Under the pieces are notes generated by a model. It was not told the origin of the DNA. It searched no databases and saw only the letters and a list, made by a program, of their open reading frames with translations. A stretch of DNA of 61,108 nucleotides. Source: a virus. Of the stretch, positions 1-61,108 are shown piece after piece. The stretch lies in IMG/VR virus record IMGVR_UViG_3300045988_115760; one strand, given 5' to 3'. How positions within the stretch are numbered: position 1 is the first letter of the stretch; each line of letters opens with the position of its first letter. The position numbers were made by a program, and so were the translations under genes.

Positions 1-24
1 ACTGGATGTGGAAGGTGTGCTGAA
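1..24. repeat. Terminal direct repeat, identical to 61085..61108; circular-assembly overlap or closed circular genome
   Basis: actggatgtggaaggtgtgctgaa read at both window ends. Confidence 0.9.
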
Positions 25-44
25 ACGCCCGCTGATTAGACATT

Positions 45-82
45 GAGACCCCTTGCGAACGCCAATGTTTGCAAGGGGTCTC
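45..82. other. Hairpin with 12-bp perfect stem inside the probable attP region
   Basis: gagaccccttgc (45..56) and gcaaggggtctc (71..82) are reverse complements; 14-nt loop. Confidence 0.6.
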
Positions 83-123
83 GTCGTATCTCGGGGTAAG
101 ATTTCCGGCGTCTAGGAATGTCG

Positions 124-145
124 TTCTCCAACATTCTCCAACAAA
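124..145. repeat. 22-bp direct repeat (tandem TTCTCCAACA x2 + AA), second copy at 60964..60985; candidate integrase arm-type sites
   Basis: ttctccaacattctccaacaaa read at both positions; in the circle they flank about 220 bp upstream of int. Confidence 0.8.
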
Positions 146-451
146 TCTTCGGATTGGGCTGCGGGACGGTTTCGGCGTGGCGGAATCGACGGTGATTCGC
201 TCGAAAAATCAAAATCGGTTTTTGTATAAATATTCATGTAAGCCTTTTAGTATCTATTTATGTATGTTCACATGTCGGTGTGAGCAATAATCAGCGTTGA
301 CTATGACTCACTATTCCCATTATGGTGTGACTATCTGTTATCATGTGAGTGTGAATAAAAAACCCTATGGAGGTGAAGACTCCACAGGGTTGAAAAACGA
401 AACCCTAGCAAGAGTTCCACTCCCAAGTTTAGTCGAGGGCGTGGAGGAAAG

Positions 452-946
452 ATGACGGAACAGATGGGCTACCGCAATGTAGATCGCGTATATGCTCTTG
501 CAAGCCAAGGCAAATTCTCCAAGACTGATGAAAACGGCAAGCAGACGCTAGACCTACTGGCTTTGTCGATGATGACCTACATGGCCTCGAAGGTAATCGA
601 CAAAGAGGATGTGAACGCCGTCGTATATCAAGACCGTGCCTACTGGTGTTATTGGGAGGGTTGGGACAAGATGATAGAGGGTATGGGCATGGTCATCGCC
701 TCCAAGGAACATGATTTAGACACTGCCGCAGAAACAACAATGGCCCGCACACGGACAGCGCGAAACCGACTGAGCCGTGGTGCAAAGTTTTTACAAGAGC
801 AGGGCTGTATAAAGCAGCTAAAGGCTCCGATTCCTCTAGCGGGGAAGAATGCCATCTGGCTTCTGTTGCTTGGTAATGAGAGGGAGAACCGCGAAGCTGA
901 GCGAATCGCCCGATTGTATTTCAATCTTCCGCCCATGAAAGCTTGA
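452..946 (+). CDS. Hypothetical protein (164 aa)
   Basis: Intact ORF with coding-like composition; RBS-like ggaggaaag upstream; no recognisable motif. Confidence 0.6.
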   Translation: MTEQMGYRNVDRVYALASQGKFSKTDENGKQTLDLLALSMMTYMASKVIDKEDVNAVVYQDRAYWCYWEGWDKMIEGMGMVIASKEHDLDTAAETTMARTRTARNRLSRGAKFLQEQGCIKQLKAPIPLAGKNAIWLLLLGNERENREAERIARLYFNLPPMKA

Positions 947-1005
947 CGCTCCCCATGGCTAAAGCCAGGGGCTTTACGGCGCAAATCGGTAAATACGCGA
1001 AAACC

Positions 1006-1035
1006 GCCCCTCTGCCAGCATTGCTGGGGAGGGGC
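1006..1035. repeat. Hairpin element gcccctc...gaggggc, copy 1 (copy 2 at 1639..1669)
   Basis: 7-bp outer stem plus inner ccagca/tgctgg stem; lies downstream of ORF 452..946. Confidence 0.6.
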
Positions 1036-1201
1036 AATGTGTGGTCAGATTTTTGGCAGCAGGTCGTATAAGGCTTGAGTGTCCAATGTCACGCCATGTA
1101 TTCGGCTGAAATCAGCCTCACCGCCGTGCATCCTGTTGGCCTTGTGAAAACAATGAACTCCGCATTAGACTTGAAGCAGATCGAACAGAAAGGTGTCGTA
1201 A

Positions 1202-1540
1202 ATGCCGCATGAGCTTGATGTAGTTTCGTATAAGGAAGGATACGGCCGAGGATTCGATGAAGCATTGAGACTCGTAGAACGATATGGGTACGTACTCAAC
1301 GCGCCCAGAATGGTGATAAACGGAGCTGGCTACGACGGCTGGCATCCAGAAGACGAGTTCCCGAAGAAAATAACCATCACCGAACAGCAGTTGGACATTA
1401 AAAAACATGCGGCTGTGCAATCTGTGGTGGATTACATCAGGGAAAAGCATTGCAACATGTATCAGTGTCGCTATTACGACCAAATGGGCCAGCAAATAGA
1501 CTTCGGCGATGGAGATAGAGCCAATCGAACCGCTGAATAG
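1202..1540 (+). CDS. Hypothetical protein (112 aa)
   Basis: Intact ORF; no recognisable motif. Confidence 0.55.
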   Translation: MPHELDVVSYKEGYGRGFDEALRLVERYGYVLNAPRMVINGAGYDGWHPEDEFPKKITITEQQLDIKKHAAVQSVVDYIREKHCNMYQCRYYDQMGQQIDFGDGDRANRTAE

Positions 1541-1552
1541 GAACAAGCCCGA

Positions 1553-1623
1553 TGCAGAATAGGACGCCTTGGAAACGTTGCAATACTGCGGAAACCTGTA
1601 AGACGATTGCAGAATAGGACGCC
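1553..1623. repeat. 16-bp direct repeat tgcagaataggacgcc (1553..1568 and 1608..1623)
   Basis: Two exact copies 55 bp apart, just after the stop of ORF 1202..1540. Confidence 0.75.
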
Positions 1624-1638
1624 CTAAAACGCAGAAAA

Positions 1639-1669
1639 GCCCCTCCCCCAGCAATGCTGAGAGAGGGGC
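1639..1669. repeat. Hairpin element gcccctc...gaggggc, copy 2
   Basis: Same stem and the same cagca(a/t)tgctg core as 1006..1035. Confidence 0.6.
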
Positions 1670-1817
1670 GGTGGTGTTTGTTCGCGGCGATTACTTGGCG
1701 GCCATGCGTACCGGGTTGTATGCGACTCCGAATCCTGCGGCGATCAAACGCTCGATATTGACCTTATCGAAGACACAGCTCCAGTGCCATTATCCGTCAT
1801 CAGAAAAGCCGTGGATT

Positions 1818-1861
1818 TTGATTGATGTAAGTTTTGGCACGCCAAAACTTACATCAATCAA
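1818..1861. terminator. Near-perfect 44-bp palindrome (21-bp stem, 2-nt loop) between convergent transcription units; possible bidirectional terminator or protein-binding site
   Basis: ttgattgatgtaagttttggc-ac-gccaaaacttacatcaatcaa; no clear U-tract on either side. Confidence 0.5.
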
Positions 1862-2216
1862 TGAAAAACGTCAAAAAACGCCCTATTTTTAGATGTCCAT
1901 GTAAGTTTCAGATGACATCAACGTCATCTTCCCCTCATAAAGTGTCAGGAAAAGTTGAGGGTGAGTCGGTGCTTGGCACGTCCCATGATGGGGCTGAGGG
2001 AGACGGTCGAGGTGTGGGCTGAGGGGTGACGGGAGTGTCTGGCGCTGGGCGAGTGGTGTTGGTTGATGGTTGCTGTTGGATGGGTGCGGGTTGTGATTCG
2101 GATGTCCCGGCTGGCGCGGATGGTGCTTCTTCTGTTTGTTGAAGGACGCGCTGAGCTGAGAACGGGTTGGAAAATGGCCGCTTTGCCTTGCGGGAGTAGG
2201 GCTGAGCGGCTTTTTT

Positions 2217-2281
2217 CGTTTTAACCAGTTTTAACGGTTTTTAACCTGTTTTTACGGATAATGTGGGCAAAATGTGGGCAA
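2217..2281. repeat. Phased TTTTAAC-type T-tracts (about 10-11 bp spacing) followed by tandem 11-mers aatgtgggcaa x2 (2260..2281)
   Basis: gttttaaccagttttaacggtttttaacctgtttttacgg, then aatgtgggcaaaatgtgggcaa. Confidence 0.7.
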
Positions 2282-2395
2282 AAATCGAGCCCGCGAAGCC
2301 CTCTGCCACAACGCGAGAACGGCCCCGACCGGCAAGTAGGCCGACTCGGGTTGAGTCGTCTGCGATGCCGGACGGGGCCGAACTGTGCGTGGTGG

Positions 2396-2707
2396 TCATG
2401 CGGCGAGGTCGAGGCGCTGTTTGATGGCGCTGACGCCGATGAGCGCGCCGGCGAGGATGCCGAGCGCGTTGAGCGTGGTCACGATGGCGTCCACGTGGGG
2501 CCAGCCCCATGCGGGGCCGACCGTGTTGACGAACAGGGCGAGTGCGGGCAGGACGATGAGGCCGAGCCATTTGAGGATGTCGTAGACGCGGCTGGGGATG
2601 AGCCAGTCGGGCACGTCATGGGTGACGTTGACGGCTTCGGGCCAGTCGCTCGTGTCGATGCCGGGGAGTGTTTCGCCGGTGTCGGCCGGGGTTTTGCTGT
2701 CGGTCAT
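2396..2707 (-). CDS. Holin (103 aa; start moved to the internal ATG at 2707)
   Basis: Last gene of the lysis cassette. Two hydrophobic segments (WLGLIVLPALALFV, LGILAGALIGV). The upstream part of the 158-aa ORF is Arg/Pro-rich and overlaps the endolysin 3' end. Confidence 0.7.
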   Translation of the reverse strand: MTDSKTPADTGETLPGIDTSDWPEAVNVTHDVPDWLIPSRVYDILKWLGLIVLPALALFVNTVGPAWGWPHVDAIVTTLNALGILAGALIGVSAIKQRLDLAA

Positions 2708-2769
2708 GTTTTGCTCCGATCGATGATGGGGTGGTGCCGCCGTCGGGGGTGACGGCGGCATCGGTTGGG

Positions 2770-3924
2770 TTAGCGGCAGGTCACCACGTCGCCCGGGTAG
2801 TAGACGTTGATGTTGCCGGAGGGGACGGTGCAGCGGTTGACGCTGTAGCCGTGTGAGGTGGCGAAATCCCATACCGTGTCACCGTACTGGATGGTCTTGG
2901 AGACCCCATCGGACGGTGCGGGGGCGGAGCCCCCGCCGTAGGTGACGACATCGCCCACGTAGTAGCGGTTGATGTCGCCGCTTGGCGTGTGCCATGCGGA
3001 CAGGGGCCATGCGTTGTAGGCTACGGCGAGTCCCCAGATGGTTTCTCCCCACTGCATGACGTGGCTGATGCCACCCGTGTTGGTGTCGGCCGGGGGAGTG
3101 TTCGGCTGTGCGGGCGCGGCCGGTGTGGCCGGGGGCGTGGAGCCGCCGGCGGGGTTGGCGTACAGGTCCCACTGCCATGCGTCGCCACGGAAGATGTTGA
3201 GGTCGATGGGACTCCACGTGTTGACGACACCGGTGCCGCTGTACTGGCGCATGGCCTCGCCGTACGCGCCGATCATCCACGGGTCGGCCTGATAGCCGGT
3301 CGGGCTCATGTTCGCGTATTGGGCGATCCACAAACCGTATCGGTCGCGGATGTCCTGCGGGATGGTGCCGGCGACCGGGCCGGTGTACAGCAATGGGCGC
3401 ACACCGCCCGAGAGCCGTTCACACTCAGCCATGAAGCGGCGTACCCAATCCCAGTCGCCCCATGCGGGGTTGTCGTCCATCTCCCAGTCAAGGGCGACGA
3501 TGCCGTGACGCCAATAGTTCAACGTGTTGGCGTAGAAGAACCGGGCCTCGGCCTCGGGGTTGCCGCCCATGGCGTAATGGTAGAGGCCGAACCGTTTGCC
3601 GGACGCCTGCGCCTGGGCGATCATGCGGTTGGCGTCCGTGTTGACGCCGGACACGAGACAGTTGTTATACACCTGTCCCGTGCCCCATGTGGTGCCGACC
3701 ACGATAAAATCGGCCTGCATGTTGTACACGTCCGCGCCGCACTGCCAGTTGCTCATGTCCACGCCCTGCATGTCCGCGTGCGCGGTCGCAGGGAGCGTCA
3801 GCATGCACACGGCGGCGACGAGCGCCGTGACTTTGGCGAGCAGCCGCTTATACCATGGTTTCGGCTTGCTTTTGTTTTTGAACTTGCCCAAATTCGTTTT
3901 CCTTCCTTTGTGTTGGGTGGGCAT
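2770..3924 (-). CDS. Endolysin: N-terminal signal peptide, GH25 muramidase domain, two C-terminal LysM-like repeats
   Basis: Basic N-terminus, then LVAAVCMLTLPATAHA. GH25-like GVDMSNWQ...DFIVVG...GLYHY...LDWE. Repeats QWGETIWGLA...YYVGDVVTY and QYGDTVWDFA...YYPGDVVTC. Confidence 0.88.
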   Translation of the reverse strand: MPTQHKGRKTNLGKFKNKSKPKPWYKRLLAKVTALVAAVCMLTLPATAHADMQGVDMSNWQCGADVYNMQADFIVVGTTWGTGQVYNNCLVSGVNTDANRMIAQAQASGKRFGLYHYAMGGNPEAEARFFYANTLNYWRHGIVALDWEMDDNPAWGDWDWVRRFMAECERLSGGVRPLLYTGPVAGTIPQDIRDRYGLWIAQYANMSPTGYQADPWMIGAYGEAMRQYSGTGVVNTWSPIDLNIFRGDAWQWDLYANPAGGSTPPATPAAPAQPNTPPADTNTGGISHVMQWGETIWGLAVAYNAWPLSAWHTPSGDINRYYVGDVVTYGGGSAPAPSDGVSKTIQYGDTVWDFATSHGYSVNRCTVPSGNINVYYPGDVVTCR

Positions 3925-3953
3925 GAAATAGCCCCCGTCGGGGTCGGCGGGGG

Positions 3954-4349
3954 CTAAGCCTGTGGTTTTCTCGGGGCTATCGGCGCGTCCTGTATGTCCT
4001 GATTGACTTGGGTGCCGTGCCCGTTGCCACCAAGCGCGTGGTAGGTGGCGTAGACGCCTTCGGCGCGGGTTTTGAGGTCGTTGTCGGCGATACCGCCAGC
4101 GTCGACCATCTCACGCTGCATCTGCTCCAATTTGCACAGGAGCATGGTTTTTACCCCATCCTGCAGTGGGTCGAGACGCTGGTCGAGCTGGGTCAGGCTC
4201 GCGTCCACCTGATCGAGCCTTTTCGACAGGGCCGGGTCCGGTTTGCCCGCTTGGTCGATGCGGCGCAGTACCCATCCGGCGACCGTGCCGCCGCACGTGG
4301 TGATCACGGAGACCAGGATCGTTGCCCATACGGGTATCGTCTCGGTCAT
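3954..4349 (-). CDS. Membrane-anchored coiled-coil protein (possible second holin or lysis regulator)
   Basis: N-terminal TM segment IPVWATILVSVITTCGGTVAGWVL; lies immediately upstream of the endolysin. Confidence 0.55.
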   Translation of the reverse strand: MTETIPVWATILVSVITTCGGTVAGWVLRRIDQAGKPDPALSKRLDQVDASLTQLDQRLDPLQDGVKTMLLCKLEQMQREMVDAGGIADNDLKTRAEGVYATYHALGGNGHGTQVNQDIQDAPIAPRKPQA

Positions 4350-4375
4350 CTAGGTCATGGCCTTCTTTCCTTTCG

Positions 4376-4843
4376 TCAGTTGATGTTCAGGGGCATGGTC
4401 GAGCCGGTGAAGAACGATTCGTCGCTGCCGGCCTCGGTGCAGATGATCTGATAGAACGCGGTGTCCTTGCCGGTCCGGCCTCGGAAGATGAGGCGCACGA
4501 CACCGTCGGAGGGCACGGTTAAGCCGACGCGCAGGCGTTTGTTGTTGGCCCAGTTCTCGGACCGGCCCAATGTGGCGGATCGGGAGTCCTGGGCCTCCAT
4601 GAGGGGGCCTCGGAACGTGTCCGTGGCCTCGGCGGCGCCGCAGGACGCGACGAACGCGCACCTCACGCCCGCCGGCAGGCCGGAGACCACCCATTCGGCG
4701 TAGCTGCCGATGCGGTCGGACGAATGCCGCAGGATGATGCCCGGACGGTCCGGAGAACCCCACTGGTTGACGCTGCAGTCGAGACTCCTCGTGGGTTTCG
4801 GATCGCCCAGCATGGGGTTCGGGAACCAGTTATGTCGCATCAT
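4376..4843 (-). CDS. Tail-associated small protein, paralog 3 (155 aa)
   Basis: Ends FFTGSTMPLNIN; shares its size and C-terminal F-x-G-x-x-MPL motif with the two upstream genes. Confidence 0.65.
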   Translation of the reverse strand: MMRHNWFPNPMLGDPKPTRSLDCSVNQWGSPDRPGIILRHSSDRIGSYAEWVVSGLPAGVRCAFVASCGAAEATDTFRGPLMEAQDSRSATLGRSENWANNKRLRVGLTVPSDGVVRLIFRGRTGKDTAFYQIICTEAGSDESFFTGSTMPLNIN

Positions 4844-4859
4844 CGGCGCTCACCGCCGA

Positions 4860-5309
4860 TCACTGCAGGGGCATCGAGCCTCCGTCGAACCACGGGAACC
4901 GGGGGAGGAGTTGTTGGACGGTCGGCCAATCGTCGCCCTCGTACACGGCCATGGCCTCCAACGTCAAACTGCCACTGCCACGGCAGTAGACGCTGCGGTT
5001 GCCGTCCCTGTCGATCTTCGCCGCCGTCCATGCGGCACCCGATGGGGTCGTGCCGGAGACGAGTGTCATGCCGCTCTCCACTGCCACGCTCAGCCCGCTG
5101 GTGGCCGTGTAGGCGACGACCACGACACGGCCCAGTCTCATCAGTGCCTTCCAGGAATCCCAGTCGGATAGCGACCAGTCGTCGCCGGTATGCGTGTAGC
5201 GGTAGCGCCCGCCGGCGAGGCGCTCGACATTCACGCCGCCGCTGCTGGCCCACGTGTTTAACTGCTTGTGGCATGAGGGGTCGGTGTACAGGTTGGTGAT
5301 GTAGCTCAT
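4860..5309 (-). CDS. Tail-associated small protein, paralog 2 (149 aa)
   Basis: Ends WFDGGSMPLQ; its ATG at 5309 sits in an ATGA overlap with one of the possible stops of the upstream gene. Confidence 0.65.
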   Translation of the reverse strand: MSYITNLYTDPSCHKQLNTWASSGGVNVERLAGGRYRYTHTGDDWSLSDWDSWKALMRLGRVVVVAYTATSGLSVAVESGMTLVSGTTPSGAAWTAAKIDRDGNRSVYCRGSGSLTLEAMAVYEGDDWPTVQQLLPRFPWFDGGSMPLQ

Positions 5310-5368
5310 GCGGCCACCACCCAGTCAGAGCGGCGGAGGCGAGCAGCCAGACAATGGCGTTTAGCCCT

Positions 5369-5835
5369 ACCCCCCCCCCATTGGTTAATGGCATGAGGTC
5401 GCCGTCGAAGTAGCCTTCGCCGAGTGCGCGCATCTGGTTCCAGTCGGCTTCCGTCATGAGCAGGGGCTGCGTGAAGTTGGCGCTGCCCGAATCGGGGCAG
5501 GCGAGCCGGATAATGAAGTCTCTGGTCGGCGTGAACTTGAGGGATGTTCTGCCTGCAGACGCGGCGGAGCACAGTGACTTCCAGGGGTCTAGCTCGGCGA
5601 TGAGGACGTAGCCGTTGCGCACGGTGGACTGGTCTCCGACCACGTTCCAGATGTCCGTCTGGAACACGAGGCTCGTGTCCCGTGGCGTGTTGAACCACAT
5701 TTGGGTGAAGCAGTCCTGTCGGCCTTCCTGGGCGGTTATGGTGACGCCCTTCTGGTTGCCGGCGATCATGGAGACCGTGCTGTTGGTGGGGGTGCCGAGC
5801 ATCATTCGCGGATACGTGAGGTTGCGCAGATACAC
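5369..5835 (-). CDS. Tail-associated small protein, paralog 1. The conserved part ends at the poly-G tract; as assembled the ORF runs on out of frame to 4840
   Basis: Sequence ...GYFDGDLMPLTNGGG followed by the G10 tract. The downstream 160 aa of the 331-aa ORF are Arg-rich and overlap paralog 2. Confidence 0.6.
5371..5380 (-). repeat. Homopolymer G10 (C10 on + strand) at the 3' end of paralog 1
   Basis: ccta-cccccccccc-attgg read directly. Confidence 0.95.
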
Positions 5836-5909
5836 GCCGTCTCCTTTCTGTTTTCGGGTATGAGAAAAGCCACCCCGTGGGGTGGCTTTCGGGAAAATGG
5901 TTTGGCTGA

Positions 5910-6104
5910 TTACTTGTTTTCGGCCTGCTTGGCCTCAAGCTCGGCGAGCCTGCGTTGCAGGGTGGCGACGTCGCGTTGCAGGCTCATGGCCTGCGCCTGG
6001 CTGATGGCCAGCTGGCGCGCCTGGCTGGCGAGCTGCGTGGTCATGTTGTCGAGCACGTCGTTGGCGTCCGCCTGCACGAGGTTGTCGGTTGTGTTGTCTG
6101 CCAT
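5910..6104 (-). CDS. Small coiled-coil protein (64 aa), possibly fibre-assembly related
   Basis: Heptad-like, Ala/Gln/Leu-rich; lies directly downstream of the tail fibre gene. Confidence 0.5.
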   Translation of the reverse strand: MADNTTDNLVQADANDVLDNMTTQLASQARQLAISQAQAMSLQRDVATLQRRLAELEAKQAENK

Positions 6105-6122
6105 AAAACGTTCCTTTCCTGT

Positions 6123-9100
6123 TTAACTGTCCGCAAGTGGCGTGACTGAAATCGAAGTGCCATTAATGTTGCCGGAACAATAGTTTTCGAAATCACTGGT
6201 TCTCGGAGGGAAAACTGGATTATTTGCTGCGGATAATTTAAATCGAATCGATCCGTATACTTCAAGCGAATACAGTTGGAATGGATCGAGATTAACGACA
6301 CGTCGATAACTCTCGTTTCCAACCGCGCTGTTGCTTTTTGGCTTATACGCAAATGCCATGACTGTAGTGTTTTTAAATAAAAAGCCGTCGTCGAACTTAA
6401 TCGCGCCGGATTTATTCATGATTTTCACATAATAGTCGGCGTAGGCCGTAATAGTGACAGAAGCTGCCGGTGATGATCTGTTATCGAGAATCGCATCCAC
6501 AAAGAGACTGTAAAAAGTTTCGAAATCAATAAGAACTTTCCCACTTTTTGTCGTTACGAAATTTAGATTGATGATATTGTCGTAGTCTTGTTTTGATTCG
6601 TAATTATCGAAACTGTCAAACCTCTTTATATACGTTTTATACTGCTTCGTCTGCTCCTTGTAAGCCATCTGCGAAAAAGCCTGATAGGTCAGAGGAACCA
6701 TCTCCTTGCTGTTATAAGGGTTCATTACCGATAGTCCGGTTTCTACTCCGTACCCAATTCGTAGAACATCTTGACCGCTCGAATTAGTGACGTGAATGCC
6801 GCTGGAGGTCATTTCGACCTTCGGGTTCGAGCCGGAGGTGCGGAATATTGAGCCGGTGAACACGTAGCCGGCGAACTGGCCGGCCGCGATACGGTCCGAC
6901 GTGATCGACTGGGCCGCGATGTTCCGGGCGACGATCGTGTTCGACGCGATCCTGTCGCCCGTGACCGACTGCGCGACGATCTTCGAAGCGTCCACGCTGT
7001 CGGCGGCCAGCTTGTCCACGGTCACGGCCAACGCGGCCAGTTTCTCGGTGGTGATGGCCCCCGAGACGATGTTGCCCGCGTTGACCGAGTTCGCGGCCAG
7101 CTTGCCCGCCACCACGCTGTTCGCGGCGAGCTTGTCGGCGGTCACCGCCAACGCGGCCAGCTTGTCCGTCGAAATGGCTCCGGCCACGATCTTGCTCGCG
7201 TCCACCGAGTTGGCGGCCAGCTTGTCCACGGTCACCGCGCCGGCGACGATGTTGCCCGCGTCCACGCTGTTGGCCGCGAGCTTGCCCGCCACCACCGAGT
7301 TGGCGGCGAGTTTGTCGGCGGTAACCGCCAAAGCGGCCAGCTTGTCCGTGGTGATGGCACCGGAGGCTATCTTGCCGGCGACTATCGCGTTCGCCGCCAC
7401 CTTGTCCGTGGTGATCGCTCCGGCCACCAGCTTCTCCGTCGTGATGCTGTTCGCCGCCATGTTGGAGGCGACCACGCTGCCGGAAGCGAGAATGTTCGCG
7501 GCCACGATGTTGCGCTCGTTCCACGCCGTGCCATCCCACACGTACACGCCGATGAAACGGCTGGACAACGGCACGAGCCAGCTCGCGCTGTTGTTCGGCT
7601 CGCCCTCCCAACCCGTATAGAAGTCGGCCAGCAGGGACGTGCTGTCGTTCGCAGCGCCGGACCAGCGCGTCCAGTATTTTTGGGTTTTGTACCAGAAATC
7701 ACCCTGACGCACGGTCACGCCGGAAAGCGTGGTCGGGTCGTCGGGCCCCTCGTACACGTTGTGCAGGCCGTCGAGGCTCTTGCCCACGGAATTGGCCTTG
7801 TCCAACGCGGACTGGGCCTTCGACGCGGCGTTCGCGATGTCGGACTTCGCCGACTCGATGGCCGCGCTGGCCTTGCCCGCTTCGTTTTTCGCGTTGGCCG
7901 CGTCCGACTTGGCCTGCGTGATGTCCTTCTTCGCCTGCGCGATGTCGCCCTGAGCCGCGTCCAGTTCCCTGTTCGCGTTATCGATGGCCGTCTTGTTCGA
8001 CGTGATCTGCTTGTTCGCGTTGCCGATGGCCGTCGTGTTGTTGGCGATGTCCTGCTTCGCCTGCGTCAGGTCGGACTTCGCCGTAGCCAATTCCCTGTTC
8101 GCGTTGCCTATCGCCGTCGTATTGCCGGCGATATCCTGCTTGGCTTGGGACAATTCCCTGTTCGCGTTGTCGATGGCGGTCTTGTTGTCCCGCAGATCCT
8201 TGTCGAGCCTGTCCAAGTCGGTCTGGGACACCGCGCTGGCGACCGTGATCGACGCGCCCACACCCCAATCCGACTTGTTGCCCGAATGATCGACCGAACG
8301 CAAAGCGAACCAGTAGGCGCGATACTCCAATCCGGTGACGACGCAATGCCCGTCACGCGTCACGCTGTCCCGGTATTTCCAGTTCCCGTTCGAATCGGAA
8401 ACGCCGACCTCCACGTGGTCGAAGTCCAGCTCCATGCCGCCGCCGGCATTGTTCCTGCCGTCCCACTGCACGTCAACCACACCGAGCTTGCTGGTGAGGA
8501 TAGGCTTGGACGGTATGCTCGGCGGCGTCACGTCACTGGCCACCAAAGCCACGACCACGTTCGACCAGTCACCCAACCGGTCGGAATACGTGGGAACCGC
8601 GCGCACGCGGAACTCATAGCGTTGCCCGCATTCCAGACCGCCGATGCCCAACGTGAGCCGCTGCGCGTCAGTCACGCCACCGGAAACCCACGGGGCACCC
8701 GCAAGGTTCTTGCGATACTCCACGCGATAGCCCGAAATGTCGATGGCCGTGTCATCCGTGGCCTGCGAAACCGCAGCCCACTGCAAGGTCGCCAGACCCA
8801 AAGCCGTACCACGGGAGGAGATATACGCGTCGGTCGCCACGACCAGACCGGTCACGGCCTTCGGCGTGCGATGATCCTTCTCCGGAGCCGGGATACCACC
8901 GCCCGTGCCGCCGTTGATGGCACCACCGGTGATGCCCTGTACTCGTTTCGCCTGACGTACGGTCGCGTCATAAACCTTGTCGTTCAACACGACACTGGCC
9001 TTGAACTGGTTGGATTCCAAGCTCAACGTGACCTGCTGGACACGCACTTTCTCCCCATGCATGACGGTTGGCGCGGTGATCCAGTCACCCGGACGGTAAT

Positions 9101-10058
9101 CGATGAGAGGAAGACTCGGAGCATCGTTGACACGCAGGGCCCTCGTATACTGGCCTCGAACACGTGCCGCAGTATCCAGAGTGGATTGCATATAGAGGGC
9201 GGCGGTATCATCATCGCTGATTCCCTGCTGGGATAGATACGTCTCCCACTTGCCCCAAGGGGAAGGCGCTGCGGGATTATCCCTCGTGAAAGCCTTGTTG
9301 TTATCTCCCTGCACGAGAATATGCGAGGCCAATGCCTCGATGCTTTCCTCTTCCGGGGCTTCGAGCACGTCATGCGCCAATTGGACGGAGATGCGGCTCA
9401 GATCACGGCATAATGCCGTGGAGTCCATGTTCCAGATTTTCAATGTCCGCTTGTCGAAAGCCCAGTCGCAAATCTTGTTGCCGGCGAGATTCGCCAACGC
9501 GGTGAGACTGCTGATGCCCGGCGTGTAGGCAAGCGTCATGACGCTCTTCCACGCAGCGCCCGCCGAATCCCTGCCCGTGTCGAAACCGCAGGTGACGGGG
9601 ATACCGCCACGGGTCTTGTTCTCATCAAGGAACGTGCGCATGACCAGACCGGCAGAGGCCTTCTTGAACACACGCTTGCCCTTATCGTCCCCGTCACCCT
9701 CCAGATGAGCGAGGTCGAGCATGAGCGCCTTGTTCAACAACCATGCATAGGAGGGGCAGGTGAACGTCACCGTATCCGAAGAGTCCAAGGCGTCACGACT
9801 GCGGGAGATGAGCACGAAACGACCGTTCAACGGTTCCAGCCATTTGCCGCCATCGGACACTTCGACCGCGATTTCCAGACCGGTTTCGAGCTTGCGTTCA
9901 AGAATCGACCCATTCAACGCCTTACGGGAATACTCCAATCGGAGCGCGCCCGTGTCATCGTGCAGGAAACTCGCGGAAAACGAGGACGGCTGGGGGAGCA
10001 GGCCCAGAGTGTCACCGTTCGGCTTGTACGCTTTCAAACGGATGGAGAGGTTCTTCAT
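6123..10058 (-). CDS. Tail fibre / Tal-position host-recognition protein (about 1311 aa; start set at MKNLSIRL)
   Basis: Position after TMP and Dit. Contains an FN3-like segment, a long coiled-coil (TAIDNANRELSQAKQDI repeats), about 20 decapeptide repeats and a low-GC C-terminal domain. Confidence 0.85.
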   Translation of the reverse strand: MKNLSIRLKAYKPNGDTLGLLPQPSSFSASFLHDDTGALRLEYSRKALNGSILERKLETGLEIAVEVSDGGKWLEPLNGRFVLISRSRDALDSSDTVTFTCPSYAWLLNKALMLDLAHLEGDGDDKGKRVFKKASAGLVMRTFLDENKTRGGIPVTCGFDTGRDSAGAAWKSVMTLAYTPGISSLTALANLAGNKICDWAFDKRTLKIWNMDSTALCRDLSRISVQLAHDVLEAPEEESIEALASHILVQGDNNKAFTRDNPAAPSPWGKWETYLSQQGISDDDTAALYMQSTLDTAARVRGQYTRALRVNDAPSLPLIDYRPGDWITAPTVMHGEKVRVQQVTLSLESNQFKASVVLNDKVYDATVRQAKRVQGITGGAINGGTGGGIPAPEKDHRTPKAVTGLVVATDAYISSRGTALGLATLQWAAVSQATDDTAIDISGYRVEYRKNLAGAPWVSGGVTDAQRLTLGIGGLECGQRYEFRVRAVPTYSDRLGDWSNVVVALVASDVTPPSIPSKPILTSKLGVVDVQWDGRNNAGGGMELDFDHVEVGVSDSNGNWKYRDSVTRDGHCVVTGLEYRAYWFALRSVDHSGNKSDWGVGASITVASAVSQTDLDRLDKDLRDNKTAIDNANRELSQAKQDIAGNTTAIGNANRELATAKSDLTQAKQDIANNTTAIGNANKQITSNKTAIDNANRELDAAQGDIAQAKKDITQAKSDAANAKNEAGKASAAIESAKSDIANAASKAQSALDKANSVGKSLDGLHNVYEGPDDPTTLSGVTVRQGDFWYKTQKYWTRWSGAANDSTSLLADFYTGWEGEPNNSASWLVPLSSRFIGVYVWDGTAWNERNIVAANILASGSVVASNMAANSITTEKLVAGAITTDKVAANAIVAGKIASGAITTDKLAALAVTADKLAANSVVAGKLAANSVDAGNIVAGAVTVDKLAANSVDASKIVAGAISTDKLAALAVTADKLAANSVVAGKLAANSVNAGNIVSGAITTEKLAALAVTVDKLAADSVDASKIVAQSVTGDRIASNTIVARNIAAQSITSDRIAAGQFAGYVFTGSIFRTSGSNPKVEMTSSGIHVTNSSGQDVLRIGYGVETGLSVMNPYNSKEMVPLTYQAFSQMAYKEQTKQYKTYIKRFDSFDNYESKQDYDNIINLNFVTTKSGKVLIDFETFYSLFVDAILDNRSSPAASVTITAYADYYVKIMNKSGAIKFDDGFLFKNTTVMAFAYKPKSNSAVGNESYRRVVNLDPFQLYSLEVYGSIRFKLSAANNPVFPPRTSDFENYCSGNINGTSISVTPLADS
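6880..7450 (-). repeat. About 20 tandem decapeptide repeats (consensus AITTDKLAAN/SV) inside the tail fibre, including a higher-order duplication of about 40 aa
   Basis: ITTDKLAALAVTADKLAANSVVAGKLAANSVDAGNIVAGA and ISTDKLAALAVTADKLAANSVVAGKLAANSVNAGNIVSGA read in the translation. Confidence 0.8.
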
Positions 10059-10071
10059 AAGTGTCTTCCCG

Positions 10072-11022
10072 TCACCACCATGCGCGTCGCACATGCATGA
10101 GCGCATCGCCCGTCGCGCCCGTGGCGGTGACCTTCAATCTGTACAGTTCGTAAATGTCAGGCCATACCTGCAGGATTCCTCCCGCCGGATAATCCAAACC
10201 GGTGGAAACATCCGTGCCGGTCGGAGTCCAGGAGTTCGCATAGTCGGAACGCCATGCGCGCATGATGTCGGGCCTGATGTAAAGGGGTTTCGCACTGTCC
10301 GCCGCACCCGTCCAACTGATTCCAGTGTTCGACGTGGGGTCGGTCAGGGAGACGGAGGTGACGGTGCTGGGGAATCGGAACACGATGTCCGTCAACGGGG
10401 CGTCGCCCCAGAAACCGTCGCCGGGGATACCATCCTCGAACAGTAGGCTCTCGGAATTGTTGACCTCGCCGCGCCACATGGTGATGAAATCCGCCAACAG
10501 TGAGGTACTGTTGTTCGCTTCTCCCGACCATCTCGTCCAGAATTTGTTGATGGTGACAGGTCGGGGGAACACGAGACCGTCCTTGTTCAACGACAACGGA
10601 CGATCCCAATACTCCGGTTCATGCCACCACACGTCGGGCATGGCGAACTTCGCGGTGAACGACACCAGATTGTTCGGATGGGAACTGTCGTCATCGGCGG
10701 TCAACGAGGTGAGCTCCACCCGCGTGGACTGCTCCACACCGTCCTTCACCCGAGTGAGAGTGAGATTCGGCATGGAGCATAATCGCATTATCCGGGAAGA
10801 CTCCTCATACACTTTCGGAGTGAAGGCGTCCACTTTCAACGTGATCTCACGCTCGTCGAACACGGGCGGAACACCGAGGTTCAGGGTTCCGCTCACGCCG
10901 GGCACCGTGGCGACCGTTCTGCGGGTGCTGATGCCCGGCATGAGCGTGGAGCCCACGATGACCAGACAGTTCTCCGTATCCAATGCGACCCCGTTGAGTT
11001 TGTAGGACATGGTGGAGAGCAT
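10072..11022 (-). CDS. Distal tail protein (Dit-position), 316 aa
   Basis: Gene immediately downstream of the tape measure; assignment is by synteny. Confidence 0.65.
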   Translation of the reverse strand: MLSTMSYKLNGVALDTENCLVIVGSTLMPGISTRRTVATVPGVSGTLNLGVPPVFDEREITLKVDAFTPKVYEESSRIMRLCSMPNLTLTRVKDGVEQSTRVELTSLTADDDSSHPNNLVSFTAKFAMPDVWWHEPEYWDRPLSLNKDGLVFPRPVTINKFWTRWSGEANNSTSLLADFITMWRGEVNNSESLLFEDGIPGDGFWGDAPLTDIVFRFPSTVTSVSLTDPTSNTGISWTGAADSAKPLYIRPDIMRAWRSDYANSWTPTGTDVSTGLDYPAGGILQVWPDIYELYRLKVTATGATGDALMHVRRAWW

Positions 11023-11031
11023 CGTTTCCTC

Positions 11032-14000
11032 CTACTGCAAGAGACCGAGGTTCGCGTACTGGTCGAGCTTGTTGTTTTTCTGAACCTCGATTGGTGTGAC
11101 GCTCGGATAGATGAACGTCTGGTTGTATGTGTCGCCCGAACTGGTTTCGATGGGCATCGACCAGCCTCCGGACTTGGAACCACCGTTCAGCCCACCGGAG
11201 GGCATGGTGATCTGGCTGGTGCGCCGCGCATCCGCGATGTACTTGCTTGGAATGCTGCCGGTCGCGTTGATAGCGGCCATGATTCCCCTGCCGTACAGGG
11301 ATTCCATGCTTTGCACAGCGGCCTTACGCACCACGTACTCACCGGTGCTCACATCCGTGTAGGCATTCAACGGAACCGAATCGCTCGTATTGTTGCCCTG
11401 ACCGACCACACGGCCCGTCTTGGTGACATTCGAACCAGCTACCTCGCCGCCCTCGGCGTTCTGGCGTTTGATGCCGAACACGGCAAAGAACTTCTGCTTC
11501 GCCCATTCCCAACCGGATTGCATGGCGCTCCAGAAGGAGCTAGATACGCTTTCCGTACTAGCGCCGAACTGAGCGTTGTAGCTGCTGCCGTTCCATTGCC
11601 AACCCTGGTTTGAAGCCGACCTCTTGGCGTTTGCGGCGCCTGTCGCGTCACCATCGAACGACGCGGTGGGATGCTGGGCACCCCAGTTGCGGGCGTTCGC
11701 ATCGGCGCTGGCCTTCGCCGGTCCGGAATTGTCCTTCGCGTTCAGGTCGGCGGACGGAGCCAACTGGTCGTAGGCGTTGAGATTGCCTTCGACGTAATCC
11801 AACGTGGCTTTCGTCAGATCGTCGGCGTTCAGCTTGGTCGTGTAACCATTACCATCAGAACCGGCCTTGAACAGTTCGGCATGCTTCTTGACAATATCGG
11901 TGGCGACGATCGCCTGAGTGCCATCGGCGTCAAGGACAATCGTGTACTTGCCGGAACCGTCGGTGCTGACGTTCTTGCGTAGCTCGTCCATCTTCGAGCT
12001 GACCTGATCCATGCTCGTGATGGCACCACTGTTGATGCCTTCGAGAATGGTCTGGAACACCGCCGTGTTACCGTCCCCGGGGAAGATGGCTCGCAGATTG
12101 CTCAGATATTGGGTGAGAGCGGTCTTGGTCTGCTCCGTTTCGGCTTTGAACAGGGTGGTGACCTCCTCGGGGGTCAGACCATAGATCTCCTGCAACCGTG
12201 TCGCGGCATCGGCGGGAACACCCATGTCGTGTGCGGTGGCGAGGAACTGCTTCGCCAATTCCGCCTGCTTCGCCTTCACCTCATCCGCGCTGGCACCGGA
12301 CTCGACCATGCTCTTCAACAGGTCATGACCGGAATTGCCCAGATTCTCCAACGCGGACTGCGCCTCACGACCGGCCTCGCTCATCGTGTTGAACGAGCCC
12401 GTCACGCCCTGAATGCCAGCAGCGTTCGCATCCCAAATCGGGCCGCTCTTCGCGGCCAACTGATTGACGCGGGCTATCGCATCCCCCATATTGGAATACG
12501 TTTCACCGTAGTCGGAAGCCGCGTTCAACGCATTCTGCTGAGCTGTGCGTTGACGTTCTGCCCAATCCGCAGCAGTCTGCTGAGCCTTGGCCAGCATCTG
12601 AGTACGTTCGGCCTGAGTGGAAATGGCGATGGACACCGAATCGGAATCCTCACCAAGCTTGATGAGCTTCGTGGCATAACCCTCCGCATACCCGTTCGCT
12701 TGGGCAATGGCCTCGGAATTGGCTATGTACTCGTTGCGCTGATCCTCAAGCGCGGTTTTCACCTTCTGCGCAGCCCTCGCCAGATCGGCGTTCTTGCCTA
12801 TGCCATGACCGACGTTGACATTGTATTTCTCAATCGTCGCATCGAGCCGGTCAAGTGTCGCCTGGTATTCGGCCTGCGAACCGGTAACGGACTTGGTGAG
12901 ATCGCTGACGTTGAGACCGAGCTTCTTGGCCGCGTCGCTCACCGAATCAAAACCCGTGGTCATATCCGACCACCAGTCGAACTTCGTGCCGGAATAATCC
13001 GTGTTGTCGAAATTCTCCTTGATGGCCTTGCCAACCTCGGTGATTCCCTCGGCTGCGGACTGAGCGGAATCCGGTACCTTCTCCAACGCGGTGCGAATGT
13101 TCTCGGACGCCTGCTCATTGGCCTGAGCGGTTTTCACATACTCCGAGTATGCTGCGGTCACCACGGCCACGCCAGCGGTCACGGCGGCTCCGACCGGCCC
13201 GCCGAACGCGCCCAGCACGGCGCTGCCCGCGCCCTTGGCCAGAGCGCCGGTCTTTCCTAGCACACCGTTCGCGTTCCTCACACTGTCGGCTATGCCCTTC
13301 AACGACGGGTTGGCGGCGATGAAACCGCTGACCGCATCCTTCATGCTCGCGCCTGCGGTCTTGGTGGTCACGCCGAGCCCGTTCAACGCCTTCTGGTATT
13401 CGACCATGCGCAGCGTGTTCTCGACCAGACCGGTCTTCACCGTGTTCCAAGCGGTCATGCCCGCCTTGCCGAACGTGGCGTACAGGCCTATCGCGGCCTG
13501 AACCGGTTCGGGCAGCCTGCTGAACGCATTGGCGGTGGCCTCGGCGGCTTTGGCGACCGTGGTGATGAGCGGCGCGCTGGCCTTCAACGTGGCGGCAAGT
13601 GTGCCGCCGAACGTTTTGGACAGCTGGCCCACGGTCTTCAGCAGCTGGTTGAACGCGGGGCTCGCGTCGCCGATCGCGTCGAACACCTTCTGGAAGCCTT
13701 CGGACACTCCCGACGAGAATCCGCTGATGCCGTCCTTCGAGTTTTTCAGAAGACGGCTCGCGTTACGGGTGAACGAGCTGATCGTATTGCCTGCATCGGT
13801 GAATATGCCCGCGGTGGTGTCGCGCAGCTCGTAGGCTGCGGAACCGATGTCCGAGAAGGCGTTGCGCATCTCGTTCTTCGCGGCTTCCGCGCCCTTGGCC
13901 CACGCCTTGAGCGTGGTCTGGAATCTGGCGGAGTTCACCGCACGGTCGGCCTTGCCTACAGCCGTGCTGAACCCCTCGAGCCCGTTCTGGCTTTCCGCCA

Positions 14001-15870
14001 ACGCGGAATACAGACCTGTGGCGATGCCCCACACGCCCTTGAACGAGTCCTTCAGATAACCGGCCTGTTCGACCACCTGCTTCATCGACGCGACGATCTC
14101 GCCGGTGGCTCGGGTCTTATCCACCCAGTCGGCGAACTTCGAGGCCATATCACTGAAATAGGAGGCGGCGCGAGGCAGGTACTGGCTGGTGCCGTCGCTC
14201 AAGCGGAGGAACGACTCCACCACGCTCCGCAGTCCCGGATTGAGATTGTCCACGGCCTCGGAAGTACGGGAGAATATGGTGGACAGCTCGCCGGCCTTGT
14301 CGGACTCGCGGATGATGTCCGCCAACCCCTCGACCACCTTGCCCTCGCTGGACGCGATGCCGGTCATGCCGGGGATAAGCGTGCCGCTCACATCGTCCAT
14401 CAGGCTTCTGATGGCCGGACGCGCCTTCTCGTAGAACGCCTCGTCCATGGCGTCGCCGAAACCGGCGAGCTTCGTCGTGGCGATGTCGATCTGGTCGCTG
14501 AACGTGGTGCCTTTTTCGCCCCACGCATGTTTGAGCACGACGAACGCCGCACCCAAGCCGGTGATGGCGGCGGGAGCCGCGAACGCGGCCTTGCTCATGG
14601 CTCCGAGACTGGCGGCGACGCCGAGCACGCTGGAGGAGAGGTTCACCGCGCCGGCGGACAATCCGCCGATGACGGTGCCAACCGCACCCAGTATGGGAAC
14701 CTTCGTGTCCAACGTGTCGAACAGGTTCACCAATCGCTGGAACTGGTTGTTGACGCCGCGAAGGCCGGTGGCCCCGTAGAGCATGCCGTCGATGAGCTTG
14801 CCCATGTCCGTAGCGTGCAATCTTGCGTAGATCTCCACGCTGCGGGGACGGGTCAGGTACATGAGGTGGGCGGAAGCCGCAGCGGACTTGAGGTCGAGGT
14901 CCATCTCCAGCTTGTCGTGGTCGTTCTGGAAATCACGGGCCTTGCGCCGCGCCTCGCTCACATCGAGATCGAGGTTCGCGACGTATTTGAAGTCCTTGTC
15001 ACGTCCGGCGAGATGGCCGGCTGTGTTCATGCGGTCGATGGCCTGCCTGTAGGAGTCCTCTATCTCCTTGGGCAGGTTCACGTAACGGCGGCGAAGGTCG
15101 TCCAGCTCGCGTTTGAGCTTGTCCGCGCCGTCCGTGTAGAACTTGACGCGGGCTTCCTTGCGGTTCAGCTCGTCGGTCTTGCGGGCCACGTTCTCGAGGT
15201 CGGAAACGACCTTCGCGTAACGGTCGATGTCGATGCGAATCTTCGCGCCCGGATCGTTTTCAAGCTGTTTGATATCGCGCCTGATGCGGGCGATGGCGAG
15301 GTTGGCCTCTTTCATCTCCACGACGTTCGAACCCAACGGTTTGAACTTGAGAATCGCGTCCTGCAGGGTGCGGATACGACGCTTCGTCTTATCCAGCACG
15401 TTGATTTGCCGGTCACCGTACTTGCGGGTGAGCGTGGACGTCTTGTCCATCGCGTCGCCGTACTGCTTCACCAGCGTCTTGTTGTGCTTGAACTTGGCGG
15501 AACTCGTATCGACCGAACGGTTGAACTTCTGGAAGGAACGGTTGGCTGCTTCGACCCTCTGACGCAGGGAACGCAGGTCGCGCAGCTGCTTGGTCAGATC
15601 GACCTTCGGGGAGATGTCACGCTCCTCGATATCCTGCACGGCCTTGCGCAGCGCGCTCGTATCGCCTCGCACCTCGACGGTCTTGGAGAGACGGTCGTTG
15701 TTGATGCGCCGTTTCGCCGCCGTCCAGTTCGCATCGTCCACGTCGATGTTCAGCGGAATGGTGAGATCGTCATCCGCGTACTTGGCGAGCTTGCGGCGCA
15801 GTTCGAAACCGAACTCCGTGGTGTCCGGGTAGATGCTGATGCCAACGGCACCGCCCTCGTATATTGCCAT
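11032..15870 (-). CDS. Tape measure protein (1612 aa)
   Basis: Length, position after the chaperone pair, internal Gly/Ala-rich hydrophobic block and extended helical regions. Confidence 0.9.
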   Translation of the reverse strand: MAIYEGGAVGISIYPDTTEFGFELRRKLAKYADDDLTIPLNIDVDDANWTAAKRRINNDRLSKTVEVRGDTSALRKAVQDIEERDISPKVDLTKQLRDLRSLRQRVEAANRSFQKFNRSVDTSSAKFKHNKTLVKQYGDAMDKTSTLTRKYGDRQINVLDKTKRRIRTLQDAILKFKPLGSNVVEMKEANLAIARIRRDIKQLENDPGAKIRIDIDRYAKVVSDLENVARKTDELNRKEARVKFYTDGADKLKRELDDLRRRYVNLPKEIEDSYRQAIDRMNTAGHLAGRDKDFKYVANLDLDVSEARRKARDFQNDHDKLEMDLDLKSAAASAHLMYLTRPRSVEIYARLHATDMGKLIDGMLYGATGLRGVNNQFQRLVNLFDTLDTKVPILGAVGTVIGGLSAGAVNLSSSVLGVAASLGAMSKAAFAAPAAITGLGAAFVVLKHAWGEKGTTFSDQIDIATTKLAGFGDAMDEAFYEKARPAIRSLMDDVSGTLIPGMTGIASSEGKVVEGLADIIRESDKAGELSTIFSRTSEAVDNLNPGLRSVVESFLRLSDGTSQYLPRAASYFSDMASKFADWVDKTRATGEIVASMKQVVEQAGYLKDSFKGVWGIATGLYSALAESQNGLEGFSTAVGKADRAVNSARFQTTLKAWAKGAEAAKNEMRNAFSDIGSAAYELRDTTAGIFTDAGNTISSFTRNASRLLKNSKDGISGFSSGVSEGFQKVFDAIGDASPAFNQLLKTVGQLSKTFGGTLAATLKASAPLITTVAKAAEATANAFSRLPEPVQAAIGLYATFGKAGMTAWNTVKTGLVENTLRMVEYQKALNGLGVTTKTAGASMKDAVSGFIAANPSLKGIADSVRNANGVLGKTGALAKGAGSAVLGAFGGPVGAAVTAGVAVVTAAYSEYVKTAQANEQASENIRTALEKVPDSAQSAAEGITEVGKAIKENFDNTDYSGTKFDWWSDMTTGFDSVSDAAKKLGLNVSDLTKSVTGSQAEYQATLDRLDATIEKYNVNVGHGIGKNADLARAAQKVKTALEDQRNEYIANSEAIAQANGYAEGYATKLIKLGEDSDSVSIAISTQAERTQMLAKAQQTAADWAERQRTAQQNALNAASDYGETYSNMGDAIARVNQLAAKSGPIWDANAAGIQGVTGSFNTMSEAGREAQSALENLGNSGHDLLKSMVESGASADEVKAKQAELAKQFLATAHDMGVPADAATRLQEIYGLTPEEVTTLFKAETEQTKTALTQYLSNLRAIFPGDGNTAVFQTILEGINSGAITSMDQVSSKMDELRKNVSTDGSGKYTIVLDADGTQAIVATDIVKKHAELFKAGSDGNGYTTKLNADDLTKATLDYVEGNLNAYDQLAPSADLNAKDNSGPAKASADANARNWGAQHPTASFDGDATGAANAKRSASNQGWQWNGSSYNAQFGASTESVSSSFWSAMQSGWEWAKQKFFAVFGIKRQNAEGGEVAGSNVTKTGRVVGQGNNTSDSVPLNAYTDVSTGEYVVRKAAVQSMESLYGRGIMAAINATGSIPSKYIADARRTSQITMPSGGLNGGSKSGGWSMPIETSSGDTYNQTFIYPSVTPIEVQKNNKLDQYANLGLLQ

Positions 15871-15891
15871 CGGCGAACCTCTTTTCGGTTA

Positions 15892-16697
15892 TCAGGAGGA
15901 GAACAGGGCCTTTATCGAATCGAGGCTCGCCTCGACCGGTTTTTTCGGCTGCTCCGTGTCCGGGGGAAGAATCGGCGTGAACTCGGGGTGCTTGCCGTTC
16001 TTGGTTTCCATGAGCCCGCACGTCAACGCGCCCACATGGTTGAAAATGCCCAACAGGAGGCTCGTGTCCTGCGAATAACGGTGATAGGAGAGCATGCGCC
16101 GTGATTCGCCCTCATCGGCGGTCTCGGATCGCATGGGATGGTTCAGCAGCCATTCGCGGTACAGGGACTCGTCATAACCCGACAAACCCTGCAGGAGTCT
16201 TACGAGAAACCCGCCGTCATACTCGTGGATGGCGGCGGGCATATCAAGGTTGTAGAAGCGTCTGAAGTCGCAGGTCAGTTCGACCGGGCAGTTTCGGTAG
16301 GCGTCCTCGACGCTTCGGATTTTCCCAGTTCGACCCTGTAGAACATGCTCAGGGCAAGGAACGCTGAGAACAGGACGTTGCCGTCACGGCCCGTGGCCCA
16401 CTGTTCGTAAGCCTTCTCGTCCTTGGCAAGACCCTTGTAGAAATCATTGGAGATGGATACGACGCGGGCGACGAGCAGGGCTGCGTCCATCGGATCATCC
16501 TTGGCGTCGAGCCCCGGCATCTGAGTGTCGAGAAGCGTGAGAAGCACCGTGAAATCAGCGGACTGCTCCGCGTTGAAGTCGCGTGCGGGAACCAGCTCTG
16601 GAAGCCCCTTCAACTCCGGGTATTCCTCGACAAGCTGGCCGAAAGTTTCGGGAAACTCCTTCTTCGGAGTCTCGGTGTCGTTTTTCTTGGCGGTCAT
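15892..16697 (-). CDS. Tail assembly chaperone frameshift product (G-T-like), made by a -1 slip at 16320..16326
   Basis: After GGGAAAA the -1 frame is open (GKIRSVEDAYRNCPVELTCDFRRFYNLD) and joins ORF 15892..16242 in frame. Confidence 0.7.
16275..16697 (-). CDS. Tail assembly chaperone (G-like, 140 aa)
   Basis: Lies between the major tail and tape measure genes; acidic; contains a slippery heptamer near its 3' end. Confidence 0.8.
   Translation of the reverse strand: MTAKKNDTETPKKEFPETFGQLVEEYPELKGLPELVPARDFNAEQSADFTVLLTLLDTQMPGLDAKDDPMDAALLVARVVSISNDFYKGLAKDEKAYEQWATGRDGNVLFSAFLALSMFYRVELGKSEASRTPTETARSN
16320..16326 (-). promoter_or_regulatory. Programmed -1 ribosomal frameshift slippery heptamer G_GGA_AAA
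   Basis: ttttccc on the + strand; zero frame reads ctG GGA AAA tcc. Confidence 0.7.
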
Positions 16698-16913
16698 TGC
16701 CGTCCTCCTATCCGTGAAACCCTATCCGTGAATGAAGAATCCCCATACGGCCCGGATAGGAGAACCGTATGGGGATGAATCAATGTCAGGCGGTGGGAGC
16801 CGGCAGCTTCACCCCGCCGAGAGTGGAAGACTGGCCCGCGAGCCGGATATCCTTGCCAGCCTCGACTGTGGCTGGCGGGTCTCCACCATCCGCAGCGCGG
16901 ATGGCTGCGGACC

Positions 16914-17519
16914 CTACTTGAAATCCTCCGGACTGAACAGCGCGTAGCCTCCAGTCTCACCGTTCGGGCCCTTCTTCAGGGCGTCGGTGGACTTGACCAC
17001 CGCGTTGAAGCTGAACTCGGCGAACTCGTCGCCGGTCAGGTCGATGGTGTCGAACGTGAAATCGGTCTCCGGCAGATACAAGCCGAAACTCAGCTTGTCG
17101 CCGTCATCGTAGGCGAGGACGAACAAGGCGAGCTTCTGCACGATCGGCTTGATGGGCACGATCACGCCGCCGTGGTCACCATCCCAGCCGCCGGTGACCT
17201 TCTTCAACGTCGCCTTGTCTCCCTGGACGCTGGCGCCGCTGACGGTGATGGTCGGGGCTTCGGTGGAAGTGCGTGCGGCGGCCATCAGCCACGTGTCGAT
17301 GGTGGTGGTGTCGCCGCCGTCCTTGCTGAAGCTGATCTTGTTGGAATTGGACGTGTGGCCGAGATTATCCCAAACGGGAGTGTCCGCGGTGCCGACCTTC
17401 ACACTACCGGAGTTCAACAGAAACTGTTTGACGCCGGCAGTCGGGATGGTGGTCTTGGCCGGGGCCGTGAACACGGTTCCTCGCGCGGCCTGAAGCAGCG
17501 CATCGCCGTTAATAGCCAT
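16914..17519 (-). CDS. Major tail protein (201 aa)
   Basis: Position upstream of the chaperones; beta-rich Thr/Gly/Val composition typical of siphovirus tube proteins. Confidence 0.8.
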   Translation of the reverse strand: MAINGDALLQAARGTVFTAPAKTTIPTAGVKQFLLNSGSVKVGTADTPVWDNLGHTSNSNKISFSKDGGDTTTIDTWLMAAARTSTEAPTITVSGASVQGDKATLKKVTGGWDGDHGGVIVPIKPIVQKLALFVLAYDDGDKLSFGLYLPETDFTFDTIDLTGDEFAEFSFNAVVKSTDALKKGPNGETGGYALFSPEDFK

Positions 17520-17587
17520 GATGGTTCCTTTCGGATATTGGATTTGGGTAAAAGAAAAGGGCCGGCCATGTGGCCGACCCCTGTAGG

Positions 17588-18046
17588 TCAGATGAGGTCC
17601 CGCGCGTCCATTGATGCGTCGAAACCGTATTCCTTGATGTTCTTGCCTTGGTTCTCCTTGGCGTCGCTGCGACGCTGTGGGGAATCAATGCTGTTGATGC
17701 GGCTTATCTTGCCCGCCGAGGTCTTCTCCTCGAACGGCCATCCCATGACGGTGCGGTACAGGTCGCGGGCAAAACCGCTCGGATTGTTCGTGTCGGCGGC
17801 GAGAACGGTGAACGATACGGTGAACCGCCACAAGCCCCTGTCAACCTGTTGGCCGGGAGACACCTCATAGAGAATCACCCGGCCGTTCTCGGTCACGGCG
17901 TTCAGGTCGAGGTCGATTTCGCTGTACACTGCGACCGACGCCCAATCCTCGTTCGGATATTCACGGTTCAACAGTTCGTAGACGACCTGTTCGGCGTCGA
18001 TGCTTTCCCTCACATCGATGGCGAGGTGTTTGAAGATGTTGTCCAT
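17588..18046 (-). CDS. Tail terminator / tail completion protein (by position)
   Basis: 152-aa ORF between the neck genes and the major tail gene. Confidence 0.55.
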   Translation of the reverse strand: MDNIFKHLAIDVRESIDAEQVVYELLNREYPNEDWASVAVYSEIDLDLNAVTENGRVILYEVSPGQQVDRGLWRFTVSFTVLAADTNNPSGFARDLYRTVMGWPFEEKTSAGKISRINSIDSPQRRSDAKENQGKNIKEYGFDASMDARDLI

Positions 18047-18052
18047 GACGGC

Positions 18053-18406
18053 CTACACCTTCAGCTTCGACGCAACGTTGCGCATGGAATGCATGCCGAC
18101 CAAACGACGTCCGGCACGATTGTTGACGTAACCGAACTCCAAATGCGAGGCGATTTCCGTTCCCTCACGGCCTTTGACGCTGAGAACGACCGAATGGTCC
18201 TGCGCATGGCCGGGGCGGACGGAGACGTCGATGCGATCCGTCAAGTCCGCTCGCGCCACCGCATGATTACGGTCGTCAACCGTTCCAACCCCCATCTGCG
18301 TTTTGACCATGACGGCCGCTTTCTCGGCTGCGGCGAGGGTTATCGAGGGGCCGAACATGAGCGCCACGTCACGGCCTATCCTCGGTCTGATGGTCACGCG
18401 GCCCAT
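18053..18406 (-). CDS. Neck protein, HK97 gp10-like (start moved to MGRVTIRP)
   Basis: The C-terminal 117 aa look coding; the upstream part of the 208-aa ORF overlaps the previous gene and is compositionally aberrant. Confidence 0.55.
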   Translation of the reverse strand: MGRVTIRPRIGRDVALMFGPSITLAAAEKAAVMVKTQMGVGTVDDRNHAVARADLTDRIDVSVRPGHAQDHSVVLSVKGREGTEIASHLEFGYVNNRAGRRLVGMHSMRNVASKLKV

Positions 18407-18932
18407 CGGCGCCCACCTCCTTCGACCATACGGGTTCGGGAATGCCACCGGGCACGTAGCCGCCGATGACCACGCGACGGCAGCGAACCTCCCAATGCTG
18501 GGAAAGCACGCTGCCGCTGCCACGCCATGTCGGATAGCCATCGGCGTCATACCAGTCGCCCTTGTACCAGATACGCGAATGAATATCACCGGGCCACTGG
18601 CGTGCGAGAATCTGCAAGGGCGTGACCTCCTGAAGGCCCCCGCCGTTCTGCCCGGAAGGACTCTTGTCCTCGGCACCACTGATGGAGAACATGCCGGCCT
18701 GCTGCGCCCGGCCTTCGACCGAACACACGACCTTCACCGGGTCGCCGACCTGCTCGTGATAGCCTCCATGCGCGTCCTGCACATGACGACGGTTGACCAC
18801 GATCACGTAATCCGTATCGAACAACTGTTGGACGCCATGGCCGGTCAATTCCGTACGGTCGTACAGGTGACCTCCGCCCAGCTCGTCGATGTCCACCCCG
18901 TCGTAGAGGTGGCCCATGTCATAGGTCTCCAT
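18369..18932 (-). CDS. Head closure / head-tail adaptor protein (start at METYDM)
   Basis: By synteny; the start chosen follows the stop of the upstream gene at 18940. Confidence 0.55.
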   Translation of the reverse strand: METYDMGHLYDGVDIDELGGGHLYDRTELTGHGVQQLFDTDYVIVVNRRHVQDAHGGYHEQVGDPVKVVCSVEGRAQQAGMFSISGAEDKSPSGQNGGGLQEVTPLQILARQWPGDIHSRIWYKGDWYDADGYPTWRGSGSVLSQHWEVRCRRVVIGGYVPGGIPEPVWSKEVGADGPRDHQTEDRP

Positions 18933-18939
18933 AAGCGCC

Positions 18940-19371
18940 TCACATGCCGTAGGCGCGGTCGAGACCCATATGCACGGTACCCATCGGGCCCATCGAGTCG
19001 GAATGGCCTTCCAACAGTGCTTTCTCACGTTTCGACACGTACAGGTTCATGGAACCGTCCTTGCCGGGCGGATTGTCCTGCGCATCGAAGTTCGTATACG
19101 AGTAGCTGCCGTTCGATTCGGTCTTGAACTGCCGGTAGCGGACGACACGCAACACCATCTGGCTCACCACATAGCCAAGCGTGCGCTCCTTCAACAGGCC
19201 GTTCTGATAACGCGGGGCCACGTTCTGGCATTCAGCCTGAACCATGTCGGCAGCGACCCCGCACTCATTGAGCAGCCATGCGTTGGGAAACCGGTCAAGG
19301 AGAAGGTCGGGCTGGTCGAGCGCGTTGACACGCAACCATTTCAGCCAGTTGATGGAATCGATGGAAGCCAC
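18940..19371 (-). CDS. Head-tail connector protein (143 aa)
   Basis: First gene after the major capsid gene. Confidence 0.6.
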   Translation of the reverse strand: MASIDSINWLKWLRVNALDQPDLLLDRFPNAWLLNECGVAADMVQAECQNVAPRYQNGLLKERTLGYVVSQMVLRVVRYRQFKTESNGSYSYTNFDAQDNPPGKDGSMNLYVSKREKALLEGHSDSMGPMGTVHMGLDRAYGM

Positions 19372-19383
19372 GACCCCTCCTTA

Positions 19384-20454
19384 CTATCCGAGGACGGAAG
19401 CCTTCGCGGTGCTGACGGCCTCCTGCAGGATCGGCATCATCGTGCCGTTGGCCCACAGGTCGTACTTGACCGGGGCGCCACCGGAGAACATGGCTCCGAT
19501 GAAACCGTCGTTCACGCTCTTGTTGATGCCGTATTCGGGATCCTGTCCTTCTGCTGTCGGGCCGGAGGCGGTGAAACCAAGACCCGTATCGTTGAACGAC
19601 GGGAACATGATGAACGTGCCGTTGGGGATCAGCGTGTTCGTGTCCACCGGCATCTTGAAGCCGTTGTTGACCTCAAGGTCGGTGTACAGCACGTCGATCA
19701 TGCGCACGTCGGCGAGGCCGCAGGCGGTACGCAGCACGTCCAGCACTTCGGCGCGGGTCAGGCGCGGCTTCGAATTGGCAAGGGAAACGCCCGTGTATTC
19801 GGTGATGAACGACTCGTTGGTGCGCAGCGCGTCGATGACCTTGCTGGTGGTCAGCGCGGCACCCGGAGTACGGCCACGCTCCTTCTTGATGGCGTCCACC
19901 CACTTCTGCACGTCGGTGACCGGATCGGACTTCACGTCCGACCAGACTTTGGCGGGAGTGAGCTTGGAGATGCTGGTCGGACGGTCGAACGTCCACGTGT
20001 TGGCCTTCAGGCCGTTCTCCTCGACGGTGATCTTCGCGTCCACCATGGCGGCGATGCGGGCCAGTTCGATGCGTACGGCGGCTTCCTGGCCCAACTGGGT
20101 GAGGATTTCCACGGCCTTGTCATGCAGCCACGTGGAATCGCCCGTGTGGTTGATGACGTCGCGTTCGGAGATGTGGCCCATCTTCGACAGCGGGATAAGG
20201 CCCGTGTAGTTCTCGCCGGACTGGGCGACGGTCTTGCCGTGAGCGGCCTCCGCGTCCCAGGCGCGGAACTTCATGGCGTCGGTCTCCTTCGGCGGGATGA
20301 TCTTCTGCCACGTCACCGTGTCCTTGCCGTCATTCGACTTGACGGGGAACACGGAGCCGAACGGCAGCAGGCCGTCGATGAAATCGAAGCCGGACTGCAC
20401 CACACCCGACGCCTCGGACGGGCTGATGATGTTCTTTTCCAGGGTTCCACTCAT
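19384..20454 (-). CDS. Major capsid protein, lambda gpE-like (356 aa)
   Basis: Size; position after the scaffold and decoration-position genes; similarity by eye to E-like capsid proteins. Confidence 0.8.
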   Translation of the reverse strand: MSGTLEKNIISPSEASGVVQSGFDFIDGLLPFGSVFPVKSNDGKDTVTWQKIIPPKETDAMKFRAWDAEAAHGKTVAQSGENYTGLIPLSKMGHISERDVINHTGDSTWLHDKAVEILTQLGQEAAVRIELARIAAMVDAKITVEENGLKANTWTFDRPTSISKLTPAKVWSDVKSDPVTDVQKWVDAIKKERGRTPGAALTTSKVIDALRTNESFITEYTGVSLANSKPRLTRAEVLDVLRTACGLADVRMIDVLYTDLEVNNGFKMPVDTNTLIPNGTFIMFPSFNDTGLGFTASGPTAEGQDPEYGINKSVNDGFIGAMFSGGAPVKYDLWANGTMMPILQEAVSTAKASVLG

Positions 20455-20521
20455 TGAGGGTTCCTTTCAGATATACGAAAGCCCGCCACAATGGGCGGGC
20501 TTATAAGGGTTGTTGGATTGG

Positions 20522-21316
20522 TTACTTGGCGATGCCGGATGCCTTGAGTGCGGTCACGATGTCCGCCGCGCTGGCGCCCGCCGCGATGGTCACCTGCTTG
20601 ACGCCGCCGAGCGCGTTCGCCGTGGCGGCGGCCAGCGTGTAGGCGGGGGGAATCGTCGGCTTGTCCTTCAGGCTGTTGTAGGAGCCGTCGAAATTCGAGT
20701 TGCCGGTGCCGGCGCCGATGGCGGTGCGAGCTGCGGCGGCATCGTTGGCGGTCAGGATGCTGCGGCCGACGGTGGAGGCGTCGGTGATGTTCGCCGCGGT
20801 GACCGTTGCTGGAACCGTGATGTTGGAGATGGCCGAAGCGTTGGACAGCGGGGTGACGGTATCGTCCTCGATGTCGAAGAAGCTGCCGCCCCACACCGCG
20901 CCGTCGGCGGGAACGACCGGCAGCTTGCTCTTGATGATGTCACCACGGTAGCGCATGCCGACGTTCGCACCGTTGACCACATCCCAGCCGCCGAACGTGA
21001 CGCTGATCTCCACCATGCTTTCCAGCAGGCCGGCGATCTTGTTCTGACGGCCATCGGTAGCATTCGGGTCATACGGGCCGTATTCGCCGCTGGCGGTGAT
21101 CTTGGCCAGCGGGATGCCGCTCTTGATCCAGATGGTCGTGGCCTTGTCGCCCAGGCCGGTCAGGTATTTGTCGCGCTTCGTCTTGTCGTTCACGTTGAAC
21201 GTGGACAGGTCGAGGGTGACGCTCACGGTGCCGTCATCGGTGTGGTTGCCGAAACGCCACTCGTTGTTCTCCTCCACGGTCACGATGCCGGTGGAGCGCA
21301 CATTCTCGTATGCCAT
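20522..21316 (-). CDS. Capsid-associated protein in the decoration position (264 aa)
   Basis: Lies between the scaffold and major capsid genes; the C-terminus carries fibre-like motifs (AAAARTAIGAGT, SYNSLKDKPT). Confidence 0.55.
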   Translation of the reverse strand: MAYENVRSTGIVTVEENNEWRFGNHTDDGTVSVTLDLSTFNVNDKTKRDKYLTGLGDKATTIWIKSGIPLAKITASGEYGPYDPNATDGRQNKIAGLLESMVEISVTFGGWDVVNGANVGMRYRGDIIKSKLPVVPADGAVWGGSFFDIEDDTVTPLSNASAISNITVPATVTAANITDASTVGRSILTANDAAAARTAIGAGTGNSNFDGSYNSLKDKPTIPPAYTLAAATANALGGVKQVTIAAGASAADIVTALKASGIAK

Positions 21317-21346
21317 GTGCTTTTCCTTTCGATTGAATGTTTGTGG

Positions 21347-21982
21347 TTACTTGGCGGAGCGGGCTTGGCGCCTCTGCTCCTGACGTGCCTTGGCGGCGGC
21401 GTATCCGTCTGCGTATGTGCCGGAACGAATCTTCGGGGTTCCCTCGCCACGGGTGCGTGCCCCCTGTTCGGCCTTCTCGCGGACGGGTTCGGATTTCGTC
21501 GGAGCCGCGACCGGGTTGAGCGCCGCGTACTTCTCGGCCCATTCGGAAATCTTCTCCGGTTCGGTCTCGCCGCACAGGGCGAACACGTCGTCGCTGATTT
21601 GCGGGTGGGCCTTCTGGGCCTTCATACGCGCGTTCTCCACCTGCAAGTCATGCAGCTGGCTCTGGGACTCCTCGTAGGCGGCTTCGGTCTTGCGAAGCTG
21701 CTCGTAGTTGTCCTTGGCCTGCTTCTCATGCTTGCGGGACAATGCCTTCCAGTCGGGACCGTTTTCCGTCTCATCGACACTGTTCGCGGCAAGTTTCTCG
21801 GCGGTCACTGCGTTGGCGATGATGCTCTGTGGGGTCACGCTGTTAGCGGCGGACATGGCAGCGATGACGGGACCAGTGATCGAGCTGTTCGCGGTGGAAA
21901 CCGTGCCGGTGTTGGCCGTGACGGTCTGGCCGGCGTTCTGAGAACCGTCCGTGACGGTCTGATTCTCCTGATTGTTAGCCAT
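21347..21982 (-). CDS. Scaffolding protein (211 aa)
   Basis: Helical, charged, Ala/Glu/Lys/Gln-rich; lies upstream of the capsid genes. Confidence 0.75.
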   Translation of the reverse strand: MANNQENQTVTDGSQNAGQTVTANTGTVSTANSSITGPVIAAMSAANSVTPQSIIANAVTAEKLAANSVDETENGPDWKALSRKHEKQAKDNYEQLRKTEAAYEESQSQLHDLQVENARMKAQKAHPQISDDVFALCGETEPEKISEWAEKYAALNPVAAPTKSEPVREKAEQGARTRGEGTPKIRSGTYADGYAAAKARQEQRRQARSAK

Positions 21983-21997
21983 GATGGCCTTTCTGTG

Positions 21998-23086
21998 TCA
22001 GGCAGCGGTGCCGAGCATCGACTGCACTTGGTTAAGCAGGGCACGTTGGTATGCCCATGATTGCCTCAGATGGATTGACGGCTTGAACCTGTAGGTTCGG
22101 CCCTCGTATCTGAAGGAGACTTCCTTGCCGGTGTCGGACACCTGCTTGTAGCGTTTGGAGAACTCGATCGCACGGTCCTTCATCCGCTGGAACTGCTGGA
22201 GCGTGGTTTTCCGGTCCGGCGTGGTCCACTTGTCGGAATCCTTGCCGGGAACCGAATTGGGTGTATCCCTCGCGTCCTGCGCCATGAGAATCGGGCCGAG
22301 CTCGCCGTGCGTGATGGTCTTGACTCTCACGTTCTTCAACGCCGCCGCAGTGGTGCCTCCGGCCTGTTCGTAGAGCTTTTTGAGATCGTCGGAGTTCAAT
22401 TGGAATCCGGGATCATAATCGGAGCCTGCCGGGGCGACGCCGCACTTGCAGTTCGCGTGCAGGGGGAGCAGGGCTGCGGTCGAATACCATCGGTCTGCGG
22501 CGGCTATGCACAGGCCGCACGAGCCGGAACGGGAAAGCTCCGGGTGAAGCACTCTGCGGTATTCGAGCACCTTGCTGCCCCGATACCGGCCCAATGTGGC
22601 GTCTGTGGAGGCGCGCTCCACGTCATCCCAGACGTTGGTCTGCAATCGTTGCAACGCGGATTGCAGCCACTTGTTGACCTCATCGAACAGCTCATCGCCC
22701 TTCTTGGGCCATGTCTCCGGCCTTATATCGGGGTTCTTGACGGCTTCGCCGCGATACGATTCGGCGGGGCGCGCGGCCACAAGCCACGGGTCGGTGTTGA
22801 CCCTCGGATAGACGAGCTGCTGCACATTGCCGGCGGGAGCGACGCCCACCATGCGCAGCGTCTGGTCGGCGTAGCTGACGCCCAGCCTGCGCACCTGGCC
22901 TATCAGGGCGAGTTCCAGCAATGCGAGCCTCGCGGCTGCGCCGTAGGTCACGGCGTCGTTCCACCAGTCGGCTGGCGTGAGGCTGAGCCACATGGTGCGG
23001 GCCAGCCTCACGTACTCGTTGACGAGCCTCTGACGCGAGGATTGGAGCGCGTTGGACGCGACCTCCAAGGTCATGACGGCCATCAT
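21998..23086 (-). CDS. Head morphogenesis protein (SPP1 gp7 / Mu F-like)
   Basis: Follows the portal gene with an ATGA-type overlap; Cys cluster CGLC...CKC typical of this family. Confidence 0.75.
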   Translation of the reverse strand: MMAVMTLEVASNALQSSRQRLVNEYVRLARTMWLSLTPADWWNDAVTYGAAARLALLELALIGQVRRLGVSYADQTLRMVGVAPAGNVQQLVYPRVNTDPWLVAARPAESYRGEAVKNPDIRPETWPKKGDELFDEVNKWLQSALQRLQTNVWDDVERASTDATLGRYRGSKVLEYRRVLHPELSRSGSCGLCIAAADRWYSTAALLPLHANCKCGVAPAGSDYDPGFQLNSDDLKKLYEQAGGTTAAALKNVRVKTITHGELGPILMAQDARDTPNSVPGKDSDKWTTPDRKTTLQQFQRMKDRAIEFSKRYKQVSDTGKEVSFRYEGRTYRFKPSIHLRQSWAYQRALLNQVQSMLGTAA

Positions 23087-24705
23087 TCACCGTCCACGGT
23101 CGGAGGTTCATCCGCCTGCACCACGTCGTTTTCACTCGTGGTATCGGTGAACGCGAGAGAATCCGTCTCGTCGGGCAGAACACCCGCCGACTGCTGCGCG
23201 GTCTTGCCTTCGATCATCGCGTTCTCGGAGGCCATGGCCTGAGCGAACTGCGTGTCCATGAGGTCCTGCATGGCCTCGGCTATCTCAATCTCGGTCATGC
23301 CGTAGCTGCGGCGCATGTTCGTCTTGACGGGAAGAATGCCCTTCGAATAGTTCGCAGCCTGAGCCTGCTCCAACTGGGATGGCGGGTTGATGGGCTTCCA
23401 CACGGTCTCGAACCGTTCGCCTGCGGCACTGTTGCCATCGGCCTCCAACGCCATGCGCATGAGACGGGTGAACCCGTCATTGGCACGCGCGTTCATGTCC
23501 TCGACCTTGAACACCAGACCCTCGCGCTTCAGCTGTGCGCCTTCCGCGCTGCCGGAGACATCGGGGCTGAGAATATCCAACGGCGTTCCCGAGGAGGCGG
23601 CGAGATGCTTGATGTCGGAAGCCACGGCGGTGATGAGCGGATTGATGTCCGTGACGCCGGACTCCCAGAACTTAGCGTCACCGGGAACCAGCCACAATGC
23701 GTCGGGCCCCTGCTGGAACAGATCCTTGTAGTCGATCCGGTCCCCGGCCTGAGCCAATCCGTCACGCACCTGCGGGTCGGACTCCTTGTAGAACTGAGGC
23801 ATGTTGCTCATCGACACGGCACGCTGTTTGAACGCCTGCAATTCCTGAATGCAGAAACGCTGGAACCGCTGCTGGTCGATGCTGCCCAATGTAGGGATAT
23901 GCGGCTCGAACTGGCCCTTGCCGCCCGGCGCGTGCATGCGCACGATGGGAAGGCATTCGCATTTCTCCGCGAAATCATAGGAGCTTTCCGCACCGCCATC
24001 CCATTGGAACGTGGGTGACAGCGTTGGATGAATCTTGGAATCGTCGTTGGCGATGCCGTAGATCTCCTCCTCGTCACCTTCTTCAAGGAGGCTTCGGGAG
24101 TCGGTCTCGTTGTAGGCGATGCGGCAGTAGACGTCCTTCACGCTGCCGTCATCATTGCGTATCAGACGGTAGAGGGCGAGATATTCGCAGCCCTCGCTGG
24201 CCTTGTACCAGTAGTTGACCGCCGAATCCTCGTCCGAGGAGACGTACGTGTTCCACGGGCTGAGCACCGTGATATGCGATGGCAGCTTGTTCTTGTTGAC
24301 CAGTGCGTAGGCGTTGCCGTATACGGCGAGATCGTGGAACATCTGACGGCTCTTCAATTCCATGCGGCACTGGGACCACATGTCGTCCGCCTTAGTGGAA
24401 CGCATCGTCTTGTCGGCGATGAGCCGGAACCCGGTGGGCCGCTGGCGGTGTATCACCGCGTCGGCGATGGCCTTCGCCAAATCCAACTGGCAGATGGAGA
24501 CGAACCTCTGGTAGACCGCGTAGCCGGACTGGTTGGTGCTTTTCGGAATCGACTTGACCGGCACCTGCTCCTTGCCGTCGTAGAACGTCTTCAACGTGCA
24601 CAGGGTCGGAATACGGGATACGAGGCCGTTCGCCAGCTGGGTCAGCAGCATGGCATCGCCGTCAGGCTCCTCGTCGCCGGGGATAAGGCTCTGCAGTTCG
24701 GCCAA
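23083..24705 (-). CDS. Portal protein (540 aa)
   Basis: Size and position directly after the terminase large subunit. Confidence 0.85.
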   Translation of the reverse strand: MAELQSLIPGDEEPDGDAMLLTQLANGLVSRIPTLCTLKTFYDGKEQVPVKSIPKSTNQSGYAVYQRFVSICQLDLAKAIADAVIHRQRPTGFRLIADKTMRSTKADDMWSQCRMELKSRQMFHDLAVYGNAYALVNKNKLPSHITVLSPWNTYVSSDEDSAVNYWYKASEGCEYLALYRLIRNDDGSVKDVYCRIAYNETDSRSLLEEGDEEEIYGIANDDSKIHPTLSPTFQWDGGAESSYDFAEKCECLPIVRMHAPGGKGQFEPHIPTLGSIDQQRFQRFCIQELQAFKQRAVSMSNMPQFYKESDPQVRDGLAQAGDRIDYKDLFQQGPDALWLVPGDAKFWESGVTDINPLITAVASDIKHLAASSGTPLDILSPDVSGSAEGAQLKREGLVFKVEDMNARANDGFTRLMRMALEADGNSAAGERFETVWKPINPPSQLEQAQAANYSKGILPVKTNMRRSYGMTEIEIAEAMQDLMDTQFAQAMASENAMIEGKTAQQSAGVLPDETDSLAFTDTTSENDVVQADEPPTVDGE

Positions 24706-24726
24706 TGCGGCCTCCTTTCATCAGAT

Positions 24727-26625
24727 TCACCAGACGCGCATGGGGGCGAACGACTCCTCTTCGTTGGAAACGGCGGCACCCAAGTAGATGTCGCGGGCAC
24801 GGTAGGCGAGAAGCCCGGCCATGGCCGCGTCGATCTTATGGGGACTGTTCTGGGTCTCCTTGAACACGAGGTATCCTTCGGGCCTGTCCTTGCGGCGTCC
24901 GTTGCGGAAATGGTCGATGAGCCGAGGGTCGGCGAACAGTTGGATGTTCGTCACATCGGGCTCGTCGTATTTGGATACGGTTCTCATGGGCTCGTTGAAC
25001 GCGGCGCGCATGGTCTTCAATTCACTCATCACGTCACGCTTGTAGCCGTTCATCGGGAAGCGGATATGCGAGCCGTTCGACCTCGGATACACCTGAAGCC
25101 TGTCGCCGTAATCCAATTCCCATTGCGCGATGTACGGCTCCCATTCGTCCGTGTCCGCGAACATGCCGACCACGTTGTAATGGTTGAACACCCAACGCAC
25201 CCTGCCGTCGAACGAATCACGGTCAACACGCCATTTCGCGCCCTGAGGGCCGTCCGGCTTCTGCTCCAATTTGATGAGGAACAGCATGCCGTCACGCACC
25301 CTGCAACCCACCAACGCGGTGGAATCATCGGACACGGAGCCATCGAAGCCCAACGTGATTTCATCGGTGTCGGAGACCACCTGCCGCCAAGCGTCGTTCA
25401 ACCGGTTCAGGTCACGAGAGGCGATGGCCTTGTCCACAATGTCACGATGAACCGCATGCGATTTGATCATGTCCTCGGTCAGCCACGCATCCACAGCGGA
25501 AGCCAGCGAGTTCAAGTAGAACCTGATCGCGTTGTTCGGATCATATGCGGGGTCGAGAATCTTCTTCACGGTTCGCCGCAGATCGCACCAACCGTACTTC
25601 GAGGGGCCGGGCTCCACGCCCTCGTCCCTCAACGACCAGCCTTCGGCGGAACGCCCATCGGGGCCGACCGGCACCATGCGCCCATCGGGAAGGAAGATGT
25701 AATCCTTGCCGTCAGGTGATTTCATCGCGGAACCGTACGCCTCGTAGATCGCATGCTCAAGCTTCTCGTCGTCGGCGAAATCATCCAACGCCAAGTCGGC
25801 GTAACGATGGTCGAACAGCAGGTCCTCCCAGCCACGCAGACGGCCCTCCATGAGATCATGCGCGGTCTTGAACGCGCGTTCGGCCACGCTGTCCTCGCCC
25901 GGCTGATACATGGTCGTGGTCATCAGATACCACGGGTCTGCGGCGACGCCACGCTTCGTGAGATTCTGGGTCATGATGTCGAACAGGTCACGCAGACGCT
26001 TGTTGTTGTACTGGTGAACCTCGTCGAAGCACACGAACGTCTGCAGACCACCGTCCTTGCTTCGCGCGGCGGCTGTCGAGTATCGAATCTCCATGCCGGT
26101 CTTGGGCCACAGGATACGGGTCTTGCCCGCGTCCATGCCATCACCGGCCAAAAATCGCAGATAGCCTTCGGTGCAGTTGTAGTAGATGGTGTCGTAAACC
26201 TCGCCAGTCTGCTCCTCAGCTGTAGCCAAGCAGACCACGAGCGGCGATTTCACCGGACGGCCCATCGGCTCGCCCTTGCGATACGTATAGGTCTTGCCAA
26301 GAAACGTGTAGGTTTCCCCGCCTTTCGCCCAACCAGCGAACCGGCACGGGCCGAAAGCCTCGAACATCGCTATCTCGGCGGCGAAACCGCTCTTGTTGCA
26401 GCCTTTTGGACGTGCGAGGAACACCTGTCCGAACCTGCGCCGCCCATTACGGTCAAGCGCATAGCAGTCGATGATGAACTGGAAGTATTCGGGGGAGTGG
26501 CGGATACGCATGCCCTTCGCGTCTCCGCGCCCGATGAGCGTGAACGTCTCAATCCACCACACCGCCAGACGGCCCAGCGAACGCTGCCTGTCCTTCGCTG
26601 TCAGCTTGGGAATGACGTCATGCAT
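24727..26625 (-). CDS. terL: Terminase large subunit (632 aa)
   Basis: Size and position; ATPase-like FLARPKGCNKS (Walker A-like) and CFDEVH (Walker B-like). Confidence 0.9.
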   Translation of the reverse strand: MHDVIPKLTAKDRQRSLGRLAVWWIETFTLIGRGDAKGMRIRHSPEYFQFIIDCYALDRNGRRRFGQVFLARPKGCNKSGFAAEIAMFEAFGPCRFAGWAKGGETYTFLGKTYTYRKGEPMGRPVKSPLVVCLATAEEQTGEVYDTIYYNCTEGYLRFLAGDGMDAGKTRILWPKTGMEIRYSTAAARSKDGGLQTFVCFDEVHQYNNKRLRDLFDIMTQNLTKRGVAADPWYLMTTTMYQPGEDSVAERAFKTAHDLMEGRLRGWEDLLFDHRYADLALDDFADDEKLEHAIYEAYGSAMKSPDGKDYIFLPDGRMVPVGPDGRSAEGWSLRDEGVEPGPSKYGWCDLRRTVKKILDPAYDPNNAIRFYLNSLASAVDAWLTEDMIKSHAVHRDIVDKAIASRDLNRLNDAWRQVVSDTDEITLGFDGSVSDDSTALVGCRVRDGMLFLIKLEQKPDGPQGAKWRVDRDSFDGRVRWVFNHYNVVGMFADTDEWEPYIAQWELDYGDRLQVYPRSNGSHIRFPMNGYKRDVMSELKTMRAAFNEPMRTVSKYDEPDVTNIQLFADPRLIDHFRNGRRKDRPEGYLVFKETQNSPHKIDAAMAGLLAYRARDIYLGAAVSNEEESFAPMRVW

Positions 26626-27104
26626 CAGAGCACCGCCCGCGCACGATCATCGAAATCGTTGTTCGGGTCATCGGGAATCTGGAAGCCCACGATCCCAGCG
26701 GCCATGTCGTTGGCCTGCGACTCCTCCATCTTCAGTTTGCGTTTAGCGTCGGGGGTATCACCATACTGGTTCATGGACTGGCGCATCTCCGGGGCCAGGC
26801 CGTCATAGGAGCGTTTCTTGATGCTCTTGTCCATGACGGCCAGCTTGTAGAAGAAATTCCACCACTCCCATTTCGTGCGCAACTGGCGCGCCTGAGGGGT
26901 GCGGCGGAAAGCGTCATAGTATTTGCGGACGAATGGGCTCCACACGCCGTCAAGAAGATTCAGTTCGGAAGCGTCCGGTAGTTCGGGGCCGATGGGCTCC
27001 AATTCCTCGAATGTCCAATCCTCCGGCACCTCGGCCAGCGGCGCTCCGACCTCATAGCCGCCACCCGTCTTGGGCTTCGCCGCCTTCCTTCCGTTCCCAG
27101 CCAT
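26625..27104 (-). CDS. terS: Terminase small subunit (159 aa)
   Basis: Lies immediately upstream of terL; its stop overlaps the terL start. Confidence 0.7.
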   Translation of the reverse strand: MAGNGRKAAKPKTGGGYEVGAPLAEVPEDWTFEELEPIGPELPDASELNLLDGVWSPFVRKYYDAFRRTPQARQLRTKWEWWNFFYKLAVMDKSIKKRSYDGLAPEMRQSMNQYGDTPDAKRKLKMEESQANDMAAGIVGFQIPDDPNNDFDDRARAVL

Positions 27105-27153
27105 GACTCACCAGCTTTCGGCCCATGACGGGCTTCGTTCTGCAGAAGGCGCG

Positions 27154-27672
27154 TCAGACGTGGCGTCGCACGCACCTGTAATGGAAAATCGCCCGATTCT
27201 CGAACGATGGCTCACCACCGTCCTCGGGCGGGACAATCCACGCGGGAGTACCGGCGTCCGGACTGTCAATGTCTTTTGAAACAGGCTTGCCGCACCCCTT
27301 GCAAGTGCCATCACACTTGGCCCAGATATCAGCCTCCGTGAAAGCCCCATACGTCATGCTCCGCACAGGCTCGGGAGTCAAAGGCTCCGATTCGATAATC
27401 GGATTGGGGGCACTGGCCAATGTTGTATACGGGTGCTTCGCCCGAAACCGTTGAAACCGCTTGCGACAAGTAGGGGAACAGAAAATCTTCGAGCATCGGG
27501 TCAACTGGAACGCCATACCGCACATCGGACACACACGGGCACGGATAGGCGTCACCGGCCTACCGGAATAAGCCTTGCGATTGTAATGGCTACGGCACAA
27601 TCCATCGGCCGCGGCAAGCTCGCCGCAACCCGTTACGAGACAGTCCGTCGATACGCCGGATGCGAATACCAT
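27154..27672 (-). CDS. Cys-rich zinc-finger DNA-binding protein (HNH-associated type)
   Basis: CLVTGCGELAAADGLCRSHYNRK motif, common in actinophage HNH-type proteins; additional CxxC pairs. Confidence 0.55.
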   Translation of the reverse strand: MVFASGVSTDCLVTGCGELAAADGLCRSHYNRKAYSGRPVTPIRARVCPMCGMAFQLTRCSKIFCSPTCRKRFQRFRAKHPYTTLASAPNPIIESEPLTPEPVRSMTYGAFTEADIWAKCDGTCKGCGKPVSKDIDSPDAGTPAWIVPPEDGGEPSFENRAIFHYRCVRRHV

Positions 27673-27971
27673 TCCTCTTCCTTCCGACGCTCCCTGTTCT
27701 TACGACGCTGTTCGGCGGACTCCTGACAGGTTTTCTGCTCGTGATGGTATTGGCACAGGGATTGCAGGTTCTCGGAGGAGTCATCGTCATGCGACGGGTT
27801 GCGAACCTTGTGATCCACTTGATTGGCCGGACGGCCACAGATATGAGTGAAACCGAACTCGTCGGTCACCGGCCACTGGCAGCGATGATGGTCGCGCTCC
27901 AATATCAGCTTGCGAGTCCGCTCCCAACCCGGATTGAACCGTTCCCTGCGATTCGAACTCGACCAAGCCAT
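27633..27971 (-). CDS. HNH endonuclease (start at MAWSS; RBS aaggag upstream)
   Basis: RDHHRCQ...VDHKV...NLQSLCQYHH motifs; classic HNH-TerS-TerL arrangement of cos phages. Confidence 0.85.
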   Translation of the reverse strand: MAWSSSNRRERFNPGWERTRKLILERDHHRCQWPVTDEFGFTHICGRPANQVDHKVRNPSHDDDSSENLQSLCQYHHEQKTCQESAEQRRKNRERRKEEEWYSHPAYRRTVS

Positions 27972-28061
27972 GACGACTCCTTGATAAAGGGGACGGTGCC
28001 GTCCGTTGCGCAGCATAAGCAGCGAGAGAAAGGACGTGTTCTGCGGTCGGACGGCACCTAG

Positions 28062-28135
28062 AGGCAATGGCCGGACTCGAACCGGCGACCTGACGCTTAC
28101 GAGGCGTCCGCTCCACCAAACTGAGCTACAATGCC
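28062..28135 (-). tRNA. tRNA-Thr (anticodon CGT)
   Basis: Cloverleaf read by hand: acceptor ggcattg/cattgcc (one T-T mismatch), D arm gctc-agtttggtg-gagc, anticodon arm gacgc-ctCGTaa-gcgtc, T arm gccgg-ttcgagt-ccggc. Confidence 0.85.
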
Positions 28136-28258
28136 ATGCCTCCCACTAGAGGAAGGCTATTCAGTTATTGCCGTACGGCATGGCGTGAAGCCGCCGCCGG
28201 CGACTGGCGATGACTGAGAAGCTGTCACCGCCAAGAGCTGCCTCTTCTCAAGGCATCG

Positions 28259-28330
28259 CATACCCGGGAAGAATCGAACTTCCGTAACCGGTTTTGGAGA
28301 CCGGTGCCTGAACCACTCGGCCACGGGCAT
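28259..28330 (-). tRNA. tRNA-Trp (anticodon CCA)
   Basis: Anticodon arm ccggt-ctCCAaa-accgg, T arm ggaag-ttcgatt-cttcc, acceptor atgcccg/cgggtat. Confidence 0.75.
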
Positions 28331-28377
28331 ATAGGTCGTAATATTTCGCTCGTCAGACGTCCGACCAGCCGTCTCCG

Positions 28378-28462
28378 CGGAGAGAGTGGGAGTCGAACCC
28401 ACACGCCCGTAAGGGCAGACTGTTTTCGGAACAGTTGCCGCCGCCAATCGGCTGGCCTCTCC
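28378..28462 (-). tRNA. tRNA-Ser (anticodon CGA), class II, with non-canonical C8 and C33
   Basis: Acceptor ggagagg/tctctcc, anticodon arm actgt-tcCGAaa-acagt, variable arm gccc-ttac-gggc, T arm gtggg-ttcgact-cccac. Confidence 0.6.
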
Positions 28463-28593
28463 AAATCTCGCAATGCGCCGCACGAATATAATGCGACGAT
28501 CTCCGGGCGCTACCCGACGTTCTCTGCGACCGGGACCCCTAGGTATTCAGCCCCAGTCCTAACAACCAGATATTTGGCACTACATTGCGATTG

Positions 28594-28671
28594 TGGCGGC
28601 AGGGAGAATCGAACTCCCATTGCCAAAGGCAGTCGGGTTACAGCCGACGCGCACTCCACGTGCCTACCGCC
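28594..28671 (-). tRNA. tRNA-Tyr (anticodon GTA) with 13-nt variable region and an unusually short D arm
   Basis: Acceptor ggcggta/tgccgcc, anticodon arm gtcgg-ctGTAac-ccgac, T arm gggag-ttcgatt-ctccc. Confidence 0.7.
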
Positions 28672-29006
28672 AGACCCCGATTGTGGCGCGACCCGTAGGT
28701 CATCCACCCCCAGCCCCTACGTAGCAGACCAGATCGGGAAAACAAAGGCCGCTTCATAGAAACGACCCAGGAAACTCCTTCTACGACATGTAGATGAGCT
28801 AAGAATTGCGAGGTGGTGGATTGCGTTTTACCACCAACGCCGAGCATGTGATGCACTAACCGTGTACCGCTGTAGCGTTCCTCGTCACACTTCCCCCGCT
28901 AAAGGGTGCCGCTAAGCCGTGACGCAGCCTTAACCCGGCATACATGCAATCCGGGTTTATTCAGCCAACCTCATAAAGCACCAAGGGAGCGACCCTCGAT
29001 ACTTCG

Positions 29007-29098
29007 CGGACGGTGCGAGATTCGAACTCGCGGAACGCCAAAACGACGTTCGGCGGCTTAGCAAGCCACTGCAATCAACCGGACTCTGCCAACCGTCC
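29007..29098 (-). tRNA. tRNA-Ser (anticodon GCT), class II
   Basis: Acceptor ggacggt/accgtcc perfect, anticodon arm gtggc-ttGCTaa-gccgc, 7-bp variable stem gaacgtc/ggcgttc, T arm gcgag-ttcgaat-ctcgc. Confidence 0.85.
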
Positions 29099-29161
29099 AC
29101 ACCGCGCCCCGGTTCAAGAAACGACACCAACACTGTCTGTTGATGTGATCTAAAGGCACGG

Positions 29162-29198
29162 CAAAAACAAAACCCCGACGCCAATGGCATACGGGGTG
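29162..29198 (-). terminator. Intrinsic terminator on the minus strand, just upstream of the tRNA array
   Basis: Minus strand reads accccg-tatgccattggcgt-cggggt, followed by tttgtttttg. Confidence 0.6.
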
Positions 29199-29270
29199 AA
29201 TAATAATTTGTCAGGAATCTGAACCTTGCTCCAATCCCCGACAATCCATCTACACGACAGTTTACTCATA

Positions 29271-29294
29271 ACAAGCGTTGCAACAAGCGTTGCA
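29271..29294. repeat. Tandem 12-mer acaagcgttgca x2 (a related ccgttgcaa lies at about 29325)
   Basis: Read directly; lies between the two minus-strand terminators; candidate promoter or operator element. Confidence 0.8.
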
Positions 29295-29364
29295 CAGAAA
29301 CCGGAAAAGACCACAGCCCGAAAACCGTTGCAATCATTGGTGCGACACACCATGTCACGCTAAT

Positions 29365-29404
29365 TCAAAAAAGTCTGGGAGCGGCATTCACGGGCGAAAC
29401 CAGA
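29365..29404 (-). terminator. Intrinsic terminator on the minus strand, closing the CA-rich non-coding block
   Basis: Minus strand reads gtctgg-tttcgcccgtgaatgccgctc-ccagac, followed by ttttttgaatt. Confidence 0.55.
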
Positions 29405-29454
29405 CACCTAGCGGCCAAATGTTTAATGGGTGCCGGTACCCCTCTCCGCCCCTA

Positions 29455-29775
29455 TATAGGCGTGTCGTGGTGGGGTGTGGTGGTATACGCGCGGCCGTAT
29501 GTGGTTGCGAGTATGGCCGTGGCCGTGGCCGTGACGCGGCTATCCGTGTTGCCTAAGCGTGAGCGTGACGTGAGTATGACGTGGTGATCGTACTGTACGG
29601 CCGTCCTGGCCGTCTCGTGTCCCTCTCCGTCTATCCGTCCGTGTGAGTCCGTCACGTGGTGGTTTGCCTCTATGTCATGCTTGTGCGTGGGTGGAGAATG
29701 ATAGTCGTGTGGTGTGGTTTGTCAAACTTGGCGTGTCGTGGCTTAGGTTTGCGATGTTGAGTGTGGTGGGCTCGG
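29455..29775. other. ORF-free, strongly strand-skewed block (GT-rich on +, CA-rich on -) with repeated GTGGTGG and ggcgtgtcgtgg motifs
   Basis: GTGGTGG at 29467, 29477, 29656, 29763; variants at 29581 and 29708; ggcgtgtcgtgg at 29459 and 29730; ggccgt x3 at about 29515. Confidence 0.8.
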
Positions 29776-29799
29776 GTTTTGTTCCCGATATTTCTTATT

Positions 29800-29811
29800 G
29801 AGAATATTCTC
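29800..29811. promoter_or_regulatory. Perfect 12-bp palindrome gagaatattctc in an AT-rich divergent control region
   Basis: Self-complementary sequence read directly. Confidence 0.6.
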
Positions 29812-29826
29812 GTTAAACCTTTATTT

Positions 29827-29845
29827 GGTATATAAGGTATATACC
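29827..29845. promoter_or_regulatory. ggtatata-a-ggtatatacc: duplicated TATATA boxes and a 10-bp palindrome; candidate -10 elements or operator
   Basis: tttggtatataaggtatatacc; the first copy has a TG-n-TATATA extended -10 appearance. Confidence 0.45.
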
Positions 29846-30004
29846 CGCGATTTTACGTCGTGAATCGTAAGTTTCGACACGCCGAGTGAAGCTAGTGTTT
29901 GCAATGGTTTACGGGTGGTTCAATCGCTACTGACTTGCGTTCCAGTATTGGACCGCGTATAGTGATAGCCATCAACCACGGAACACCAAGAAAGGAACCC
30001 CGAG

Positions 30005-30199
30005 ATGAACACCACGGAGATTAAAGCCAAAGCCTTTAGAGCGGCGGTAGACCTGGCCACGGTATGCAAGCCCTGCACCTATGACAACGTGCTGGACATC
30101 ACGGCCATAGCCCTCGGTATCGAGATGGACGACAACGAGGAATACCCCGCCGAGCTCTACCGCAAGTTTGACCGAGTGTGGGCCGAGCTCAACTACTGA
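30005..30199 (+). CDS. Hypothetical small acidic protein (64 aa)
   Basis: RBS aaaggaa upstream of the ATG; first gene of the rightward block. Confidence 0.6.
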   Translation: MNTTEIKAKAFRAAVDLATVCKPCTYDNVLDITAIALGIEMDDNEEYPAELYRKFDRVWAELNY

Positions 30200-30201
30200 C
30201 A

Positions 30202-30245
30202 GCGCCGCCGATAGGCGGGTACTGGGTTCGAGTCCCAGCGGCGCA
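30202..30245 (+). ncRNA. tRNA-like minihelix A (acceptor-like stem + T arm; no D or anticodon arms)
   Basis: gcgccg...ctggg-ttcgagt-cccag-cggcgc-a. Confidence 0.45.
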
Positions 30246-30475
30246 CGAAGTCCCGGTGATAGGTGAGAGCTATCCCGAGTGACATGAGAGTTTGAGAATT
30301 GAATAGTGTTACCGATACCCAGTCAAGGACTGGTGAGGGATAATGAAGCAAGGCAGAGGTCTTGCGAGTAGTGCGGGGGCCGCTGAGAGAACGCGGCGCG
30401 ATGGCATCAGAAACTCCGTCTGCGAATAAGCCAAAGGTATAATTAGGCCCACTGAAACAGATAGCGAGGTGGGCC

Positions 30476-30721
30476 ATGGACTACAGGGAATTGCAAGACA
30501 GCAAGAATCTGGATAATCAACAGTTAGCCGATAAAATCGGCATACCTCGTACCACGGTATCCAAGTACAAGAATGGGCATCTCGATACAAAAAACATGAC
30601 GTTAGAGATGGCCGTTAAATGGTTACGTGCGTTGGGGCGGCGCAAGATGGCTAACGATTTATCCGAGATGTTTGCGCTTGCTGAGGCTCCTAGTGAGCCG
30701 AAAGAAAGCGCCGCCGAGTAG
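30476..30721 (+). CDS. XRE-type helix-turn-helix protein (81 aa)
   Basis: NQQLADKIGIPRTTVSKYKNG is a typical HTH segment. Confidence 0.7.
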   Translation: MDYRELQDSKNLDNQQLADKIGIPRTTVSKYKNGHLDTKNMTLEMAVKWLRALGRRKMANDLSEMFALAEAPSEPKESAAE

Positions 30722-30745
30722 GCGGGCGCGTGCCCTATGAATCTT

Positions 30746-30794
30746 TGCGTAGGCCGGTTAGCGGCTTAATCGGGTGCAAGTCCCGACTACGCAC
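30746..30794 (+). ncRNA. tRNA-like minihelix B (7-bp acceptor-like stem, one small hairpin, T-like arm)
   Basis: tgcgtag-gccggttagcggc-ttaa-tcggg-tgcaagt-cccga-ctacgca-c. Confidence 0.5.
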
Positions 30795-30829
30795 GACGGT
30801 GGCTAGAATCTAGTCGCCTGAACGTAAAT

Positions 30830-30859
30830 GCCCCATGAGTACCGCAAATACTCATGGGG
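30830..30859 (+). terminator. 12-bp-stem hairpin (possible terminator with a weak U-tract), followed by a second hairpin at 30871..30890
   Basis: gccccatgagta-ccgcaa-tactcatggggc; then ggcggtac-catt-gtaccgcc. Confidence 0.45.
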
Positions 30860-30922
30860 CTGACCTTTATCTAGCTGAAAGGCGGTACCATTGTACCGCC
30901 TCACATGGAAGTGAGGACTATC

Positions 30923-31507
30923 ATGCGTAAGAAGTTTGTTGCGGCTGTTGCCGCGTTCGCCGCCCTGTGCGGCATGGTGTCGGTTCCAGCCAATGCCGCC
31001 GAGACTACTCAGCCTATCCGTGAGGACGTTACCCCTCACGTGCTGGTTCCGATACCAGTGCCGGAATCCGAGCCGGTCAGTGAGCCGGAACCGGTGAATG
31101 TTGACGCTCTCGCCGCCGCTGTTATCCGTGGTGAGTACGGTGACGGTGAGGCGAGGCGTGCCGCTCTCGGTGATAATTATGACGCTGTACAAGCGCGGGT
31201 TAACGAGTTGGTGCCGGTTGCCGCGCCGGTTGTCAGCCAGTCGGTACAGTCCGCGCCGGCGCAGTCGGTGCCCCAGGCCGCGCCGCGATCCTACACATTT
31301 GAGGACGTCTACAATCTTGCCGTCAACTCGCCCTACTGCGAGCTCGAAGACGGTTCCGACCTGCCGCAGTGCTATTGGCATGACGGTGCGGGCGACGGGA
31401 GCGAACCGCCTTACACGGATATCGTCTATATGCCTGACGGTTACGGGTACCAAGCTCATGAGGACACCATGACGGTGAGCGTATTCGCGCGTAACCCGTG
31501 GCTGTGA
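30923..31507 (+). CDS. Secreted protein with a CW_7-type peptidoglycan-binding motif (start at MRKKF)
   Basis: Signal peptide MRKKFVAAVAAFAALCGMVSVPANA; AAAVIRGEYGDGEARRAALGDNYDAVQARVNEL matches the Cpl-7 repeat pattern; RBS gtgagga. Confidence 0.7.
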   Translation: MRKKFVAAVAAFAALCGMVSVPANAAETTQPIREDVTPHVLVPIPVPESEPVSEPEPVNVDALAAAVIRGEYGDGEARRAALGDNYDAVQARVNELVPVAAPVVSQSVQSAPAQSVPQAAPRSYTFEDVYNLAVNSPYCELEDGSDLPQCYWHDGAGDGSEPPYTDIVYMPDGYGYQAHEDTMTVSVFARNPWL

Positions 31508-31596
31508 CCTTTTACATGTCGGGCGGCATTCTCCGCCCAAGTTCATTCAGTCGCGCGGCTGTCTCCGCGCTTCATCAATTCAAGGGAGATTCAACA

Positions 31597-31758
31597 ATGT
31601 CTATCGAGGAAATGTGGGACGCGCTAAAAGATGATTACGGTGTGTCCGAGCAGACTTTGCAAGTTGTCACCAATATCAACGGCTACAGTACCGACACCAT
31701 GCATGACGTGCTGTATGCGGTAGCCGCCGAACGTCACTTCGATGGCGAGGTGGCATGA
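31597..31758 (+). CDS. Hypothetical small protein (53 aa; start at MSIEEMW, RBS aagggag)
   Basis: Upstream part of ORF 31498..31758 overlaps previous gene 30923..31507; internal ATG has a good RBS. Confidence 0.5.
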   Translation: MSIEEMWDALKDDYGVSEQTLQVVTNINGYSTDTMHDVLYAVAAERHFDGEVA

Positions 31759-32099
31759 TGGCACGCTATCATTACGCTTTCTACTGGACTTACGGTGTCG
31801 GCAAAAAATGGGATGACGGGTCATGGCCGGGGTATCTCATGGTGTTTGATTCGAGGGCTGAGCGTGACGCTTGGGTTGCCGACGACGTTTTTGATGGCAA
31901 CTGGCATCGTGAGGCCATCACGGCAAAAGAGGCGCGTCATATCATGGCGGACACGGTTATCGGTTGCGACAACGATATGGCCGTCCGGTACGACCGTAGT
32001 CGGTCGGCTGTTGAACGGTATGCTTCGACTGTCGAACTGGTCAGGGCATGGCGGCGTGTTGACATGCAGCATAACCCGGCCGCGTATTACGCGGATTGA
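31755..32099 (+). CDS. Hypothetical protein (114 aa)
   Basis: ATGA overlap with the upstream gene. Confidence 0.6.
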   Translation: MMARYHYAFYWTYGVGKKWDDGSWPGYLMVFDSRAERDAWVADDVFDGNWHREAITAKEARHIMADTVIGCDNDMAVRYDRSRSAVERYASTVELVRAWRRVDMQHNPAAYYAD

Positions 32100-32164
32100 T
32101 TGCCGTGATCGACCACTGGGGACTCGGCTACATGGTGCGAGTCCGTCGTTAAATAATTCGTTTC

Positions 32165-32198
32165 GGGGCATGGCGTTGTGGCTATGCCCCTTTGTTTT
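32165..32198 (+). terminator. Rho-independent terminator
   Basis: ggggcat-ggcgttgtggct-atgcccc, followed by tttgtttt. Confidence 0.75.
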
Positions 32199-32211
32199 AG
32201 GGAGTTTTGAA

Positions 32212-32559
32212 ATGAAGATTTACGCTGATGAAATTAAGGCCATGGTGGAACGTGTTGACGCGAAACTAGCGCCGTTATGTGATTATGGGGGATTTAAGCC
32301 TTATGAGGGTATCTACCGGTTGGGCGACTGGGGGTATGTGACCGAAACCGAATACAACAAGGCCTTCGAGAGTGAAGCTGGCTGGGCCCAGGACGCTTAT
32401 ATTTTGGACAGCAACGGTGTAAGTCGCGCTACTATCTGCCATCTGATTAACGAGGATGATGACGGTAAGGCAATCTCTGATTACATCAACGAGTGTTTTG
32501 ACAACGACCAAATGGACAATGTTTTCTACACTGAAGCCACTGAGGATGGCGAGTGTTGA
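32212..32559 (+). CDS. Hypothetical acidic protein (115 aa; start at MKIYADE)
   Basis: RBS agggag upstream; Asp/Glu-rich C-terminus. Confidence 0.6.
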   Translation: MKIYADEIKAMVERVDAKLAPLCDYGGFKPYEGIYRLGDWGYVTETEYNKAFESEAGWAQDAYILDSNGVSRATICHLINEDDDGKAISDYINECFDNDQMDNVFYTEATEDGEC

Positions 32560-32726
32560 GAGTCCATCATGTTCTGCTTGTGGCCGCGCTAGTCGCGGCC
32601 ATTCTCTTTCTCAGGTGGGTTGGTTTTATCCAGCCGACTCCCCAATGTTCCACGCCTTACGGCGTTGATGATACCGCCACTTGCGTGTATGGCGATTACG
32701 CCTATCACCGTGGCGTGCAAATCTGA
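32553..32726 (+). CDS. Possible small membrane protein (57 aa, GTG start overlapping the upstream stop)
   Basis: Hydrophobic VLLVAALVAAILFLRWVGF; not in the supplied track (shorter than 60 aa); weak support. Confidence 0.3.
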   Translation: MLRVHHVLLVAALVAAILFLRWVGFIQPTPQCSTPYGVDDTATCVYGDYAYHRGVQI

Positions 32727-32757
32727 CAATCGATTTTTTGAAGTGAGGTAAATTCCG

Positions 32758-33516
32758 ATGAAGAAACTTGCTAATGATCCGTCGCGTAACGTGAATGCCG
32801 TAAGCGGCATGTGGGTACGACTACGCAAGGACGGCTCGAAATACGACGTGAGGTATGTCAACGCTAGGGTGAAACGAGTCTGGTCGTTGTCCCAAACGTC
32901 CGAGGGTACCGCGTGGAACGTTCAGTCCAGGGGAGTCCAGTATGAGGATTTTCTGAACGGCATGAAGTCAAGTTCGGTTGACCTTGAGCATGGCTGGTTG
33001 CTGGTGCCTGACTCGGAACGATGTGGAATCGTTCGGGTGCCGGTGCCTACCGGTATGGACGCGAAACGTGTGGCCGCCATTAAGGCTGATCCGCTGGTTG
33101 ATATGAACTGGCGCAATGATGGCGAACGGTTCCTGAGCGGCGTTCACTGGCCGGTGCCTGTACCTGTTGAAGATGAGAGCAAGTGGGCTGGTGAGGATGA
33201 GTTTCTGGATGATGAGCCGGCGCCGATTACTCAGGAGATTGCTGAAGTCCCGCCCAAGGTCAACACGTTTGCCGTGTCCTACGCGACTCTGCCTGACCTG
33301 ATGATGGCTAAGGAATGCCCGGAACTGCAAGGTTTGGGCCATATCAAGGCGTTCCGTACCAGCAAGGGTAAAAAGGTGGCGTACATCGCTTCGGCCAACG
33401 GCAAATGCGTAGTCGCCTACCGTGCAAGGTATGAGCGTGGCGGTGACAAGCAGTTAGAACAGGCGGTGGCCGATTACGTGGCCGTTGCCCGTGACCTGTG
33501 GGCTAAGGCGGCGTGA
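32758..33516 (+). CDS. Hypothetical protein (252 aa)
   Basis: Intact ORF; no recognisable motif. Confidence 0.6.
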   Translation: MKKLANDPSRNVNAVSGMWVRLRKDGSKYDVRYVNARVKRVWSLSQTSEGTAWNVQSRGVQYEDFLNGMKSSSVDLEHGWLLVPDSERCGIVRVPVPTGMDAKRVAAIKADPLVDMNWRNDGERFLSGVHWPVPVPVEDESKWAGEDEFLDDEPAPITQEIAEVPPKVNTFAVSYATLPDLMMAKECPELQGLGHIKAFRTSKGKKVAYIASANGKCVVAYRARYERGGDKQLEQAVADYVAVARDLWAKAA

Positions 33517-33517
33517 C

Positions 33518-33859
33518 ATGAGCGAGCTGAGAGACATGGCCACGCGACTGTTGTTGAAGTCGGCGTGGGAAATGGCTGACGACAACGAAGATGAGCTATC
33601 CGCCGTGTTCGATGGTCAGCATGGTTTCACGGATGATTTACGCCGGCGTGCCATCGATACCCTGGAGGGTGTCGGCTGTATGCCCAGTACGCCGCCTGAC
33701 CATGATGAAATGGAACGTTTGATAGCCGATTCCGGTTTGTCGTTGGACGTGCTGGATAAGAGAGCGCGTGAGATCTACGACTGCGGTTATTCCACCACGT
33801 ATCAGCGTTATCAGACGGCTATCGTCATGCTTATCGATGATTTGCTGGGGGTGGATTGA
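33518..33859 (+). CDS. Hypothetical acidic protein (113 aa; start at MSELRD)
   Basis: ATG directly after the upstream stop (tgacatg). Confidence 0.55.
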   Translation: MSELRDMATRLLLKSAWEMADDNEDELSAVFDGQHGFTDDLRRRAIDTLEGVGCMPSTPPDHDEMERLIADSGLSLDVLDKRAREIYDCGYSTTYQRYQTAIVMLIDDLLGVD

Positions 33860-34041
33860 TGGAAATCAAAATACCTACGAGCAAGATTCGTGAGGTTATG
33901 GAGTCGTCGGGGGCCGTGTACACGCCGGATAATATCGCGGCGGTGCGCGCCAACATTCCACGGCATAAAACCGATTTGATACTGGCGGCGTTGAACGCGA
34001 CGATCCTACCGGATTCACGGTTCGCGCTGCCACTGTTCTAA
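33856..34041 (+). CDS. Hypothetical protein (61 aa)
   Basis: ATGA overlap with the upstream gene. Confidence 0.5.
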   Translation: MMEIKIPTSKIREVMESSGAVYTPDNIAAVRANIPRHKTDLILAALNATILPDSRFALPLF

Positions 34042-34053
34042 GGAGCTTTTCAA

Positions 34054-34347
34054 ATGACCACTTACTATATGCAAGACAAGAATGACTATTACCGTTACAC
34101 TCGAATCAGCAAGCCACGCGCCTACTGGGAGTGGCTGACCGACGCAGTGGAATGGCTGGTCAGCTGGCATGAGATCAACCCGTGCACGTTCCATCACTGC
34201 GGTTGGCGTTTCTGGCACTGGGTGTCCGCATGGGCCTACTGCGAGGCTATGGAAGGTGGCTATATTGCGGAGCAGTCCTATCTTGACTCATATTGCAAGG
34301 TGGAGTATTCCGACAATGGCCGTGTGGCGGTCATCCGCGCCTATTGA
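34054..34347 (+). CDS. Hypothetical Trp/Tyr-rich protein (97 aa)
   Basis: RBS aaggag upstream. Confidence 0.55.
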   Translation: MTTYYMQDKNDYYRYTRISKPRAYWEWLTDAVEWLVSWHEINPCTFHHCGWRFWHWVSAWAYCEAMEGGYIAEQSYLDSYCKVEYSDNGRVAVIRAY

Positions 34348-34431
34348 TTCCTGCCGCCTGGCGTTTTCCTCACTTCCGCTGGGCGGCATCCCATACCTAT
34401 AAACCAAACCAATACTTTTTAGGAGATTATT

Positions 34432-34734
34432 ATGAGCGCCACTATCAAACTTACGTTGAGCGACTACAGCGTCCGAGAACGCTTGGACGGCTGGTGGCGT
34501 ATCCCTACGGTCGCCCAATACTTGTATCCCAATGGCGAAACCCAACAGTTCATGAACATGCTGGACGAACTGGACGGCGTGGTACACGATACTGAGGCAC
34601 AGTATGAAGACAGGTTCTCGTTCGATGATTACGCTGATTTTCTTGAGAGTCTGGCACCTGAATATCGCAGGGCGTTTCCCATCGCGCCGGACGGGTGGAA
34701 ACACAAGGCGGGTGAGATTTACATCTACTGGTAA
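34432..34734 (+). CDS. Hypothetical acidic protein (100 aa)
   Basis: RBS aggag upstream. Confidence 0.55.
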   Translation: MSATIKLTLSDYSVRERLDGWWRIPTVAQYLYPNGETQQFMNMLDELDGVVHDTEAQYEDRFSFDDYADFLESLAPEYRRAFPIAPDGWKHKAGEIYIYW

Positions 34735-34760
34735 AAATTCGGATACTATTCTATCCCAAT

Positions 34761-34781
34761 ATGGTATATGATTGATACCAT
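34761..34781. promoter_or_regulatory. 7-bp inverted repeat atggtat-N7-ataccat upstream of the TA pair; candidate autoregulatory operator
   Basis: Read directly; lies about 25 bp upstream of the antitoxin ATG, in an AT-rich stretch. Confidence 0.5.
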
Positions 34782-34805
34782 CTGTTAACCGTTAAGGAGG
34801 TTGTT

Positions 34806-35090
34806 ATGGGTAAGCTGGTAGCCAATATCGATGATGATGTCAAGGCGCGTGCCGCCGCGCTCTACGATTCCATGGGCATGAGCCTGAGCACCGCCGTCAA
34901 CATGTTCCTACGCCAGTCTCTGGTGGACAACGGGTTGCCGTTCAAGCCGACGCGGCACACGCCGGACGGTTATCCGGTGCCGCCTGTTCACAATGCATAC
35001 ATGTTCGAGCGTTCGGAGAAGGGCCATGTGATACTGCCCGCCGATTGGGATGATTCGGAGGATGATGTCTATGACCAGTACGCCAAGTGA
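34806..35090 (+). CDS. RelB/DinJ-family antitoxin (94 aa)
   Basis: LSTAVNMFLRQSLVDNGLPF matches the DinJ ribbon-helix-helix C-terminal helix pattern; strong RBS aaggagg. Confidence 0.72.
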   Translation: MGKLVANIDDDVKARAAALYDSMGMSLSTAVNMFLRQSLVDNGLPFKPTRHTPDGYPVPPVHNAYMFERSEKGHVILPADWDDSEDDVYDQYAK

Positions 35091-35439
35091 ACCGCGCCTG
35101 TATGACGTGTGGCTGATGTGGGTCGAGTTTCCCGACCATCCCGGTATCGGGAAGCCGCGTCCGGTGGTTATCACCGAGGTTGACGGTGATCTGGTGTCGG
35201 GTATCGTGGCGAAGATAACCGGCAACACTGATTGGGATGAGGCCGGTGACGTGCCGCTGCTCGACTGGAAGGCCGAGGGGCTGTTGAAGCCGTCACTCGT
35301 GCGCTGTTCGCAACGCTTCTACTTCAACAGGAGCGAACTGCTGCAATGGTTCGGACGACTCTCGTTGAGGGACGCGGAGCATGTTAACGACGGATTGGAA
35401 GCCACGTTGGACATTCCACCATACAGGCGGAGCGTATAG
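35071..35439 (+). CDS. MazF/PemK-family toxin (122 aa; start at MTSTPS, overlapping the antitoxin by 20 nt)
   Basis: YDVWLMWVEFPDHPGIGKPRPVVIT matches the PemK N-terminal pattern (GD-W-V-F-P..G.E..K.RP.V.). Confidence 0.72.
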   Translation: MTSTPSEPRLYDVWLMWVEFPDHPGIGKPRPVVITEVDGDLVSGIVAKITGNTDWDEAGDVPLLDWKAEGLLKPSLVRCSQRFYFNRSELLQWFGRLSLRDAEHVNDGLEATLDIPPYRRSV

Positions 35440-35453
35440 CCGTTATCGTTTTC

Positions 35454-35484
35454 ATGGCCTCATGGACTTGTTCTATGAGGCCAT
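35454..35484 (+). terminator. 10-bp-stem hairpin after the TA pair
   Basis: atggcctcat-ggacttgttct-atgaggccat; a second imperfect hairpin lies at about 35507..35540. Confidence 0.45.
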
Positions 35485-35627
35485 TCTTATAGAAACCATC
35501 ATTTAGAACCGCATCATAGGGCTTTCTATGGTGCGGTTTTCACATAAATCAGCATTTAGACGGGACTTTAGAGCGTTCTATTGTTCCGTCAATCGTTTTA
35601 CCGAACAATACAAAGGAAGGTTTTGTC

Positions 35628-36173
35628 ATGGAAGACAAGTTGGAGAATTTGCAGGCGTTGATTGAGGGCTCGGGGCTAGGGGATGTATGCCAAAAGGTGC
35701 GGGGCATGCCCGAGGCGCGGGTCCTGTGGGTATTGGATGGATATAAGGTTGATGGGTTGCCGTCCGGCCGTGAGTTTTTCGTCGAATGGGATTCGCTGGA
35801 GCACGTGCGACACCAGTTGAGGGAGCTTGCGGACGGCGGCTATGATGCCGGCGATGATGTGGCCCAGATGATGAATGACCTTGTGCCTGTCGATACGGCG
35901 TACAGTCGCATGCGCAAGGTCCGTGCCAGTTTGAAGTTTTTCGCCGCGATGGCGGAGGGCGACGGTATGGAGACCTACCGTATCTCCCAGCATGTCACGA
36001 CAGTCGAATACCGGCAGGTCAAGGCCCCCAAGGGATTGACCTTCGCCGAACTGCGCGATTGGGTGGGGGAGAACGGTGACGGCGACCTATACGACGTTGA
36101 CGATATCGGCAGTGACGTGTTCGCCGCCAGTCGCCAGGATGGTACGGAACTTGATTCCAGGGAGTCGGAATGA
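35628..36173 (+). CDS. Hypothetical acidic protein (181 aa)
   Basis: RBS aaaggaagg upstream. Confidence 0.6.
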   Translation: MEDKLENLQALIEGSGLGDVCQKVRGMPEARVLWVLDGYKVDGLPSGREFFVEWDSLEHVRHQLRELADGGYDAGDDVAQMMNDLVPVDTAYSRMRKVRASLKFFAAMAEGDGMETYRISQHVTTVEYRQVKAPKGLTFAELRDWVGENGDGDLYDVDDIGSDVFAASRQDGTELDSRESE

Positions 36174-36397
36174 TTACCGCTGTCTACCGTTATGAGCGTT
36201 TCGACCCGGCCACGAACACGGAACTGTGGCGACGCATACCCGGCTGGAGGTTGCGTCTCATGTGGCTTCAGGCATGGGTAAAGCGCGATAAGGCGGCTCG
36301 AATCTCATATCGGGCTTGGCTGTACGCGAATGCTTCGGGCGGCGGTCAATGGTTGGCCGCTGACATGTTGGACTGGAATCAGGAGGTAATCAAATGA
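36170..36397 (+). CDS. Hypothetical protein (75 aa)
   Basis: ATGA overlap with the upstream gene. Confidence 0.5.
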   Translation: MITAVYRYERFDPATNTELWRRIPGWRLRLMWLQAWVKRDKAARISYRAWLYANASGGGQWLAADMLDWNQEVIK

Positions 36398-37149
36398 GCA
36401 TCGTATGCAAGACAATTAACACGACCGGCAAGCACCTGTATGGCGTCACGGTGGAAGCGTTTCTACGAAAGGGACTACCATATTTCAGTCTTATCGGATC
36501 ACCGGACGCAAGCCTATCCGATACGCGAGAGCGTATCAAGGTCGGAATGCAAGCAAGCGGTATCACATGGCCCGACTGTCGCATCAACGTGAATCTTGCG
36601 CCGGCGTCAATGGGCAAGGCTGACGGAATTTGTGACCTTGCCATAGCGTTGGTGGTTCGAGGGCTGGCTGAATACAATAATAATCCAGATTATGATCTCC
36701 ACGTCTACCTGGCTGGGCTTAGGGGGCTTGTGGCTATCGGCAAAATCAATGCCGATGGTGACGTGCATTCCACTCCCATTAGCGCCAAGGACGTAGTGGC
36801 CTACGCGGTTAAGCATGGCGCGAAGCGTGTCTTGGTGCCATACTCGAGCTTTCTGGACTATCTCAGCGTTGAGGATAGCGAGGCGACTGAGATTGATTCT
36901 TGCATTATAAAAGGCGTTGAAATTCTTGGCATTAAAAATCTGACCGAGGCTTTCTCAGTCGTTGACGGTTTCGGGAACGCCGGCAACTCGGATATCGGCG
37001 GTCTGAACGCCAAGCGTATGGAAGCTGCCTTGCATGAGGTGTGGAAATGGTATGACGAAGCGGGGGAGAGCGGGGAAAGCTATATGCTTGACCCGGATAA
37101 TCTCGCCAAGTTCGCCGCCAACCTATGCAAGGAATACGAAAAACACTGA
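36394..37149 (+). CDS. ComM/YifB (Mg-chelatase ChlI) N-terminal Lon-like domain protein, without the AAA+ module
   Basis: GLPYFSLIGSPDASLSDTRERIKVGMQASGITWPDCRINVNLAPASMGKADGICDLAIAL follows the ComM N-terminal pattern (GLP.F.IVGLPD....ES.ERV..A...SGF.FP..RITVNLAPAD..KEG..FDL.IA). Confidence 0.65.
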   Translation: MSIVCKTINTTGKHLYGVTVEAFLRKGLPYFSLIGSPDASLSDTRERIKVGMQASGITWPDCRINVNLAPASMGKADGICDLAIALVVRGLAEYNNNPDYDLHVYLAGLRGLVAIGKINADGDVHSTPISAKDVVAYAVKHGAKRVLVPYSSFLDYLSVEDSEATEIDSCIIKGVEILGIKNLTEAFSVVDGFGNAGNSDIGGLNAKRMEAALHEVWKWYDEAGESGESYMLDPDNLAKFAANLCKEYEKH

Positions 37150-37257
37150 TACACTGGAGGCCACGGGACTCTCTTGTGGCCTTCTGGGAATTAGCGAACC
37201 AAGTACAAGAGGCATGATGTTTCGTCATGCCCGAATATTCTTTCAGGAGGAACTATC

Positions 37258-37506
37258 ATGTCCATCAAAACCACCATCGTCCACATGCCCAGCGGAAAAT
37301 GGCGTTTGGAAACCCGTCAAGGCGCATGGCCGATAAACCGCAATTGGAATGGGTTCAACACGTGGCCGGAATACGATCACAAGCCTACGAAAGAGGAAGT
37401 GGATGTGTTCGCACGTGAACTGTTCAAGGCCATGTTCGGTGTGGAGCCGATATTCATTGGTATGGAAGATGACGAATACGAATACGATTCACGTGCCGGT
37501 CTTTGA
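37258..37506 (+). CDS. Hypothetical protein (82 aa)
   Basis: RBS aggagg upstream; last gene of the rightward block. Confidence 0.55.
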   Translation: MSIKTTIVHMPSGKWRLETRQGAWPINRNWNGFNTWPEYDHKPTKEEVDVFARELFKAMFGVEPIFIGMEDDEYEYDSRAGL

Positions 37507-37560
37507 CGGATAAGTGGAAAACGTGGGCCCGATTATACGAAAACATGCTTTTCATTCACT

Positions 37561-37603
37561 GAAACCCGTGAAGATCAATAAAAAATAGATTTTCACGGGT
37601 TTC
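37561..37603. terminator. Bidirectional terminator hairpin between convergent blocks
   Basis: gaaacccgtgaa-(19-nt AT-rich loop)-ttcacgggtttc, 12-bp stem. Confidence 0.65.
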
Positions 37604-37667
37604 AAGCTATGATAGGCGTGTTATAAGACGCCGCTGCCTCTCGTGGAAGCACACTAGGGCGGCATTC

Positions 37668-38180
37668 TTATTCCTCCTTTGCCGATTTGATGGCTCCGTC
37701 CAGAAATTCCATCGTGCAGCGGAACAGTTCGGATTGCACGTATGCGACAAGCTCATTTGAGACCGTCATGTGCTTGCATGCCTTGGCTTTGTGTCGGTAT
37801 CCGAGAATCTCGGCGTTGTACAAGCCCATCGCAGCATGCACGCACTCATGGCTGACGATATGCGGCAGCAGGTGTTCGCGGCTCAAATAGATCACGCACA
37901 TGGGGGAGTTCCCGTATTTCACCACATTGGTCTGCGTGTCGATTGGCGCGGACTGCATGAGGGTGATTCCGGCTGTGTCGTTTTCGAACGCGGCATCTCC
38001 AATCGGCCTGTCGAGGTCATTGGATTCGATGGAGGATTCCACCAAGTCGATGCAGGCGGCTCTCCGCATGGTTTCCTCAGTGTCGTACACGCGGACTTCC
38101 ACGCTGACCTTATGCGAGAACTCGGTCAGGTCGATGATGCAGCGTTCGTATTTAAACGACGCGGTTTTCTCTTCGGTCAT
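37668..38180 (-). CDS. Hypothetical protein with an HExxH motif (putative metallopeptidase-like), 170 aa
   Basis: IVSHECVHAAMG; lower GC than the flanking sequence. Confidence 0.55.
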   Translation of the reverse strand: MTEEKTASFKYERCIIDLTEFSHKVSVEVRVYDTEETMRRAACIDLVESSIESNDLDRPIGDAAFENDTAGITLMQSAPIDTQTNVVKYGNSPMCVIYLSREHLLPHIVSHECVHAAMGLYNAEILGYRHKAKACKHMTVSNELVAYVQSELFRCTMEFLDGAIKSAKEE

Positions 38181-38250
38181 GGTTTCCTCGTGGATTCGAT
38201 AAGGATGATTAGACTCAGCAACATTATGAACAAAGCTATGGGGAGAATGC

Positions 38251-38604
38251 TCATAGCTTGCCTTTTGCTTTTCTCATGTAGTATCCCTCAGCGGACAATA
38301 CTTCGAGTGGATTGATGTTGCGAAGCACGTCAACCCATGTAGGGTAGGGGGTGAAAACATTCGGGCCGAGATCACCAATGACGAAGAACCATATAGATCC
38401 ACCTCTAAAGACGATAAGTTTCAGCCATTTCCGGTTCGGATAATCGACTTTCAGCCAGTACTCGCCATCCTGTTGTGGTTCCTCCAAGCGTGGCCTCTTG
38501 GGTGCGGGACGGGTGGCATAGGCGAAATCCTCCTCATAGACAACGAGAAACACTGAAACCGGTTCCTTTTTCGACTCCCAGCTTCCATGTGGCGGAAACA
38601 CCAA
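38251..38604 (-). CDS. Hypothetical protein (about 117 aa, TTG/GTG start)
   Basis: Open frame with RBS-like gagggagacggag upstream; overlaps a 54-codon GTG ORF (38539..38703) in another frame. Confidence 0.4.
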   Translation of the reverse strand: MVFPPHGSWESKKEPVSVFLVVYEEDFAYATRPAPKRPRLEEPQQDGEYWLKVDYPNRKWLKLIVFRGGSIWFFVIGDLGPNVFTPYPTWVDVLRNINPLEVLSAEGYYMRKAKGKL

Positions 38605-38700
38605 CTCCGTCTCCCTCGACCTTAATCATAGAATGCCAATCAGTGCGGGACATCAAATCGCCGGGCTTCAGGTCATCCCAGCCGACGCGAATCTTCTTGC

Positions 38701-39399
38701 TCACCTGTGGTTCTCCTTGCCGATATCGCTGAATCGTGTGTAAAGCCGGTCGTTCACGACGTACATGTTGTAATCATCCTGTTGGATGTACCACCAGCGT
38801 TTTTGATGGCCGGCCTTCAGATACTTCTCGCACGTGTGGTCGATGGTGTTGTCAGGGTTGACCTTCTGCCTGAACGACAATTCATCAACCACGTTGCTAT
38901 CGGCCACGAGACCGGCTATCCGGTCGATACGCTCCGGCGTGAAATCGGGAGTGACCACGTACACGACACGCACCTTCTGACTGTCGAACCATTTGCGGGG
39001 CAATGCCAACGCCACGTCATCGGACAAGCTCGTGGGACGCATGTGATACACCACGCGGCTGAACCTGACCTGCTGCATGACTTGAGCCACGTTGCGTCCG
39101 CATTGGAAGTAGCTGGTGTGCATCTCGGTTTCCGTAAGACAGTCTCCGGCCCTGCGTATCGCCTCCCGGTAGAAGGCGACACGTTTCGACGCTTCCGGCT
39201 CGCGCATGGGGAACAGGGGGTCTCCGCCGCCGCTGAAGCTCAGGAACCTCATGGGGTGGTGTTCGCTTTCACGGCTGATGGTCCGCAGCGTGGCCTGCAT
39301 GTCCGTCACCGGCACGTTCAATCCGGTTTTCCTTACGATGCAGTAGGGGCATGTCCAATGACAGCCGAAATTCGTGATAACCGAATAATGTCCGTTCAT
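38701..39399 (-). CDS. Radical SAM enzyme (232 aa), subfamily unassigned
   Basis: CxxxCxxC cluster at residues 13-20 (FGCHWTCPYC) and a SAM-binding SFSGGGDPLF motif. Confidence 0.8.
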   Translation of the reverse strand: MNGHYSVITNFGCHWTCPYCIVRKTGLNVPVTDMQATLRTISRESEHHPMRFLSFSGGGDPLFPMREPEASKRVAFYREAIRRAGDCLTETEMHTSYFQCGRNVAQVMQQVRFSRVVYHMRPTSLSDDVALALPRKWFDSQKVRVVYVVTPDFTPERIDRIAGLVADSNVVDELSFRQKVNPDNTIDHTCEKYLKAGHQKRWWYIQQDDYNMYVVNDRLYTRFSDIGKENHR

Positions 39400-39887
39400 T
39401 GTGTTTCTCCGATCAGTTGTTCCATTTCACTCACGTTGTCCTGCTTGCGTTTCAACGCCACGCAACGACGTATCCACTCGTGTTTGCGCTGATAGACGTT
39501 GGTTATCCCATCGTTGCCCAACAGTTCGTTGCATGAGCAGACAAGCTGGGGAATATCCGACTCGGTATCCGGTTGCACGGTGGGTTTCTCCCCGCAGACA
39601 GGGCATTCGGGAACTGGCACGGCAACAATTGTCCTTAACAGTCTGCAACCGATATTCCACTTCGGAACGTCCTTGTCCTCAAACGGGGCAAACGAGAAGA
39701 TACTCGCGGAATGATCGCACCACTCCGAGAGCAGCCACACGGAGTCTTCCTGACAGTAGTAGCGGGTAAGGATGTCGTCGTATACATACTTCGGCTTGGG
39801 TGTGCGTCCGCAGATAGGGCATGGCTCCAACACCGGTAGCTTAGGTTCCGGCTCCTCCAAGTGCAGCAGTCGCTTCAGCCAGTTCAT
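39396..39887 (-). CDS. Tandem zinc-ribbon protein, Lar-like x2 (163 aa)
   Basis: EPCPICGRTP...C...C and PECPVCGEKP...CSC; ATGA overlap with the radical SAM gene. Confidence 0.6.
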   Translation of the reverse strand: MNWLKRLLHLEEPEPKLPVLEPCPICGRTPKPKYVYDDILTRYYCQEDSVWLLSEWCDHSASIFSFAPFEDKDVPKWNIGCRLLRTIVAVPVPECPVCGEKPTVQPDTESDIPQLVCSCNELLGNDGITNVYQRKHEWIRRCVALKRKQDNVSEMEQLIGETQ

Positions 39888-40141
39888 ACGTTCCTCGATT
39901 CCATCGACTCGTTGAACGCCTTCTGGAACGCATAAACCCCGGCTTTAACGGCCTTTTCGACGGAACTGTCGGGCGGCAGCGTCACTGTCACGTGCGCGCG
40001 TGGCTGCATGTCGTCGCCTATGAACACGCTGTCCGGTTCCAGTTCGCCCGCCACCGGGACTTCCACGGTGAACGTGGCTAGTTGAAGCGCCTTGGAGTAC
40101 AAGCTCAATTCCACTTCCGTGGTACCAAGATTGATGCTCAT
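39884..40141 (-). CDS. Hypothetical protein (85 aa; start at MSINLG)
   Basis: ATGA overlaps on both sides; the upstream part of the 155-aa ORF overlaps the antirepressor gene. Confidence 0.5.
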   Translation of the reverse strand: MSINLGTTEVELSLYSKALQLATFTVEVPVAGELEPDSVFIGDDMQPRAHVTVTLPPDSSVEKAVKAGVYAFQKAFNESMESRNV

Positions 40142-40917
40142 TGAGTAATCTCCCTGTGTCCGAGGAACTTGTTGACGAAGAACGTCTGACCTTTGCCCGT
40201 GACTTTCGGCGTCTTGTTGATGGTCGTGTGACCGTCCGAGTGAACCACGGTGGTTTCCTTGATCTCGAACAAGCCCAATTCCATAGATTTCTGCGTGGGC
40301 ATGTTGCGAGAGCTGCCGGTTTTCATCAGCCATCCGTTGTCCCTCAGCCACGCGAACAAGCGAGTGCCGCCAATATCCACGCCATTGCCTTTCAGGACTT
40401 TCGCCAAGTCGCCCACAAGGATGCTGGTCTTCGAGGTTTCCACAGCGTCAGCGAACAATGCCTTGGGACGCATCCGTTCGACCTGTGCTTGGGCCTTCTC
40501 TTTTTCCGCCCGCTCCTGTTTGATTTGCGTGGCAAGCCGGATAAGGAAGTCGGGTTCGGTGACTGCCTTTTCCAAAGTCGATTCGGTCATGTACGCACCA
40601 TGCCTGCGAATCGATGGCAGCACCTCGTGCGTGACCCAGCGTTTGAACTCGCGGGCTTCGGGCTTGCGGCTGCGTAACACGAGGGAGTACAGGCCGGACT
40701 CGGACACGAAAACGGGTGCCTTGCCGCCGTTCTGGGCAATGTCCGTAGTACGGATATTGGTGATTTCATCGGCATCGAGGTATTCCCGAATATGGTTGGT
40801 GGCCGTACTGAGAATGGTGCATACGTCCGCTCCAAGGAACCACGGGTTGCCGTGTTCATCGGTTAGGACACGCACCTGAATGCCGTTGAAGTCAAATGGT
40901 TGAATCTGATTGCTCAC
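40138..40917 (-). CDS. Antirepressor: Bro-N domain + KilAC/ANT C-terminal domain (GTG start)
   Basis: FDFNGIQVRVLTDEHGNPWFLGADVC...SESGLYSLVLRSRKPEAREFKRWVTHEVLPSIRRHGAY is a classic Bro-N pattern. Confidence 0.85.
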   Translation of the reverse strand: MSNQIQPFDFNGIQVRVLTDEHGNPWFLGADVCTILSTATNHIREYLDADEITNIRTTDIAQNGGKAPVFVSESGLYSLVLRSRKPEAREFKRWVTHEVLPSIRRHGAYMTESTLEKAVTEPDFLIRLATQIKQERAEKEKAQAQVERMRPKALFADAVETSKTSILVGDLAKVLKGNGVDIGGTRLFAWLRDNGWLMKTGSSRNMPTQKSMELGLFEIKETTVVHSDGHTTINKTPKVTGKGQTFFVNKFLGHREITQ

Positions 40918-41825
40918 TTGTTGTCTCCTTCCTTGGATTGGTTTTGCGAAACCTGCATGATCTCCCACACGTCCGCGTCCTCCGACAAGCCGGACGCGAG
41001 ACGGTAGAAATCACTGAACCGGTAAAGCGGATTGCTGTACGCATCCTCGCCCTGCTGGGGCAACTGGCCTCGATGTATCCAACTACGCAAAGTGCTGCGG
41101 TTCACGCGCATTCCGCACGCCTTGATGATGTCCAACAGTTCGCCGCGGGTTCTCACCGCCTCCGATTGGAGGAGACGTTTCACCCGTTCCGCCCTGATGA
41201 GGGCTACCGGCATACTGAAACCGCATTTCGGGCATTTCGCCGTCTCCGCGTCCGCGTAGCAGGAGAGCTGGCCCAAGCACTTGTCGGCGGGGCATGGCCC
41301 GTACAATACGGTTTCCCCGTCATCGTCCGCGAGAAAACGACGCAGCTTGCGTGTCAGACTGTGAACCAGTTCCGCGTACACGGGGGTGCTGGAATACTCC
41401 ATGAGTTTCGGATGATTGGCGATACGGTAAACCATGTCCGATAGCGGCGTGGACTCGGGCAGATTGATTTTCAGACTGCGCATCCACTCGTACAACGTGC
41501 CTTGCAACCCCGGATAACCGTGGTCATCGTCCGCGTACAGCAGATCATGCAGGGCTTCGCGCAACGGTGCGGGAGCGGTGCCGGATTGACCGCCGCCACC
41601 GTTCTTGTGCCCGTAAGCGCGGTTGATGCGATACTCGCACAGGTCGGGCAGACTGCGGTCCAACCATCGCAGGTCGCCGGTCAACTGGCTGGCGTGCTTG
41701 TCGCACAGGAGATTCAGATTCGGTTCGACGCCATGTCCGATAAGCGGTGACGGCGCGTCGGTGACGATATCCCGCCAGCAACCGTGGTAGCGGCAGAGCC
41801 TCGTAGTTTCAGTGGAAAAAGACAA
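40914..41825 (-). CDS. Putative DNA-binding regulator (zinc ribbon + C-terminal HTH-like region), 303 aa
   Basis: CPADKC...CPKCG zinc ribbon; C-terminal RGELLDIIKACGMRVNRSTLRSWI. Confidence 0.5.
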   Translation of the reverse strand: MSFSTETTRLCRYHGCWRDIVTDAPSPLIGHGVEPNLNLLCDKHASQLTGDLRWLDRSLPDLCEYRINRAYGHKNGGGGQSGTAPAPLREALHDLLYADDDHGYPGLQGTLYEWMRSLKINLPESTPLSDMVYRIANHPKLMEYSSTPVYAELVHSLTRKLRRFLADDDGETVLYGPCPADKCLGQLSCYADAETAKCPKCGFSMPVALIRAERVKRLLQSEAVRTRGELLDIIKACGMRVNRSTLRSWIHRGQLPQQGEDAYSNPLYRFSDFYRLASGLSEDADVWEIMQVSQNQSKEGDNK

Positions 41826-41898
41826 TAGTGACCTTGACCTTCGGTTTTTTTGAAGGTCTCGGACGTGTCAGCAACTCCCAATTATGCCATCAAACCGG

Positions 41899-42411
41899 TC
41901 ATGATTCAGCCGGACGGCGTGTCGCCAGAACCTCGTCCAACGCCACGCCCAAACCCGGATTGAAACCACCACCCTCACGCCTGCGCTTGGGTTTCGCGGG
42001 CGGCAAACGCAACGGGTTACGCGCGGCCAACGCCACCCGTCGAGACTCGTCCGGGGAACGGCCCATCATGCGCTGCCGGCGATACAACCACGCCTGATCT
42101 TCCACTAGTCCCAGACGTTCGCACTCCCGGCCTATCTGCGCTTCGGACGGTTTCGCACCGTTGCGCAGTTTGCGGACGATGCCGTTGATGTCGCCGGAAC
42201 CGCACCAGCGACCCGTGCTGTTGACCGCGTAGAAGCGTCGAACGGCCTCACGCGCCTCTGCTGCCGTGATATCCGAACGCAGTTCCGAATGAAACGCATC
42301 AAGCTGAACATCATCCCACTGAGCGTTGCCGTGATGCGCGTTAATCAGCGACAACAACGCCGCCGCCTCACCCTTGCTGAGCATTGAGACCTCCCTGCGA
42401 GTATCGGGCAC
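41899..42411 (-). CDS. Hypothetical replication-module protein (170 aa; the start may be the internal ATG at 42384)
   Basis: Downstream of the replisome organiser; no motif recognised. Confidence 0.5.
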   Translation of the reverse strand: MPDTRREVSMLSKGEAAALLSLINAHHGNAQWDDVQLDAFHSELRSDITAAEAREAVRRFYAVNSTGRWCGSGDINGIVRKLRNGAKPSEAQIGRECERLGLVEDQAWLYRRQRMMGRSPDESRRVALAARNPLRLPPAKPKRRREGGGFNPGLGVALDEVLATRRPAES

Positions 42412-43252
42412 GCTCCTCCTCGGTCATGTACTGCCAGGTTTTCGCCATGTTCGCTTCGAGATTCTGCTGGCTGCGGGACTTGACTGGCTGGACTTGCCGG
42501 GCCCTTGGGGTCTCCGGTTTGGGTTTCTCCCAGTTGCGTGCATACAGTTCCCCGCCGATGAACCGGCTGAACGTCTTCACGAACCGTTCCTCGGTGGCCC
42601 CGACATACGCTCGGGTTTTGGCTTCAAGAAACTCGCACGGGTCAGCCTCGCCGGCGGCTTTCACGATCTTGGGCCATTCGATTTCCAACTGCATTCGAGC
42701 CTGAGAGGTCTTCCCGTCGAACCTGTTCGTCGGGTAAATACGCTCAAGACTGTCGAGCAGTCCATCGAAGTCAGGCTTTGAGGGGGTAGGGGGAGTTGAA
42801 TTATCTTTAGATAATTCATTCTGGTGTTCTGGTGTTCTGGTGTTCTGGTGTTTGTCCCGATTCAGACGTGATTCAGCCGTCTGAAAGTCATCTGAATCGG
42901 AGGTTTTTACCTCGTTTTTATTTTTACGGTAATTTTCAGCATTGCTTTCACGCTTCTTTTGTACCTGTTCGCGACTGCGATTGTGTATAAGATAATCGTG
43001 AATATAGTACCCGTTGTTCCCGTCCGGTTCGATCATGCCGACATTGCACAGTGCCTCAAGTTCTGAATCGGTGATATCCAGCACGTAAAGCGCATCATCT
43101 TCACTGATATGACCGTCTGAAAGATTATCTCCGCAGAAGGTAAGCATCATCGTGAACGCACCTATCGCGCTCGGGCATGTGTGCCTGAGTTTTCGCACCT
43201 TGCGATTCATGTAGAAGCCGTTCACGAGCTGCACGTATCCGCGCCTAGCCAT
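42368..43252 (-). CDS. Replisome organiser / replication initiator-like protein (294 aa) with an internal origin-like repeat region
   Basis: N-terminal winged-helix-like region, low-complexity linker encoded by iterons, DnaD-like C-terminal part; RBS aggaaggaggg. Confidence 0.6.
   Translation of the reverse strand: MARRGYVQLVNGFYMNRKVRKLRHTCPSAIGAFTMMLTFCGDNLSDGHISEDDALYVLDITDSELEALCNVGMIEPDGNNGYYIHDYLIHNRSREQVQKKRESNAENYRKNKNEVKTSDSDDFQTAESRLNRDKHQNTRTPEHQNELSKDNSTPPTPSKPDFDGLLDSLERIYPTNRFDGKTSQARMQLEIEWPKIVKAAGEADPCEFLEAKTRAYVGATEERFVKTFSRFIGGELYARNWEKPKPETPRARQVQPVKSRSQQNLEANMAKTWQYMTEEERARYSQGGLNAQQG
42798..42900. repeat. Candidate origin of replication: 9-bp IR gaattatct/agataattc, ctggtgtt x4 tandem (42821..42852), IRs ccgattcaga/tctgaatcgg and tcagacg/cgtctga
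   Basis: All repeats read directly; locally AT-rich; lies inside the linker of the replisome organiser gene. Confidence 0.6.
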
Positions 43253-43269
43253 CTATCTCCCTCCTTCCT

Positions 43270-43383
43270 TCATCTTTCGCCGGTGCGCATTACGACGATC
43301 ATGCTGGGGAATGGCGCCGGGAAGAGCGTTGCGATGATGGATACCACCACTGCGCCAATCAGAATGTCCAATCTGTCCAGCAT
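43270..43383 (-). CDS. Possible small membrane protein (37 aa)
   Basis: MLDRLDILIGAVVVSIIATLFPAPFPSMIVVMRTGER; start abuts the upstream stop; shorter than the track cutoff. Confidence 0.3.
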   Translation of the reverse strand: MLDRLDILIGAVVVSIIATLFPAPFPSMIVVMRTGER

Positions 43384-43764
43384 TCACCGTCCTTTTCGAT
43401 TTTTGTTGATCTTTTCGGTGAGGACTTCGAGCGCGTCCACGCGGTCTCCCCACTTGAGGTTCCGCCAGAACTGTTCGAGATCAGCCCAGTTCTCGGCCTG
43501 TAGGATGCCAAGAAGCCTGATTGCCTGAGCTTCGAGAATGTCGGCGTTCCGTTTGCAGCACGCGGCGAAGAACGGCACATTATGTGTGATTGCGTCATTG
43601 ATGAACCAGAGTGCCTTCTTGAGGTCTTCGACACCGTTCTTGTGCTGCCAGCGGAAGCAATACTGCACGGCTTGGCCCCAGTCGCTTGAGAGCAGTCGGC
43701 TGAGTTCGATGCATTCGAACGGGCCGTTCTCGTAATGCTTTGGGTGGTTGACGTTGTCACTCAT
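43384..43764 (-). CDS. DUF3310-family protein (126 aa; start at MSDNVNHPKHY)
   Basis: The NHPKHYE...ECIE motif is typical of this phage family. Confidence 0.65.
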   Translation of the reverse strand: MSDNVNHPKHYENGPFECIELSRLLSSDWGQAVQYCFRWQHKNGVEDLKKALWFINDAITHNVPFFAACCKRNADILEAQAIRLLGILQAENWADLEQFWRNLKWGDRVDALEVLTEKINKNRKGR

Positions 43765-43861
43765 TTTTGGACTCCTTAATCGAGGATGAATATGATGATC
43801 GGGGCAATGCACAGGCAGACCGTCAGCACGATGCTGAACGCGATTTCAAACGGGTTGTGTT

Positions 43862-44203
43862 TCATTCGATGGGCTCCTTGTATGGGTTTTTGCTTGTATA
43901 TTGCGGGAAGTCACATTCCTGGTCTTTCCAACCGGCGGCATAGCCTTCGCTCCATGCCTTGCGGCGTTCGTGGTCCAACTGTTCTGAGCTGTGTATGGTT
44001 TCTGGTTCGTCGTCGCTTTTCTCAAGAATGTACATGAGTGTGGTGTCGCTGGTGCCAGACTTGGTATCGGTCGGGAGGCAGTCCACGCGCGTAACCCGCC
44101 AGCCCTCGTCCAGCCGCCTTCTGAGCGTCTCCAGATTGGCCAAGTAACGCCTTTGGGGGCGACCATCCCAAAATATCGGGCAAGCCTTGTATCGTCTGCT
44201 CAT
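43862..44203 (-). CDS. Hypothetical protein (113 aa)
   Basis: Intact ORF in the early operon. Confidence 0.5.
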   Translation of the reverse strand: MSRRYKACPIFWDGRPQRRYLANLETLRRRLDEGWRVTRVDCLPTDTKSGTSDTTLMYILEKSDDEPETIHSSEQLDHERRKAWSEGYAAGWKDQECDFPQYTSKNPYKEPIE

Positions 44204-44445
44204 TTCGCGTCCTCGCTTTGATTCGGCACCTCGGACGGCATGGAGCCGGAATAGCCGAGCATGGAACGGCAGTGGTCGGCTGTCTTTTTGTATGCGTTGA
44301 TTTGTCCCTTCACGACACCGTATGCGGCCATGTCACGCTGCGACAGCAGAGCGTTTGCTAGCTTCAGACCTTCGATCTCAAGCTGCTCGCACCAGTCGAT
44401 GACTTCTTGCAGGGTCTTGTCTTTTTCAGTTACGTTCGTAGCCAT
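44200..44445 (-). CDS. Hypothetical protein (81 aa)
   Basis: RBS aaggagg upstream. Confidence 0.55.
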   Translation of the reverse strand: MATNVTEKDKTLQEVIDWCEQLEIEGLKLANALLSQRDMAAYGVVKGQINAYKKTADHCRSMLGYSGSMPSEVPNQSEDAK

Positions 44446-44654
44446 CGTTTTCCTCCTTGTTGAGATGTTTCGCCATCTGGCAGGCTTGTTGGTCTGGTGT
44501 GGCGGCTTCGCCAGTCCGAGGGCGTGCCGCTCGTCGCCGTGAGCAGCACGCCGTCATCGAATATCTTCCAGTGGCCGCTGCCGGCGCGTACCACCGTGTA
44601 GCCGTGCGAGGCTATCTAGTGCATGAGTTTGCGGTCGTCTCCGCGCGCGGTCAT
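44430..44654 (-). pseudogene. HicA/YcfA-like toxin frame interrupted by an in-frame TAG at 44616..44618
   Basis: MTARGDDRKLMH-TAG-IASHGYTVVRAGSGHWKIF...TSGTPSDWRS; the ATG is in an ATGA overlap with the upstream gene. Confidence 0.5.
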
Positions 44655-44929
44655 GCTTTGAGCCTCATCTTCAACGCGAGACCATTCTCATGCACGCCAC
44701 CGTTGTCGAAGCCCATGAAACCGTTGAACAGTTCGTATTCGAGCAGGGCGGTGTCCACGCGGAACTCGTCGTACCGGTGGTTTTTGATGCGTTCCATGAC
44801 AAGCCTCATCGATGCGACGGTATCCCTGCGGTCGGCCTGTATGGGAATGAGATACGGCCAAAGATTCCATTCGCCCGGATGATCGTTCAGCCAATGGGCG
44901 AAATCAACGAGTTTCCTATCTTCCATCAT
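44651..44929 (-). CDS. Hypothetical protein (92 aa)
   Basis: Intact ORF. Confidence 0.5.
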   Translation of the reverse strand: MMEDRKLVDFAHWLNDHPGEWNLWPYLIPIQADRRDTVASMRLVMERIKNHRYDEFRVDTALLEYELFNGFMGFDNGGVHENGLALKMRLKA

Positions 44930-44935
44930 TTCCCC

Positions 44936-45307
44936 TTAGGAGCGTTCCCTCACGATATAGTCCGGGTGTTCCCGGCAATAGTCGTATATCAGTTTCAACC
45001 ATGCGATGGCGCTGTCCACGCTGCCCCAATAGTTCGGCGGATTGTATTTGCCGCGCAAAACATACAATGGTTCCAAGTAGATGTCTTTCAACGCCTTGTC
45101 GATACGGGCTGCGGCCTCCCCGGCCGTCAACCCGTCCAGGTCATGCTTAGGATGGACCTTGTAATCGGTGAAAAACGCGGATAGATTATACGTGTAGTTG
45201 AAATAATGGCCATGAGCGGTCCGCCCATGCTCGCCGTCCCGTTCGCATACGTCAAACCATTCCGGTTCCGGCACATCCTTGTCCACTATGAACAGGTCGT
45301 AGCTCAT
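44936..45307 (-). CDS. Hypothetical protein (123 aa)
   Basis: Intact ORF; ATGA overlap with the upstream gene. Confidence 0.5.
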   Translation of the reverse strand: MSYDLFIVDKDVPEPEWFDVCERDGEHGRTAHGHYFNYTYNLSAFFTDYKVHPKHDLDGLTAGEAAARIDKALKDIYLEPLYVLRGKYNPPNYWGSVDSAIAWLKLIYDYCREHPDYIVRERS

Positions 45308-45711
45308 TCTTCGTCTCCTTCGATGATTCCATGTCCTGCTATCAATGCGAGGGTCTTCAAGTCGGTAAGCACGGGCTGGTTGTCCATGCTTGACAGCGAG
45401 TCCAAGCCGAGACCCTTCTGTTTGAACACGACGAACCAGTAAGGTGCGTCCGCGTTACCCGCCTCGGTGCGACCCTCCTGCATCCACTCCTTGAGTCTCC
45501 CAGCGTAGGTGCTGTAGTTTTTGCACTCCAATACGACCGGCTGGCCGTGGATACGCAGACCGGTGATATCGCCCTGGTCTTTCGTCCCATGCAACACTTC
45601 ACGGTGTATCGTCTGCTCGCTGTCACCCAACCGGGCGCGCAAATAGTTGACCACCTTGGATTCAAGCAGTGTGCCTTTGGCTTTCTGTCGGCTCATTCGT
45701 CCATCCACCAT
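45304..45711 (-). CDS. PD-(D/E)XK nuclease, putative Holliday-junction resolvase
   Basis: D...E-x-K arrangement: TKDQGDITGL...VVLECKN. Confidence 0.6.
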   Translation of the reverse strand: MVDGRMSRQKAKGTLLESKVVNYLRARLGDSEQTIHREVLHGTKDQGDITGLRIHGQPVVLECKNYSTYAGRLKEWMQEGRTEAGNADAPYWFVVFKQKGLGLDSLSSMDNQPVLTDLKTLALIAGHGIIEGDEE

Positions 45712-45830
45712 TCAGTCGGGTCATCGTGAAACTGGCAGTCCACGCAGTCCCCGAATACGTTCAAGATTCCTCCGCAGTACGGGCAATGCTCGTACTGGAC
45801 GGGTAGATAACTCGGACGCATAATCAGAAC
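45702..45830 (-). CDS. Possible small zinc-ribbon protein (42 aa)
   Basis: CPYCGG...CVDC; shorter than the track cutoff. Confidence 0.35.
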
Positions 45831-45959
45831 TCCGGGTTATCTCGTAATCGTTTTTGCACGTCCGCGCGCATCTGCTCGATCACATCGACCCGAAGTCCGG
45901 TAGCCAAGCGAATCTCCTCTGCCGGACGGTTCGAGTCTTCAATGAGCATCTGCCATGCT

Positions 45960-46250
45960 CTACTTGCCGCTTTGCTCAACATGAGCCTCCTTCGCCAAGT
46001 TGGTGCCGACCCGCACCCGGTAGTCGGTGATGTTCCAGGTCAGATGGTTCAGATGCCAGACGGTGAGTCCAAGAAAAAGCAGCAGACAGAACGCTTGGAC
46101 GATGCTCGTCATATAATTCCTTGACATGAGGCCCACCGCGAGCCAGAACGAGGAAAACACGTCCCACGCCAAACACCAGTACACTCTCCACAATTCGGGT
46201 TTGCTGCCGTCACGTCGTTCGTAAACCGTGACCATATCCTTGTCACTCAT
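45960..46250 (-). CDS. Small membrane protein (96 aa; start at MSDKDM)
   Basis: Two hydrophobic segments (WCLAWDVFSSFWLAVGL, IVQAFCLLLFLGLTVW). Confidence 0.5.
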   Translation of the reverse strand: MSDKDMVTVYERRDGSKPELWRVYWCLAWDVFSSFWLAVGLMSRNYMTSIVQAFCLLLFLGLTVWHLNHLTWNITDYRVRVGTNLAKEAHVEQSGK

Positions 46251-46495
46251 TTCAATTCCTTCTTCGCGTAGGGGTTTGGCGTGTACGTGGGCGGTTCCTC
46301 GCCGGGCATGGGATTCATGTTCTTGACGGCTTGGATATACCCTTCCTCCCATGCCTTTTCGGCTATCTGCCGGTCATGCTCCTTGAGCCATGCTTGATAG
46401 GCGGCTCGGCCTTCCTCGATGGTTGACTGGCCTGTACCGAAGCAACTCAATTCGACGGCGGATTGGACCAAACCGTCATACACTCGTGGTTTCAT
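46247..46495 (-). CDS. Hypothetical protein (82 aa; start at MKPRVY)
   Basis: ATGA overlaps at both ends. Confidence 0.5.
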   Translation of the reverse strand: MKPRVYDGLVQSAVELSCFGTGQSTIEEGRAAYQAWLKEHDRQIAEKAWEEGYIQAVKNMNPMPGEEPPTYTPNPYAKKELK

Positions 46496-46656
46496 TCCTC
46501 CACCTCGGTTTCCGTGCCGTAATGGCCGTAGAGTTGGTCTGCCGCATCCTTGGTCGTGTAGAGGCATTTCGCGGGCGCTTGTTCGTAGTCGTAGATGGCG
46601 GCTGCGACGACCTCTCGAAACTCCTCGCGGGTGAATATCTTCGCCTTATAGCTCAT
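46492..46656 (-). CDS. Possible small protein (54 aa)
   Basis: MSYKAKIFTREEF...; fills the gap with ATGA overlaps at both ends; shorter than the track cutoff. Confidence 0.35.
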   Translation of the reverse strand: MSYKAKIFTREEFREVVAAAIYDYEQAPAKCLYTTKDAADQLYGHYGTETEVEE

Positions 46657-46937
46657 CGTCTGCCTCCGTAAAATCGTTGAGCGATGGGCTGGTACAGCTC
46701 ATATCCCTTCTGGGCCCATATCTCCAGTGTTTTGAAGATCACAAGAATCGACAGTGAGTCGAGCCCGTCGTCAACCAGTTTGGGAATGTTGTTGTACTCT
46801 GCGTCCAGTTCCGTATGCCCGTTCCGGCCGCTGGTGAACGTGAATCCCAGCATGTCCACGGGCGTTCCGGTTTCCTCCGGCGTGATGGTCAACCGAACCT
46901 TGAACTTCTTGCCCAACGGCATCGCCTTGTCTCTCAT
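46653..46937 (-). CDS. Hypothetical protein (94 aa)
   Basis: Intact ORF. Confidence 0.5.
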   Translation of the reverse strand: MRDKAMPLGKKFKVRLTITPEETGTPVDMLGFTFTSGRNGHTELDAEYNNIPKLVDDGLDSLSILVIFKTLEIWAQKGYELYQPIAQRFYGGRR

Positions 46938-46973
46938 CGTCTGCCTCCCAGACTCTCGCGAATCCGCTCCACA

Positions 46974-47204
46974 TCAGCATTCATCGTCTGCCTCCGTGAC
47001 TTCCTCGCCGACTGGTAGGGTGCGATAGATTTTTGTGATTCGCCACGTGCCCGGCGTCTCGTGGATATGCTTCACAGCGGCCTCATAGGAATTGAAAGTG
47101 ACGGTCGGATACAGCATCTCGATAGCCGAATCGACCAGATATTCTTCCTTGGTCTCCAACTTCATCGTCCGTCTTCCTGACTCATGTAGGTCAACGTGAA
47201 GCAT
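46974..47204 (-). CDS. Hypothetical protein (76 aa)
   Basis: Intact ORF. Confidence 0.5.
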   Translation of the reverse strand: MLHVDLHESGRRTMKLETKEEYLVDSAIEMLYPTVTFNSYEAAVKHIHETPGTWRITKIYRTLPVGEEVTEADDEC

Positions 47205-47428
47205 TTATCACCGTTGCATATGCGGTTCCAAGCGGCGATATTGTATTGCAACTGATACGGGGCGGGCTTCCGTGAACAACCTCCCTCGAAGCCGAGCCCG
47301 CAGACAGTGCAGCGGAACATCACGATAAAGAACGTGTATTCAGGCAACCCCTGCACGCCGTCCCGCTCCCATTTCGCCTTGACCTTGCCCCCACAACGAG
47401 GACACGGGCTAATCCTGTGGAACCTCAC
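47162..47428 (-). CDS. Lar-family restriction-alleviation-like zinc-ribbon protein (start set at the GTG after RBS gagggagg)
   Basis: SPCPRCGG...CTVCG...NIAAWNR, the Lar-type pattern. Confidence 0.6.
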   Translation of the reverse strand: MRFHRISPCPRCGGKVKAKWERDGVQGLPEYTFFIVMFRCTVCGLGFEGGCSRKPAPYQLQYNIAAWNRICNGDKCFTLTYMSQEDGR

Positions 47429-47666
47429 CAGACTCACCTCCCTCAAGAGGCGCGTTCAAATCCACCTGTTCGATACGCGCACGCTCCTGTAAGATGTTCG
47501 CGTATGCCCCCATCGCGTACAATTGGCTTTCAAGGAGCTGGAAGGAGCACGCGGGCGTGAAGTCCAACGTGCCCTCCGCGTAGCCCTCAAGCATGTGCGC
47601 CAGCTTGCTGATACGCTCCTGCAATTCTCGATGTTCGCGGATCATCCGCTGCTTGTAATCACTCAT
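47409..47666 (-). CDS. Hypothetical protein (85 aa)
   Basis: Intact ORF. Confidence 0.5.
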   Translation of the reverse strand: MSDYKQRMIREHRELQERISKLAHMLEGYAEGTLDFTPACSFQLLESQLYAMGAYANILQERARIEQVDLNAPLEGGESGEVPQD

Positions 47667-47715
47667 TGGTTGTCTCCTTCGGTTTGGTTTTGTAGTCTCG
47701 GACGATGCACACGCA

Positions 47716-47961
47716 TCAGTCCATCCTTTCGTCCAACCATTCGATGTCCTCCCAGATCGAGAGCATGACCTGATCGAGAGCGCCCCTACTGCTCAATGCC
47801 CATACAGCGCCGTAGTTGGTGCGCTCCCGCACCGCCGTGACATAACCTTTGTCCGGGTAGACGTGGGATTCCGCAATCCAGTGGAACGGGAGCATCCCCT
47901 TGCGCAAAATCAAAGTAAAACGACTGTGCTCAACCTTGATGAAGCTCCTCATGTCGCTCAT
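47716..47961 (-). CDS. Hypothetical protein (81 aa)
   Basis: Intact ORF. Confidence 0.5.
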   Translation of the reverse strand: MSDMRSFIKVEHSRFTLILRKGMLPFHWIAESHVYPDKGYVTAVRERTNYGAVWALSSRGALDQVMLSIWEDIEWLDERMD

Positions 47962-48320
47962 TCCTCCGTTGCCTCCATCGGATAATTGATGTCCACAAGC
48001 AACCGTGTGGAATAGCTGAGCATCTTCACGAGTTTGAACGGCTTCTGCATCTCCGGGACTCTGAACGGTGGCTCATATTCCCACCATTCGCTGCCGTCGT
48101 ATTCTGCGCGGCGCAGGAAACCGCCATCCGTGAACACCACGACCAGATCGGCGGCTATCTCCTGACCGCCGTATCCTTCGTCGTAATCGATGTCGAGCAC
48201 CTTTTCGGCCTGACTCCACGGAATTCCCAGCCTCTCGTCGCGGGAGCCTACGAATCGAACGTCATCGGTCGAATGCCCGCTTCGTGAGATCGCACCCTTG
48301 GTTTCATCTAAAAGATTCAT
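47958..48320 (-). CDS. Hypothetical protein (120 aa)
   Basis: Intact ORF; ATGA overlaps. Confidence 0.5.
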   Translation of the reverse strand: MNLLDETKGAISRSGHSTDDVRFVGSRDERLGIPWSQAEKVLDIDYDEGYGGQEIAADLVVVFTDGGFLRRAEYDGSEWWEYEPPFRVPEMQKPFKLVKMLSYSTRLLVDINYPMEATEE

Positions 48321-48610
48321 TCTTCCGTTGCCTTTCCTTGCATTGCCTTGACTGCGAGTCGCATGGCGTCGTAGTATTCGGCCCTCAACGCGCAGTCAGA
48401 ATCCCATTGAGGGTAAGAGTCGGGCTTCAACGCCTCGTAGAACGCTTTCGCCCCGGCTTCGATTTCCTCGTTCGTGGGCTGGCGTTCAGCGCCATCCATG
48501 TACGCTTCCGCCAAGTCATCGGACGTGTAAACCGGTATCGTTATTGCGCCGTGACAATCAACCGCTTCGGGCGGGTAGAGGCGCTCCGCCTCACTACTGA
48601 TGATGCTCAC
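48317..48610 (-). CDS. Hypothetical protein (97 aa)
   Basis: Intact ORF. Confidence 0.5.
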   Translation of the reverse strand: MSIISSEAERLYPPEAVDCHGAITIPVYTSDDLAEAYMDGAERQPTNEEIEAGAKAFYEALKPDSYPQWDSDCALRAEYYDAMRLAVKAMQGKATEE

Positions 48611-49029
48611 AGCCGACCTCTTTCCCGATTGCGTTCCAGACAGTCGTCCATCGCCTGTGCCACTTCTTCGTCGGTGATACCGAACGCGGCGATCAGGTTG
48701 CCTACCGTCTGCAACACGTCAGCCAGTTCACCGAGCATGGCCTGGCGGCGCTGGTCGCGCACGTAACCTATCCATCCGACCTTCGCCCTGTCCCGGTCAT
48801 CGCCAAGCTCGCCGCCCACGTTCACCCCGAAGCAGGCGAGGCAATTCGCATGGTCATCGAACTCCCAGCCAATGCCGCTCGGGTCTGTCGGGTCGCTGGC
48901 TTTCAGGTATTGTTTCCCGGCCTCCACCATCTCCGCCGCCTCTTCAAGCGTCTTCAACAACAGCCACTTGTCGGGCGTGAGATGGCCGAAAGATTCGACC
49001 GGAGGCATTTGGACGATACGATTGCTCAT
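48607..49029 (-). CDS. mazG: MazG-like nucleotide pyrophosphohydrolase (140 aa)
   Basis: EEAAEMVEA...ELADVLQTVGNL...ERNRERG helical EExxE/D pattern. Confidence 0.75.
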   Translation of the reverse strand: MSNRIVQMPPVESFGHLTPDKWLLLKTLEEAAEMVEAGKQYLKASDPTDPSGIGWEFDDHANCLACFGVNVGGELGDDRDRAKVGWIGYVRDQRRQAMLGELADVLQTVGNLIAAFGITDEEVAQAMDDCLERNRERGRL

Positions 49030-49214
49030 ACTTCCACCGCCTTTGTGACGCGATACCGTTTGTGAATCTCATACTCGCCCGGCCCATAAGGAGCTGGGCC
49101 AAGATGCCTGATGGCTGCCATGGCTTCCTCATACGTGTCGAAATGATTCCAGTCGTATCTGGTGTTTTCCGGGTTGATACAGTCCTCAACGGTGAAGTAG
49201 ACTTCGACGCTCAT
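49026..49214 (-). CDS. Hypothetical protein (62 aa), homologous to the C-terminus of the upstream gene
   Basis: DTYEEAMAAIRHLGP...GEYEIHKRYRV compared with DTYEEACNSLRYLEPGEYEIRKRFRV. Confidence 0.5.
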   Translation of the reverse strand: MSVEVYFTVEDCINPENTRYDWNHFDTYEEAMAAIRHLGPAPYGPGEYEIHKRYRVTKAVEV

Positions 49215-49636
49215 GCTTCCAACTCCGAGTTGACGCGGAACCGTTTGCGAATCTCATACTCGCCCGGCTCCAAATACCGGAGGGAGTTGCAGGCTTCCTC
49301 ATACGTGTCATATTCGGGTGAGCAGTGGCTGCGGTCATCCGGCTTTTCAACCACGAAGCAGCTTTCGACATGTGAATCGTCGGGCATCTCACCGGCTTTC
49401 CTCCAAGGGTTTGTCGATGCGTCAGCCGGGTCGTACATCACGGCGATTTCCGGATAGTCCAACACGTGTTTCACTCCGGCATTCCATGCCGGGGCGGCGG
49501 CTTGCCGACATATCTCAGTCAGGGACGCGGCGCACACCGCGTCCGCATCCTCCAGTCGAGGGTCATGCGTCCGCTCGTACTCGGCCTTAATGCCGGCTGC
49601 GAGTAGGCGCTTTACGTCACGGACCGAAAGGCTCAT
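49211..49636 (-). CDS. Hypothetical protein (141 aa; start at MSLSVRD)
   Basis: ATGA overlap with the upstream gene. Confidence 0.5.
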   Translation of the reverse strand: MSLSVRDVKRLLAAGIKAEYERTHDPRLEDADAVCAASLTEICRQAAAPAWNAGVKHVLDYPEIAVMYDPADASTNPWRKAGEMPDDSHVESCFVVEKPDDRSHCSPEYDTYEEACNSLRYLEPGEYEIRKRFRVNSELEA

Positions 49637-50223
49637 GCTTCCACCGCCTTGACCGGGCGGAACGGAGCAGCAGACCAAGCCCAAGCGCAATCAGCGGGAA
49701 TCCACGGTCTGTCGAAGTTCCATTTTCCGGTATCGATACGGATACACTGGATGCTTCCACCCTTGAACATCCACGTGTTATCGTCCTTGTCCAACCACAG
49801 GCCAGGCTCGTCGGGCAGTCTCAGCTTCAGACGGAGAGCGTAGGCGAATGACTTAGAGCCAATCCACTCTCTCACCTCACCCTCGATGCTGACTACGAAA
49901 ACGGGACGCCCACGCCTCGGATCAACGCACCGGATGTCATAGCGGTTGCCGCTCTTGGCGACAAAGATATCGCCCGCGTGCACGTCCTCGATGTTGTCGA
50001 TACGCTCGTACTTGGGGTCATCCACCAATTCGATAGACTCGATGTCGGCTGTCGGGACGAACAGGGCATCGCCCATTCCTAGGGTGAGAAAGTCAGCGCT
50101 CTTAATATCGCCGTTTTCGTCAGCTACGCCGGTTGCTACGTCCCCGTTCTTGAACGTGACCTTGATATGTAGTCCGGCCATCTCCTTGCAGGTCTTTCCT
50201 TCCCAGAATGGTTTCTCACTCAT
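49633..50223 (-). CDS. Hypothetical protein (196 aa)
   Basis: Intact ORF. Confidence 0.55.
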   Translation of the reverse strand: MSEKPFWEGKTCKEMAGLHIKVTFKNGDVATGVADENGDIKSADFLTLGMGDALFVPTADIESIELVDDPKYERIDNIEDVHAGDIFVAKSGNRYDIRCVDPRRGRPVFVVSIEGEVREWIGSKSFAYALRLKLRLPDEPGLWLDKDDNTWMFKGGSIQCIRIDTGKWNFDRPWIPADCAWAWSAAPFRPVKAVEA

Positions 50224-50662
50224 TGATAGCCTCCTTGGCTAGTTGTCGTTTACGTTTCCGCTTCGCCTCATACTGGGCGTATTTCTCGGGATGCTCCGAC
50301 CTCCAACGGCGATGGTATTCAGCCATCTCACGCTGATGGGCGGCGGCATACTTACGAGCCGAAGCCCGAGCCTGAGCCAAATGCTCCGACCGGTACCGGC
50401 GTGCATACTCATTGCGTTTCTCACGATTACGAGCGTTCCGCTGATTCGCCAGATCACGCAGATGCTGCGCATACTCGGGGTCGGTTCGACGCCGTTCCCT
50501 GACACGACAGTTCCGGCACATGCCATCCTTGCCGACCCGGCACATGCCACCGCACCAATCGCATTTCGGATGACGTTCAGTTATCAGGCCGGACAGTTCG
50601 CCGCCGTTCCGGCAATAGTCGATGAACTCCTCATCGGTCATGTCATCAACGTTCACAGCCAC
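50216..50662 (-). CDS. Hypothetical zinc-ribbon / basic-repeat protein (148 aa, GTG start)
   Basis: CDWCGG...CRNC, followed by an Arg/Glu/Ala/His-rich helical repeat. Confidence 0.5.
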   Translation of the reverse strand: MAVNVDDMTDEEFIDYCRNGGELSGLITERHPKCDWCGGMCRVGKDGMCRNCRVRERRRTDPEYAQHLRDLANQRNARNREKRNEYARRYRSEHLAQARASARKYAAAHQREMAEYHRRWRSEHPEKYAQYEAKRKRKRQLAKEAINE

Positions 50663-50759
50663 ACCTCCCCATTAGTGAACCTGCGGAACAACACAGGGTC
50701 GAGCTTGTACAACGCCCGCTGAAACTGCGGGTCACGGCAGAACAGGATGAACAACAGGC

Positions 50760-51122
50760 TTACTGCTTCGGCGGTTCGCATCGCGTCCAACCTCCCTTAT
50801 CGTCCAGAAGCACCCAACCATGTTGGGCGGTGAGAATCGGCACCAGTTCGGGGTGATCGTTGAAACCGCTCACGATGTACCCCAAGCTCATGGCCTCACG
50901 CGGATGGGCGTGAATCCACCCATGACATCCCGTATCGCCACTCCCACACGCCAAGATGAGGTTCGACGCCTCATGCAGTCCCGGCCACTTGTGTGACCGG
51001 AGTCTGCGATGATGCCGGCTGAAACCGCTCCAATGGAATGGTTTGCCGCAGCGGACGCACCGGTATTGGTCGCGTGCGTCCACCAAATCCTTGACGTGTT
51101 GGGACGGGTTAGATCTGCCCAT
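50760..51122 (-). CDS. HNH endonuclease (second copy, 120 aa)
   Basis: CVRCG...HHRR...NLILAC...CHGWIH. Confidence 0.72.
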   Translation of the reverse strand: MGRSNPSQHVKDLVDARDQYRCVRCGKPFHWSGFSRHHRRLRSHKWPGLHEASNLILACGSGDTGCHGWIHAHPREAMSLGYIVSGFNDHPELVPILTAQHGWVLLDDKGGWTRCEPPKQ

Positions 51123-51603
51123 TTCCGTATTCGTCCTGGGGTTGGCTCCACGGGTCCGTAGGCTGCTGATACTGCTGTTGCGGTTGCTGGAATCCCTGTT
51201 GCGGCTGCTGGAATCCTTGCTGATACTGCTGCTGCGACTGTTGGAAACCAGACTGCTGGGCCTTGGGTTTCGCGCTCAACACCGCAATGGTGCGGGCCGC
51301 GACATCCCAATTCTCATACCGTTTCCCATCCTTTTCCGACACTCTTTTGGACAAGCTGCCGTTCACAAGAACCTTCACGCTCATGTTCGGCTGGGACTTC
51401 AACTGGCGAACCTGATTCAAAGCATCCTTCGCCTGATTCGACAAGGGACGCACACCATAGAACTGAGGCTCCTTGTCAACCCACTGGTTCGTGTTCTTAT
51501 CCGTGTAACCCGGATGGACGCTGACGTTGAGAATACTGGAATCCTGAAAATCCTTGATCTCTCCCGCATATCCGGTAAACTCGATGCTTGGTTCTCCGGC
51601 CAT
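51109..51603 (-). CDS. ssb: Single-stranded DNA-binding protein (164 aa; start at MAGEPS)
   Basis: OB-fold-like N-terminal part, Gln/Pro-rich linker, acidic tip DEYGNGQI. Confidence 0.75.
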   Translation of the reverse strand: MAGEPSIEFTGYAGEIKDFQDSSILNVSVHPGYTDKNTNQWVDKEPQFYGVRPLSNQAKDALNQVRQLKSQPNMSVKVLVNGSLSKRVSEKDGKRYENWDVAARTIAVLSAKPKAQQSGFQQSQQQYQQGFQQPQQGFQQPQQQYQQPTDPWSQPQDEYGNGQI

Positions 51604-51791
51604 TACGCATTCCTCCTGTAATTGTTCGTCTTGTGTTTCTCCATGGCCAGCCTGTTGCAGACCAGCATGTGTGATTGGGCTCCGGCGCAATCAACGGCGC
51701 CGCATGTGGGGCATTGGGGGAGCGTGATCTTGTCCCCGTGAGCCCACAGGCATCTGGTGCACTTGCAGCCAGGTTTCGGTGTGAAGCTCAC
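51603..51791 (-). CDS. Small Cys-rich protein (62 aa)
   Basis: CKCTRC...CPTCG...C. Confidence 0.45.
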   Translation of the reverse strand: MSFTPKPGCKCTRCLWAHGDKITLPQCPTCGAVDCAGAQSHMLVCNRLAMEKHKTNNYRRNA

Positions 51792-52330
51792 TGGAGGGCA
51801 GGCTCCTTCTCCTTGTTGCGGTTGTACGATTCGATGAATGTGGCCGCGTCCGATTCAGACAGTTTCCCGTAGACCACGTTGCGTTGCAGCACGCTGCTGA
51901 TGAAACCGTTCTCCTGACCATCGGGAATACGCATGGTTTGGAGAATCCGGTCAATCGTCTGCTGCTGCTCGTCGGTCATGCCCTTGGTGGAACGCTTCTT
52001 GTAGCCGCTGGTCTCACCGTCATCATCCGTGGTCGCCAGTCCGAACGCGCCGCAAGTGCTGTAGCGTCGCGCATACGTCAACGCGGAACCGAGGGCCTGC
52101 ATGACGCTCATACCACGCGAATCTCCCACCTCTACGGGGATAAGGCAATTACTGGCAATCCACTTGTCCGTGCCCTTCTTCTTGACGGCCGTATCCACAT
52201 ACAGGCGTCCGTCAATCAACTGGGTCGGCCATTGCAGCTCGTAGCCTTGCTCGTCCACATAGTTCACGACCTGAGCCAGGGTCGCATACGTGCCACGCCC
52301 GCCCTTAGCGTCCTTCTTGATTACCGCCAT
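51788..52330 (-). CDS. erf: ERF-family single-strand annealing protein (start at MAVIKKD)
   Basis: QALGSALTYARRYS motif typical of Erf. Confidence 0.72.
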   Translation of the reverse strand: MAVIKKDAKGGRGTYATLAQVVNYVDEQGYELQWPTQLIDGRLYVDTAVKKKGTDKWIASNCLIPVEVGDSRGMSVMQALGSALTYARRYSTCGAFGLATTDDDGETSGYKKRSTKGMTDEQQQTIDRILQTMRIPDGQENGFISSVLQRNVVYGKLSESDAATFIESYNRNKEKEPALQ

Positions 52331-53172
52331 GATTCGATTTCCTCCTCTTCCTGAACCAATCTCCAATCGGGGAACGCGATCTCCTGCGGCACCTTCGACA
52401 GCCCGTAGCCACGCATCGCCTCCAACGGGTCGGGATACAGGTCACGGAACGACTTGATCTGCTTCAACGCCTTACAGATTTTCGGTTCCGCCAGTTCGGT
52501 GATGATGGGCGAATGCTCGTCAAACCGCCACACCCTCCAATCGAACGGCGGATTCTTCTCCTGCACGACGAACTCGAAACCCAACGGCCCCTCATATTCG
52601 GGCATCGTCAACCGGTAGAGACGCATGTAGAACGCGGCCTGAATGTGATACCCGTACTGCCAGCAGGAACGCTCGAACTCGTCCGGCGACTTCACCGTGG
52701 TCTTGTAATCACGGATACGCAGCACACCATCCGGGTCGGGAGTGGACGGCAACCAGTCCGCCTTGCCCTTAATCAACAACCCGGTATCAGGGTCGGCGGC
52801 GATCATCGCCACCTCCGGCTGACCATCCAGCTTCGTGAAAAAGTCTCCAACCATGTCCCGCATGGCCTGAACCTTCTCCACATCATCGGCGGACAGCCAC
52901 ACGATGTCATCCGCACCATACTGTTCGACCAGCCTGTCACGAAGAGCCTTGCCCTCCTTGGTACGCAGATTCGGTTTAGCCACAACCTGCGGGCCACTAC
53001 CCAAAACCATGCTGTGAGCCGCCTTGCCGAACTCCAACGCCGAAGAATACTTATGCTCACCGGTCAGGTAATCCGAATACGCCAACGGGCTTACCAGCAT
53101 TTTCTTCAACGAAGTCTGGTCCACCGCGTCCAACGCGAAGTAATCGTCATCGGTCATCTGCTCGACGGTCAT
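52321..53172 (-). CDS. PD-(D/E)XK exonuclease (RecE/Cas4-like), 283 aa
   Basis: GKADW...IRDYKT...YGYHIQAAFY motif set; lies upstream of erf. Confidence 0.78.
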   Translation of the reverse strand: MTVEQMTDDDYFALDAVDQTSLKKMLVSPLAYSDYLTGEHKYSSALEFGKAAHSMVLGSGPQVVAKPNLRTKEGKALRDRLVEQYGADDIVWLSADDVEKVQAMRDMVGDFFTKLDGQPEVAMIAADPDTGLLIKGKADWLPSTPDPDGVLRIRDYKTTVKSPDEFERSCWQYGYHIQAAFYMRLYRLTMPEYEGPLGFEFVVQEKNPPFDWRVWRFDEHSPIITELAEPKICKALKQIKSFRDLYPDPLEAMRGYGLSKVPQEIAFPDWRLVQEEEEIESWR

Positions 53173-53336
53173 TGCCCCTCCTTTCTTGCTTTGAGTGCTT
53201 CCTTGCCTAAAACCTTGATGGTGTCGGCCACCGAGTCGAGAAAATCGTCAACGTCCTCCACGTCGTAGACCTCTCCGTAAAGCAGGGAACGATACGTGCG
53301 GAACTTTCTATGCCGGACATCATTCGGGGTCAACAT
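53169..53336 (-). CDS. Small DivIVA-domain protein (55 aa)
   Basis: MLTPNDVRHRKFRTYRSLLYGEVYDVEDVDDFLDSV matches the DivIVA N-terminal pattern; shorter than the track cutoff. Confidence 0.5.
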   Translation of the reverse strand: MLTPNDVRHRKFRTYRSLLYGEVYDVEDVDDFLDSVADTIKVLGKEALKARKEGQ

Positions 53337-53598
53337 GAGAACCCCTCGACTGCATGGACAATTGTTCCTCTCGTTCCATCAGGTGACTGTGACGCCAAGT
53401 ACGCGACTTGCCCTGCTTGTGAGATGCCTCCGCATAATCGGCCACATGGTCACGGCCAACGTCTCCCACGACCTTCGATGCCTCGTTCCAATCCGAGTAC
53501 ACGCGATCGTTCACGGCCACATACTTGTCCGCGAGATAACGGACGCAATCACCGAGATAACGGATGGCTTTGGCGATGGAGTTGAAATCAGATGCCAT
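53320..53598 (-). CDS. Hypothetical protein (92 aa; start at MASDFNS)
   Basis: First gene of the early operon after the moron. Confidence 0.45.
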   Translation of the reverse strand: MASDFNSIAKAIRYLGDCVRYLADKYVAVNDRVYSDWNEASKVVGDVGRDHVADYAEASHKQGKSRTWRHSHLMEREEQLSMQSRGSHVDPE

Positions 53599-53772
53599 CA
53601 GTCGGCGTCCTCCATGTTGAGTAGTCCCATACGGTCGAATGGGGTGAGTTCCATGATTGTTTCCCTCCACTGGGCTTGATTATTTGGTTGTCCTTCTACG
53701 CCGGTGCTGACACGTCCGAAACCCTTGTTTTGCTGGTTTCGACGCAGGACGCGAAGGGGTTAAATTTTCTGA

Positions 53773-53860
53773 GCGCCAAGCCGGGAGTCGAACCCGGTGC
53801 ACCTTGGAGAAGTCCATGACCATTGGAAGGCTTCGTAGGTGCGGCACCATGCGCTTGGCT
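53773..53860 (-). ncRNA. Aberrant tRNA-like element C (possible degenerate class-II tRNA; candidate anticodon GGT)
   Basis: Perfect T arm ccggg-ttcgact-cccgg; acceptor agccaag/cttggcg with an A-G mismatch at 1-72; 4-bp anticodon-like stem tcca-atGGTca-tgga; D region irregular. Confidence 0.4.
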
Positions 53861-53907
53861 GCCACCGGACGAGGAAGTAAAGGAATAAAGAACCCCGCCC
53901 GGAAGAA

Positions 53908-54807
53908 TCATTTGGGTTGGATGAGGGTGTTGGAGCCCTCGGGTGTGACGATCAGCTGGTCGGCATTCTGCAGGGCGTCGATGTAATGCTGCCGGAGCAC
54001 GTTGTCGGTCAGGGAATCGTTCAGCACCTTGTTGGCGTCGGCCTCGCCCTGCGCCTTGATACGTTTGGTCTCGGCCTTGGTCTTCTCGACCTCCTGCTCG
54101 TTCAACGCCTTCTGCTTGTCGATCTCGGCGGCCTGCGCCTCCGCGTACTTCGAGGTGATGGACTTCGGGTAGCGGACCTCCTGCACCGACACCTGTTCGA
54201 CGCGCAATCCCATGTCCTTCCATTTCGCGGTCAGGGTCTTCTGAATGGCGGCGGTGTACTTGCTGCGGTCGGTCAACAATTGGATGGTGTCGAACCTGCC
54301 GGAGACCTCGCGTGGCACGCTGCGCACGTCCACCGCCGCCACCGATTTCACGAACGTGGTCTGCTTGCCGTAGTCCTTGTACAGGTCCATCGCGTACTTC
54401 GGGTCGAGCGAATAGTTGACCTGGATGTCGATGTCCGCCTGCGCGCCGTTCTTGTCGTTGACGGTGACCTGCGGGCCCCGTGCGGAGCCGCCGTCGTAGT
54501 CCTCCTTGCCCTTGGCCACGTAGCTGATGACGTTGTTGCGGGTGTCGTATTTCACGGTGGACTGCCACGGGAGCTTGCCGTGGAAGCCCGCGTCGGCGGA
54601 ATAGCCGGCGATGGAGCCTCCCATGTTCTTCAACACGACGACCTCGCCCGCATCCTGCGAATACAGGCATGCGGGAATCATCAGCAGACCCGCCACGACG
54701 ATGAAGATAAGGCCGTCGCCCATGCCGTCGCCACCGTTGGCGAGTGCGACGACTATCATGCCGACTCCGATGAGCAGGAGTATTACGGCGAGTATGAACC
54801 AGATCAT
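53908..54807 (-). CDS. SPFH/Band-7 (prohibitin/HflK-like) membrane protein (299 aa; start at MIWFIL)
   Basis: N-terminal TM segments, then an SPFH-type core (VVVLKNMGG...QVNYSLDP...VEQVSVQEVRYP) and a coiled-coil Ala/Glu/Lys tail. Confidence 0.82.
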   Translation of the reverse strand: MIWFILAVILLLIGVGMIVVALANGGDGMGDGLIFIVVAGLLMIPACLYSQDAGEVVVLKNMGGSIAGYSADAGFHGKLPWQSTVKYDTRNNVISYVAKGKEDYDGGSARGPQVTVNDKNGAQADIDIQVNYSLDPKYAMDLYKDYGKQTTFVKSVAAVDVRSVPREVSGRFDTIQLLTDRSKYTAAIQKTLTAKWKDMGLRVEQVSVQEVRYPKSITSKYAEAQAAEIDKQKALNEQEVEKTKAETKRIKAQGEADANKVLNDSLTDNVLRQHYIDALQNADQLIVTPEGSNTLIQPK

Positions 54808-55034
54808 TTTTGTGTTCCTTTCGACAATGCGAACGAGAGCATGACGGGCGAACAGCACATGAAGCCTGCGAGAATGCTCCACGGGCCCGCATAGGGTTGC
54901 AGTGAGAGAATCAGGAACCCGGTCGCCGCCAACGTCAGACAAGTGATTGTCTTCGTGTTCTCATGCCGGTGCCGGCGTTCATCAGGTGAATGCTGCCAGC
55001 CGGAGCAGTGAGCCCCATACGTTTTCCTGTTCAT
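54804..55034 (-). CDS. Small two-TM membrane protein (76 aa) translationally coupled to the SPFH gene
   Basis: ITCLTLAATGFLILSL and WSILAGFMCCSPVMLSFAL; ATGA overlap with the SPFH start. Confidence 0.5.
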   Translation of the reverse strand: MNRKTYGAHCSGWQHSPDERRHRHENTKTITCLTLAATGFLILSLQPYAGPWSILAGFMCCSPVMLSFALSKGTQK

Positions 55035-55051
55035 GACATGTCCTTTCCGCG

Positions 55052-55195
55052 TGGCCGGACTCGGATTCGAACCGAGAACGCCCTTGCCGCCACTGTGCTG
55101 CAATGTTGACCAACTGTGAGAGATGGAGATGACGAGTCCTCTGGTTTTTCCCGGTGGTGGCGGTGCGTGTCCAGACACCCCGAAGGGTTCCGGCC
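55052..55195 (-). ncRNA. tRNA-like element D: 7-bp acceptor-type stem and a perfect T arm enclosing an insert of about 113 nt
   Basis: ggccgga...(insert)...ctcgg-ttcgaat-ccgag-tccggcc-a. Insert has an accc-ttcg-gggt hairpin and the long-range complement ccgccac/gtggcgg. Confidence 0.4.
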
Positions 55196-55283
55196 GATGG
55201 TTGCCGCAGTAGATCGCAGTATGGTATTTATTTGCCTGTAGTCGATAGGTGGATAAAAAAACGACCCACTGCGGCAAGACTTG

Positions 55284-55499
55284 TTATTCCTCGTTCATCT
55301 CGTCGGCGCGATCAGCCAACTCCTCCAAGGCGCCGGCGATGAAACGAGCCTGACTCGGGGTGAGGGGACGGTTACCGTAATCGGTGCTGATTTTCGCGTC
55401 GATTAGACCTTTGTCGGTGACGTTGCCGGTGAAGTATTCGCGGGTGCGACGCTCCTCGACAACGAGCTTCTGGGAGAGATTACGATTCTGATTGCACAT
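55284..55499 (-). CDS. Hypothetical protein (71 aa)
   Basis: Intact ORF; acidic C-terminus. Confidence 0.5.
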   Translation of the reverse strand: MCNQNRNLSQKLVVEERRTREYFTGNVTDKGLIDAKISTDYGNRPLTPSQARFIAGALEELADRADEMNEE

Positions 55500-55602
55500 T
55501 GTTTTCTCGATTCATGAAAGGAGGTGAATATGGGGTATTGGAGTAGGCCCGTGCTGGTCGGCCGTCGCGAATGGCGGTTGGTCAACGTGAGCGGAAAGCC
55601 GC

Positions 55603-55794
55603 TCACCGTGGAAAGCCGTCAAATCGTTCGATGGGGTATCTAAGCCGTTCCTCGTGGTGGAAGGTGGACCACATCAGACGATTCCGGACGGTGAGGCCAT
55701 TCTGGTCAAGTTCAGGGCCACGAACCTGCGGAACTCGTTCACTGGTTTGATTCTGTCGGGCGTAGACGGGGCAGGACTTCCGTGGACGGTTCAA
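55603..55794 (-). CDS. Possible small basic protein (63 aa, TTG start); competes with an antisense ORF
   Basis: TTGA overlap with the upstream gene; composition ambiguous. Confidence 0.3.
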   Translation of the reverse strand: MNRPRKSCPVYARQNQTSERVPQVRGPELDQNGLTVRNRLMWSTFHHEERLRYPIERFDGFPR

Positions 55795-56111
55795 TATCCG
55801 GTACGTTCCTGAACGCCCCCGGTTTGAACCATGTCCAACCAGTCCAGCAGTCGCTGGTTGTCGAGGAACCGTACACAGCCGAAGGTGGCATACGCCGCGT
55901 TCCCGTGGTCCAGGTCGATAACCAGCGGCACGTCTTGGCTGGAAGCCAGTATCGACGGGTCGATGTTTAGGAGTTTCCCAATCGCGGTTGCATTGGATAG
56001 GCCGTCCCCGGTGATTTCCAATGTTTCGACGGTTCCGTCTTCAATCAGCGTTTTCAGCCCGTGAATGATCAGGGGAGGGGAAGGGCCGTTGAGGTCAAGC
56101 TGCATCTTCAT
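55791..56111 (-). CDS. Hypothetical protein (106 aa)
   Basis: ATGA overlap with the cro-like gene. Confidence 0.5.
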   Translation of the reverse strand: MKMQLDLNGPSPPLIIHGLKTLIEDGTVETLEITGDGLSNATAIGKLLNIDPSILASSQDVPLVIDLDHGNAAYATFGCVRFLDNQRLLDWLDMVQTGGVQERTGY

Positions 56112-56377
56112 GCCGTTACCTCCAAATCAGGAGACTCGATCTTGAAGAACCGCTCCTGCATGTCCATTGGGATGGTGAGCAGTTCCTCGAAGCTGATCCC
56201 GAGGATTTCTGTTATTCGGTCAATCTCGATGACGTTGAAGGCCGGGGTTCCCTTGAGTCGGCGGGATAGCTTGCTCACGTCCCAGTCGAGTTTCGATGCC
56301 ATCCACCTAAGGCTTTTGTTCCTGATGAAGAGCTGGTATCGAAGTCCGGCTGCTGTAAGTTTCTGTGTGCTGCTCAT
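56108..56377 (-). CDS. Cro-like XRE-family HTH regulator (89 aa)
   Basis: Divergent from the CI-like gene; HTH segment LRWMASKLDWDVSKLSRRLKG. Confidence 0.68.
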   Translation of the reverse strand: MSSTQKLTAAGLRYQLFIRNKSLRWMASKLDWDVSKLSRRLKGTPAFNVIEIDRITEILGISFEELLTIPMDMQERFFKIESPDLEVTA

Positions 56378-56386
56378 ATTTTATAA

Positions 56387-56440
56387 CTTAGCATATGCCA
56401 AGTTTCTGTCAAGACTAGACACGCCGTATCGCATATGCTA
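56387..56440. promoter_or_regulatory. Genetic-switch operators: 11-bp inverted copies ttagcatatgc (56387..56397) and gcatatgctaa (56430..56440), each containing the palindrome gcatatgc
   Basis: Read directly in the 73-bp divergent intergenic region. Confidence 0.65.
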
Positions 56441-56450
56441 AGATTCAACT

Positions 56451-56846
56451 ATGGCTAATCCAAAGGATTTCCGTGAAATGTCAGATTTTGCCTTAGCGTT
56501 TGCGGAAGAATATAAGAAGTATATGAAGGCGCACAAGGTGCGTCAGCGCGCTATTGCTGATTACCTTGGTCTCACCGAAGCTTACGTCTCTGAACGAGTC
56601 AACGGTAAAAGAGCGTTGGATACAAACGATATTGACGCACTGGCTGTACTCTCGGACACTACAGGCCGTTCCCTGATGATCGAATTGGCACGTTTGGCCA
56701 GAGAGACGCTGCACGGTCAGTCGGAGACCGCTTCTGTCGCCTCCCAGCTTGAAAAGGTCATGGGCAGGGAGATCGAGGTCGAGAAAGCGGCCTACAGGGA
56801 TGAGAACAAAAAAGCGGAGTCTGGTCGCGGTGAAGACTTGGACTGA
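56451..56846 (+). CDS. CI-like XRE-family repressor (ImmR-type), 131 aa
   Basis: HTH segment QRAIADYLGLTEAYVSERVNGKR; followed by an ImmA-type protease gene. Confidence 0.78.
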   Translation: MANPKDFREMSDFALAFAEEYKKYMKAHKVRQRAIADYLGLTEAYVSERVNGKRALDTNDIDALAVLSDTTGRSLMIELARLARETLHGQSETASVASQLEKVMGREIEVEKAAYRDENKKAESGRGEDLD

Positions 56847-57234
56847 CCTCACCCTTGAGGCGCGTCGCATGGGAGTCCTCATAGAGGATAAGGAGTTCGA
56901 CGGTTCGCAGTGCGGGGAATACGACCCAATGTCGCGCACCGCGTTCATAGACCCCACCATGAGCATGGAGCAGCTGGTGTGCACGTTACAGCATGAGCTT
57001 ATCCATGCCAAGCACTTCGATGACGGACTGCGTTTGCTGAGCCATAAGAAGGAAGAGTGTCTGACGCGCAAGGAGACCGCATTGGCGTTGATAAACCCCG
57101 TGGACTATATGCACGCCGAAGACCTGTACGGGGGAGAACCCTACGCGATGGCACAGGAACTCGGCATCACCGTCAGCGTCCTGCATGACTACCGGCACTG
57201 GCTGCATGACAATATATCTACGCGAGCCGCGTGA
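56830..57234 (+). CDS. immA: ImmA/IrrE-family metalloprotease (anti-repressor protease); GTG start proposed
   Basis: HELIHAKH (HExxH). Overlaps the repressor 3' end. The start could also be the ATG at 56869 or 56749. Confidence 0.78.
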   Translation: MKTWTDLTLEARRMGVLIEDKEFDGSQCGEYDPMSRTAFIDPTMSMEQLVCTLQHELIHAKHFDDGLRLLSHKKEECLTRKETALALINPVDYMHAEDLYGGEPYAMAQELGITVSVLHDYRHWLHDNISTRAA

Positions 57235-57249
57235 TTATTATCCTTCAAA

Positions 57250-57759
57250 TTATCTGAGTACATTGGCTCGTAGCACCTCTTCCGAGGTTACGGGCCAATG
57301 CCTATATTTATCCAAAAGGACGGCAAGTGAGTGTAGATCATGGTTTGACGGCAACATCGTTTGGACGGAAGGCCATGCATATTCCTCGATGAACCACTCA
57401 TCGAACCAACATTCAAGGTACAGGCGTTTCCCGAGTCCGTTGTATACAGCGTACTTTAGTTCGATCATTTCTTGGCCTGTCCGTGCGGCAAAAGGTTTGC
57501 CCCTGTATTGGAGCACATATCCGTCGCTAGTGGATTTCTCCCAGTGGTTATCGTATTTGGCGCAATCAATGATTCTGGTGGTTGTGTCTACGAGAGCCGT
57601 GAACTTTTCCCCCCTAAAGATACGCCGAAGAGGCAGGGGATCATATGTGTGGACTTTTCTTTGCGAATTACCGGTAATAATTATTCCGGTGGTTCCTTTC
57701 GGGACAATCAAATCCCTCAAATACTGCGCATACTTAGCGGAATATTTCAGCTCGTTCAC
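57250..57759 (-). CDS. Hypothetical protein (169 aa) in a low-GC segment; accessory gene
   Basis: Intact ORF; visibly AT-richer than the core genome; no motif recognised. Confidence 0.6.
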   Translation of the reverse strand: MNELKYSAKYAQYLRDLIVPKGTTGIIITGNSQRKVHTYDPLPLRRIFRGEKFTALVDTTTRIIDCAKYDNHWEKSTSDGYVLQYRGKPFAARTGQEMIELKYAVYNGLGKRLYLECWFDEWFIEEYAWPSVQTMLPSNHDLHSLAVLLDKYRHWPVTSEEVLRANVLR

Positions 57760-57869
57760 TTATTCAGTATAAGCATAGGGCTTGCTTTTTCTATGTCAAC
57801 GAATATCTATATCCGGTCACTTCCAAGATACAATTAGACTATTAACTCGACAAAGAGAAGAGGATTATA

Positions 57870-58463
57870 ATGAGTTCGTCAGAAAACCAGAATGTCTGCT
57901 ATCCGGAAACATCAAATTTACCGCTGCAATCAACTTCGCCTCAAACCGCAGCACAAATACAGTATAGACAAGTTCCATACACGCCCCAGCGGCTGACGCC
58001 GCAGTCGGAATACCAGATACCTTCCCAGCGTAGTCAGCATAAGAAACCGGCACACACTATCACGTTGAAGATATGGCAGTTCGTCCTTTGTCTTTTGGGA
58101 GCCGCGGCTGCGAGCCCTCTCCTGATTATCGTAATTGCGGGATTCGTGATAATGATTCAGGGTTATACGGGAGCGGTATCTTCTCCTACGGGTACCATCG
58201 GCAAGATAGCCAGCGAATGCGATGTTCCCGTCAACGAGGGTGGGGAGATCGTATACCAATTCAGAACCATGGGCGCGCAAGACCAATTCGATAAGGGGAT
58301 ATGCGTACTCGATAAATATCCAGGTGGAGAACCCGATTACGCCACCAATACGTCGGGGTCATTGGAGAAGAACGGCGTCGTCTATGAGTGGTCGGTTCTT
58401 GTAAACGACGGGAACTCCCTTGGTACCGACTATATGGCCACCTTGTATATCCATGAAAAATAA
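57870..58463 (+). CDS. Membrane-anchored protein (197 aa); candidate superinfection-exclusion factor
   Basis: Gln/Pro/Ser-rich N-terminus, one TM segment (IWQFVLCLLGAAAASPLLIIVIAGFVIMI), extracytoplasmic C-terminal domain; low GC. Confidence 0.6.
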   Translation: MSSSENQNVCYPETSNLPLQSTSPQTAAQIQYRQVPYTPQRLTPQSEYQIPSQRSQHKKPAHTITLKIWQFVLCLLGAAAASPLLIIVIAGFVIMIQGYTGAVSSPTGTIGKIASECDVPVNEGGEIVYQFRTMGAQDQFDKGICVLDKYPGGEPDYATNTSGSLEKNGVVYEWSVLVNDGNSLGTDYMATLYIHEK

Positions 58464-58468
58464 CGATT

Positions 58469-58505
58469 GGTCTCGTTCTCCTGTATTGGAGAACGAGACC
58501 ATTTT
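58469..58505. terminator. Bidirectional intrinsic terminator
   Basis: ggtctcgttctcc-tgtatt-ggagaacgagacc, then atttt; lies between convergent genes. Confidence 0.75.
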
Positions 58506-58527
58506 GTATACCACTACAATATGATGG

Positions 58528-59031
58528 TCAGGTGTGTTTCCTAGTGGAGGGCCATACCTCATGGTTCGGGTCCCACCAGAGTATATGGAACTCATTGCCT
58601 ACAAGGAAACCGTACAGGCGTTCGGTTCCGCCCAAGCGGAACCGGGCCAACGCATCGCCTTCGCGTTCATAGTATTTCGCCAGCCGGTCCTGTGGCGTCT
58701 GGTTGGGGCATTGGGTGAAATCAGGGTAGCAGGTGAACGCTTGATATGAGGGGCTAATGATCTCGCCCACCGTCGCCTTTTCGAAGTCACGCATCTTCAA
58801 CAGCAGCAGTCGATGCTCCTCGTCGCTCATGTGCGCGAGCGACCATGGACAGTCGGCCTCAAGGTCAACGCAGTCGAAACGGAATACGATGCGACGGTTC
58901 ACGGAATCCTTGGGAATCTCCGTGGCGGATTCGGGGACATGATAGCTTTTCGCCACGTGATGCGCGGGCACATGTTTTGAAGAGCTCGGAGCTTTGGCCT
59001 TGATGCTCTTGGTTTTGCTGCGGTGGCCCAC
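58528..59031 (-). CDS. Uncharacterised partner of the Panacea-domain protein; candidate toxin (167 aa, GTG start)
   Basis: TAGTG stop/start overlap with the upstream gene; basic N-terminal tail; C-terminal RLYGFLVGNEFHILWWDPNHEV resembles a RelE/ParE-type terminal strand pattern (weak). Confidence 0.55.
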   Translation of the reverse strand: MGHRSKTKSIKAKAPSSSKHVPAHHVAKSYHVPESATEIPKDSVNRRIVFRFDCVDLEADCPWSLAHMSDEEHRLLLLKMRDFEKATVGEIISPSYQAFTCYPDFTQCPNQTPQDRLAKYYEREGDALARFRLGGTERLYGFLVGNEFHILWWDPNHEVWPSTRKHT

Positions 59032-59468
59032 TAGTCGGTAAGGCTCCCATAGTATTCGGCCATGGCCGCTTCAGTTATCTCGGTGTTGCAGATGGCTCCC
59101 TGCGGGAGATCGCCTCGCGCATCCCTCCACGGGCGTTCGCTGTGGGTAAGCTCGCTGAGCTGGTAGGCTCCCATTTTCCCGTAGGCATTCAACACCGCGT
59201 CTATGGTGCTGGTGCCGTCTTCGTCTATGTTCGACGGGTCGCCGTGAATATCGCCGCGCGTGATCTTGAACATGCCCTTGTGCGCATGGTATAGGTCGGG
59301 GCACACCGGGCCGTTGGCCCATGCCTCGAATCGCTCGGGGAACAGACGCCGTTCATCCCATACGAGGGACCATGCCTGTGAATAGTAGCAGAGCTTTTCC
59401 AGCTTCATGGTGGTCATGACGCCGAGCTTGTCCAGCACGTAAGCGGCCACGTCGAATATGCTTGTCAT
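59031..59468 (-). CDS. Panacea / DUF4065 (SocA-like) domain protein; candidate antitoxin
   Basis: MKLEKLCYYSQAWSLVWDERRLFPERFEAWANGPVCPDLYHAHK matches the family pattern KLqKLlYy.q...L......lF...feAW..GPV...lY. Confidence 0.72.
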   Translation of the reverse strand: MTSIFDVAAYVLDKLGVMTTMKLEKLCYYSQAWSLVWDERRLFPERFEAWANGPVCPDLYHAHKGMFKITRGDIHGDPSNIDEDGTSTIDAVLNAYGKMGAYQLSELTHSERPWRDARGDLPQGAICNTEITEAAMAEYYGSLTD

Positions 59469-59558
59469 GGTGCGCCTCCGTAACGTTCCTTCCGCTGGAC
59501 ATTCAAGGTGATTAACTTACTCTTCCATTGTATGGCCGGCAAGTTTCGGCGCGCCAGT

Positions 59559-60950
59559 TCACGCCTTCCATTCGATCTGCTTCAGACCGAGCTCGTCGCC
59601 TATCGTCTCCATGCCTCGCATCAAATCCTCTACCGGCACGGTGCGGTAATGCTCGCTCATTTCCACGGACGAATGGCCAACGATGCGTTGGATGATGCCG
59701 GGATCAACCTTCATGTGGAACAGGAGCGATACGACGGAATTGCGGCATTCATGCCCGTACCGGTTCTCGTAGTCGGGGATGCCCGCCCTGCGCATGAGGT
59801 CGCGGAAACCGGCCCTGTCATCCAACGCGGCCAACGGCATACCCTCGCGCGTCCTGAATATCAGGTTGTACGGGTTCGGGATGATATTCTCCGTGGCCTC
59901 CAGATACCGGTGCACGACGGTGCCCAACTGGGGGATTATCGGCACGACCTTGCCTCTCGCGGACTTCGGCGGCGTCAAAGCGTACCCCTTGCACAGGTGT
60001 ATCATGTCGTATCCGTCCGGCACCCTCCACCGGTATCGGGGGCAGCTCGAAGGCCGTTTGAAGCCGCACGGGTATCTTCCGTCCCTGCCGGGCTCCCCGC
60101 ACCCATGCTCCTTGTCGAGGCTTTCCAGTTTCCAGTTCACCGTGTAGGTGCCTATCCATATCTCGCCGCTGTCCGGGGTTTCCAACGTCTCGTCCCGCCA
60201 CAGGTCGAGATCGTCCAACGTGGCTCCCAGTATCTCCCCCTGCCTCATGCCGGTGAGCAGACGCCACCATTGGCGTGCCCCCAGAAACAGGTCGTCGGAG
60301 GACGCGTCGAGCATGTCCTGCATCTGCTCCACGGTGAACGCCTTGCGGTCCTGCGTGCCGCTGCGCCTGTCCGCCGACACGGCCACGGGCCCGTTGATGG
60401 TGCGCCGGTCCCCGGCCAATCCCGTGTCCCTGCGTTTCGGCCTTGCCGCGCTGGTGACCGGACTGGTGGGTATCAGCCGGTCGGCCACCGCCGCCTTGAA
60501 TATCTGGTTAAGGATGTTGTAGAAGCCAAGCTGCCGGTTGTACGAGCATGGGGTGCCGTCGAGGTTGCGCATGTTGGCTATCATGCGCTGCACCGCCGAG
60601 GCGGTCACTTCGCCCAGCTTCTCGTTCGCGTACTTGCACAGGTGCACGCTTATGAGGCTCGCGTAGTTGTTGATGGACTTGGGTTTCAGGTCGCGTCGTT
60701 TCAGCTCGAACCATCGTTCCGCGTACTCGCCGAGCCGGGTGGCGCGGTCTACGCCCATGCCCCATTCGGTTTTCTCCTTGAGGGCTTCGGCTATTTTCCT
60801 GTCGCATTCCTTGTAGGTCTTGGCGGACACCCATCGGCCGTCCACCTTGGCCTGCCAGTTCACGTATGTCTTTACCGTGCCGTCCTTGAGTGTTTTCCGC
60901 TGCTCGTGGCGGATGGGGTAGACCGCTCCGGTTTTCCTTATCCTAGGCAT
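59559..60950 (-). CDS. int: Tyrosine integrase (463 aa)
   Basis: C-terminal catalytic pattern HECRNS...IVGHSSVEMSEHY; lies adjacent to the repeat-rich att-like region. Confidence 0.9.
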   Translation of the reverse strand: MPRIRKTGAVYPIRHEQRKTLKDGTVKTYVNWQAKVDGRWVSAKTYKECDRKIAEALKEKTEWGMGVDRATRLGEYAERWFELKRRDLKPKSINNYASLISVHLCKYANEKLGEVTASAVQRMIANMRNLDGTPCSYNRQLGFYNILNQIFKAAVADRLIPTSPVTSAARPKRRDTGLAGDRRTINGPVAVSADRRSGTQDRKAFTVEQMQDMLDASSDDLFLGARQWWRLLTGMRQGEILGATLDDLDLWRDETLETPDSGEIWIGTYTVNWKLESLDKEHGCGEPGRDGRYPCGFKRPSSCPRYRWRVPDGYDMIHLCKGYALTPPKSARGKVVPIIPQLGTVVHRYLEATENIIPNPYNLIFRTREGMPLAALDDRAGFRDLMRRAGIPDYENRYGHECRNSVVSLLFHMKVDPGIIQRIVGHSSVEMSEHYRTVPVEDLMRGMETIGDELGLKQIEWKA

Positions 60951-60963
60951 TCAACATCCTTCA

Positions 60964-60985
60964 TTCTCCAACATTCTCCAACAAA
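60964..60985. repeat. Second copy of the 22-bp repeat ttctccaacattctccaacaaa (see 124..145)
   Basis: Read directly, 14 bp upstream of the int start codon. Confidence 0.8.
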
Positions 60986-61084
60986 CAATCCGTGGCGAAT
61001 GGTATTCCAATGGTATACCAATCGTATCAAATCGTTGGAATTCCGCCGTTCTTTCCGTGGGGGCCGTTGATTTCATTATATGTT

Positions 61085-61108
61085 ACTGGATGTGGAAGGT
61101 GTGCTGAA
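61085..61108. repeat. Terminal direct repeat, identical to 1..24
   Basis: actggatgtggaaggtgtgctgaa. Confidence 0.9.

What the first reader, a model, noticed from the sequence alone, without database searches (positions are those of the whole stretch)
30196..30800. Two paralogous tRNA-like minihelices (acceptor stem + T arm, no anticodon arm) directly after two consecutive small genes
Two + strand elements fold by hand into an acceptor-type stem stacked on a 5-bp stem with a 7-nt T-loop-like loop. There is no D arm or anticodon arm, so they are not tRNA genes. Element A is 30202..30245: gcgccg / ctggg-TTCGAGT-cccag / cggcgc-a. Element B is 30746..30794: tgcgtag / gccg-gttag-cggc / tcggg-TGCAAGT-cccga / ctacgca-c. 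Both end ...cgca-cga. Both are preceded by the same box, agcgccgccga(g)taggcggg, a ccgcc-gNta-ggcgg hairpin. At 30201 the box lies after the stop codon; at 30706 it contains the stop codon. Conservation is therefore at RNA/DNA level, not protein level. The repeated unit [small gene][box][minihelix] suggests a functional RNA. Candidate roles are RNase P/Z processing punctuation, CCA-adding or aminoacylation substrates, decoys for acceptor-stem-targeting toxins, or tRNA-derived recombination cores. I know of no described phage element of this form.
Basis: partly seen in the sequence, partly recalled or inferred. Interest (0 to 1): 0.72.

Follow-up and report, generated by a model that had tools for sequence, protein, structure and literature searches.

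The report
Anticodon-less tRNA mimics between prophage genes
A very common Bifidobacterium longum prophage carries short, conserved RNA elements between its genes that copy the top half of a tRNA but have no anticodon arm, most likely so that the cell's tRNA-trimming enzymes cut the phage messenger RNA at fixed points; no such phage element is in Rfam or in the papers I could search.

Summary
Elements A (30201-30246, +) and B (30746-30794, +) are real and exceed chance. They are the only two strong matches in the window to a model built from them and their relatives.

Each has three parts:
- a 6-bp acceptor-type stem;
- a short D-arm-like hairpin;
- a canonical 5-bp T arm with a 7-nt loop.

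There is no anticodon arm. Each ends in A-C, as the phage's own CCA-less tRNA genes end in N73-C74.

The window is a Bifidobacterium longum prophage. In 66 related contigs the gene before A is always followed, 2-7 nt after its stop codon, by A or by a third type, C. Stems keep pairing through compensatory and G·U changes, so this is an RNA of the coding strand. The D-like loop changes with the T-loop type exactly as it does in genuine tRNAs.

Shorter relatives (types E/F/G) sit between genes in other actinobacterial phages. Neither element equals a tRNA 3' end elsewhere, and the integrase lies 29 kb away, so they are not att remnants.

Best reading (inferred, about 0.45): they are tRNA-mimic processing signals. 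RNase P and the 3' end/CCA enzymes would cut the mRNA there and release a 45-49 nt tRNA "top half". This is a new variant of a known kind, closest to plant mitochondrial t-elements, mascRNA and the YrlA tRNA-like domain.

The parts
30005..30199 (+). Small gene (64 aa, no known family) whose stop codon TGA lies 2 nt before element A
   Evidence: ORF list. Third-position GC 0.78. Exact protein found in B. longum AH1206 CP016019 and in 6236 blocks of the collection. No Pfam, PHROGs or PADLOC hit.
30201..30246 (+). Element A. A(-1) 30201; acceptor 5' 30202-30207; D-like hairpin 30208-30218; T arm 30222-30238 (loop UUCGAGU); acceptor 3' 30239-30244; A-C tail 30245-30246
   Evidence: Sequence. Fold. 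mascRNA-type Rfam alignment. CM score 69 bits. Identical or near-identical in more than 60 related contigs. Covariation.
30247..30475 (+). Non-coding stretch between A and the HTH gene. Partly conserved blocks, a TATAAT at 30437-30442, and a hairpin (GGCCCAC/GUGGGCC) over the ribosome-binding site. It travels together with the tRNA-like element
   Evidence: Read by eye. A promoter-like site at 30279-30307 is flagged. The minus-strand ORF 30193-30477 is not conserved in L067.
30476..30721 (+). Xre/Cro-type HTH gene (81 aa)
   Evidence: Pfam HTH_3, E 7e-9. PHROGs transcriptional regulators.
30708..30729 (+). 'Box 2' hairpin GCGCCGCC-GAGUA-GGCGGGCGC, which contains the HTH stop codon
   Evidence: Fold. 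At the same place relatives have ACACUAGC/GCUAGGUGU or GCGACUCU/AGAGUGCGC, so the stem is replaced as a whole and keeps pairing.
30746..30794 (+). Element B. Acceptor 5' 30747-30752 (plus U30746-A30793); D-like hairpin 30753-30765; T arm 30770-30786 (loop UGCAAGU); acceptor 3' 30787-30792; A-C tail 30793-30794
   Evidence: Sequence. Fold. CM score 67 bits. Relatives L001, L016, L078 and L346 have T stem UCAGG/CCUGA, a compensatory change from UCGGG/CCCGA.
30798..30860 (+). Two hairpins after B: 30798-30818, and the 12-bp hairpin 30830-30860 (terminator-like)
   Evidence: Inverted repeat I4. Terminator scan, scored on the minus strand. The hairpin covaries in L001 and L016.
53773..53860 (-). 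Third, longer tRNA-like element (T3). A(-1); acceptor GCCAAG/CUUGGC; small D hairpin; long irregular central arm; T arm CCGGG-UUCGACU-CCCGG; G-C tail. Intergenic on the coding strand
   Evidence: (tRNA-Sec model 18 bits, weak). Conserved in 58 viral contigs, with a compensatory change in the central arm of L357 and L404.

Best explanation
A and B are transcribed as parts of the plus-strand mRNAs of a B. longum prophage. They fold into a mimic of the tRNA 'top half': an acceptor stem stacked on a T arm, with a short D-like hairpin that docks on the T loop to make the tRNA elbow. There is no anticodon arm.

Because they look like tRNA precursors, the host's tRNA maturation enzymes act on them. 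RNase P cuts at the 5' side of the acceptor stem. RNase Z or exonucleases trim after the A-C tail, and the CCA-adding enzyme completes the end.

The result is 'punctuation' of the transcript. The small upstream gene is separated from the downstream regulatory region and HTH gene (element A). The HTH message is separated from what follows (element B). A 45-49 nt tRNA-like RNA is released as a by-product, or possibly as a product in its own right.

Shown: the conserved, strand-specific tRNA-like structure and its intergenic position on the coding strand.

Inferred: transcription, every enzymatic step, and the consequence for gene expression.
For: Structure.
- RNAalifold, run on a plain MAFFT alignment of 12 variants, predicts the same three-way junction. 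Six of its pairs have compensatory changes.
- On the model-fitted alignment, 97.6% of cells pair, against 36-45% when the partners are slid. No shuffle of 500 reaches the observed covariation score.
- Compensatory changes occur within single types: B has UCGGG/CCCGA versus UCAGG/CCUGA, and C has CUAGGG/CCCUAG versus CUGGGG/CCCCAG.

Strand.
- One-sided changes are G·U on this strand (L135, L119, L127, L170). On the other strand they would be A·C mismatches.

Elbow.
- Among 593 genuine tRNAs in the fetched loci, a UUCRA T loop goes with GG in the D loop in 277 of 279.
- A UGCRA T loop goes with no GG in 198 of 244, mostly with AG[CU]A instead.
- The elements obey the same rule. A has UUCGAGU with AUAGG. 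B, C, E, F and G have UGCAAGU with UUAGC, AUAGU or CAGCAGAC.

Likeness to tRNA genes.
- The phage's own tRNA genes lack CCA but all read N73-C74 and then diverge. The elements end A-C-(G/U) in the same way.

Position.
- The elements are always on the coding strand and intergenic.
- A and C start 2-7 nt after a stop codon. F and G overlap the stop codon. E lies about 50 nt before the next gene.
- An element follows the small gene in all 66 relatives, even where the gene or the downstream module is exchanged.

Precedent.
- In an actinobacterium, the tRNA-like domain of M. smegmatis YrlA is cut by RNase P in vitro, and is cleaved and CCA-tailed in vivo (PMC4201824).
- From established knowledge: acceptor/T-arm minihelices are substrates of bacterial RNase P and of CCA-adding enzymes.
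Against: - There are no RNA data. Transcription, RNA ends and cleavage are all unobserved.
- The Watson-Crick acceptor stem is 6 bp in A and 5 bp in types E and F, with an A·A in seventh position. The stack with the T stem is therefore 11 bp rather than 12.
- The elements have A at position -1, whereas the phage's true tRNAs all have U.
- Fold energies are not significantly better than shuffles.
- Independent lineages are few. Differences between types A, B and C could have been inherited from different parent tRNAs rather than selected.
- Cleavage just after the stop codon (A, C) or inside it (F, G) would leave the upstream mRNA without a protective 3' structure. That is a cost, not an obvious benefit.
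- A predicted promoter downstream of A would make separation by cleavage less necessary.
Confidence: 0.45

Rival explanations
1. The released mini-tRNA is itself the functional product. It would be a CCA-tailed acceptor/T-arm mimic acting as a decoy, sponge or cofactor for proteins that read the tRNA top half. Examples are defence or toxin enzymes that modify or cut tRNA acceptor ends, EF-Tu, tRNA-modifying enzymes, and aminoacyl-tRNA-dependent transferases. The flanking mRNA is only its carrier.
For: - The structure, the elbow rule and the A-C tail are conserved more strictly than a mere cleavage signal seems to need.
- An element is kept at this position while the genes on either side are exchanged.
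- The region is an opposite-strand island between the late and early genes that also carries a RelB/MazF pair, the sort of place where accessory and defence-related genes sit.
- The phage invests in tRNA biology: it has 4-5 tRNA genes and a third tRNA-like element.
Against: - No partner protein is identifiable. The neighbouring genes have no hit in PADLOC or Pfam that points to tRNA biology.
- There is no conserved acceptor-stem identity element beyond G1-C72, C2-G71 and A73.
- There is no evidence that the RNA accumulates.
- The tight placement against stop codons is not explained by a free-standing RNA.
Confidence: 0.2
2. The elements stay attached to the mRNA. They act as 3'-end-forming or stabilising structures, as a viral tRNA-like 3' end does, or as terminator or attenuator hairpins coupled to translation termination. 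RNase P does not remove them.
For: - They begin 2-7 nt after the stop codon, so a terminating ribosome must melt the acceptor stem.
- The 11-bp stack and A(-1) may make them poor RNase P substrates.
- B lies in the 3' UTR between two other hairpins.
Against: - No U-tract follows A or B, and the terminator scan finds nothing at A or B on the plus strand.
- A plain hairpin would do for stabilisation. Conservation of the T-loop sequence and of the D-loop/T-loop pairing rule points to recognition as a tRNA.
Confidence: 0.13
3. They are decayed tRNA genes that lost the anticodon arm, or scars at module junctions. They persist by hitch-hiking or serve only as DNA-level recombination points, with no RNA function.
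For: - They lie at boundaries where relatives switch modules: A versus C after the small gene, and B versus a different element after the HTH gene.
- tRNA genes lie 1 kb away.
- Differences between types could be inherited from different parent tRNAs.
Against: - Compensatory changes within single types, and one-sided changes that are G·U only on the coding strand, show selection on an RNA helix.
- The same architecture recurs in unrelated actinobacterial phages.
- A, B and C differ too much in sequence to support homologous recombination with one another.
- No fetched tRNA matches either half closely: the best is 4 mismatches in 24.
Confidence: 0.1
4. They are att-type remnants, that is, copies of the 3' half of a host tRNA gene left by integration.
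For: The T arm and acceptor 3' strand look like a tRNA 3' end. The prophage has a tyrosine integrase.
Against: - Each element carries its own complementary 5' acceptor strand and a D-like hairpin.
- The integrase (59559-60950) is 29 kb away.
- The 24-nt 3' halves of A and B occur in no other context in 241 million metagenome records. The test was for exact matches, and contexts with A before the T stem were excluded.
- The set of B. longum tRNA genes itself could not be fetched.
Confidence: 0.02

Closest known systems
Plant mitochondrial t-elements (tRNA-like acceptor/T-arm structures at mRNA ends; recalled from memory: Hanic-Joyce 1990, Forner 2007)
   Same: Acceptor stem plus T arm without an anticodon arm. 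Embedded in mRNAs next to coding regions. Thought to work by recruiting RNase P and RNase Z to define mRNA ends.
   Different: Organellar rather than phage or bacterial. No sequence relationship. The phage elements add a D-like hairpin or D-loop mimic that follows the tRNA elbow rule. Processing is untested here.
mascRNA / MEN-beta tRNA-like RNAs (Rfam RF01684)
   Same: This is the only Rfam model that A resembles, at 30.4 bits. It is a tRNA-like fold at the end of a longer transcript, cut by RNase P and RNase Z to form the upstream RNA's 3' end and release a small CCA-tailed RNA.
   Different: Vertebrate nuclear RNAs with a small anticodon arm. A scores below the gathering threshold of 42.5, and B does not hit at all. 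The resemblance is convergent, not membership.
tRNA-like domain of bacterial Y RNAs (YrlA), including mycobacteriophage copies (PMC4201824)
   Same: D arm, T arm and acceptor stem are mimicked. In the actinobacterium M. smegmatis the domain is cut by RNase P and CCA-tailed.
   Different: YrlA is a longer RNA with a Ro60-binding helix, encoded next to rsr. Here the 5' and 3' ends form the acceptor stem itself. There is no Ro-binding module, no Rfam Y-RNA hit, and no Ro60-sized ORF outside the structural genes.
tRNA-like domain of tmRNA
   Same: Acceptor stem plus T arm with a D-loop analogue and no anticodon arm. Types E and F, with a single-stranded 'CAGCAGACA' linker, look most like it.
   Different: No pseudoknots, no tag reading frame and no G3·U70 alanine identity pair. 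ARAGORN finds no tmRNA. The helix that interrupts the tmRNA domain is absent.
tRNA genes used as punctuation in operons and mitochondrial transcripts; phage and herpesvirus tRNA-like small RNAs (T4 species 1 and 2 RNAs, MHV68 vtRNAs; recalled from memory)
   Same: Transcripts are cut by tRNA-processing enzymes at tRNA-shaped sites. Viral tRNA-like RNAs may be CCA-tailed without decoding.
   Different: Those are full cloverleaves. These elements are 45-49 nt, lack the anticodon arm altogether and sit directly against stop codons.

Membership tests
tRNA gene (RF00005 / ARAGORN) | Cloverleaf with an anticodon arm and anticodon | tested here: not met
   ARAGORN finds only the four tRNAs at 28061-29098. 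Rfam's tRNA model gives no hit at A or B even at E up to 10. Only 3-4 nt lie between the D-like hairpin and the T arm.
tRNA gene (RF00005 / ARAGORN) | Acceptor stem, T arm with a U(U/G)CRA loop, and a D-loop partner for the T loop | tested here: met
   The D-loop/T-loop rule is shared with 593 genuine tRNAs.
tmRNA | tRNA-like domain plus tag-peptide reading frame and pseudoknots | tested here: not met
   ARAGORN reports no tmRNA. No Rfam tmRNA hit.
mascRNA-menRNA (RF01684) | Score at or above Rfam's gathering threshold of 42.5 bits | tested here: not met
   A scores 30.4 bits. B gives no hit.
t-element-like / tRNA-mimic processing signal (a functional class, not a sequence family) | Acceptor stem stacked on a T arm, lying within an mRNA next to a coding region | tested here: met
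   Structure with covariation. Intergenic, on the coding strand, 2-31 nt from stop codons.
t-element-like / tRNA-mimic processing signal (a functional class, not a sequence family) | Cleavage by RNase P at the 5' side and by RNase Z or exonucleases at the 3' side in vivo | not testable with these tools
   Needs RNA end mapping or in vitro cleavage. The 6-bp acceptor stem and A(-1) leave the outcome open.
Bacterial Y RNA (YrlA) | Ro60-binding helix formed by the RNA's ends, and a neighbouring rsr gene | tested here: not met
   No Rfam Y-RNA hit. The ends form the acceptor stem. The neighbours are a 64-aa protein and an HTH protein. Not every ORF of the window was scanned for a TROVE domain.
attP / tRNA 3'-half remnant | Identity to the 3' part of a host tRNA gene, next to the integrase or a prophage end | tested here: not met
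   Integrase at 59559-60950. No exact match of either 3' half in another context in the metagenome contigs. Best match among fetched tRNAs is 4 mismatches in 24. B. longum's own tRNA set was not available.
Intrinsic terminator | GC-rich hairpin followed by a U-tract on the transcribed strand | tested here: not met
   The scan finds none at A or B on the plus strand. The sequences after them are CGAAGUCCC and CGACGGUGG.
Cobalamin riboswitch (shares a GGUGCAAGUCC T-loop hairpin; recalled from memory) | Match to the Rfam Cobalamin model | tested here: not met
   No such hit in window 27800-31200 or 30150-30900, or at the type E locus L166.

The most novel reading that the evidence does not exclude
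Actinobacterial prophages encode a class of anticodon-less 'half-tRNAs'. [quoted passage not shown] Candidate targets are host abortive-infection or toxin nucleotidyltransferases and nucleases aimed at tRNA 3' ends. Alternatively they could be charged carriers for reactions outside the ribosome. On this reading they are a new kind of phage counter-defence or accessory RNA, not a mere cut site.
Probability: 0.18. Interest if true: 0.85.

Novelty: new variant of a known kind. Interest (0 to 1): 0.62.

Why it matters
If the elements are cut by tRNA-processing enzymes, this would be a clear case of tRNA-mimic 'punctuation' of mRNAs in a bacterial virus. That mechanism is well known from mitochondria and from MALAT1, but it is hardly documented in phages.

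The carrier is a prophage present in a large share of human-gut B. longum. Its neighbouring gene occurs in 6236 blocks of the sequence collection, so the idea is directly testable in a cultivable, medically relevant host.

The family also extends to Corynebacterium and other actinobacterial phages, and it is absent from Rfam. Gene callers and RNA annotators therefore currently miss it.

It also offers a natural set of minimal substrates, with 5-6 bp acceptor stems and with or without a D hairpin. These bear on what RNase P, RNase Z and CCA-adding enzymes need in vivo.

If instead the free RNA is the active part, it would be a new type of phage-encoded tRNA mimic.

Tried and rejected
- **DNA similarity to deposited phages.** blastn of 29900-30900 found nothing. 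The terminase is only 53% identical or less to anything there.
- **Search for the 64-aa gene in species-representative genomes.** No confirmed relative. The host was found instead through exact-protein look-up and a strain table: CP016019 is B. longum AH1206.
- **Rfam.** Gathering thresholds over the whole window, and permissive scans of three regions and of a type E locus, gave only tRNAs, a sub-threshold manA-like RNA and the sub-threshold mascRNA hit.
- **Folding energy as evidence.** Rejected; the z-scores are weak.
- **Minus-strand protein gene covering A (ORF 30193-30477).** Rejected. Third-position GC is 0.58, and the ORF is not conserved in L067.
- **Terminator reading.** Rejected; there is no U-tract.
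- **att remnant.** Rejected.
- **The 'box' as a shared upstream signal.** Rejected.
- **The pattern GGGTGCAAGTCCC...GCAC in genomes.** It mostly returns genuine class II tRNAs and what look like cobalamin riboswitches, so that T loop alone does not mark the family.
- **Neighbouring proteins.** They gave no functional lead.
- **Literature.** Five searches found no description of such phage elements. The Bifidobacterium prophage paper PMC6109161 treats other, roughly 40-kb prophages.
Full report
**What is there.**

The window is a prophage. Virion genes lie on the minus strand (2.7-27.7 kb). A minus-strand tRNA cluster lies at 28.06-29.10 kb. An island of plus-strand genes starts at 30,005. Early genes on the minus strand follow, and a tyrosine integrase lies at 59,559-60,950.

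The 64-aa protein encoded just before element A occurs with exactly this sequence in the chromosome CP016019. A strain table gives that accession as Bifidobacterium longum subsp. longum AH1206. The protein also occurs in 6236 blocks of the sequence collection, many of them human-gut assemblies. The element therefore belongs to a very common gut prophage.

**Check of the observation.**

Minimum-energy folding gives the described junctions. The energies are only 1.2 and 1.8 standard deviations better than shuffles, so thermodynamics alone proves nothing.

ARAGORN does not call them. Rfam offers only a sub-threshold mascRNA-menRNA hit for A. Its alignment is instructive: acceptor stem, D arm (CCG-AUAGG-CGG) and T arm are matched, and the anticodon arm is deleted.

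A simple detector looks for a T arm plus an adjoining acceptor helix, at least 11 stacked pairs, and no more than 27 nt between the strands. It finds two such elements in the window, against 0.1 expected. Two or more appear in 1% of 200 simulations.

A covariance model built from variants of A, B and C scores A at 69 bits and B at 67 bits. Nothing else in the window exceeds 15.4 bits.

The 'box' is indeed repeated. At A, however, it is simply the element's own 5' strand plus D-like hairpin.

**Relatives.**

Protein-guided searches of IMG/VR returned 31 and 66 related loci. After the 64-aa gene there is always a tRNA-like element. It is either A or a third type, C (AGCGCGGCCAUAGUGGCUAACGCUAGGGUGCAAGUCCCUAGUCGCGCAC). 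It begins 2-7 nt after the stop codon.

In L123 the 64-aa gene is replaced by an unrelated 79-aa gene. Type C, the following non-coding stretch and an HTH gene are kept.

After the HTH gene the picture differs. A hairpin that holds or abuts the stop codon is always present, but its sequence is exchanged wholesale: GCGCCGCC/GGCGGGCGC, ACACUAGC/GCUAGGUGU or GCGACUCU/AGAGUGCGC. Only a minority of relatives then have B. Most have a different structured leader in front of a toxin-antitoxin-like gene pair.

**Evidence for an RNA structure.**

RNAalifold, run on an ordinary MAFFT alignment of 12 distinct A, B and C variants, predicts exactly the acceptor / D hairpin / T arm junction. Six pairs keep pairing after changes on both sides.

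On a model-fitted alignment of 15 distinct sequences, 97.6% of cells pair, against 36-45% when the partners are slid. No shuffle of 500 reaches the covariation score. This alignment leans towards the structure, and the independent lineages are few.

Differences between A, B and C might be inherited from different ancestors. The changes within single types cannot be explained that way:
- B: UCGGG/CCCGA versus UCAGG/CCUGA.
- C: CUAGGG/CCCUAG versus CUGGGG/CCCCAG.
- One-sided changes that are G·U on this strand only: L135, L119, L127 and L170.

This fixes the functional strand as the coding strand.

**A wider family.**

A pattern search for the B/C-type T arm in IMG/VR brought in shorter elements in unrelated high-GC viral contigs. 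These are types E, F and G, for example AGCCCG-ACCAGCAGACA-CCCGGG-UGCAAGU-CCCGGG-CGGGC-AC.

I selected them by the linker motif and T loop, not by pairing, and aligned them without gaps. They show 92.6% paired cells and five pairs with compensatory changes, and no shuffle of 500 reaches their score. The unpaired cells are a one-base register shift in type G.

They too are intergenic on the coding strand. F and G overlap the stop codon of the upstream gene. E lies about 82 nt after one gene and about 50 nt before the next.

Type G occurs in a Corynebacterium yonathiae genome. Type E occurs in a genome labelled Xylanimonas cellulosilytica 352_XCEL.

**The elbow.**

Among 593 distinct tRNAs that ARAGORN finds in all fetched loci:
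- a UUCRA T loop goes with GG in the D loop in 277 of 279;
- a UGCRA T loop goes with no GG in 198 of 244, mostly with AG(C/U)A instead.

This sample is biased towards UGCAAGU loops. The elements follow the same rule:
- A combines UUCGAGU with AUAGG;
- B combines UGCAAGU with GUUAGC;
- C combines UGCAAGU with AUAGU;
- E, F and G combine UGCAAGU with a single-stranded CAGCAGACA or CAGCAUACA.

This is what one expects if the D-like segment docks on the T loop as in tRNA. It argues that the elements are shaped to be recognised as tRNA, not merely to be hairpins.

**Ends.**

None of the phage's own tRNA genes encodes CCA. All read discriminator-C and then diverge, and all have U at position -1.

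The elements end A-C-(G/U), so they look like CCA-less tRNA precursors of this phage. They have A at -1, however, and only 6 (A, B) or 5 (E, F) Watson-Crick acceptor pairs, which gives an 11-bp stack with the T stem. Alternatively one may count A·A as a mismatched 1:72 pair and C as the discriminator. The sequence cannot decide between the two readings.

**What it is not.**

- Not a tRNA or tmRNA gene.
- Not an intrinsic terminator; there is no U-tract.
- Not a minus-strand coding region.
- Not an att remnant. The integrase is 29 kb away. Each element has its own 5' strand. The 24-nt 3' halves of A and B have no exact match in any other context in 241 million metagenome records. The best match among fetched tRNAs has 4 mismatches. 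I could not obtain the B. longum tRNA set, so this last test is incomplete.

**Mechanism.**

I commit to tRNA-mimic processing signals at about 0.45. The transcript from the promoter region upstream of the small gene would fold into the mimic. RNase P would cut at its 5' side, and RNase Z or exonucleases plus the CCA-adding enzyme would finish the 3' side. The mRNA would thus be divided at fixed points and a 45-49 nt RNA released.

That promoter region rests on a TATAGT that I read by eye at about 29,959; the scan did not flag it.

The inference rests on three things:
- the structure and position shown above;
- established knowledge that acceptor/T-arm minihelices are substrates of these enzymes;
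- an actinobacterial precedent, in which the tRNA-like domain of M. smegmatis YrlA is cut by RNase P and CCA-tailed (PMC4201824).

The same paper stresses the importance of a 7-bp acceptor stem. That is the main reason for caution.

The rivals are:
- the free RNA as the active product (0.2);
- a retained 3' structure (0.13);
- functionless relics or junction scars (0.1);
- att remnants (0.02).

**Comparison and novelty.**

The closest known things are plant mitochondrial t-elements, mascRNA, the tRNA-like domains of tmRNA and YrlA, and tRNA punctuation in general. The elements work like these, as far as inference goes, but are members of none. No Rfam family reaches threshold, and five literature searches found no description.

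I rate it a new variant of a known kind, with interest 0.62. The structure and its spread are solid, and the carrier is common. The function is untested.

Noticed in passing
window 53773-53860 (-): A third tRNA-like element (T3) lies in the intergenic region after the 344-aa gene 53908-54942 (-). It has A(-1), a 6-bp acceptor GCCAAG/CUUGGC, a small D hairpin, a long irregular central arm, a canonical T arm and a G-C tail. ARAGORN does not call it, and Rfam hits are weak (18 bits). It is conserved in 58 viral contigs, with a compensatory change in the central arm of L357 and L404. The overlapping 398-aa ORF 53696-54892 (-) has third-position GC of only 0.40 and is probably not a gene.
   Followed up: partly
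window 28379-28462 (-): A fifth tRNA-shaped sequence lies in the tRNA cluster. It scores 35 bits on the tRNA-Sec model (below the gathering score of 47) and ARAGORN does not call it. It has a long variable arm and an anticodon loop reading CCGAAAA, with C at position 33 where tRNAs normally have U.
   Followed up: no
window 28805-28983 (-): A manA-RNA-like structure lies between the tRNA-Tyr and tRNA-Ser genes. It scores 48.3 bits (E 1.4e-10), just under Rfam's gathering score of 55.2.
   Followed up: no
window 30708-30729 (+); L011, L016, L021 around 3230-3260: The hairpin at the end of the HTH gene keeps its structure while its whole sequence is replaced in relatives. In this window its sequence happens to equal the 5' half of element A. 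Its role is unknown; a 3'-end hairpin, a protein-binding site and a minus-strand terminator are all possible. The terminator scan scores it on the minus strand.
   Followed up: partly
L067 3800-3960; L003, L011 and L022 downstream of position 3243: In most relatives B is replaced by a different conserved leader of three hairpins (for example GCCUGACUGUG...CACAGUCGGC, with covarying stems). It lies in front of an 88-aa plus 89-aa gene pair that looks like a toxin-antitoxin module.
   Followed up: no
window 30247-30475 (+): The non-coding stretch after A shares conserved blocks with the otherwise different stretch after type C. These include UUGAKAAUUGAAUAGUGUU, a TATAAT box, and a hairpin GGCCCAC/GUGGGCC that covers the ribosome-binding site of the HTH gene. 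It may be a regulated leader or a small RNA.
   Followed up: partly
L100, L115, L166, L144, L151, L215, L270, L324 and about 25 more loci: Shorter anticodon-less tRNA mimics (types E, F, G) have a 5-bp acceptor, an 11-nt D-loop-like linker and a 6-bp T stem. They sit between genes in unrelated actinobacterial phage contigs and prophages, including Corynebacterium yonathiae. Type E is preceded by a conserved roughly 80-nt segment that contains a hairpin with an A-rich loop.
   Followed up: partly
all fetched loci (593 ARAGORN tRNAs): Genuine tRNAs with a UGCRA T loop nearly always lack the D-loop GG and carry AG(C/U)A instead. This looks like an alternative elbow pairing, common in class II tRNAs of Saccharibacteria, Verrucomicrobia and phages.
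   Followed up: partly
window 34806-35439 (+): A RelB antitoxin / MazF (PemK) toxin pair lies in the same plus-strand island. A ChlI-like ATPase domain protein lies at 36394-37149.
   Followed up: no
L220, L222, L238, L241, L295, L329 (Cyclobacteriaceae, Chryseolinea): The same GGGUGCAAGUCCC hairpin occurs in what look like cobalamin riboswitches (GUGCCC...GGGAA...GGUGCAAGUCC). That identification is from memory and was not tested with Rfam.
   Followed up: no

What the first reader, a model, noticed from the sequence alone, without database searches (positions are those of the whole stretch)
37668..39887. Orphan compact radical-SAM enzyme translationally coupled to a tandem Lar-like zinc-ribbon protein at the distal end of the early operon
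ORF 38701..39399 (232 aa) has an N-terminal CxxxCxxC cluster (FGCHWTCPYC, residues 13-20) and an SFSGGGDPLF SAM-binding motif, so a radical-SAM core is well supported. It lacks features I would expect for the usual phage radical-SAM enzymes. There is no LQGEG-type upstream motif and no queC/queD/folE partners for QueE. There is no DGPG motif or nrdD partner for NrdG. It is shorter than viperin-like enzymes. Its start overlaps (ATGA) the stop of a 163-aa protein made of two CPxCG zinc-ribbon modules resembling Lar restriction-alleviation proteins; a separate single-module Lar-like gene lies at 47162..47428. That protein is in turn coupled to the antirepressor operon. Downstream lie two unknown ORFs and an HExxH protein (37668..38180) in lower-GC DNA. 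A radical-SAM enzyme in this context could modify nucleic acid, nucleotides or a host defence component, giving an anti-defence function. The function is unknown.
Basis: partly seen in the sequence, partly recalled or inferred. Interest (0 to 1): 0.62.

Follow-up and report, generated by a model that had tools for sequence, protein, structure and literature searches.

The report
Orphan phage radical-SAM enzyme family
A Bifidobacterium prophage carries a small iron-sulfur "radical SAM" enzyme from a widespread but uncharacterised phage family whose relatives repeatedly sit inside, or are fused to, NAD-recycling genes, so it may be an unrecognised part of how phages handle NAD; its supposed zinc-ribbon partner is only a neighbour specific to this phage lineage.

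Summary
ORF 38701-39399(-) is a 232-aa radical-SAM protein with CxxxCxxC at residues 13-20, SGGGDP at 56-61, and a predicted six-stranded (beta/alpha) partial barrel (pLDDT 88). It lies in a chain of ATGA/GTGA overlaps: antirepressor, 85-aa ORF, 163-aa double-CPxCG protein, rSAM.

It belongs to phrog_17662, function unknown (about 400 clusters at 50% identity). The family occurs only in phages and prophages of anaerobic or facultative Gram-positive hosts. It reaches no curated subfamily cut-off (NrdG, QueE, PflA). Large phages carrying it also have their own NrdD-NrdG.

The zinc-ribbon protein is confined to Bifidobacterium prophages. It is missing beside every more distant homolog, zinc-ribbon neighbours are not enriched (p=0.30), and its Lar match is sub-threshold.

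New lead: family members recur next to NAD+/ADP-ribose genes. These include PncA-like-rSAM-Adps-like-Nampt-like-Macro-NADAR-NadE, PncA-like-rSAM-DUF5662-PncB-NadD-NadE, SIR2-rSAM, and NMNAT::rSAM fusions in a NamPT operon. The window's own clade has no such genes nearby, so this function is inferred (about 0.3).

The "two unknown ORFs" downstream are one frameshifted gene. Earlier notes of this scan saw this family, and radical-SAM genes beside NAD genes, on other DNA.

The parts
38701..39399 (-). 232-aa radical-SAM enzyme, subgroup A of phage family phrog_17662. One CxxxCxxC cluster site (C13, C17, C20), SGGGDP SAM-binding motif (56-61), and conserved H94-T95-S96, H119, R144, Q178 and D209-Y210-N211.
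39396..39887 (-). 163-aa protein with two CPxCG zinc-ribbon-type modules. It is restricted to one lineage of Bifidobacterium prophages, has two main allele types differing in the N-terminal module, and matches Lar only below threshold. ATGA overlaps on both sides.
39884..40141 (-). 85-aa ORF of unknown function between the antirepressor and ZnR. The 155-aa GTG-initiated ORF in the mechanical list overlaps the antirepressor gene; relatives call the 85-aa form.
40138..40968 (-). Bro-N / KilAC (ANT) antirepressor, upstream gene of the overlapping chain.
   Evidence: PF03374 127.9 bits, PF02498 81 bits
38251..38704 (-). Broken copy of one gene of unknown function (intact 162-185 aa in L034, L041, L006; 169 aa in L002). 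Its GTG start overlaps the rSAM stop. It is disrupted by a 30-nt deletion and a +1 A frameshift.
37668..38180 (-). 170-aa HExxH-motif protein (phrog_1365, unknown function). It is the last gene of the minus-strand early operon and is present in 27 of 80 close relatives. The family is narrow (16 clusters).

Best explanation
ORF 38701-39399 encodes an active, stand-alone radical-SAM enzyme of an uncharacterised, phage-restricted family (phrog_17662, subgroup A). It is expressed as a distal gene of the prophage's early (antirepressor/replication) operon.

Shown:
- It has the single [4Fe-4S]-binding CxxxCxxC loop after strand 1.
- It has the GG(D/E)P-type SAM motif after strand 2.
- It has a six-stranded partial TIM barrel with a short C-terminal beta-hairpin and no auxiliary-cluster domain.
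- It belongs to no curated radical-SAM subfamily.
- It has no conserved protein partner.

Inferred mechanism: the reduced cluster cleaves SAM to a 5'-deoxyadenosyl radical. That radical abstracts a hydrogen from a pyridine/adenine nucleotide of the NAD+/ADP-ribose pool supplied by the host (NAD+, NaAD, NMN or an ADPR derivative). This changes or salvages the metabolite to the phage's benefit, most plausibly when host NAD+-depleting defences fire.

The zinc-ribbon protein, the 85-aa ORF, the broken gene and the HExxH protein are lineage-specific accessory neighbours, not parts of a system with the enzyme.

Confidence split:
- Genuine rSAM enzyme of this family, orphan and not NrdG/QueE/viperin: about 0.9.
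- NAD-linked substrate for the NAD-adjacent relatives: about 0.45.
- NAD-linked substrate for the window's own enzyme: about 0.3.
For: Radical-SAM identity:
- Motifs are invariant in 105 homologs.
- The AF2 model has pLDDT 88 and (beta-alpha)6 topology.
- The best PDB fold matches are radical-SAM enzymes: SuiB, EpeE, LipA, HemN, PqqE.
- PF04055 is precomputed on many homologs.
- phrog_17662 matches at E 2e-61.

Family size and hosts:
- 406 representative clusters and more than 400 IMG/VR contigs.
- Hosts are Lachnospiraceae, Oscillospiraceae, Collinsella, Faecalibacterium, Bifidobacterium and Listeria phages.
- It was found in only 1 of 201 Bifidobacteriaceae species genomes.

NAD link:
- PncA-like-rSAM-Prs/Adps-like-Nampt-like(464 bits)-Macro-NADAR-NadE.
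- PncA-like-rSAM-DUF5662-PncB(480 bits)-NadD-NadE. Starts and stops abut or overlap in both arrangements.
- NAD genes lie within 6 kb in 9 of 34 lineages.
- SIR2 (188 bits) lies directly upstream in 7 loci.
- NMNAT::rSAM fusions P0227 and P0265 exist. P0227 sits in a Nudix-NamPT-...-rSAM operon.
- The window protein is 37% identical end to end to a PncA-adjacent member (E 4e-51). It keeps all subgroup-A invariant residues.
- GC3 of 76% matches its neighbours, so it is a long-resident gene.
Against: - The window's own clade has no NAD gene within 6 kb. This clade has 8 representatives: Bifidobacterium and Collinsella prophages and Listeria phage LP-037.
- Five near-complete relatives of the prophage have no NAPRTase anywhere.
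- In one complete large phage (G006) the PncB/NadE genes lie about 54 kb from the rSAM.
- The NAD-adjacent lineages all come from related low-GC large gut phages, so inherited synteny inflates the counts.
- No radical-SAM step is known in NAD salvage or in the NARP1-3 pathways.
- No substrate-binding residues could be assigned.
- Weak sequence similarity points most often to NrdG-type activases and EpmB.
Confidence: 0.4

Rival explanations
1. Protein-directed radical enzyme. It would be a divergent activase that installs a glycyl (or other) radical on, or otherwise modifies, a host protein such as the host's pyruvate formate-lyase or class III ribonucleotide reductase, boosting anaerobic metabolism or dNTP supply during infection.
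For: - Its small size and lack of auxiliary domains resemble activases, whose protein substrate closes the open barrel.
- The most frequent weak hits among 69 family members are NrdG2 (36/69, best E 1e-10) and NrdG (16/69).
- One source names a homolog 'pyruvate-formate lyase-activating enzyme'.
- All hosts are anaerobes or facultative anaerobes.
- The nearest held host-type genome has two glycyl-radical enzymes.
Against: - All hits are far below cut-offs. The window protein scores 11.6 vs 131 bits for NrdG2 and has no PflA hit.
- Large phages with this family already encode NrdD with an adjacent canonical NrdG.
- No glycyl-radical protein recurs in the neighbourhoods.
- The host already has its own activases.
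- PFL-AE and NrdG structures are not among the top 50 PDB fold matches.
Confidence: 0.17
2. Nucleic-acid-modifying enzyme. It would act on phage DNA, tRNA or rRNA (for example a base or sugar modification) to evade restriction or retune translation.
For: - It lies in early or nucleotide-metabolism regions of phage genomes, near dUTPase, FolD and RecT/SSB.
- Paralogous subgroup B is tightly paired with an RlmN/Cfr-like radical-SAM methylase, in 53 of 80 loci.
- The window protein's weak NCBIfam hits include RlmN and Cfr.
- An earlier scan note (e1-3777606, unchecked) places a look-alike among candidate DNA-modification genes.
Against: - No nucleic-acid-binding domain is present.
- No conserved partner of known phage DNA-hypermodification pathways (QueC/D/FolE, 5-hmdU kinase) was found. 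QueC is absent from 5 relatives.
- The RlmN/Cfr hits cover only the cluster motif.
- Subgroup A never has the RlmN-like partner.
Confidence: 0.17
3. The zinc-ribbon (Lar-like) protein and the radical-SAM enzyme form a two-component anti-restriction or anti-defence module.
For: - ATGA translational coupling.
- The pair is kept in 77 of 80 close relatives and in more distant Bifidobacterium prophage variants.
- The ZnR N-terminal module is the most variable part of the block, as expected for a host-interaction surface.
- One family member (P0092) has a C-terminal CxxCG...CPxCG zinc ribbon fused to it.
Against: - The ZnR family is confined to one prophage lineage.
- It is absent next to all homologs at 64% identity or lower.
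- The rSAM occurs without ZnR (L010, L059, L060) and ZnR occurs without rSAM (L273).
- Zinc-ribbon neighbours are not enriched (p=0.30).
- The Lar match is below cut-off.
Confidence: 0.08
4. RiPP-type peptide maturase acting on a small neighbouring ORF product.
For: The top PDB fold matches are the peptide-modifying enzymes SuiB, EpeE and PqqE. Small ORFs flank the gene.
Against: - Those matches have TM about 0.55 over the generic core only.
- There is no SPASM/twitch domain or RRE.
- No conserved precursor-like neighbour occurs across 34 lineages.
Confidence: 0.04

Closest known systems
Radical SAM superfamily core (PF04055), e.g. activases NrdG/PflA and QueE as the smallest members
   Same: - CxxxCxxC with an aromatic residue before the last Cys, in the loop after strand 1.
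- GGxP SAM motif after strand 2.
- (beta-alpha)6 partial barrel.
- About 215-230 aa with no auxiliary cluster.
   Different: - It scores below the cut-off of every curated subfamily.
- It has its own invariant residues: N10-F11-G12, H14, HTS 94-96, H119, R144, SFRQ 175-178, DYN 209-211.
- There is no NrdD, PFL or Que partner.
Phage NAD+ reconstitution pathways NARP1 (Adps + Namat), NARP2 (Nampt + Nmnat) and NARP3 (NadR + PnuC) (bioRxiv 10.1101/2024.02.11.579819; PMC13464706)
   Same: Relatives of the enzyme sit inside phage operons holding Prs/Adps-like, Nampt/NAPRT-like, NMNAT, NadE, PncA-like, Macro and NADAR genes. This is the same genomic theme of countering NAD+ depletion.
   Different: - None of the described pathways contains a radical-SAM step (no mention).
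- The window's phage has no NARP genes.
- The link is by gene neighbourhood and fusion only.
Prokaryotic viperins (pVips) and other nucleotide-modifying radical-SAM enzymes
   Same: A single-cluster radical-SAM enzyme presumed to act on a free nucleotide in a phage-host conflict.
   Different: - It is shorter.
- No viperin profile hit was found.
- It is encoded by the phage, not the host.
- The chemistry is unknown.
Lar restriction-alleviation protein family (PF14354 / TIGR03655), compared with the 163-aa neighbour
   Same: A CPxCG...CxC zinc-ribbon pattern in a small phage early protein.
   Different: - Scores are 21.8 and 17.5 bits, below cut-offs of 28.6 and 39.6.
- It has two modules plus a conserved C-terminal helical tail.
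- No function has been tested.

Membership tests
Radical SAM superfamily | CxxxCxxC [4Fe-4S] motif in the loop after the first beta strand | tested here: met
   C13, C17 and C20. They are invariant or nearly invariant in 105 homologs. The loop follows strand E4-9 in the model.
Radical SAM superfamily | SAM-binding GGE-type motif and partial (beta/alpha)6 TIM barrel | tested here: met
   S54-x-S56-G-G-G-D60-P is invariant. The AF2 model (pLDDT 88) has six strand-helix units. The top Foldseek PDB hits are radical-SAM enzymes at E about 1e-4 and TM about 0.55.
Radical SAM superfamily | Pfam PF04055 score above the gathering threshold | tested here: inconclusive
   20.7 bits against a cut-off of 29.5 for the window protein. 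Many homologs carry precomputed PF04055 hits.
Radical SAM superfamily | Reductive SAM cleavage by a bound [4Fe-4S] cluster | not testable with these tools
   This needs anaerobic biochemistry.
NrdG (class III RNR activase) | Profile score above the curated cut-off (TIGR02491/TIGR02495) | tested here: not met
   TIGR02495 scores 11.6 against 131.15 bits, over 15 residues only. There is no TIGR02491 hit.
NrdG (class III RNR activase) | NrdD partner lacking another activase in the same phage | tested here: not met
   Five near-complete relatives of the prophage have no NrdD. In 4 of 5 large phages carrying the family, NrdD has its own canonical NrdG adjacent.
QueE (7-carboxy-7-deazaguanine synthase) | QueE profile hit and queC/queD/folE partners | tested here: not met
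   The window protein has no QueE hit at E<=1. Five relatives have no QueC. queD and folE were not searched separately.
PflA (pyruvate formate-lyase activase) | Profile score above the cut-off (TIGR02493) | tested here: not met
   The window protein has no hit. Five of 69 family members have weak hits only.
phrog_17662 (uncharacterised phage protein family) | Full-length profile match | tested here: met
   E 2.3e-61, 208 bits, residues 2-230 on profile positions 2-216 of 217. A PncA-adjacent member matches the same PHROG at E 4e-70.
Phage NAD+ reconstitution / NAD salvage operon component | Located in an operon with NAD salvage genes | tested here: not met
   The window has no hit to the NadE, PncA, PncB, Prs-like, Nampt, NadD, Macro or NADAR profiles built here. 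Five relatives have no NAPRTase. The feature is met only for relatives.
Lar restriction alleviation family (for ORF 39396-39887) | PF14354 / TIGR03655 score above the cut-off | tested here: not met
   21.8 against 28.6 bits and 17.5 against 39.6 bits. An allele from L006 scores 22.0 bits.

The most novel reading that the evidence does not exclude
phrog_17662 would be a missing radical-chemistry step in phage NAD+/ADP-ribose metabolism. It would be a small radical-SAM enzyme that modifies or regenerates a pyridine dinucleotide or ADP-ribose-derived metabolite. It would work alone in temperate phages such as this one, and together with PncA, Adps/Namat-like, NadE, SIR2 or an NMNAT domain in large phages. 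It would be a new type of counter-defence against NAD+-depleting immunity.
Probability: 0.25. Interest if true: 0.8.

Novelty: new variant of a known kind. Interest (0 to 1): 0.55.

Why it matters
Radical-SAM enzymes in phages have so far been tied to a few roles: NrdG, QueE and thymidine hypermodification. This family has hundreds of clusters, spans temperate Bifidobacterium and Collinsella prophages, virulent Listeria phages and large gut phages, and has no assigned function.

Its repeated placement beside nicotinamidase-like, Adps/Namat-like, NadE, SIR2, Macro and NADAR genes, and its fusion to an NMNAT domain, suggest that phage handling of NAD+ includes radical chemistry that the described NARP pathways do not account for. 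NAD+ handling is currently a focus of defence and counter-defence research.

The prophage is also very common in human-gut Bifidobacterium. The IMG/VR scan's 80 kept loci, the maximum the tool returns, were all 93-99% identical. The enzyme is therefore likely to be expressed often in the infant and adult gut.

If the NAD link fails, the result is still useful. It removes the tempting 'Lar-like partner' model and leaves a clean, tractable orphan enzyme.

Tried and rejected
- Single-sequence AF2 model was useless (pLDDT 41). It was replaced by an alignment-based model.
- Megablast of the 2.4-kb block against phage records gave no match. tblastn of the ZnR and HExxH proteins against phages gave no match.
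- Sequence searches of the PDB with the family profile, ZnR, HExxH and neighbour c79 gave nothing meaningful.
- PADLOC gave no hit for the rSAM.
- NrdG, QueE and PflA membership was rejected. The viperin-like reading got no support: no viperin profile appeared in the NCBIfam scan.
- Conserved neighbour on either side: alignments of flanking ORFs from L001-L004 show no homology.
- Zinc-ribbon neighbour enrichment test was not significant.
- A glycyl-radical-like 'RVGW' at the N-terminus of the downstream gene was dismissed. The Gly is not conserved (L002 has RVAW) and the spacing is wrong.
- My first longest-ORF gene caller picked the wrong strand in this high-GC DNA. It was replaced by a GC3-weighted caller.
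It was rerun with A5.
- Literature searches for this family, for radical SAM with Listeria phage P70, with Bifidobacterium prophages, and with phage NAD pathways returned nothing relevant. The NARP papers do not mention radical SAM.
- The window's own assembly is not held.
Full report
WHAT IS THERE

The window is a prophage of about 60 kb and about 57% GC. Bifidobacterium is the likely host. A ZnR homolog is named from B. longum, an rSAM homolog from B. eulemuris, and earlier scan notes say the same. The flagged genes lie on the minus strand at the distal end of the early operon.

The chain runs antirepressor (Bro-N + KilAC), an 85-aa ORF, a 163-aa double-CPxCG protein (ZnR), then the 232-aa radical-SAM protein. 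It is linked by three ATGA overlaps read directly from the sequence. The rSAM stop overlaps the GTG start of the next gene. The simple scans find no promoter-like site and no convincing terminator on this strand inside the block.

THE RADICAL-SAM CALL

The protein has C13-x3-C17-x2-C20 and S54-F-S-G-G-G-D-P61. Pfam Radical_SAM reaches only 20.7 bits against a cut-off of 29.5, so the profile alone does not settle it. Three other lines of evidence do:
- In a 105-sequence alignment the motif residues and a further set are invariant: N10, F11, G12, H14, H94-T95-S96, H119, R144, Q178.
- An alignment-based AlphaFold2 model is confident (pLDDT 88.2, pTM 0.87). It shows six strand-helix units with the Cys loop after strand 1, plus a short C-terminal beta-hairpin.
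- The best PDB fold matches are radical-SAM enzymes (SuiB, EpeE, LipA, HemN, PqqE), but only at the level of the generic core (E about 1e-4, TM about 0.55).

The other three cysteines (87, 100, 190) are not conserved, so there is one cluster and no SPASM or twitch domain.

WHICH FAMILY

The protein matches phrog_17662 (unknown function) end to end at E 2e-61. It has 196 word-index homologs and 406 representative clusters at 50% identity in 1.84 billion proteins. More than 400 IMG/VR contigs encode a relative.

Named hosts are anaerobic or facultative Gram-positives. They include Lachnospiraceae, Oscillospiraceae, Collinsella, Faecalibacterium and Peptacetobacter, and virulent Listeria Homburgvirus phages at 39% identity. 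It is not a housekeeping gene. It appears in 19 loci from a scan covering one genome for each of 185,579 species, and in 1 of 201 Bifidobacteriaceae species genomes.

KNOWN SUBFAMILIES EXCLUDED

NCBIfam gives the window protein nothing better than 12 bits. Across 69 members the commonest weak hits are NrdG2, EpmB and NrdG, all far below cut-offs. Four of five large phages that carry the family also encode NrdD with a canonical NrdG next to it, tens of kilobases from this gene. Five near-complete relatives of the prophage have no NrdD, no QueC and no NAPRTase. PADLOC has no match.

THE PROPOSED ZINC-RIBBON PARTNER

Eighty IMG/VR loci carry an rSAM 93-99% identical to the window's. In 77 of them the ZnR gene is upstream. 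Three loci have a different antirepressor and no ZnR. The ZnR family has only 43 clusters at 90% identity, all in the same synteny. One locus has a truncated ZnR and no rSAM.

None of the more distant homolog loci has a related upstream gene. Across 65 lineage representatives, zinc-ribbon-pattern neighbours are no commoner next to the rSAM than elsewhere in the same loci (9/111 against 70/1214, Fisher p=0.30).

Two facts keep the idea alive at low probability. One family member has a zinc ribbon fused to its C-terminus (P0092). The N-terminal module of ZnR is the most variable part of the block, with mean pairwise identity 82.6% against 96.5% for the rSAM. The Lar resemblance is sub-threshold for this protein and for the separate ORF at 47162-47428.

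The HExxH protein is present in only 27 of 80 close relatives. It belongs to a narrow unannotated family.

A NEW LEAD: NAD+/ADP-RIBOSE CONTEXT

I called genes in 189 loci, clustered them and dereplicated the rSAM at 80% identity, giving 34 lineages. The most recurrent neighbours were checked with Pfam and NCBIfam. They are:
- a nicotinamidase-like isochorismatase, directly upstream in 27 loci
- a Prs/Adps-like ribose-phosphate diphosphokinase homolog, directly downstream in 14 loci
- a Nampt-type phosphoribosyltransferase (464 bits)
- PncB (480 bits)
- NadD
- NadE (157 bits)
- Macro
- NADAR (96 bits)

Two operon layouts occur. One is PncA-like-rSAM-Adps-like-Nampt-like-Macro-NADAR-NadE. The other is PncA-like-rSAM-DUF5662-PncB-NadD-NadE. 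Starts and stops abut or overlap in both. Nine of 34 lineages have NAD genes within 6 kb.

A canonical SIR2 (188 bits) lies directly upstream of the small rSAM in seven loci.

In the paralogous subgroup B, two representatives are fusions of a NadM-like NMN adenylyltransferase domain with the rSAM. One of them sits in an operon reading Nudix, NamPT, RlmN-like rSAM, NMNAT::rSAM, rSAM, B12-rSAM. Subgroup B is otherwise paired with that RlmN/Cfr-like rSAM in 53 of 80 loci.

For scale, published work puts NARP1 in about 4% of phage genomes (PMC13464706). Neither that paper nor the original NARP preprint mentions a radical-SAM enzyme.

LIMITS OF THE LEAD

In the maximum-likelihood tree the window protein falls in a well-supported clade of eight representatives (100/99). 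These are Bifidobacterium and Collinsella prophages and Listeria phage LP-037, and none has NAD genes nearby. The NAD-linked members are scattered through the sister clade of low-GC large gut phages, so shared synteny inflates the counts.

In one complete large phage the PncB/NadE genes lie about 54 kb from the rSAM, although SIR2 is adjacent to it there. The window has no match to any of the NAD profiles I built.

The window protein is 37% identical over its full length to a PncA-adjacent member, and it keeps every subgroup-A invariant residue. That supports a shared reaction but does not prove one.

MECHANISM, WITH STATUS OF EACH STEP

Shown:
- a single-cluster radical-SAM fold
- an orphan gene, always about 210-230 aa, with no conserved partner
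- expression context as a distal early-operon gene
- codon usage like its neighbours (GC3 76%)

Inferred:
- SAM cleavage to a 5'-deoxyadenosyl radical and H-abstraction from a small nucleotide
- the substrate belongs to the NAD+/ADP-ribose pool
- the benefit is maintenance or protection of NAD+ during infection

I put the NAD-linked reading at about 0.3 for this gene. Rivals are a protein-directed activase-like role (0.17), nucleic-acid modification (0.17), the ZnR-rSAM module (0.08) and a RiPP maturase (0.04). The rest is unassigned.

NOVELTY AND VERDICT

The superfamily is known and the PHROG exists. The function is unknown, and the family fits none of the curated subfamily profiles searched here (Pfam, NCBIfam). 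The NAD association was not found in the literature searched.

Earlier notes of this scan had seen this same family in another phage (e1-1964804). They had also seen unrelated or unidentified radical-SAM genes beside NAD salvage genes (e1-1143398, e1-4548464, e1-2364505). These notes are unchecked AI leads. I could not test whether their enzymes are the same family.

I class the finding as a new variant of a known kind, with interest 0.55.

Noticed in passing
window 38251-38704 (-): The two 'unknown ORFs' are one gene (intact 162-185 aa in L034:6696-7184, L041:3687-4175, L006:4169-4726). In the window it is broken by a 30-nt in-frame deletion and one extra A in an A-run. This is either a pseudogene or a homopolymer sequencing error.
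   Followed up: yes
window 39396-39887 (-); 78 alleles from L006-L089: The zinc-ribbon protein occurs as two main allele types that differ mostly in the N-terminal CPxCG module (mean pairwise identity 82.6%). The C-terminal module and tail (91.8%) and the flanking rSAM (96.5%) are conserved. This could reflect allelic exchange or diversifying selection.
   Followed up: partly
L190:5045-6010, L203:6729-7709, L230:7056-8078 and 50 other loci: A paralogous subgroup of the small rSAM is paired within 1-3 genes with an RlmN/Cfr-like radical-SAM protein (STQxGCxxxCxFC ... CCGQLAQ), often with a 142-aa HAD-like ORF between them. It is an uncharacterised two-rSAM cassette in large phages.
   Followed up: partly
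L274:2373-9425: Operon reading Nudix, NamPT, RlmN-like rSAM, NMNAT::small-rSAM fusion (P0227), 118-aa ORF, rSAM, B12-binding rSAM. Four radical-SAM enzymes sit inside a NARP2-like NAD salvage operon on a 205-kb contig.
   Followed up: partly
L135:5482-10522; L168:5484-9807: Large gut phages carry extended NAD clusters. One is PncA-like, rSAM, Adps-like, Nampt-like, Macro, NADAR, NadE. The other is PncA-like, rSAM, DUF5662, PncB, NadD, NadE. They are possible deamidated-route variants of phage NAD+ reconstitution.
   Followed up: partly
L137:5217-5957 and L216, L219, L224-L227: A canonical sirtuin (PF02146, 188 bits) is encoded directly upstream of the small rSAM. At this syntenic position related phages carry either a subgroup-A rSAM or the subgroup-B rSAM with its RlmN-like partner.
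   Followed up: partly
L161:1389-2099 (phrog_6721): A 226-236-aa protein of unknown function, with no Pfam, NCBIfam or PDB match, is the immediate upstream neighbour of the rSAM in 16 loci of 3 lineages.
   Followed up: partly
window 39884-40351 (-): The mechanical 155-aa GTG ORF overlaps the antirepressor gene. Relatives call an 85-aa product starting at the ATG at 40141, which overlaps the antirepressor stop (ATGA).
   Followed up: yes
P0103, P0112 vs L009:4607-5008: In Collinsella prophages the ORF upstream of the rSAM is fused in frame to the rSAM in some database entries (301 aa). This is either a real fusion or a different start-codon call.
   Followed up: no

What the first reader, a model, noticed from the sequence alone, without database searches (positions are those of the whole stretch)
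53773..55277. SPFH/Band-7 membrane-protein moron bracketed by two aberrant tRNA-like RNAs
A two-gene cassette sits between the lysogeny-control genes and the recombination module: a 76-aa two-TM protein (54804..55034) ATGA-coupled to a 299-aa SPFH/prohibitin-like protein (53908..54807). It is flanked on both sides by tRNA-like structures on the same strand. Upstream element D (55052..55195) has a perfect T arm (ctcgg-TTCGAAT-ccgag) and a perfect 7-bp acceptor stem (ggccgga/tccggcc). The two acceptor strands are about 130 nt apart. The insert contains an accc-UUCG-gggt hairpin (55177..55188) and a 7-nt long-range complement (55157..55163 with 55087..55093). D is itself preceded by a 10-bp stem (55268..55277 pairing with 55201..55210) that encloses a U7 run. 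Downstream element C (53773..53860) has a perfect T arm (ccggg-TTCGACT-cccgg) and a near-perfect acceptor, but an irregular D region and only a 4-bp anticodon-like stem (loop atGGTca). The topology of D, with tRNA-like ends enclosing an insert, is reminiscent of tmRNA; however it is far too short and has no tag ORF. SPFH proteins (HflK/C) are known to modulate FtsH and the lambda lysis-lysogeny decision. A prophage-borne copy delimited by tRNA-like RNAs could be a separately processed or stabilised lysogenic-conversion or exclusion transcript.
Basis: partly seen in the sequence, partly recalled or inferred. Interest (0 to 1): 0.7.

Follow-up and report, generated by a model that had tools for sequence, protein, structure and literature searches.

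The report
Conserved tRNA-like RNAs flanking phage membrane-protein gene
Two conserved RNA structures that copy the upper half of a tRNA but cannot decode codons sit on either side of a small membrane-protein gene in the early operon of a Bifidobacterium prophage, probably as cutting and stabilising signals for host tRNA-processing enzymes, and no such RNA family has been catalogued.

Summary
Elements D (55195..55052, minus strand) and C (53859..53774) are real. ARAGORN and Rfam call neither a tRNA or tmRNA, and neither matches any Rfam family.

Relatives from IMG/VR and other assemblies show both are conserved structured RNAs. For D, 97.4% of helix cells pair, against 20-43% in slid controls, and 10 of 22 pairs carry compensatory double changes. 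For C the figure is 97.2%.

What is conserved:
- Acceptor stem, T arm (UUCRANY loop, G53-C61) and a GG-containing linker.
- A covarying hairpin (P0) ending 4-6 nt upstream of each element.

What is not conserved: the anticodon arm is replaced by a long, variable arm, and C's terminal loop is 3-7 nt. These are therefore not decoding tRNAs.

The SPFH gene is optional. Many relatives have D, the small ORF and C without it. The constant partner is the small two-TM ORF. A second phage lineage places a third tRNA-like RNA after the same ORF family, with an invariant G3·U70 and A73.

Best reading (about 45%): each P0 plus tRNA-like module is a punctuation signal. Host RNase P, RNase Z and the CCA-adding enzyme would cut there, leaving defined, hairpin-protected mRNA ends, much like plant mitochondrial t-elements or mascRNA. 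No cleavage or expression has been shown. The FtsH and lysogeny ideas are untested.

The parts
55201..55277 (-). P0 leader domain of D. Outer stem is TTGCCGCAGT (55277..55268) with ACTGCGGCAA (55210..55201). Inner helix is GGUCG (55266..55262) with CGAUC (55216..55212). The loop holds the U7 run and the conserved motif GACUACAGGCAAAUAAAUAC.
   Evidence: Sequence. In subtypes D2 and D3 the stem is TTGCCGTG/CACGGCAA. Four of 10 pairs show changes on both sides and 95% of cells pair. Inner helix is GGUCG/CGAUC in the window versus CGGUCG/CGACCG in D2 (read).
55196..55200 (-). 5-nt spacer CCAUC between P0 and the first acceptor base. This is the predicted RNase P leader.
   Evidence: Invariant in all three D subtypes among the representatives aligned; one locus, L089, has CCAUU.
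55052..55195 (-). tRNA-like RNA D. Parts in order: 7-bp acceptor (55195..55189 with 55059..55053); D-like hairpin ACCC-UUCG-GGGU (55188..55177); linker with UCUGGA; long P2 arm with basal helix 55163..55157 pairing 55093..55087; a variable C/U-rich distal part; T arm 55076..55060; discriminator A 55052. No CCA is encoded.
   Evidence: Not called by ARAGORN or Rfam. Acceptor 99% and T stem 100% paired, with 2 and 4 pairs changed on both sides across D1, D2 and D3. Same topology in the MFE folds of D1, D2 and D3. P2 compensatory variants are CGCCACC/GGUGGCG, CGUCACC/GGUGACG and AACCGUCA/UGACGGUU.
55041..55048 (-). Shine-Dalgarno GGAAAGGA of the small ORF. It starts 3 nt after D's discriminator in the window and 1 nt after it in D2 and D3.
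54804..55034 (-). Small ORF of 76 aa with two hydrophobic segments (family MNxKxYGxHxSGx). It is the constant gene partner of the tRNA-like elements.
   Evidence: Present in every locus carrying D and C. No Pfam, PHROG or PADLOC family.
53908..54807 (-). SPFH/Band-7 membrane protein of 299 aa, ATGA-coupled to the small ORF. It is an optional, exchangeable insert.
   Evidence: Pfam Band_7 at 5.8e-25; PHROG 200 at 2.9e-44. Absent from the short-form loci. Allele mosaicism shown.
53865..53902 (-). P0' leader stem of C. CCGGGCGGGG (53902..53893) pairs with CCUCGUCCGG (53874..53865), including two G·U pairs. It encloses an 18-nt U/C-rich loop and starts 5 nt after the SPFH stop codon.
   Evidence: Variants are CCGGCCGGGG/CCCCGGCCGG and CCGGGCGG/CCGCCCGG. 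94-96% of cells pair, with changes on both sides.
53860..53864 (-). Spacer UGGCA (4-5 nt in relatives) between P0' and C.
53774..53859 (-). tRNA-like RNA C. Parts in order: 6-bp acceptor (53859..53854 with 53780..53775); unpaired J1 CGCAUGGUGCC with no D stem; a long arm made of P2a GCACCU/AGGUGC, P2b GAAG/CUUC and P2c UCCA/UGGA, with loop 53823..53817; T arm 53797..53781; discriminator G 53774. No CCA is encoded.
   Evidence: The only Rfam similarity is tRNA-Sec at 18.4 bits, E 2.1. Acceptor 98%, P2b 97%, P2c 95-98% and T stem 98-100% paired, with compensatory changes. The terminal loop is 3-7 nt long in relatives. P2a is complementary in every variant but individually weak.

Best explanation
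D and C are each the second half of a two-part cis-acting RNA module. The first half is a stable hairpin (P0). After a 4-6-nt single-stranded spacer comes an RNA that reproduces the top half of a tRNA: acceptor stem coaxial with a 5-bp T stem, a T loop, and a GG linker that could form the elbow.

The modules are transcribed as part of the long early (cro-side) transcript of a temperate Bifidobacterium phage. I propose that host tRNA-maturation enzymes recognise them. RNase P would cut at the first acceptor base. The upstream mRNA would then end in the P0 hairpin plus a 4-5-nt tail, too short for 3' exonucleases to engage. Because no CCA is encoded, RNase Z (or an equivalent enzyme) would cut after the discriminator.

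This would excise the mRNA of the small two-TM ORF (with or without SPFH) from the operon with defined ends. Its stability and translation would then be uncoupled from the neighbouring early genes, and two stable tRNA-like by-products would be released.

Shown: the structures, their conservation and covariation, their strand, their fixed position at gene boundaries, and that they cannot decode. Inferred: co-transcription, the identity of the enzymes, the cleavage sites and the stabilising effect.
For: 1. Only the enzyme-recognition half of a tRNA is conserved. Acceptor, T stem (G53-C61 invariant) and the UUCRANY loop are kept across D1, D2 and D3, across nine C variants, and in the sister type E. 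The anticodon-arm equivalent is rewritten, carries indels, and ends in loops of 3-7 nt.

2. Covariation. D: 97.4% of cells pair against 20-43% in slid controls, 10 of 22 pairs changed on both sides, 0 of 500 shuffles as high. C: 97.2% against 33-53%. E: 97.8% against 31-45%.

3. G·U pairs are frequent. They would be A·C on the other strand, so the structure belongs to the coding-strand RNA.

4. Every element is preceded by a covarying hairpin that ends 4-6 nt before base 1: D, C, E and L065 element 2. For this helix to form in RNA, transcription must start upstream of it, which favours read-through from the upstream gene over a promoter inside the P0 loop.

5. The consensus scans found no promoter- or terminator-like sites beyond the number expected by chance in or around the cassette.

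6. Positions are exactly intergenic. D ends 1-3 nt before the SD of the small ORF, and P0' starts 5 nt after the stop codon.

7. Neither element encodes CCA, and neither do the phage's four ARAGORN-called tRNA genes in the cluster. This fits a shared RNase Z and CCA-adding route.

8. There is precedent. Plant mitochondrial t-elements with a conserved GGTTCRANYCC arm mark mRNA 5' and 3' ends through RNase P and Z cleavage (PMC1920247).
Against: - No transcript-end or expression data exist, so no cleavage step is demonstrated.
- C has an 11-bp rather than 12-bp acceptor/T stack. A hairpin only 4-5 nt upstream could hinder rather than help RNase P.
- RNase Z cleavage after D would leave the SD only 1-3 nt from the 5' end, which might impair rather than promote translation.
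- Single-sequence folding energies are not unusual for the window copies (z about -0.5).
- The promoter scan uses an E. coli-type consensus and could miss Bifidobacterium promoters inside the P0 loops.
- Why this one small ORF, among many early genes, should need punctuation is unexplained.
- The invariant G3·U70 and A73 of type E suggest that at least some of these RNAs do more than serve as cutting sites.
Confidence: 0.45

Rival explanations
1. D and C are genes for stable tRNA-like small RNAs that act in trans, and processing is only their maturation. After CCA addition they could be aminoacylated, or bind tRNA-binding factors (EF-Tu, the ribosome, tRNA-modifying or tRNA-cleaving enzymes, T-box leaders). 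They might act as decoys or regulators during infection or lysogeny.
For: - The elements are well-folded, self-contained cloverleaf-like RNAs with perfect 7/5 geometry in D.
- Sister type E keeps G3·U70 and A73, the anticodon-independent alanine identity set shared with tmRNA, in 8 of 8 variants while position 5 of the same stem covaries.
- L065 element 1 encodes ACCA at its 3' end.
- D2 and D3 display a CUCC loop on a covarying hairpin, and D1 has a conserved C/U-rich stretch.
Against: - The parts that would carry a trans-acting specificity (distal arm, loops) are the least conserved and differ completely between D1, D2/D3, C and E.
- I found no significant complementarity of D, C or their leaders to the neighbouring translation-initiation regions.
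- No promoter of their own was detected, and the covarying P0 helix points to read-through transcription.
- D and C lack G3·U70.
- An anticodon-nuclease decoy would need a conserved anticodon loop, which is absent.
Confidence: 0.25
2. The modules are cis-regulatory 5'-UTR and 3'-UTR structures of the small two-TM ORF that work without cleavage. A 5' tRNA-like fold abutting the SD could control ribosome access or protect the 5' end. A 3' tRNA-like end could protect the mRNA or be charged, like the 3' tRNA-like structures of plant RNA viruses. Alternatively they modulate termination or antitermination in the early operon.
For: - D's 3' end is 1-3 nt from the SD in all subtypes.
- The tRNA-like elements always accompany the small ORF, in two phage lineages with different gene order.
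- The location in the early operon corresponds to where lambdoid phages keep nut/put-type RNA signals (established knowledge; resemblance only).
Against: - No alternative (switching) pairings involving the SD were found.
- No terminator lies downstream of D or C in the window for them to regulate.
- The specifically tRNA-like features (T loop, G53-C61, acceptor/T stacking) are unnecessary for a simple protective hairpin.
Confidence: 0.15
3. D and C are decaying relics of phage tRNA genes, or conserved DNA linker sequences where modules are exchanged by recombination. They have no function as RNA.
For: - The region is mosaic. The SPFH allele is exchanged and SPFH is present or absent between otherwise near-identical flanks.
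- A few copies carry disruptive changes: L087 deletions, T-stem mismatches in L112 and L146, and U55C in several T loops.
- The same phage carries a tRNA cluster with non-canonical members.
Against: - Relics or DNA linkers would not accumulate compensatory double substitutions that preserve five to six helices in three families.
- The recombination joints for SPFH lie at its start and stop codons, not inside the elements.
- The unit is retained in all relatives down to 60% identity of the neighbouring 71-aa protein.
Confidence: 0.07
4. D and C are functional decoding tRNAs that carry intron-like insertions removed by splicing.
For: - Cloverleaf-like topology.
- An unrelated jumbo-phage contig, fetched by chance, has tRNA-like genes with insertions in its tRNA array (L204).
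Against: - ARAGORN makes no call. The only Rfam similarity is a tRNA-Sec hit for C at 18.4 bits (gathering score 47), and D has none.
- No conserved 7-nt anticodon loop exists. Loop length varies from 3 to 7 nt in C and the arm is rewritten in D.
- The inserts (45-70 nt) are far too short for bacterial group I tRNA introns, and bulge-helix-bulge splicing is archaeal and eukaryotic (established knowledge).
Confidence: 0.03

Closest known systems
Plant mitochondrial t-elements (tRNA-like processing signals; Hanic-Joyce 1990; Forner et al. 2007, PMC1920247)
   Same: Both are non-canonical cloverleaves with a well-conserved T arm (GGTTCRANYCC) and an acceptor stem. Both are embedded in polycistronic transcripts directly 5' or 3' of protein-coding genes, cannot decode, and lack encoded CCA. 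Stable excised element RNAs are possible in both.
   Different: t-elements are organellar and are experimentally tied to mapped mRNA ends. The elements here are in a bacteriophage, are larger (86-144 nt with a hypertrophied arm), and are always coupled to an upstream hairpin. No ends have been mapped. There is no sequence homology.
MALAT1/MEN-beta 3'-end module (stabilising structure followed by tRNA-like mascRNA, cleaved by RNase P and RNase Z)
   Same: The two-part logic is the same: a protective RNA structure, then a few nucleotides, then a tRNA-like element whose RNase P cleavage would create the mature 3' end of the upstream RNA.
   Different: That module is eukaryotic and nuclear, and its upstream structure is a U·A-U triple helix. 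Here the upstream structure is a plain 10-15-bp hairpin with a U/C-rich loop. This comparison rests on my own knowledge and was not tested.
tmRNA tRNA-like domain
   Same: In both, the acceptor and T arm are formed by the two ends of the RNA, a long helix (P2) replaces the anticodon stem, and the D region is reduced. Type E in the sister lineage even has G3·U70 and A73.
   Different: The elements here have no tag reading frame and no pseudoknot ring, and are 86-144 nt against more than 250 nt. D and C have C3-G70. ARAGORN and the Rfam tmRNA models are silent.
Bacterial Y RNA-like YrlA (tRNA-mimicking module; PMC4201824)
   Same: Both are bacterial or phage non-coding RNAs that mimic the T arm, D arm and acceptor of a tRNA.
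   Different: In YrlA the RNA ends form a Ro60-binding helix and the tRNA-like part is internal, and the genes lie next to rsr. Here the ends form the acceptor itself, no rsr or rtcB is nearby, and there is no Rfam hit.
C4 antisense RNA of phages P1 and P7 (RNase P-processed regulator cut from the transcript it controls)
   Same: Both are phage-encoded RNAs lying in cis, upstream of the genes concerned, and matured by a tRNA-processing enzyme.
   Different: C4 acts by base pairing with downstream target sites that overlap an RBS. I found no significant complementarity here and no Rfam C4 match.
SPFH/Band-7 proteins of phages (PHROG 200) and HflK/C
   Same: The 299-aa protein has the Band_7 domain, N-terminal hydrophobic segments and a charged C-terminal helix.
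   Different: There is no evidence for an FtsH link, there is no NfeD partner, and the gene is dispensable for the RNA-flanked unit.

Membership tests
Canonical tRNA (Rfam RF00005 / ARAGORN) | Detected by tRNA covariance model or ARAGORN above threshold | tested here: not met
   ARAGORN calls only four tRNAs, at 28-29 kb. Rfam gathering finds three tRNAs, none here. The E-value scan of 53600-55500 gives nothing for D and only tRNA-Sec at 18.4 bits (gathering score 47) for C.
Canonical tRNA (Rfam RF00005 / ARAGORN) | 5-bp anticodon stem with a conserved 7-nt loop (U33, anticodon, purine 37) | tested here: not met
   C's terminal loop is AUGGUCA, AUGGCCA, AUGUCA, UUCA, AUUGC or GUUUU in relatives. 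In D a 45-70-nt branched insert sits on the P2 helix and differs between D1, D2 and D3.
Canonical tRNA (Rfam RF00005 / ARAGORN) | 7-bp acceptor stacked on a 5-bp T stem with a T loop UUCRANY and G53-C61 | tested here: met
   D is 7+5 with a UUCGAAU loop. C is 6+5 with a UUCGACU loop. Covariation supports both helices.
tmRNA | Tag-peptide reading frame with a resume codon and stop between the acceptor strands | tested here: not met
   I read no stop-terminated frame in D's insert. ARAGORN reports no tmRNA.
tmRNA | G3·U70 and A73 alanine identity | tested here: not met
   D is C3-G70 with A73. C is C3-G70 with G73. The feature is met only by the related type E in other phages.
tmRNA | Match to tmRNA covariance models | tested here: not met
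   No hit at E up to 10 or in related loci.
t-element / mascRNA-type tRNA-like processing signal (functional class, not a homologous family) | Non-decoding tRNA-like fold with conserved acceptor and T arm, embedded in a longer transcript at a gene boundary | tested here: met
   Co-transcription is inferred from the covarying upstream P0 helix and from promoter- and terminator-like sites being no more frequent than chance.
t-element / mascRNA-type tRNA-like processing signal (functional class, not a homologous family) | RNA ends generated by RNase P and RNase Z at the element boundaries | not testable with these tools
   Needs transcript-end mapping or in vitro cleavage. No transcriptome data were available.
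YrlA / bacterial Y RNA | Ro60-binding terminal helix, neighbouring rsr gene, match to Rfam model | tested here: not met
   No Rfam hit. The RNA ends form the acceptor stem. Neighbouring genes are the 71-aa ORF, the two-TM ORF and SPFH.
SPFH / Band-7 protein family (Pfam PF01145) | Band_7 domain above the Pfam gathering score | tested here: met
   88.8 bits against a cut-off of 23.6, residues 52-241; PHROG 200 at 2.9e-44.
Known anti-phage defence systems (PADLOC) | Match of cassette proteins to a defence-system model | tested here: not met
   No PADLOC family matches SPFH, the small ORF or the flanking small proteins.

The most novel reading that the evidence does not exclude
Temperate Bifidobacterium phages carry a previously unrecognised class of chargeable tRNA-like RNAs fused to the operon of a small membrane protein. 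After excision and CCA addition these RNAs would be aminoacylated (type E by AlaRS through its invariant G3·U70 and A73). They would then act on the translation or tRNA-surveillance machinery, for example as EF-Tu or ribosome ligands, or as sensors or decoys. Alternatively they would remain as aminoacylatable 3' tRNA-like ends of the cassette mRNA. That would be the first bacterial or DNA-phage counterpart of the 3' tRNA-like structures of plant RNA viruses.
Probability: 0.15. Interest if true: 0.9.

Novelty: new variant of a known kind. Interest (0 to 1): 0.68.

Why it matters
If these modules are cut by RNase P and RNase Z, a DNA phage would be using tRNA punctuation. That mRNA-maturation strategy is known from mitochondria and a few eukaryotic nuclear and herpesviral RNAs. 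Here it would carve one gene's mRNA out of an early operon and cap the fragments with protective hairpins.

It would add a new way for phages to set gene-specific expression without promoters or terminators. It would also add a new class of natural non-tRNA substrates for bacterial tRNA-processing enzymes.

Independently of mechanism, the work defines three related, covariation-supported RNA families (D, C, E). They are absent from Rfam and common in human-gut Bifidobacterium prophages. One of them carries the alanine identity pair.

It also re-centres attention on an unstudied small two-TM protein family, not on SPFH, as the gene these RNAs accompany.

Tried and rejected
- **Ordinary tRNA, pseudogene or tmRNA.** Rejected. 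ARAGORN and Rfam give nothing at gathering or permissive thresholds.
- **Antisense or anti-SD action.** I tested whether D, C or their C/U-rich loops pair with the translation-initiation regions of the small ORF, SPFH, or the upstream and downstream genes. RNAduplex energies were no better than shuffles, so I dropped it. C/U-rich loops recur, but CUCC is not universal.
- **P0 stems as intrinsic terminators, or U7 as a terminator tail.** No hairpin immediately precedes the U runs and no U tract follows the stems. The scanners find nothing on the minus strand.
- **Promoters inside the P0 loops.** No σ70-like match. The covarying P0 helix argues for read-through transcription. This is not fully excluded for Bifidobacterium promoters.
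- **attP, attB or integration relic.** D and C are not repeats of each other. The known bifidoprophage att cores for dnaJ2 and tmRNA are absent from the window.
It is not conserved in relatives. The alternative long-range helix P2a fits every variant, but each case is statistically weak, and CM re-alignment did not fix its register. I report P2a as tentative.
- **Searches that found nothing.** Phage GenBank records by DNA. GTDB species genomes by the small-ORF peptide pattern and by the D leader motif. Seven literature searches for any prior description, plus a term search within the one relevant paper.
- **A DnaA-box-like TTATCCACC in the P0 loop.** Judged chance: about a dozen such near-matches are expected in 61 kb. 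Not pursued.


Full report
**1. Observation**

All genes in this part of the window run on the minus strand.

- D has a perfect 7-bp acceptor stem (55195..55189 with 55059..55053) and a perfect T arm CUCGG-UUCGAAU-CCGAG (55076..55060). Its discriminator is A (55052) and no CCA is encoded.
- D also has the cUUCGg hairpin (55188..55177) and the 7-nt long-range complement (55163..55157 with 55093..55087).
- Upstream of D is a 10-bp stem (55277..55268 with 55210..55201) around a U7 run.
- C has a perfect T arm (53797..53781), a 6-bp acceptor (53859..53854 with 53780..53775) and discriminator G (53774). Its small hairpin has the loop AUGGUCA (53823..53817).
- The 76-aa ORF (55034..54804) and the 299-aa ORF (54807..53908) overlap in ATGA. 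The latter is a Band_7/SPFH protein (Pfam 5.8e-25; PHROG 200).
- The surroundings are as described. A divergent HTH pair lies at 56108-56846, an integrase at 59559-60950, and a PDDEXK nuclease, ERF and an SSB-like gene lie downstream.

C is also preceded by a 10-bp stem (53902..53893 with 53874..53865), which encloses an 18-nt U/C-rich loop and starts 5 nt after the SPFH stop codon.

**2. Not tRNA, tmRNA or any catalogued RNA**

ARAGORN finds four tRNAs at 28-29 kb and nothing here. Rfam at gathering thresholds finds three tRNAs only. A permissive scan of 53600-55500 gives no hit for D and only a tRNA-Sec similarity for C (18.4 bits, E 2.1).

Single-sequence folding recovers the acceptor and T arms. 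The energies are not unusual for the composition (z -0.47 and -0.50). On the window alone the case would therefore be open.

**3. Relatives settle the question**

The SPFH protein and DNA patterns from D and C retrieved about 170 related loci from IMG/VR, and further ones through protein look-ups.

- *Host.* Homologues of the neighbouring 71-aa protein are named Bifidobacterium longum and B. breve by NCBI, on contigs up to 1 Mb. The terminase's best match is an unannotated "Bacteriophage sp." record from human faeces (53% identity), and its remaining matches (below 40% identity) are actinobacteriophages. So this is a temperate Bifidobacterium phage.
- *Two architectures.* One is D, small ORF, SPFH, C (about 1.5 kb). 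The other is D, small ORF, C (about 0.6 kb), lacking exactly the SPFH gene.
- *SPFH mosaicism.* The window's SPFH allele is 95% identical to SPFH genes of another phage lineage that has neither D nor C. It is only 73% identical to the SPFH of most D/C loci, although those loci have identical C and a near-identical small ORF. SPFH is therefore an optional, exchangeable insert.
- *The constant unit.* It is the 71-aa gene, P0 plus D, the small two-TM ORF, and P0' plus C. It is kept even where the 71-aa protein has diverged to 60-64% identity.

**4. Structure and covariation of D**

Three subtypes exist: D1 (window type, about 40 sequence variants), D2 and D3. They share the leader, the spacer CCAUC (CCAUU in one locus, L089) and the first four acceptor bases. 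The rest is rewritten in a strictly compensatory way.

| Helix | D1 | D2 | D3 |
|---|---|---|---|
| Acceptor | GGCCGGA/UCCGGCC | GGCCCGU/ACGGGCC | GGCCUGU/ACAGGCC |
| T stem | CUCGG/CCGAG | GGAAG/CUUCC | GAGAG/CUCUC |
| D-like hairpin | CCC-UUCG-GGG | CCCU-UGGCGAUU-AGGG | CCCCAC-GCCGACUA-GUGGGG |
| P0 | UUGCCGCAG/CUGCGGCAA | UUGCCGUG/CACGGCAA | UUGCCGUG/CACGGCAA |

On a 14-sequence alignment, 97.4% of cells in P0, acceptor and T stem form standard pairs. The figure is 20-43% when partners are slid by 1-3 columns. Ten of 22 pairs show changes on both sides, and no shuffle in 500 reaches the observed covariation.

It also covaries: CCGCCAC/GUGGCGG, CGUCACC/GGUGACG, CGCCGCC/GGUGGCG, and AACCGUCA/UGACGGUU in D2 and D3. 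The distal part of that arm differs by 2-, 5- and 8-nt indels within D1 and is unrelated in D2 and D3, where a covarying hairpin presents a CUCC loop.

MFE folds of D1, D2, D3 and of two further elements from a more distant phage (L065) all give the same topology. It runs acceptor, D-like hairpin, roughly 9-nt linker with a conserved YGGA, long branched arm, T arm.

**5. Structure and covariation of C**

Nine sequence types were found.

- Acceptor: GCCAAG/CUUGGC versus GCCGGU/ACCGGC, three pairs changed on both sides.
- T stem: CCGGG/CCCGG, GCGGG/CCCGC, GCGAG/CUCGC.
- Arm helices: GAAG/CUUC versus UGCAG/CUGCA, and UCCA/UGGA with G·U variants.
- P0' stem: CCGGGCGGGG/CCUCGUCCGG, CCGGCCGGGG/CCCCGGCCGG, CCGGGCGG/CCGCCCGG.

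All covary. 97.2% of cells pair against 33-53% in slid controls. In 27 loci re-aligned with a covariance model built on the family, these helices pair at 94-99%.

The terminal loop is 7, 6, 5, 4 or 3 nt long in different variants, so it is not an anticodon loop.

There is no conserved D stem. Its 3' neighbour can pair with the segment just before the T arm (P2a) in every variant, using different sequences. Each case is individually weak, and the register was not recovered by the model. I treat P2a as tentative.

**6. Strand and transcription**

G·U pairs are common in these helices. Examples are two in the window's P0' and several in P2c and P0. They would be A·C on the opposite strand, so the folded molecule is the coding-strand RNA.

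The P0 helices start right after the upstream stop codons and covary. For them to form in RNA, transcription must begin upstream of them, which favours read-through from the upstream gene. Promoter- and terminator-like matches across 49-57.5 kb are no more frequent than in shuffled sequence. None lies next to D or C, and the only minus-strand ones fall inside coding sequence at about 52.9 and 53.26 kb. SPFH is only slightly more G+C-rich than its neighbours.

**7. A wider family tied to the small ORF**

The other lineage, which supplied the window's SPFH allele, has the order SPFH, then the small two-TM ORF, with extra genes between them in some loci. The small proteins of the two lineages are homologous: M1, N2, Y6, G7, H9, S11 and G12 are invariant at the N-terminus, and three further residues elsewhere.

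Directly after that small ORF comes a hairpin with a C/U-rich loop, a 4-6-nt spacer and a third tRNA-like RNA, type E. Its linker, GCAGGUU(C)GCC, resembles C's GCAYGGUGGCC, and the C-family model hits it weakly (21 bits, E 8e-4).

Type E also covaries. 97.8% of cells pair against 31-45%, and 7 of 17 pairs change on both sides. Its acceptor keeps G3·U70 in 8 of 8 variants while position 5 flips G-C to C-G. Its discriminator is A. This is the anticodon-independent alanine identity set, known from tRNA-Ala and tmRNA (established knowledge).

A more distant phage (L065, SPFH 65% identical) has two tandem tRNA-like elements after SPFH. One encodes ACCA, and they are followed by a canonical terminator. 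No Rfam family matches any of these.

The link is therefore between tRNA-like modules and the small-ORF/SPFH cassette, above all the small ORF. It is not with SPFH as such.

**8. How it most likely works**

What selection preserves is exactly the part of a tRNA read by RNase P, RNase Z and the CCA-adding enzyme. That part is the acceptor/T-stem stack, the T loop with G53-C61, and a GG that can close the elbow. The decoding half is free to vary.

The elements sit precisely at gene boundaries. D ends 1-3 nt before the SD GGAAAGGA, and P0' begins 5 nt after the stop codon. Each is preceded, at a fixed 4-6 nt, by a stable hairpin. Neither the elements nor the phage's four ARAGORN-called tRNA genes encode CCA.

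The simplest reading is tRNA punctuation.

- RNase P cleavage at base 1 would give the upstream mRNA a 3' end made of a hairpin plus a short tail. That would resist 3' exonucleases (inference from established properties of those enzymes).
- RNase Z cleavage after the discriminator would create the 5' end of the next mRNA.
- The small-ORF (with or without SPFH) message would thus be cut out of the early operon and given its own stability.

Plant mitochondrial t-elements do this, and so does the MALAT1-mascRNA module (my own knowledge).

I put this at about 0.45. None of the enzymatic steps is shown. The 11-bp stack of C, the closeness of P0 to the cleavage site, and the SD lying almost at the predicted 5' end are all points where it could fail.

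**9. Rivals**

- Stable tRNA-like small RNAs with a function of their own, 0.25. This is compatible with processing. It is favoured by type E's alanine identity and L065's encoded CCA. It is disfavoured by the non-conservation of every loop that could carry specificity and by the lack of target complementarity.
- Uncleaved cis-regulatory UTR structures, 0.15.
- Relics or recombination linkers, 0.07. This is contradicted by the compensatory changes.
- Intron-bearing decoding tRNAs, 0.03.

**10. Novelty**

tRNA mimicry and tRNA-like processing signals are known kinds. A conserved hairpin-plus-tRNA-like module inside a DNA-phage operon is not in Rfam. It was not found in the literature I could search, including the main bifidoprophage genomics paper. 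I classify it as a new variant of a known kind.

No defence-system model matches the proteins.

Noticed in passing
L004/L005 about 4266-4403; L008/L010 about 4180-4330; also L001, L006, L007, L014-L016, L063 (IMG/VR loci of a second Bifidobacterium phage lineage): A third tRNA-like RNA, type E, follows the homologous small two-TM ORF. It is preceded by a hairpin with a C/U-rich loop. It has G3·U70 in 8 of 8 variants while position 5 of the same stem covaries, and an A73 discriminator. This is the alanine (tRNA-Ala/tmRNA) identity set. It has no Rfam match.
   Followed up: partly
L065 3416-3527 and 3645-3776: Two tandem tRNA-like elements with long C/U-rich arms lie directly after a 65%-identical SPFH gene. 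The first encodes ACCA at its 3' end. The second is preceded by an 8-bp leader stem and followed by a canonical bidirectional terminator.
   Followed up: partly
window 28379-28462 (-): An 84-nt tRNA-like gene sits inside the phage tRNA cluster. It has a GGAGAGG acceptor, a long variable arm and discriminator G (tRNA-Ser-like, loop UCCGAAA). ARAGORN and the Rfam tRNA model do not call it; tRNA-Sec scores 35 bits, E 7.6e-5. It is probably a non-canonical type II tRNA.
   Followed up: no
window 28805-28983 (-): A full-length match to the Rfam manA RNA motif (48.3 bits, E 5.6e-11, below the gathering score of 55.2) lies between tRNA genes of the phage tRNA cluster.
   Followed up: no
window 28594-28671 (-): ARAGORN calls a tRNA-Tyr(GTA) that reaches only 31.2 bits with the Rfam tRNA model. 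It is just above gathering, and was listed only in the local scan, not in the whole-window gathering scan.
   Followed up: no
window 53653-53772 (-): The ~120-nt spacer between C and the next gene is almost as conserved as C across relatives. It contains a direct repeat GCGUC-CU-GCGUC and a conserved CGUCC...GGACG stem. Its function is unknown.
   Followed up: no
window 53908-54807 versus loci L001-L020 and L021-L060: The window's SPFH allele is 92-97% identical to SPFH of a lineage with a different gene order and no D or C. It is only 73% identical to SPFH in most loci that share the window's flanks. The exchange joints lie exactly at the start and stop codons.
   Followed up: partly
L204 21-150, 3005-3107, 4388-4547 (233-kb IMG/VR contig fetched by a chance pattern match): An unrelated jumbo-phage contig has several tRNA-like genes with large insertions. 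One is a tRNA with a ~32-nt insertion in the D loop. ARAGORN does not call them.
   Followed up: no
window 55284-55499 (-): A 71-aa protein (NRNLSQKLVVEERRTREYFTG motif) with no Pfam, PHROG or PADLOC family is invariably encoded immediately upstream of the P0+D module in all relatives.
   Followed up: partly
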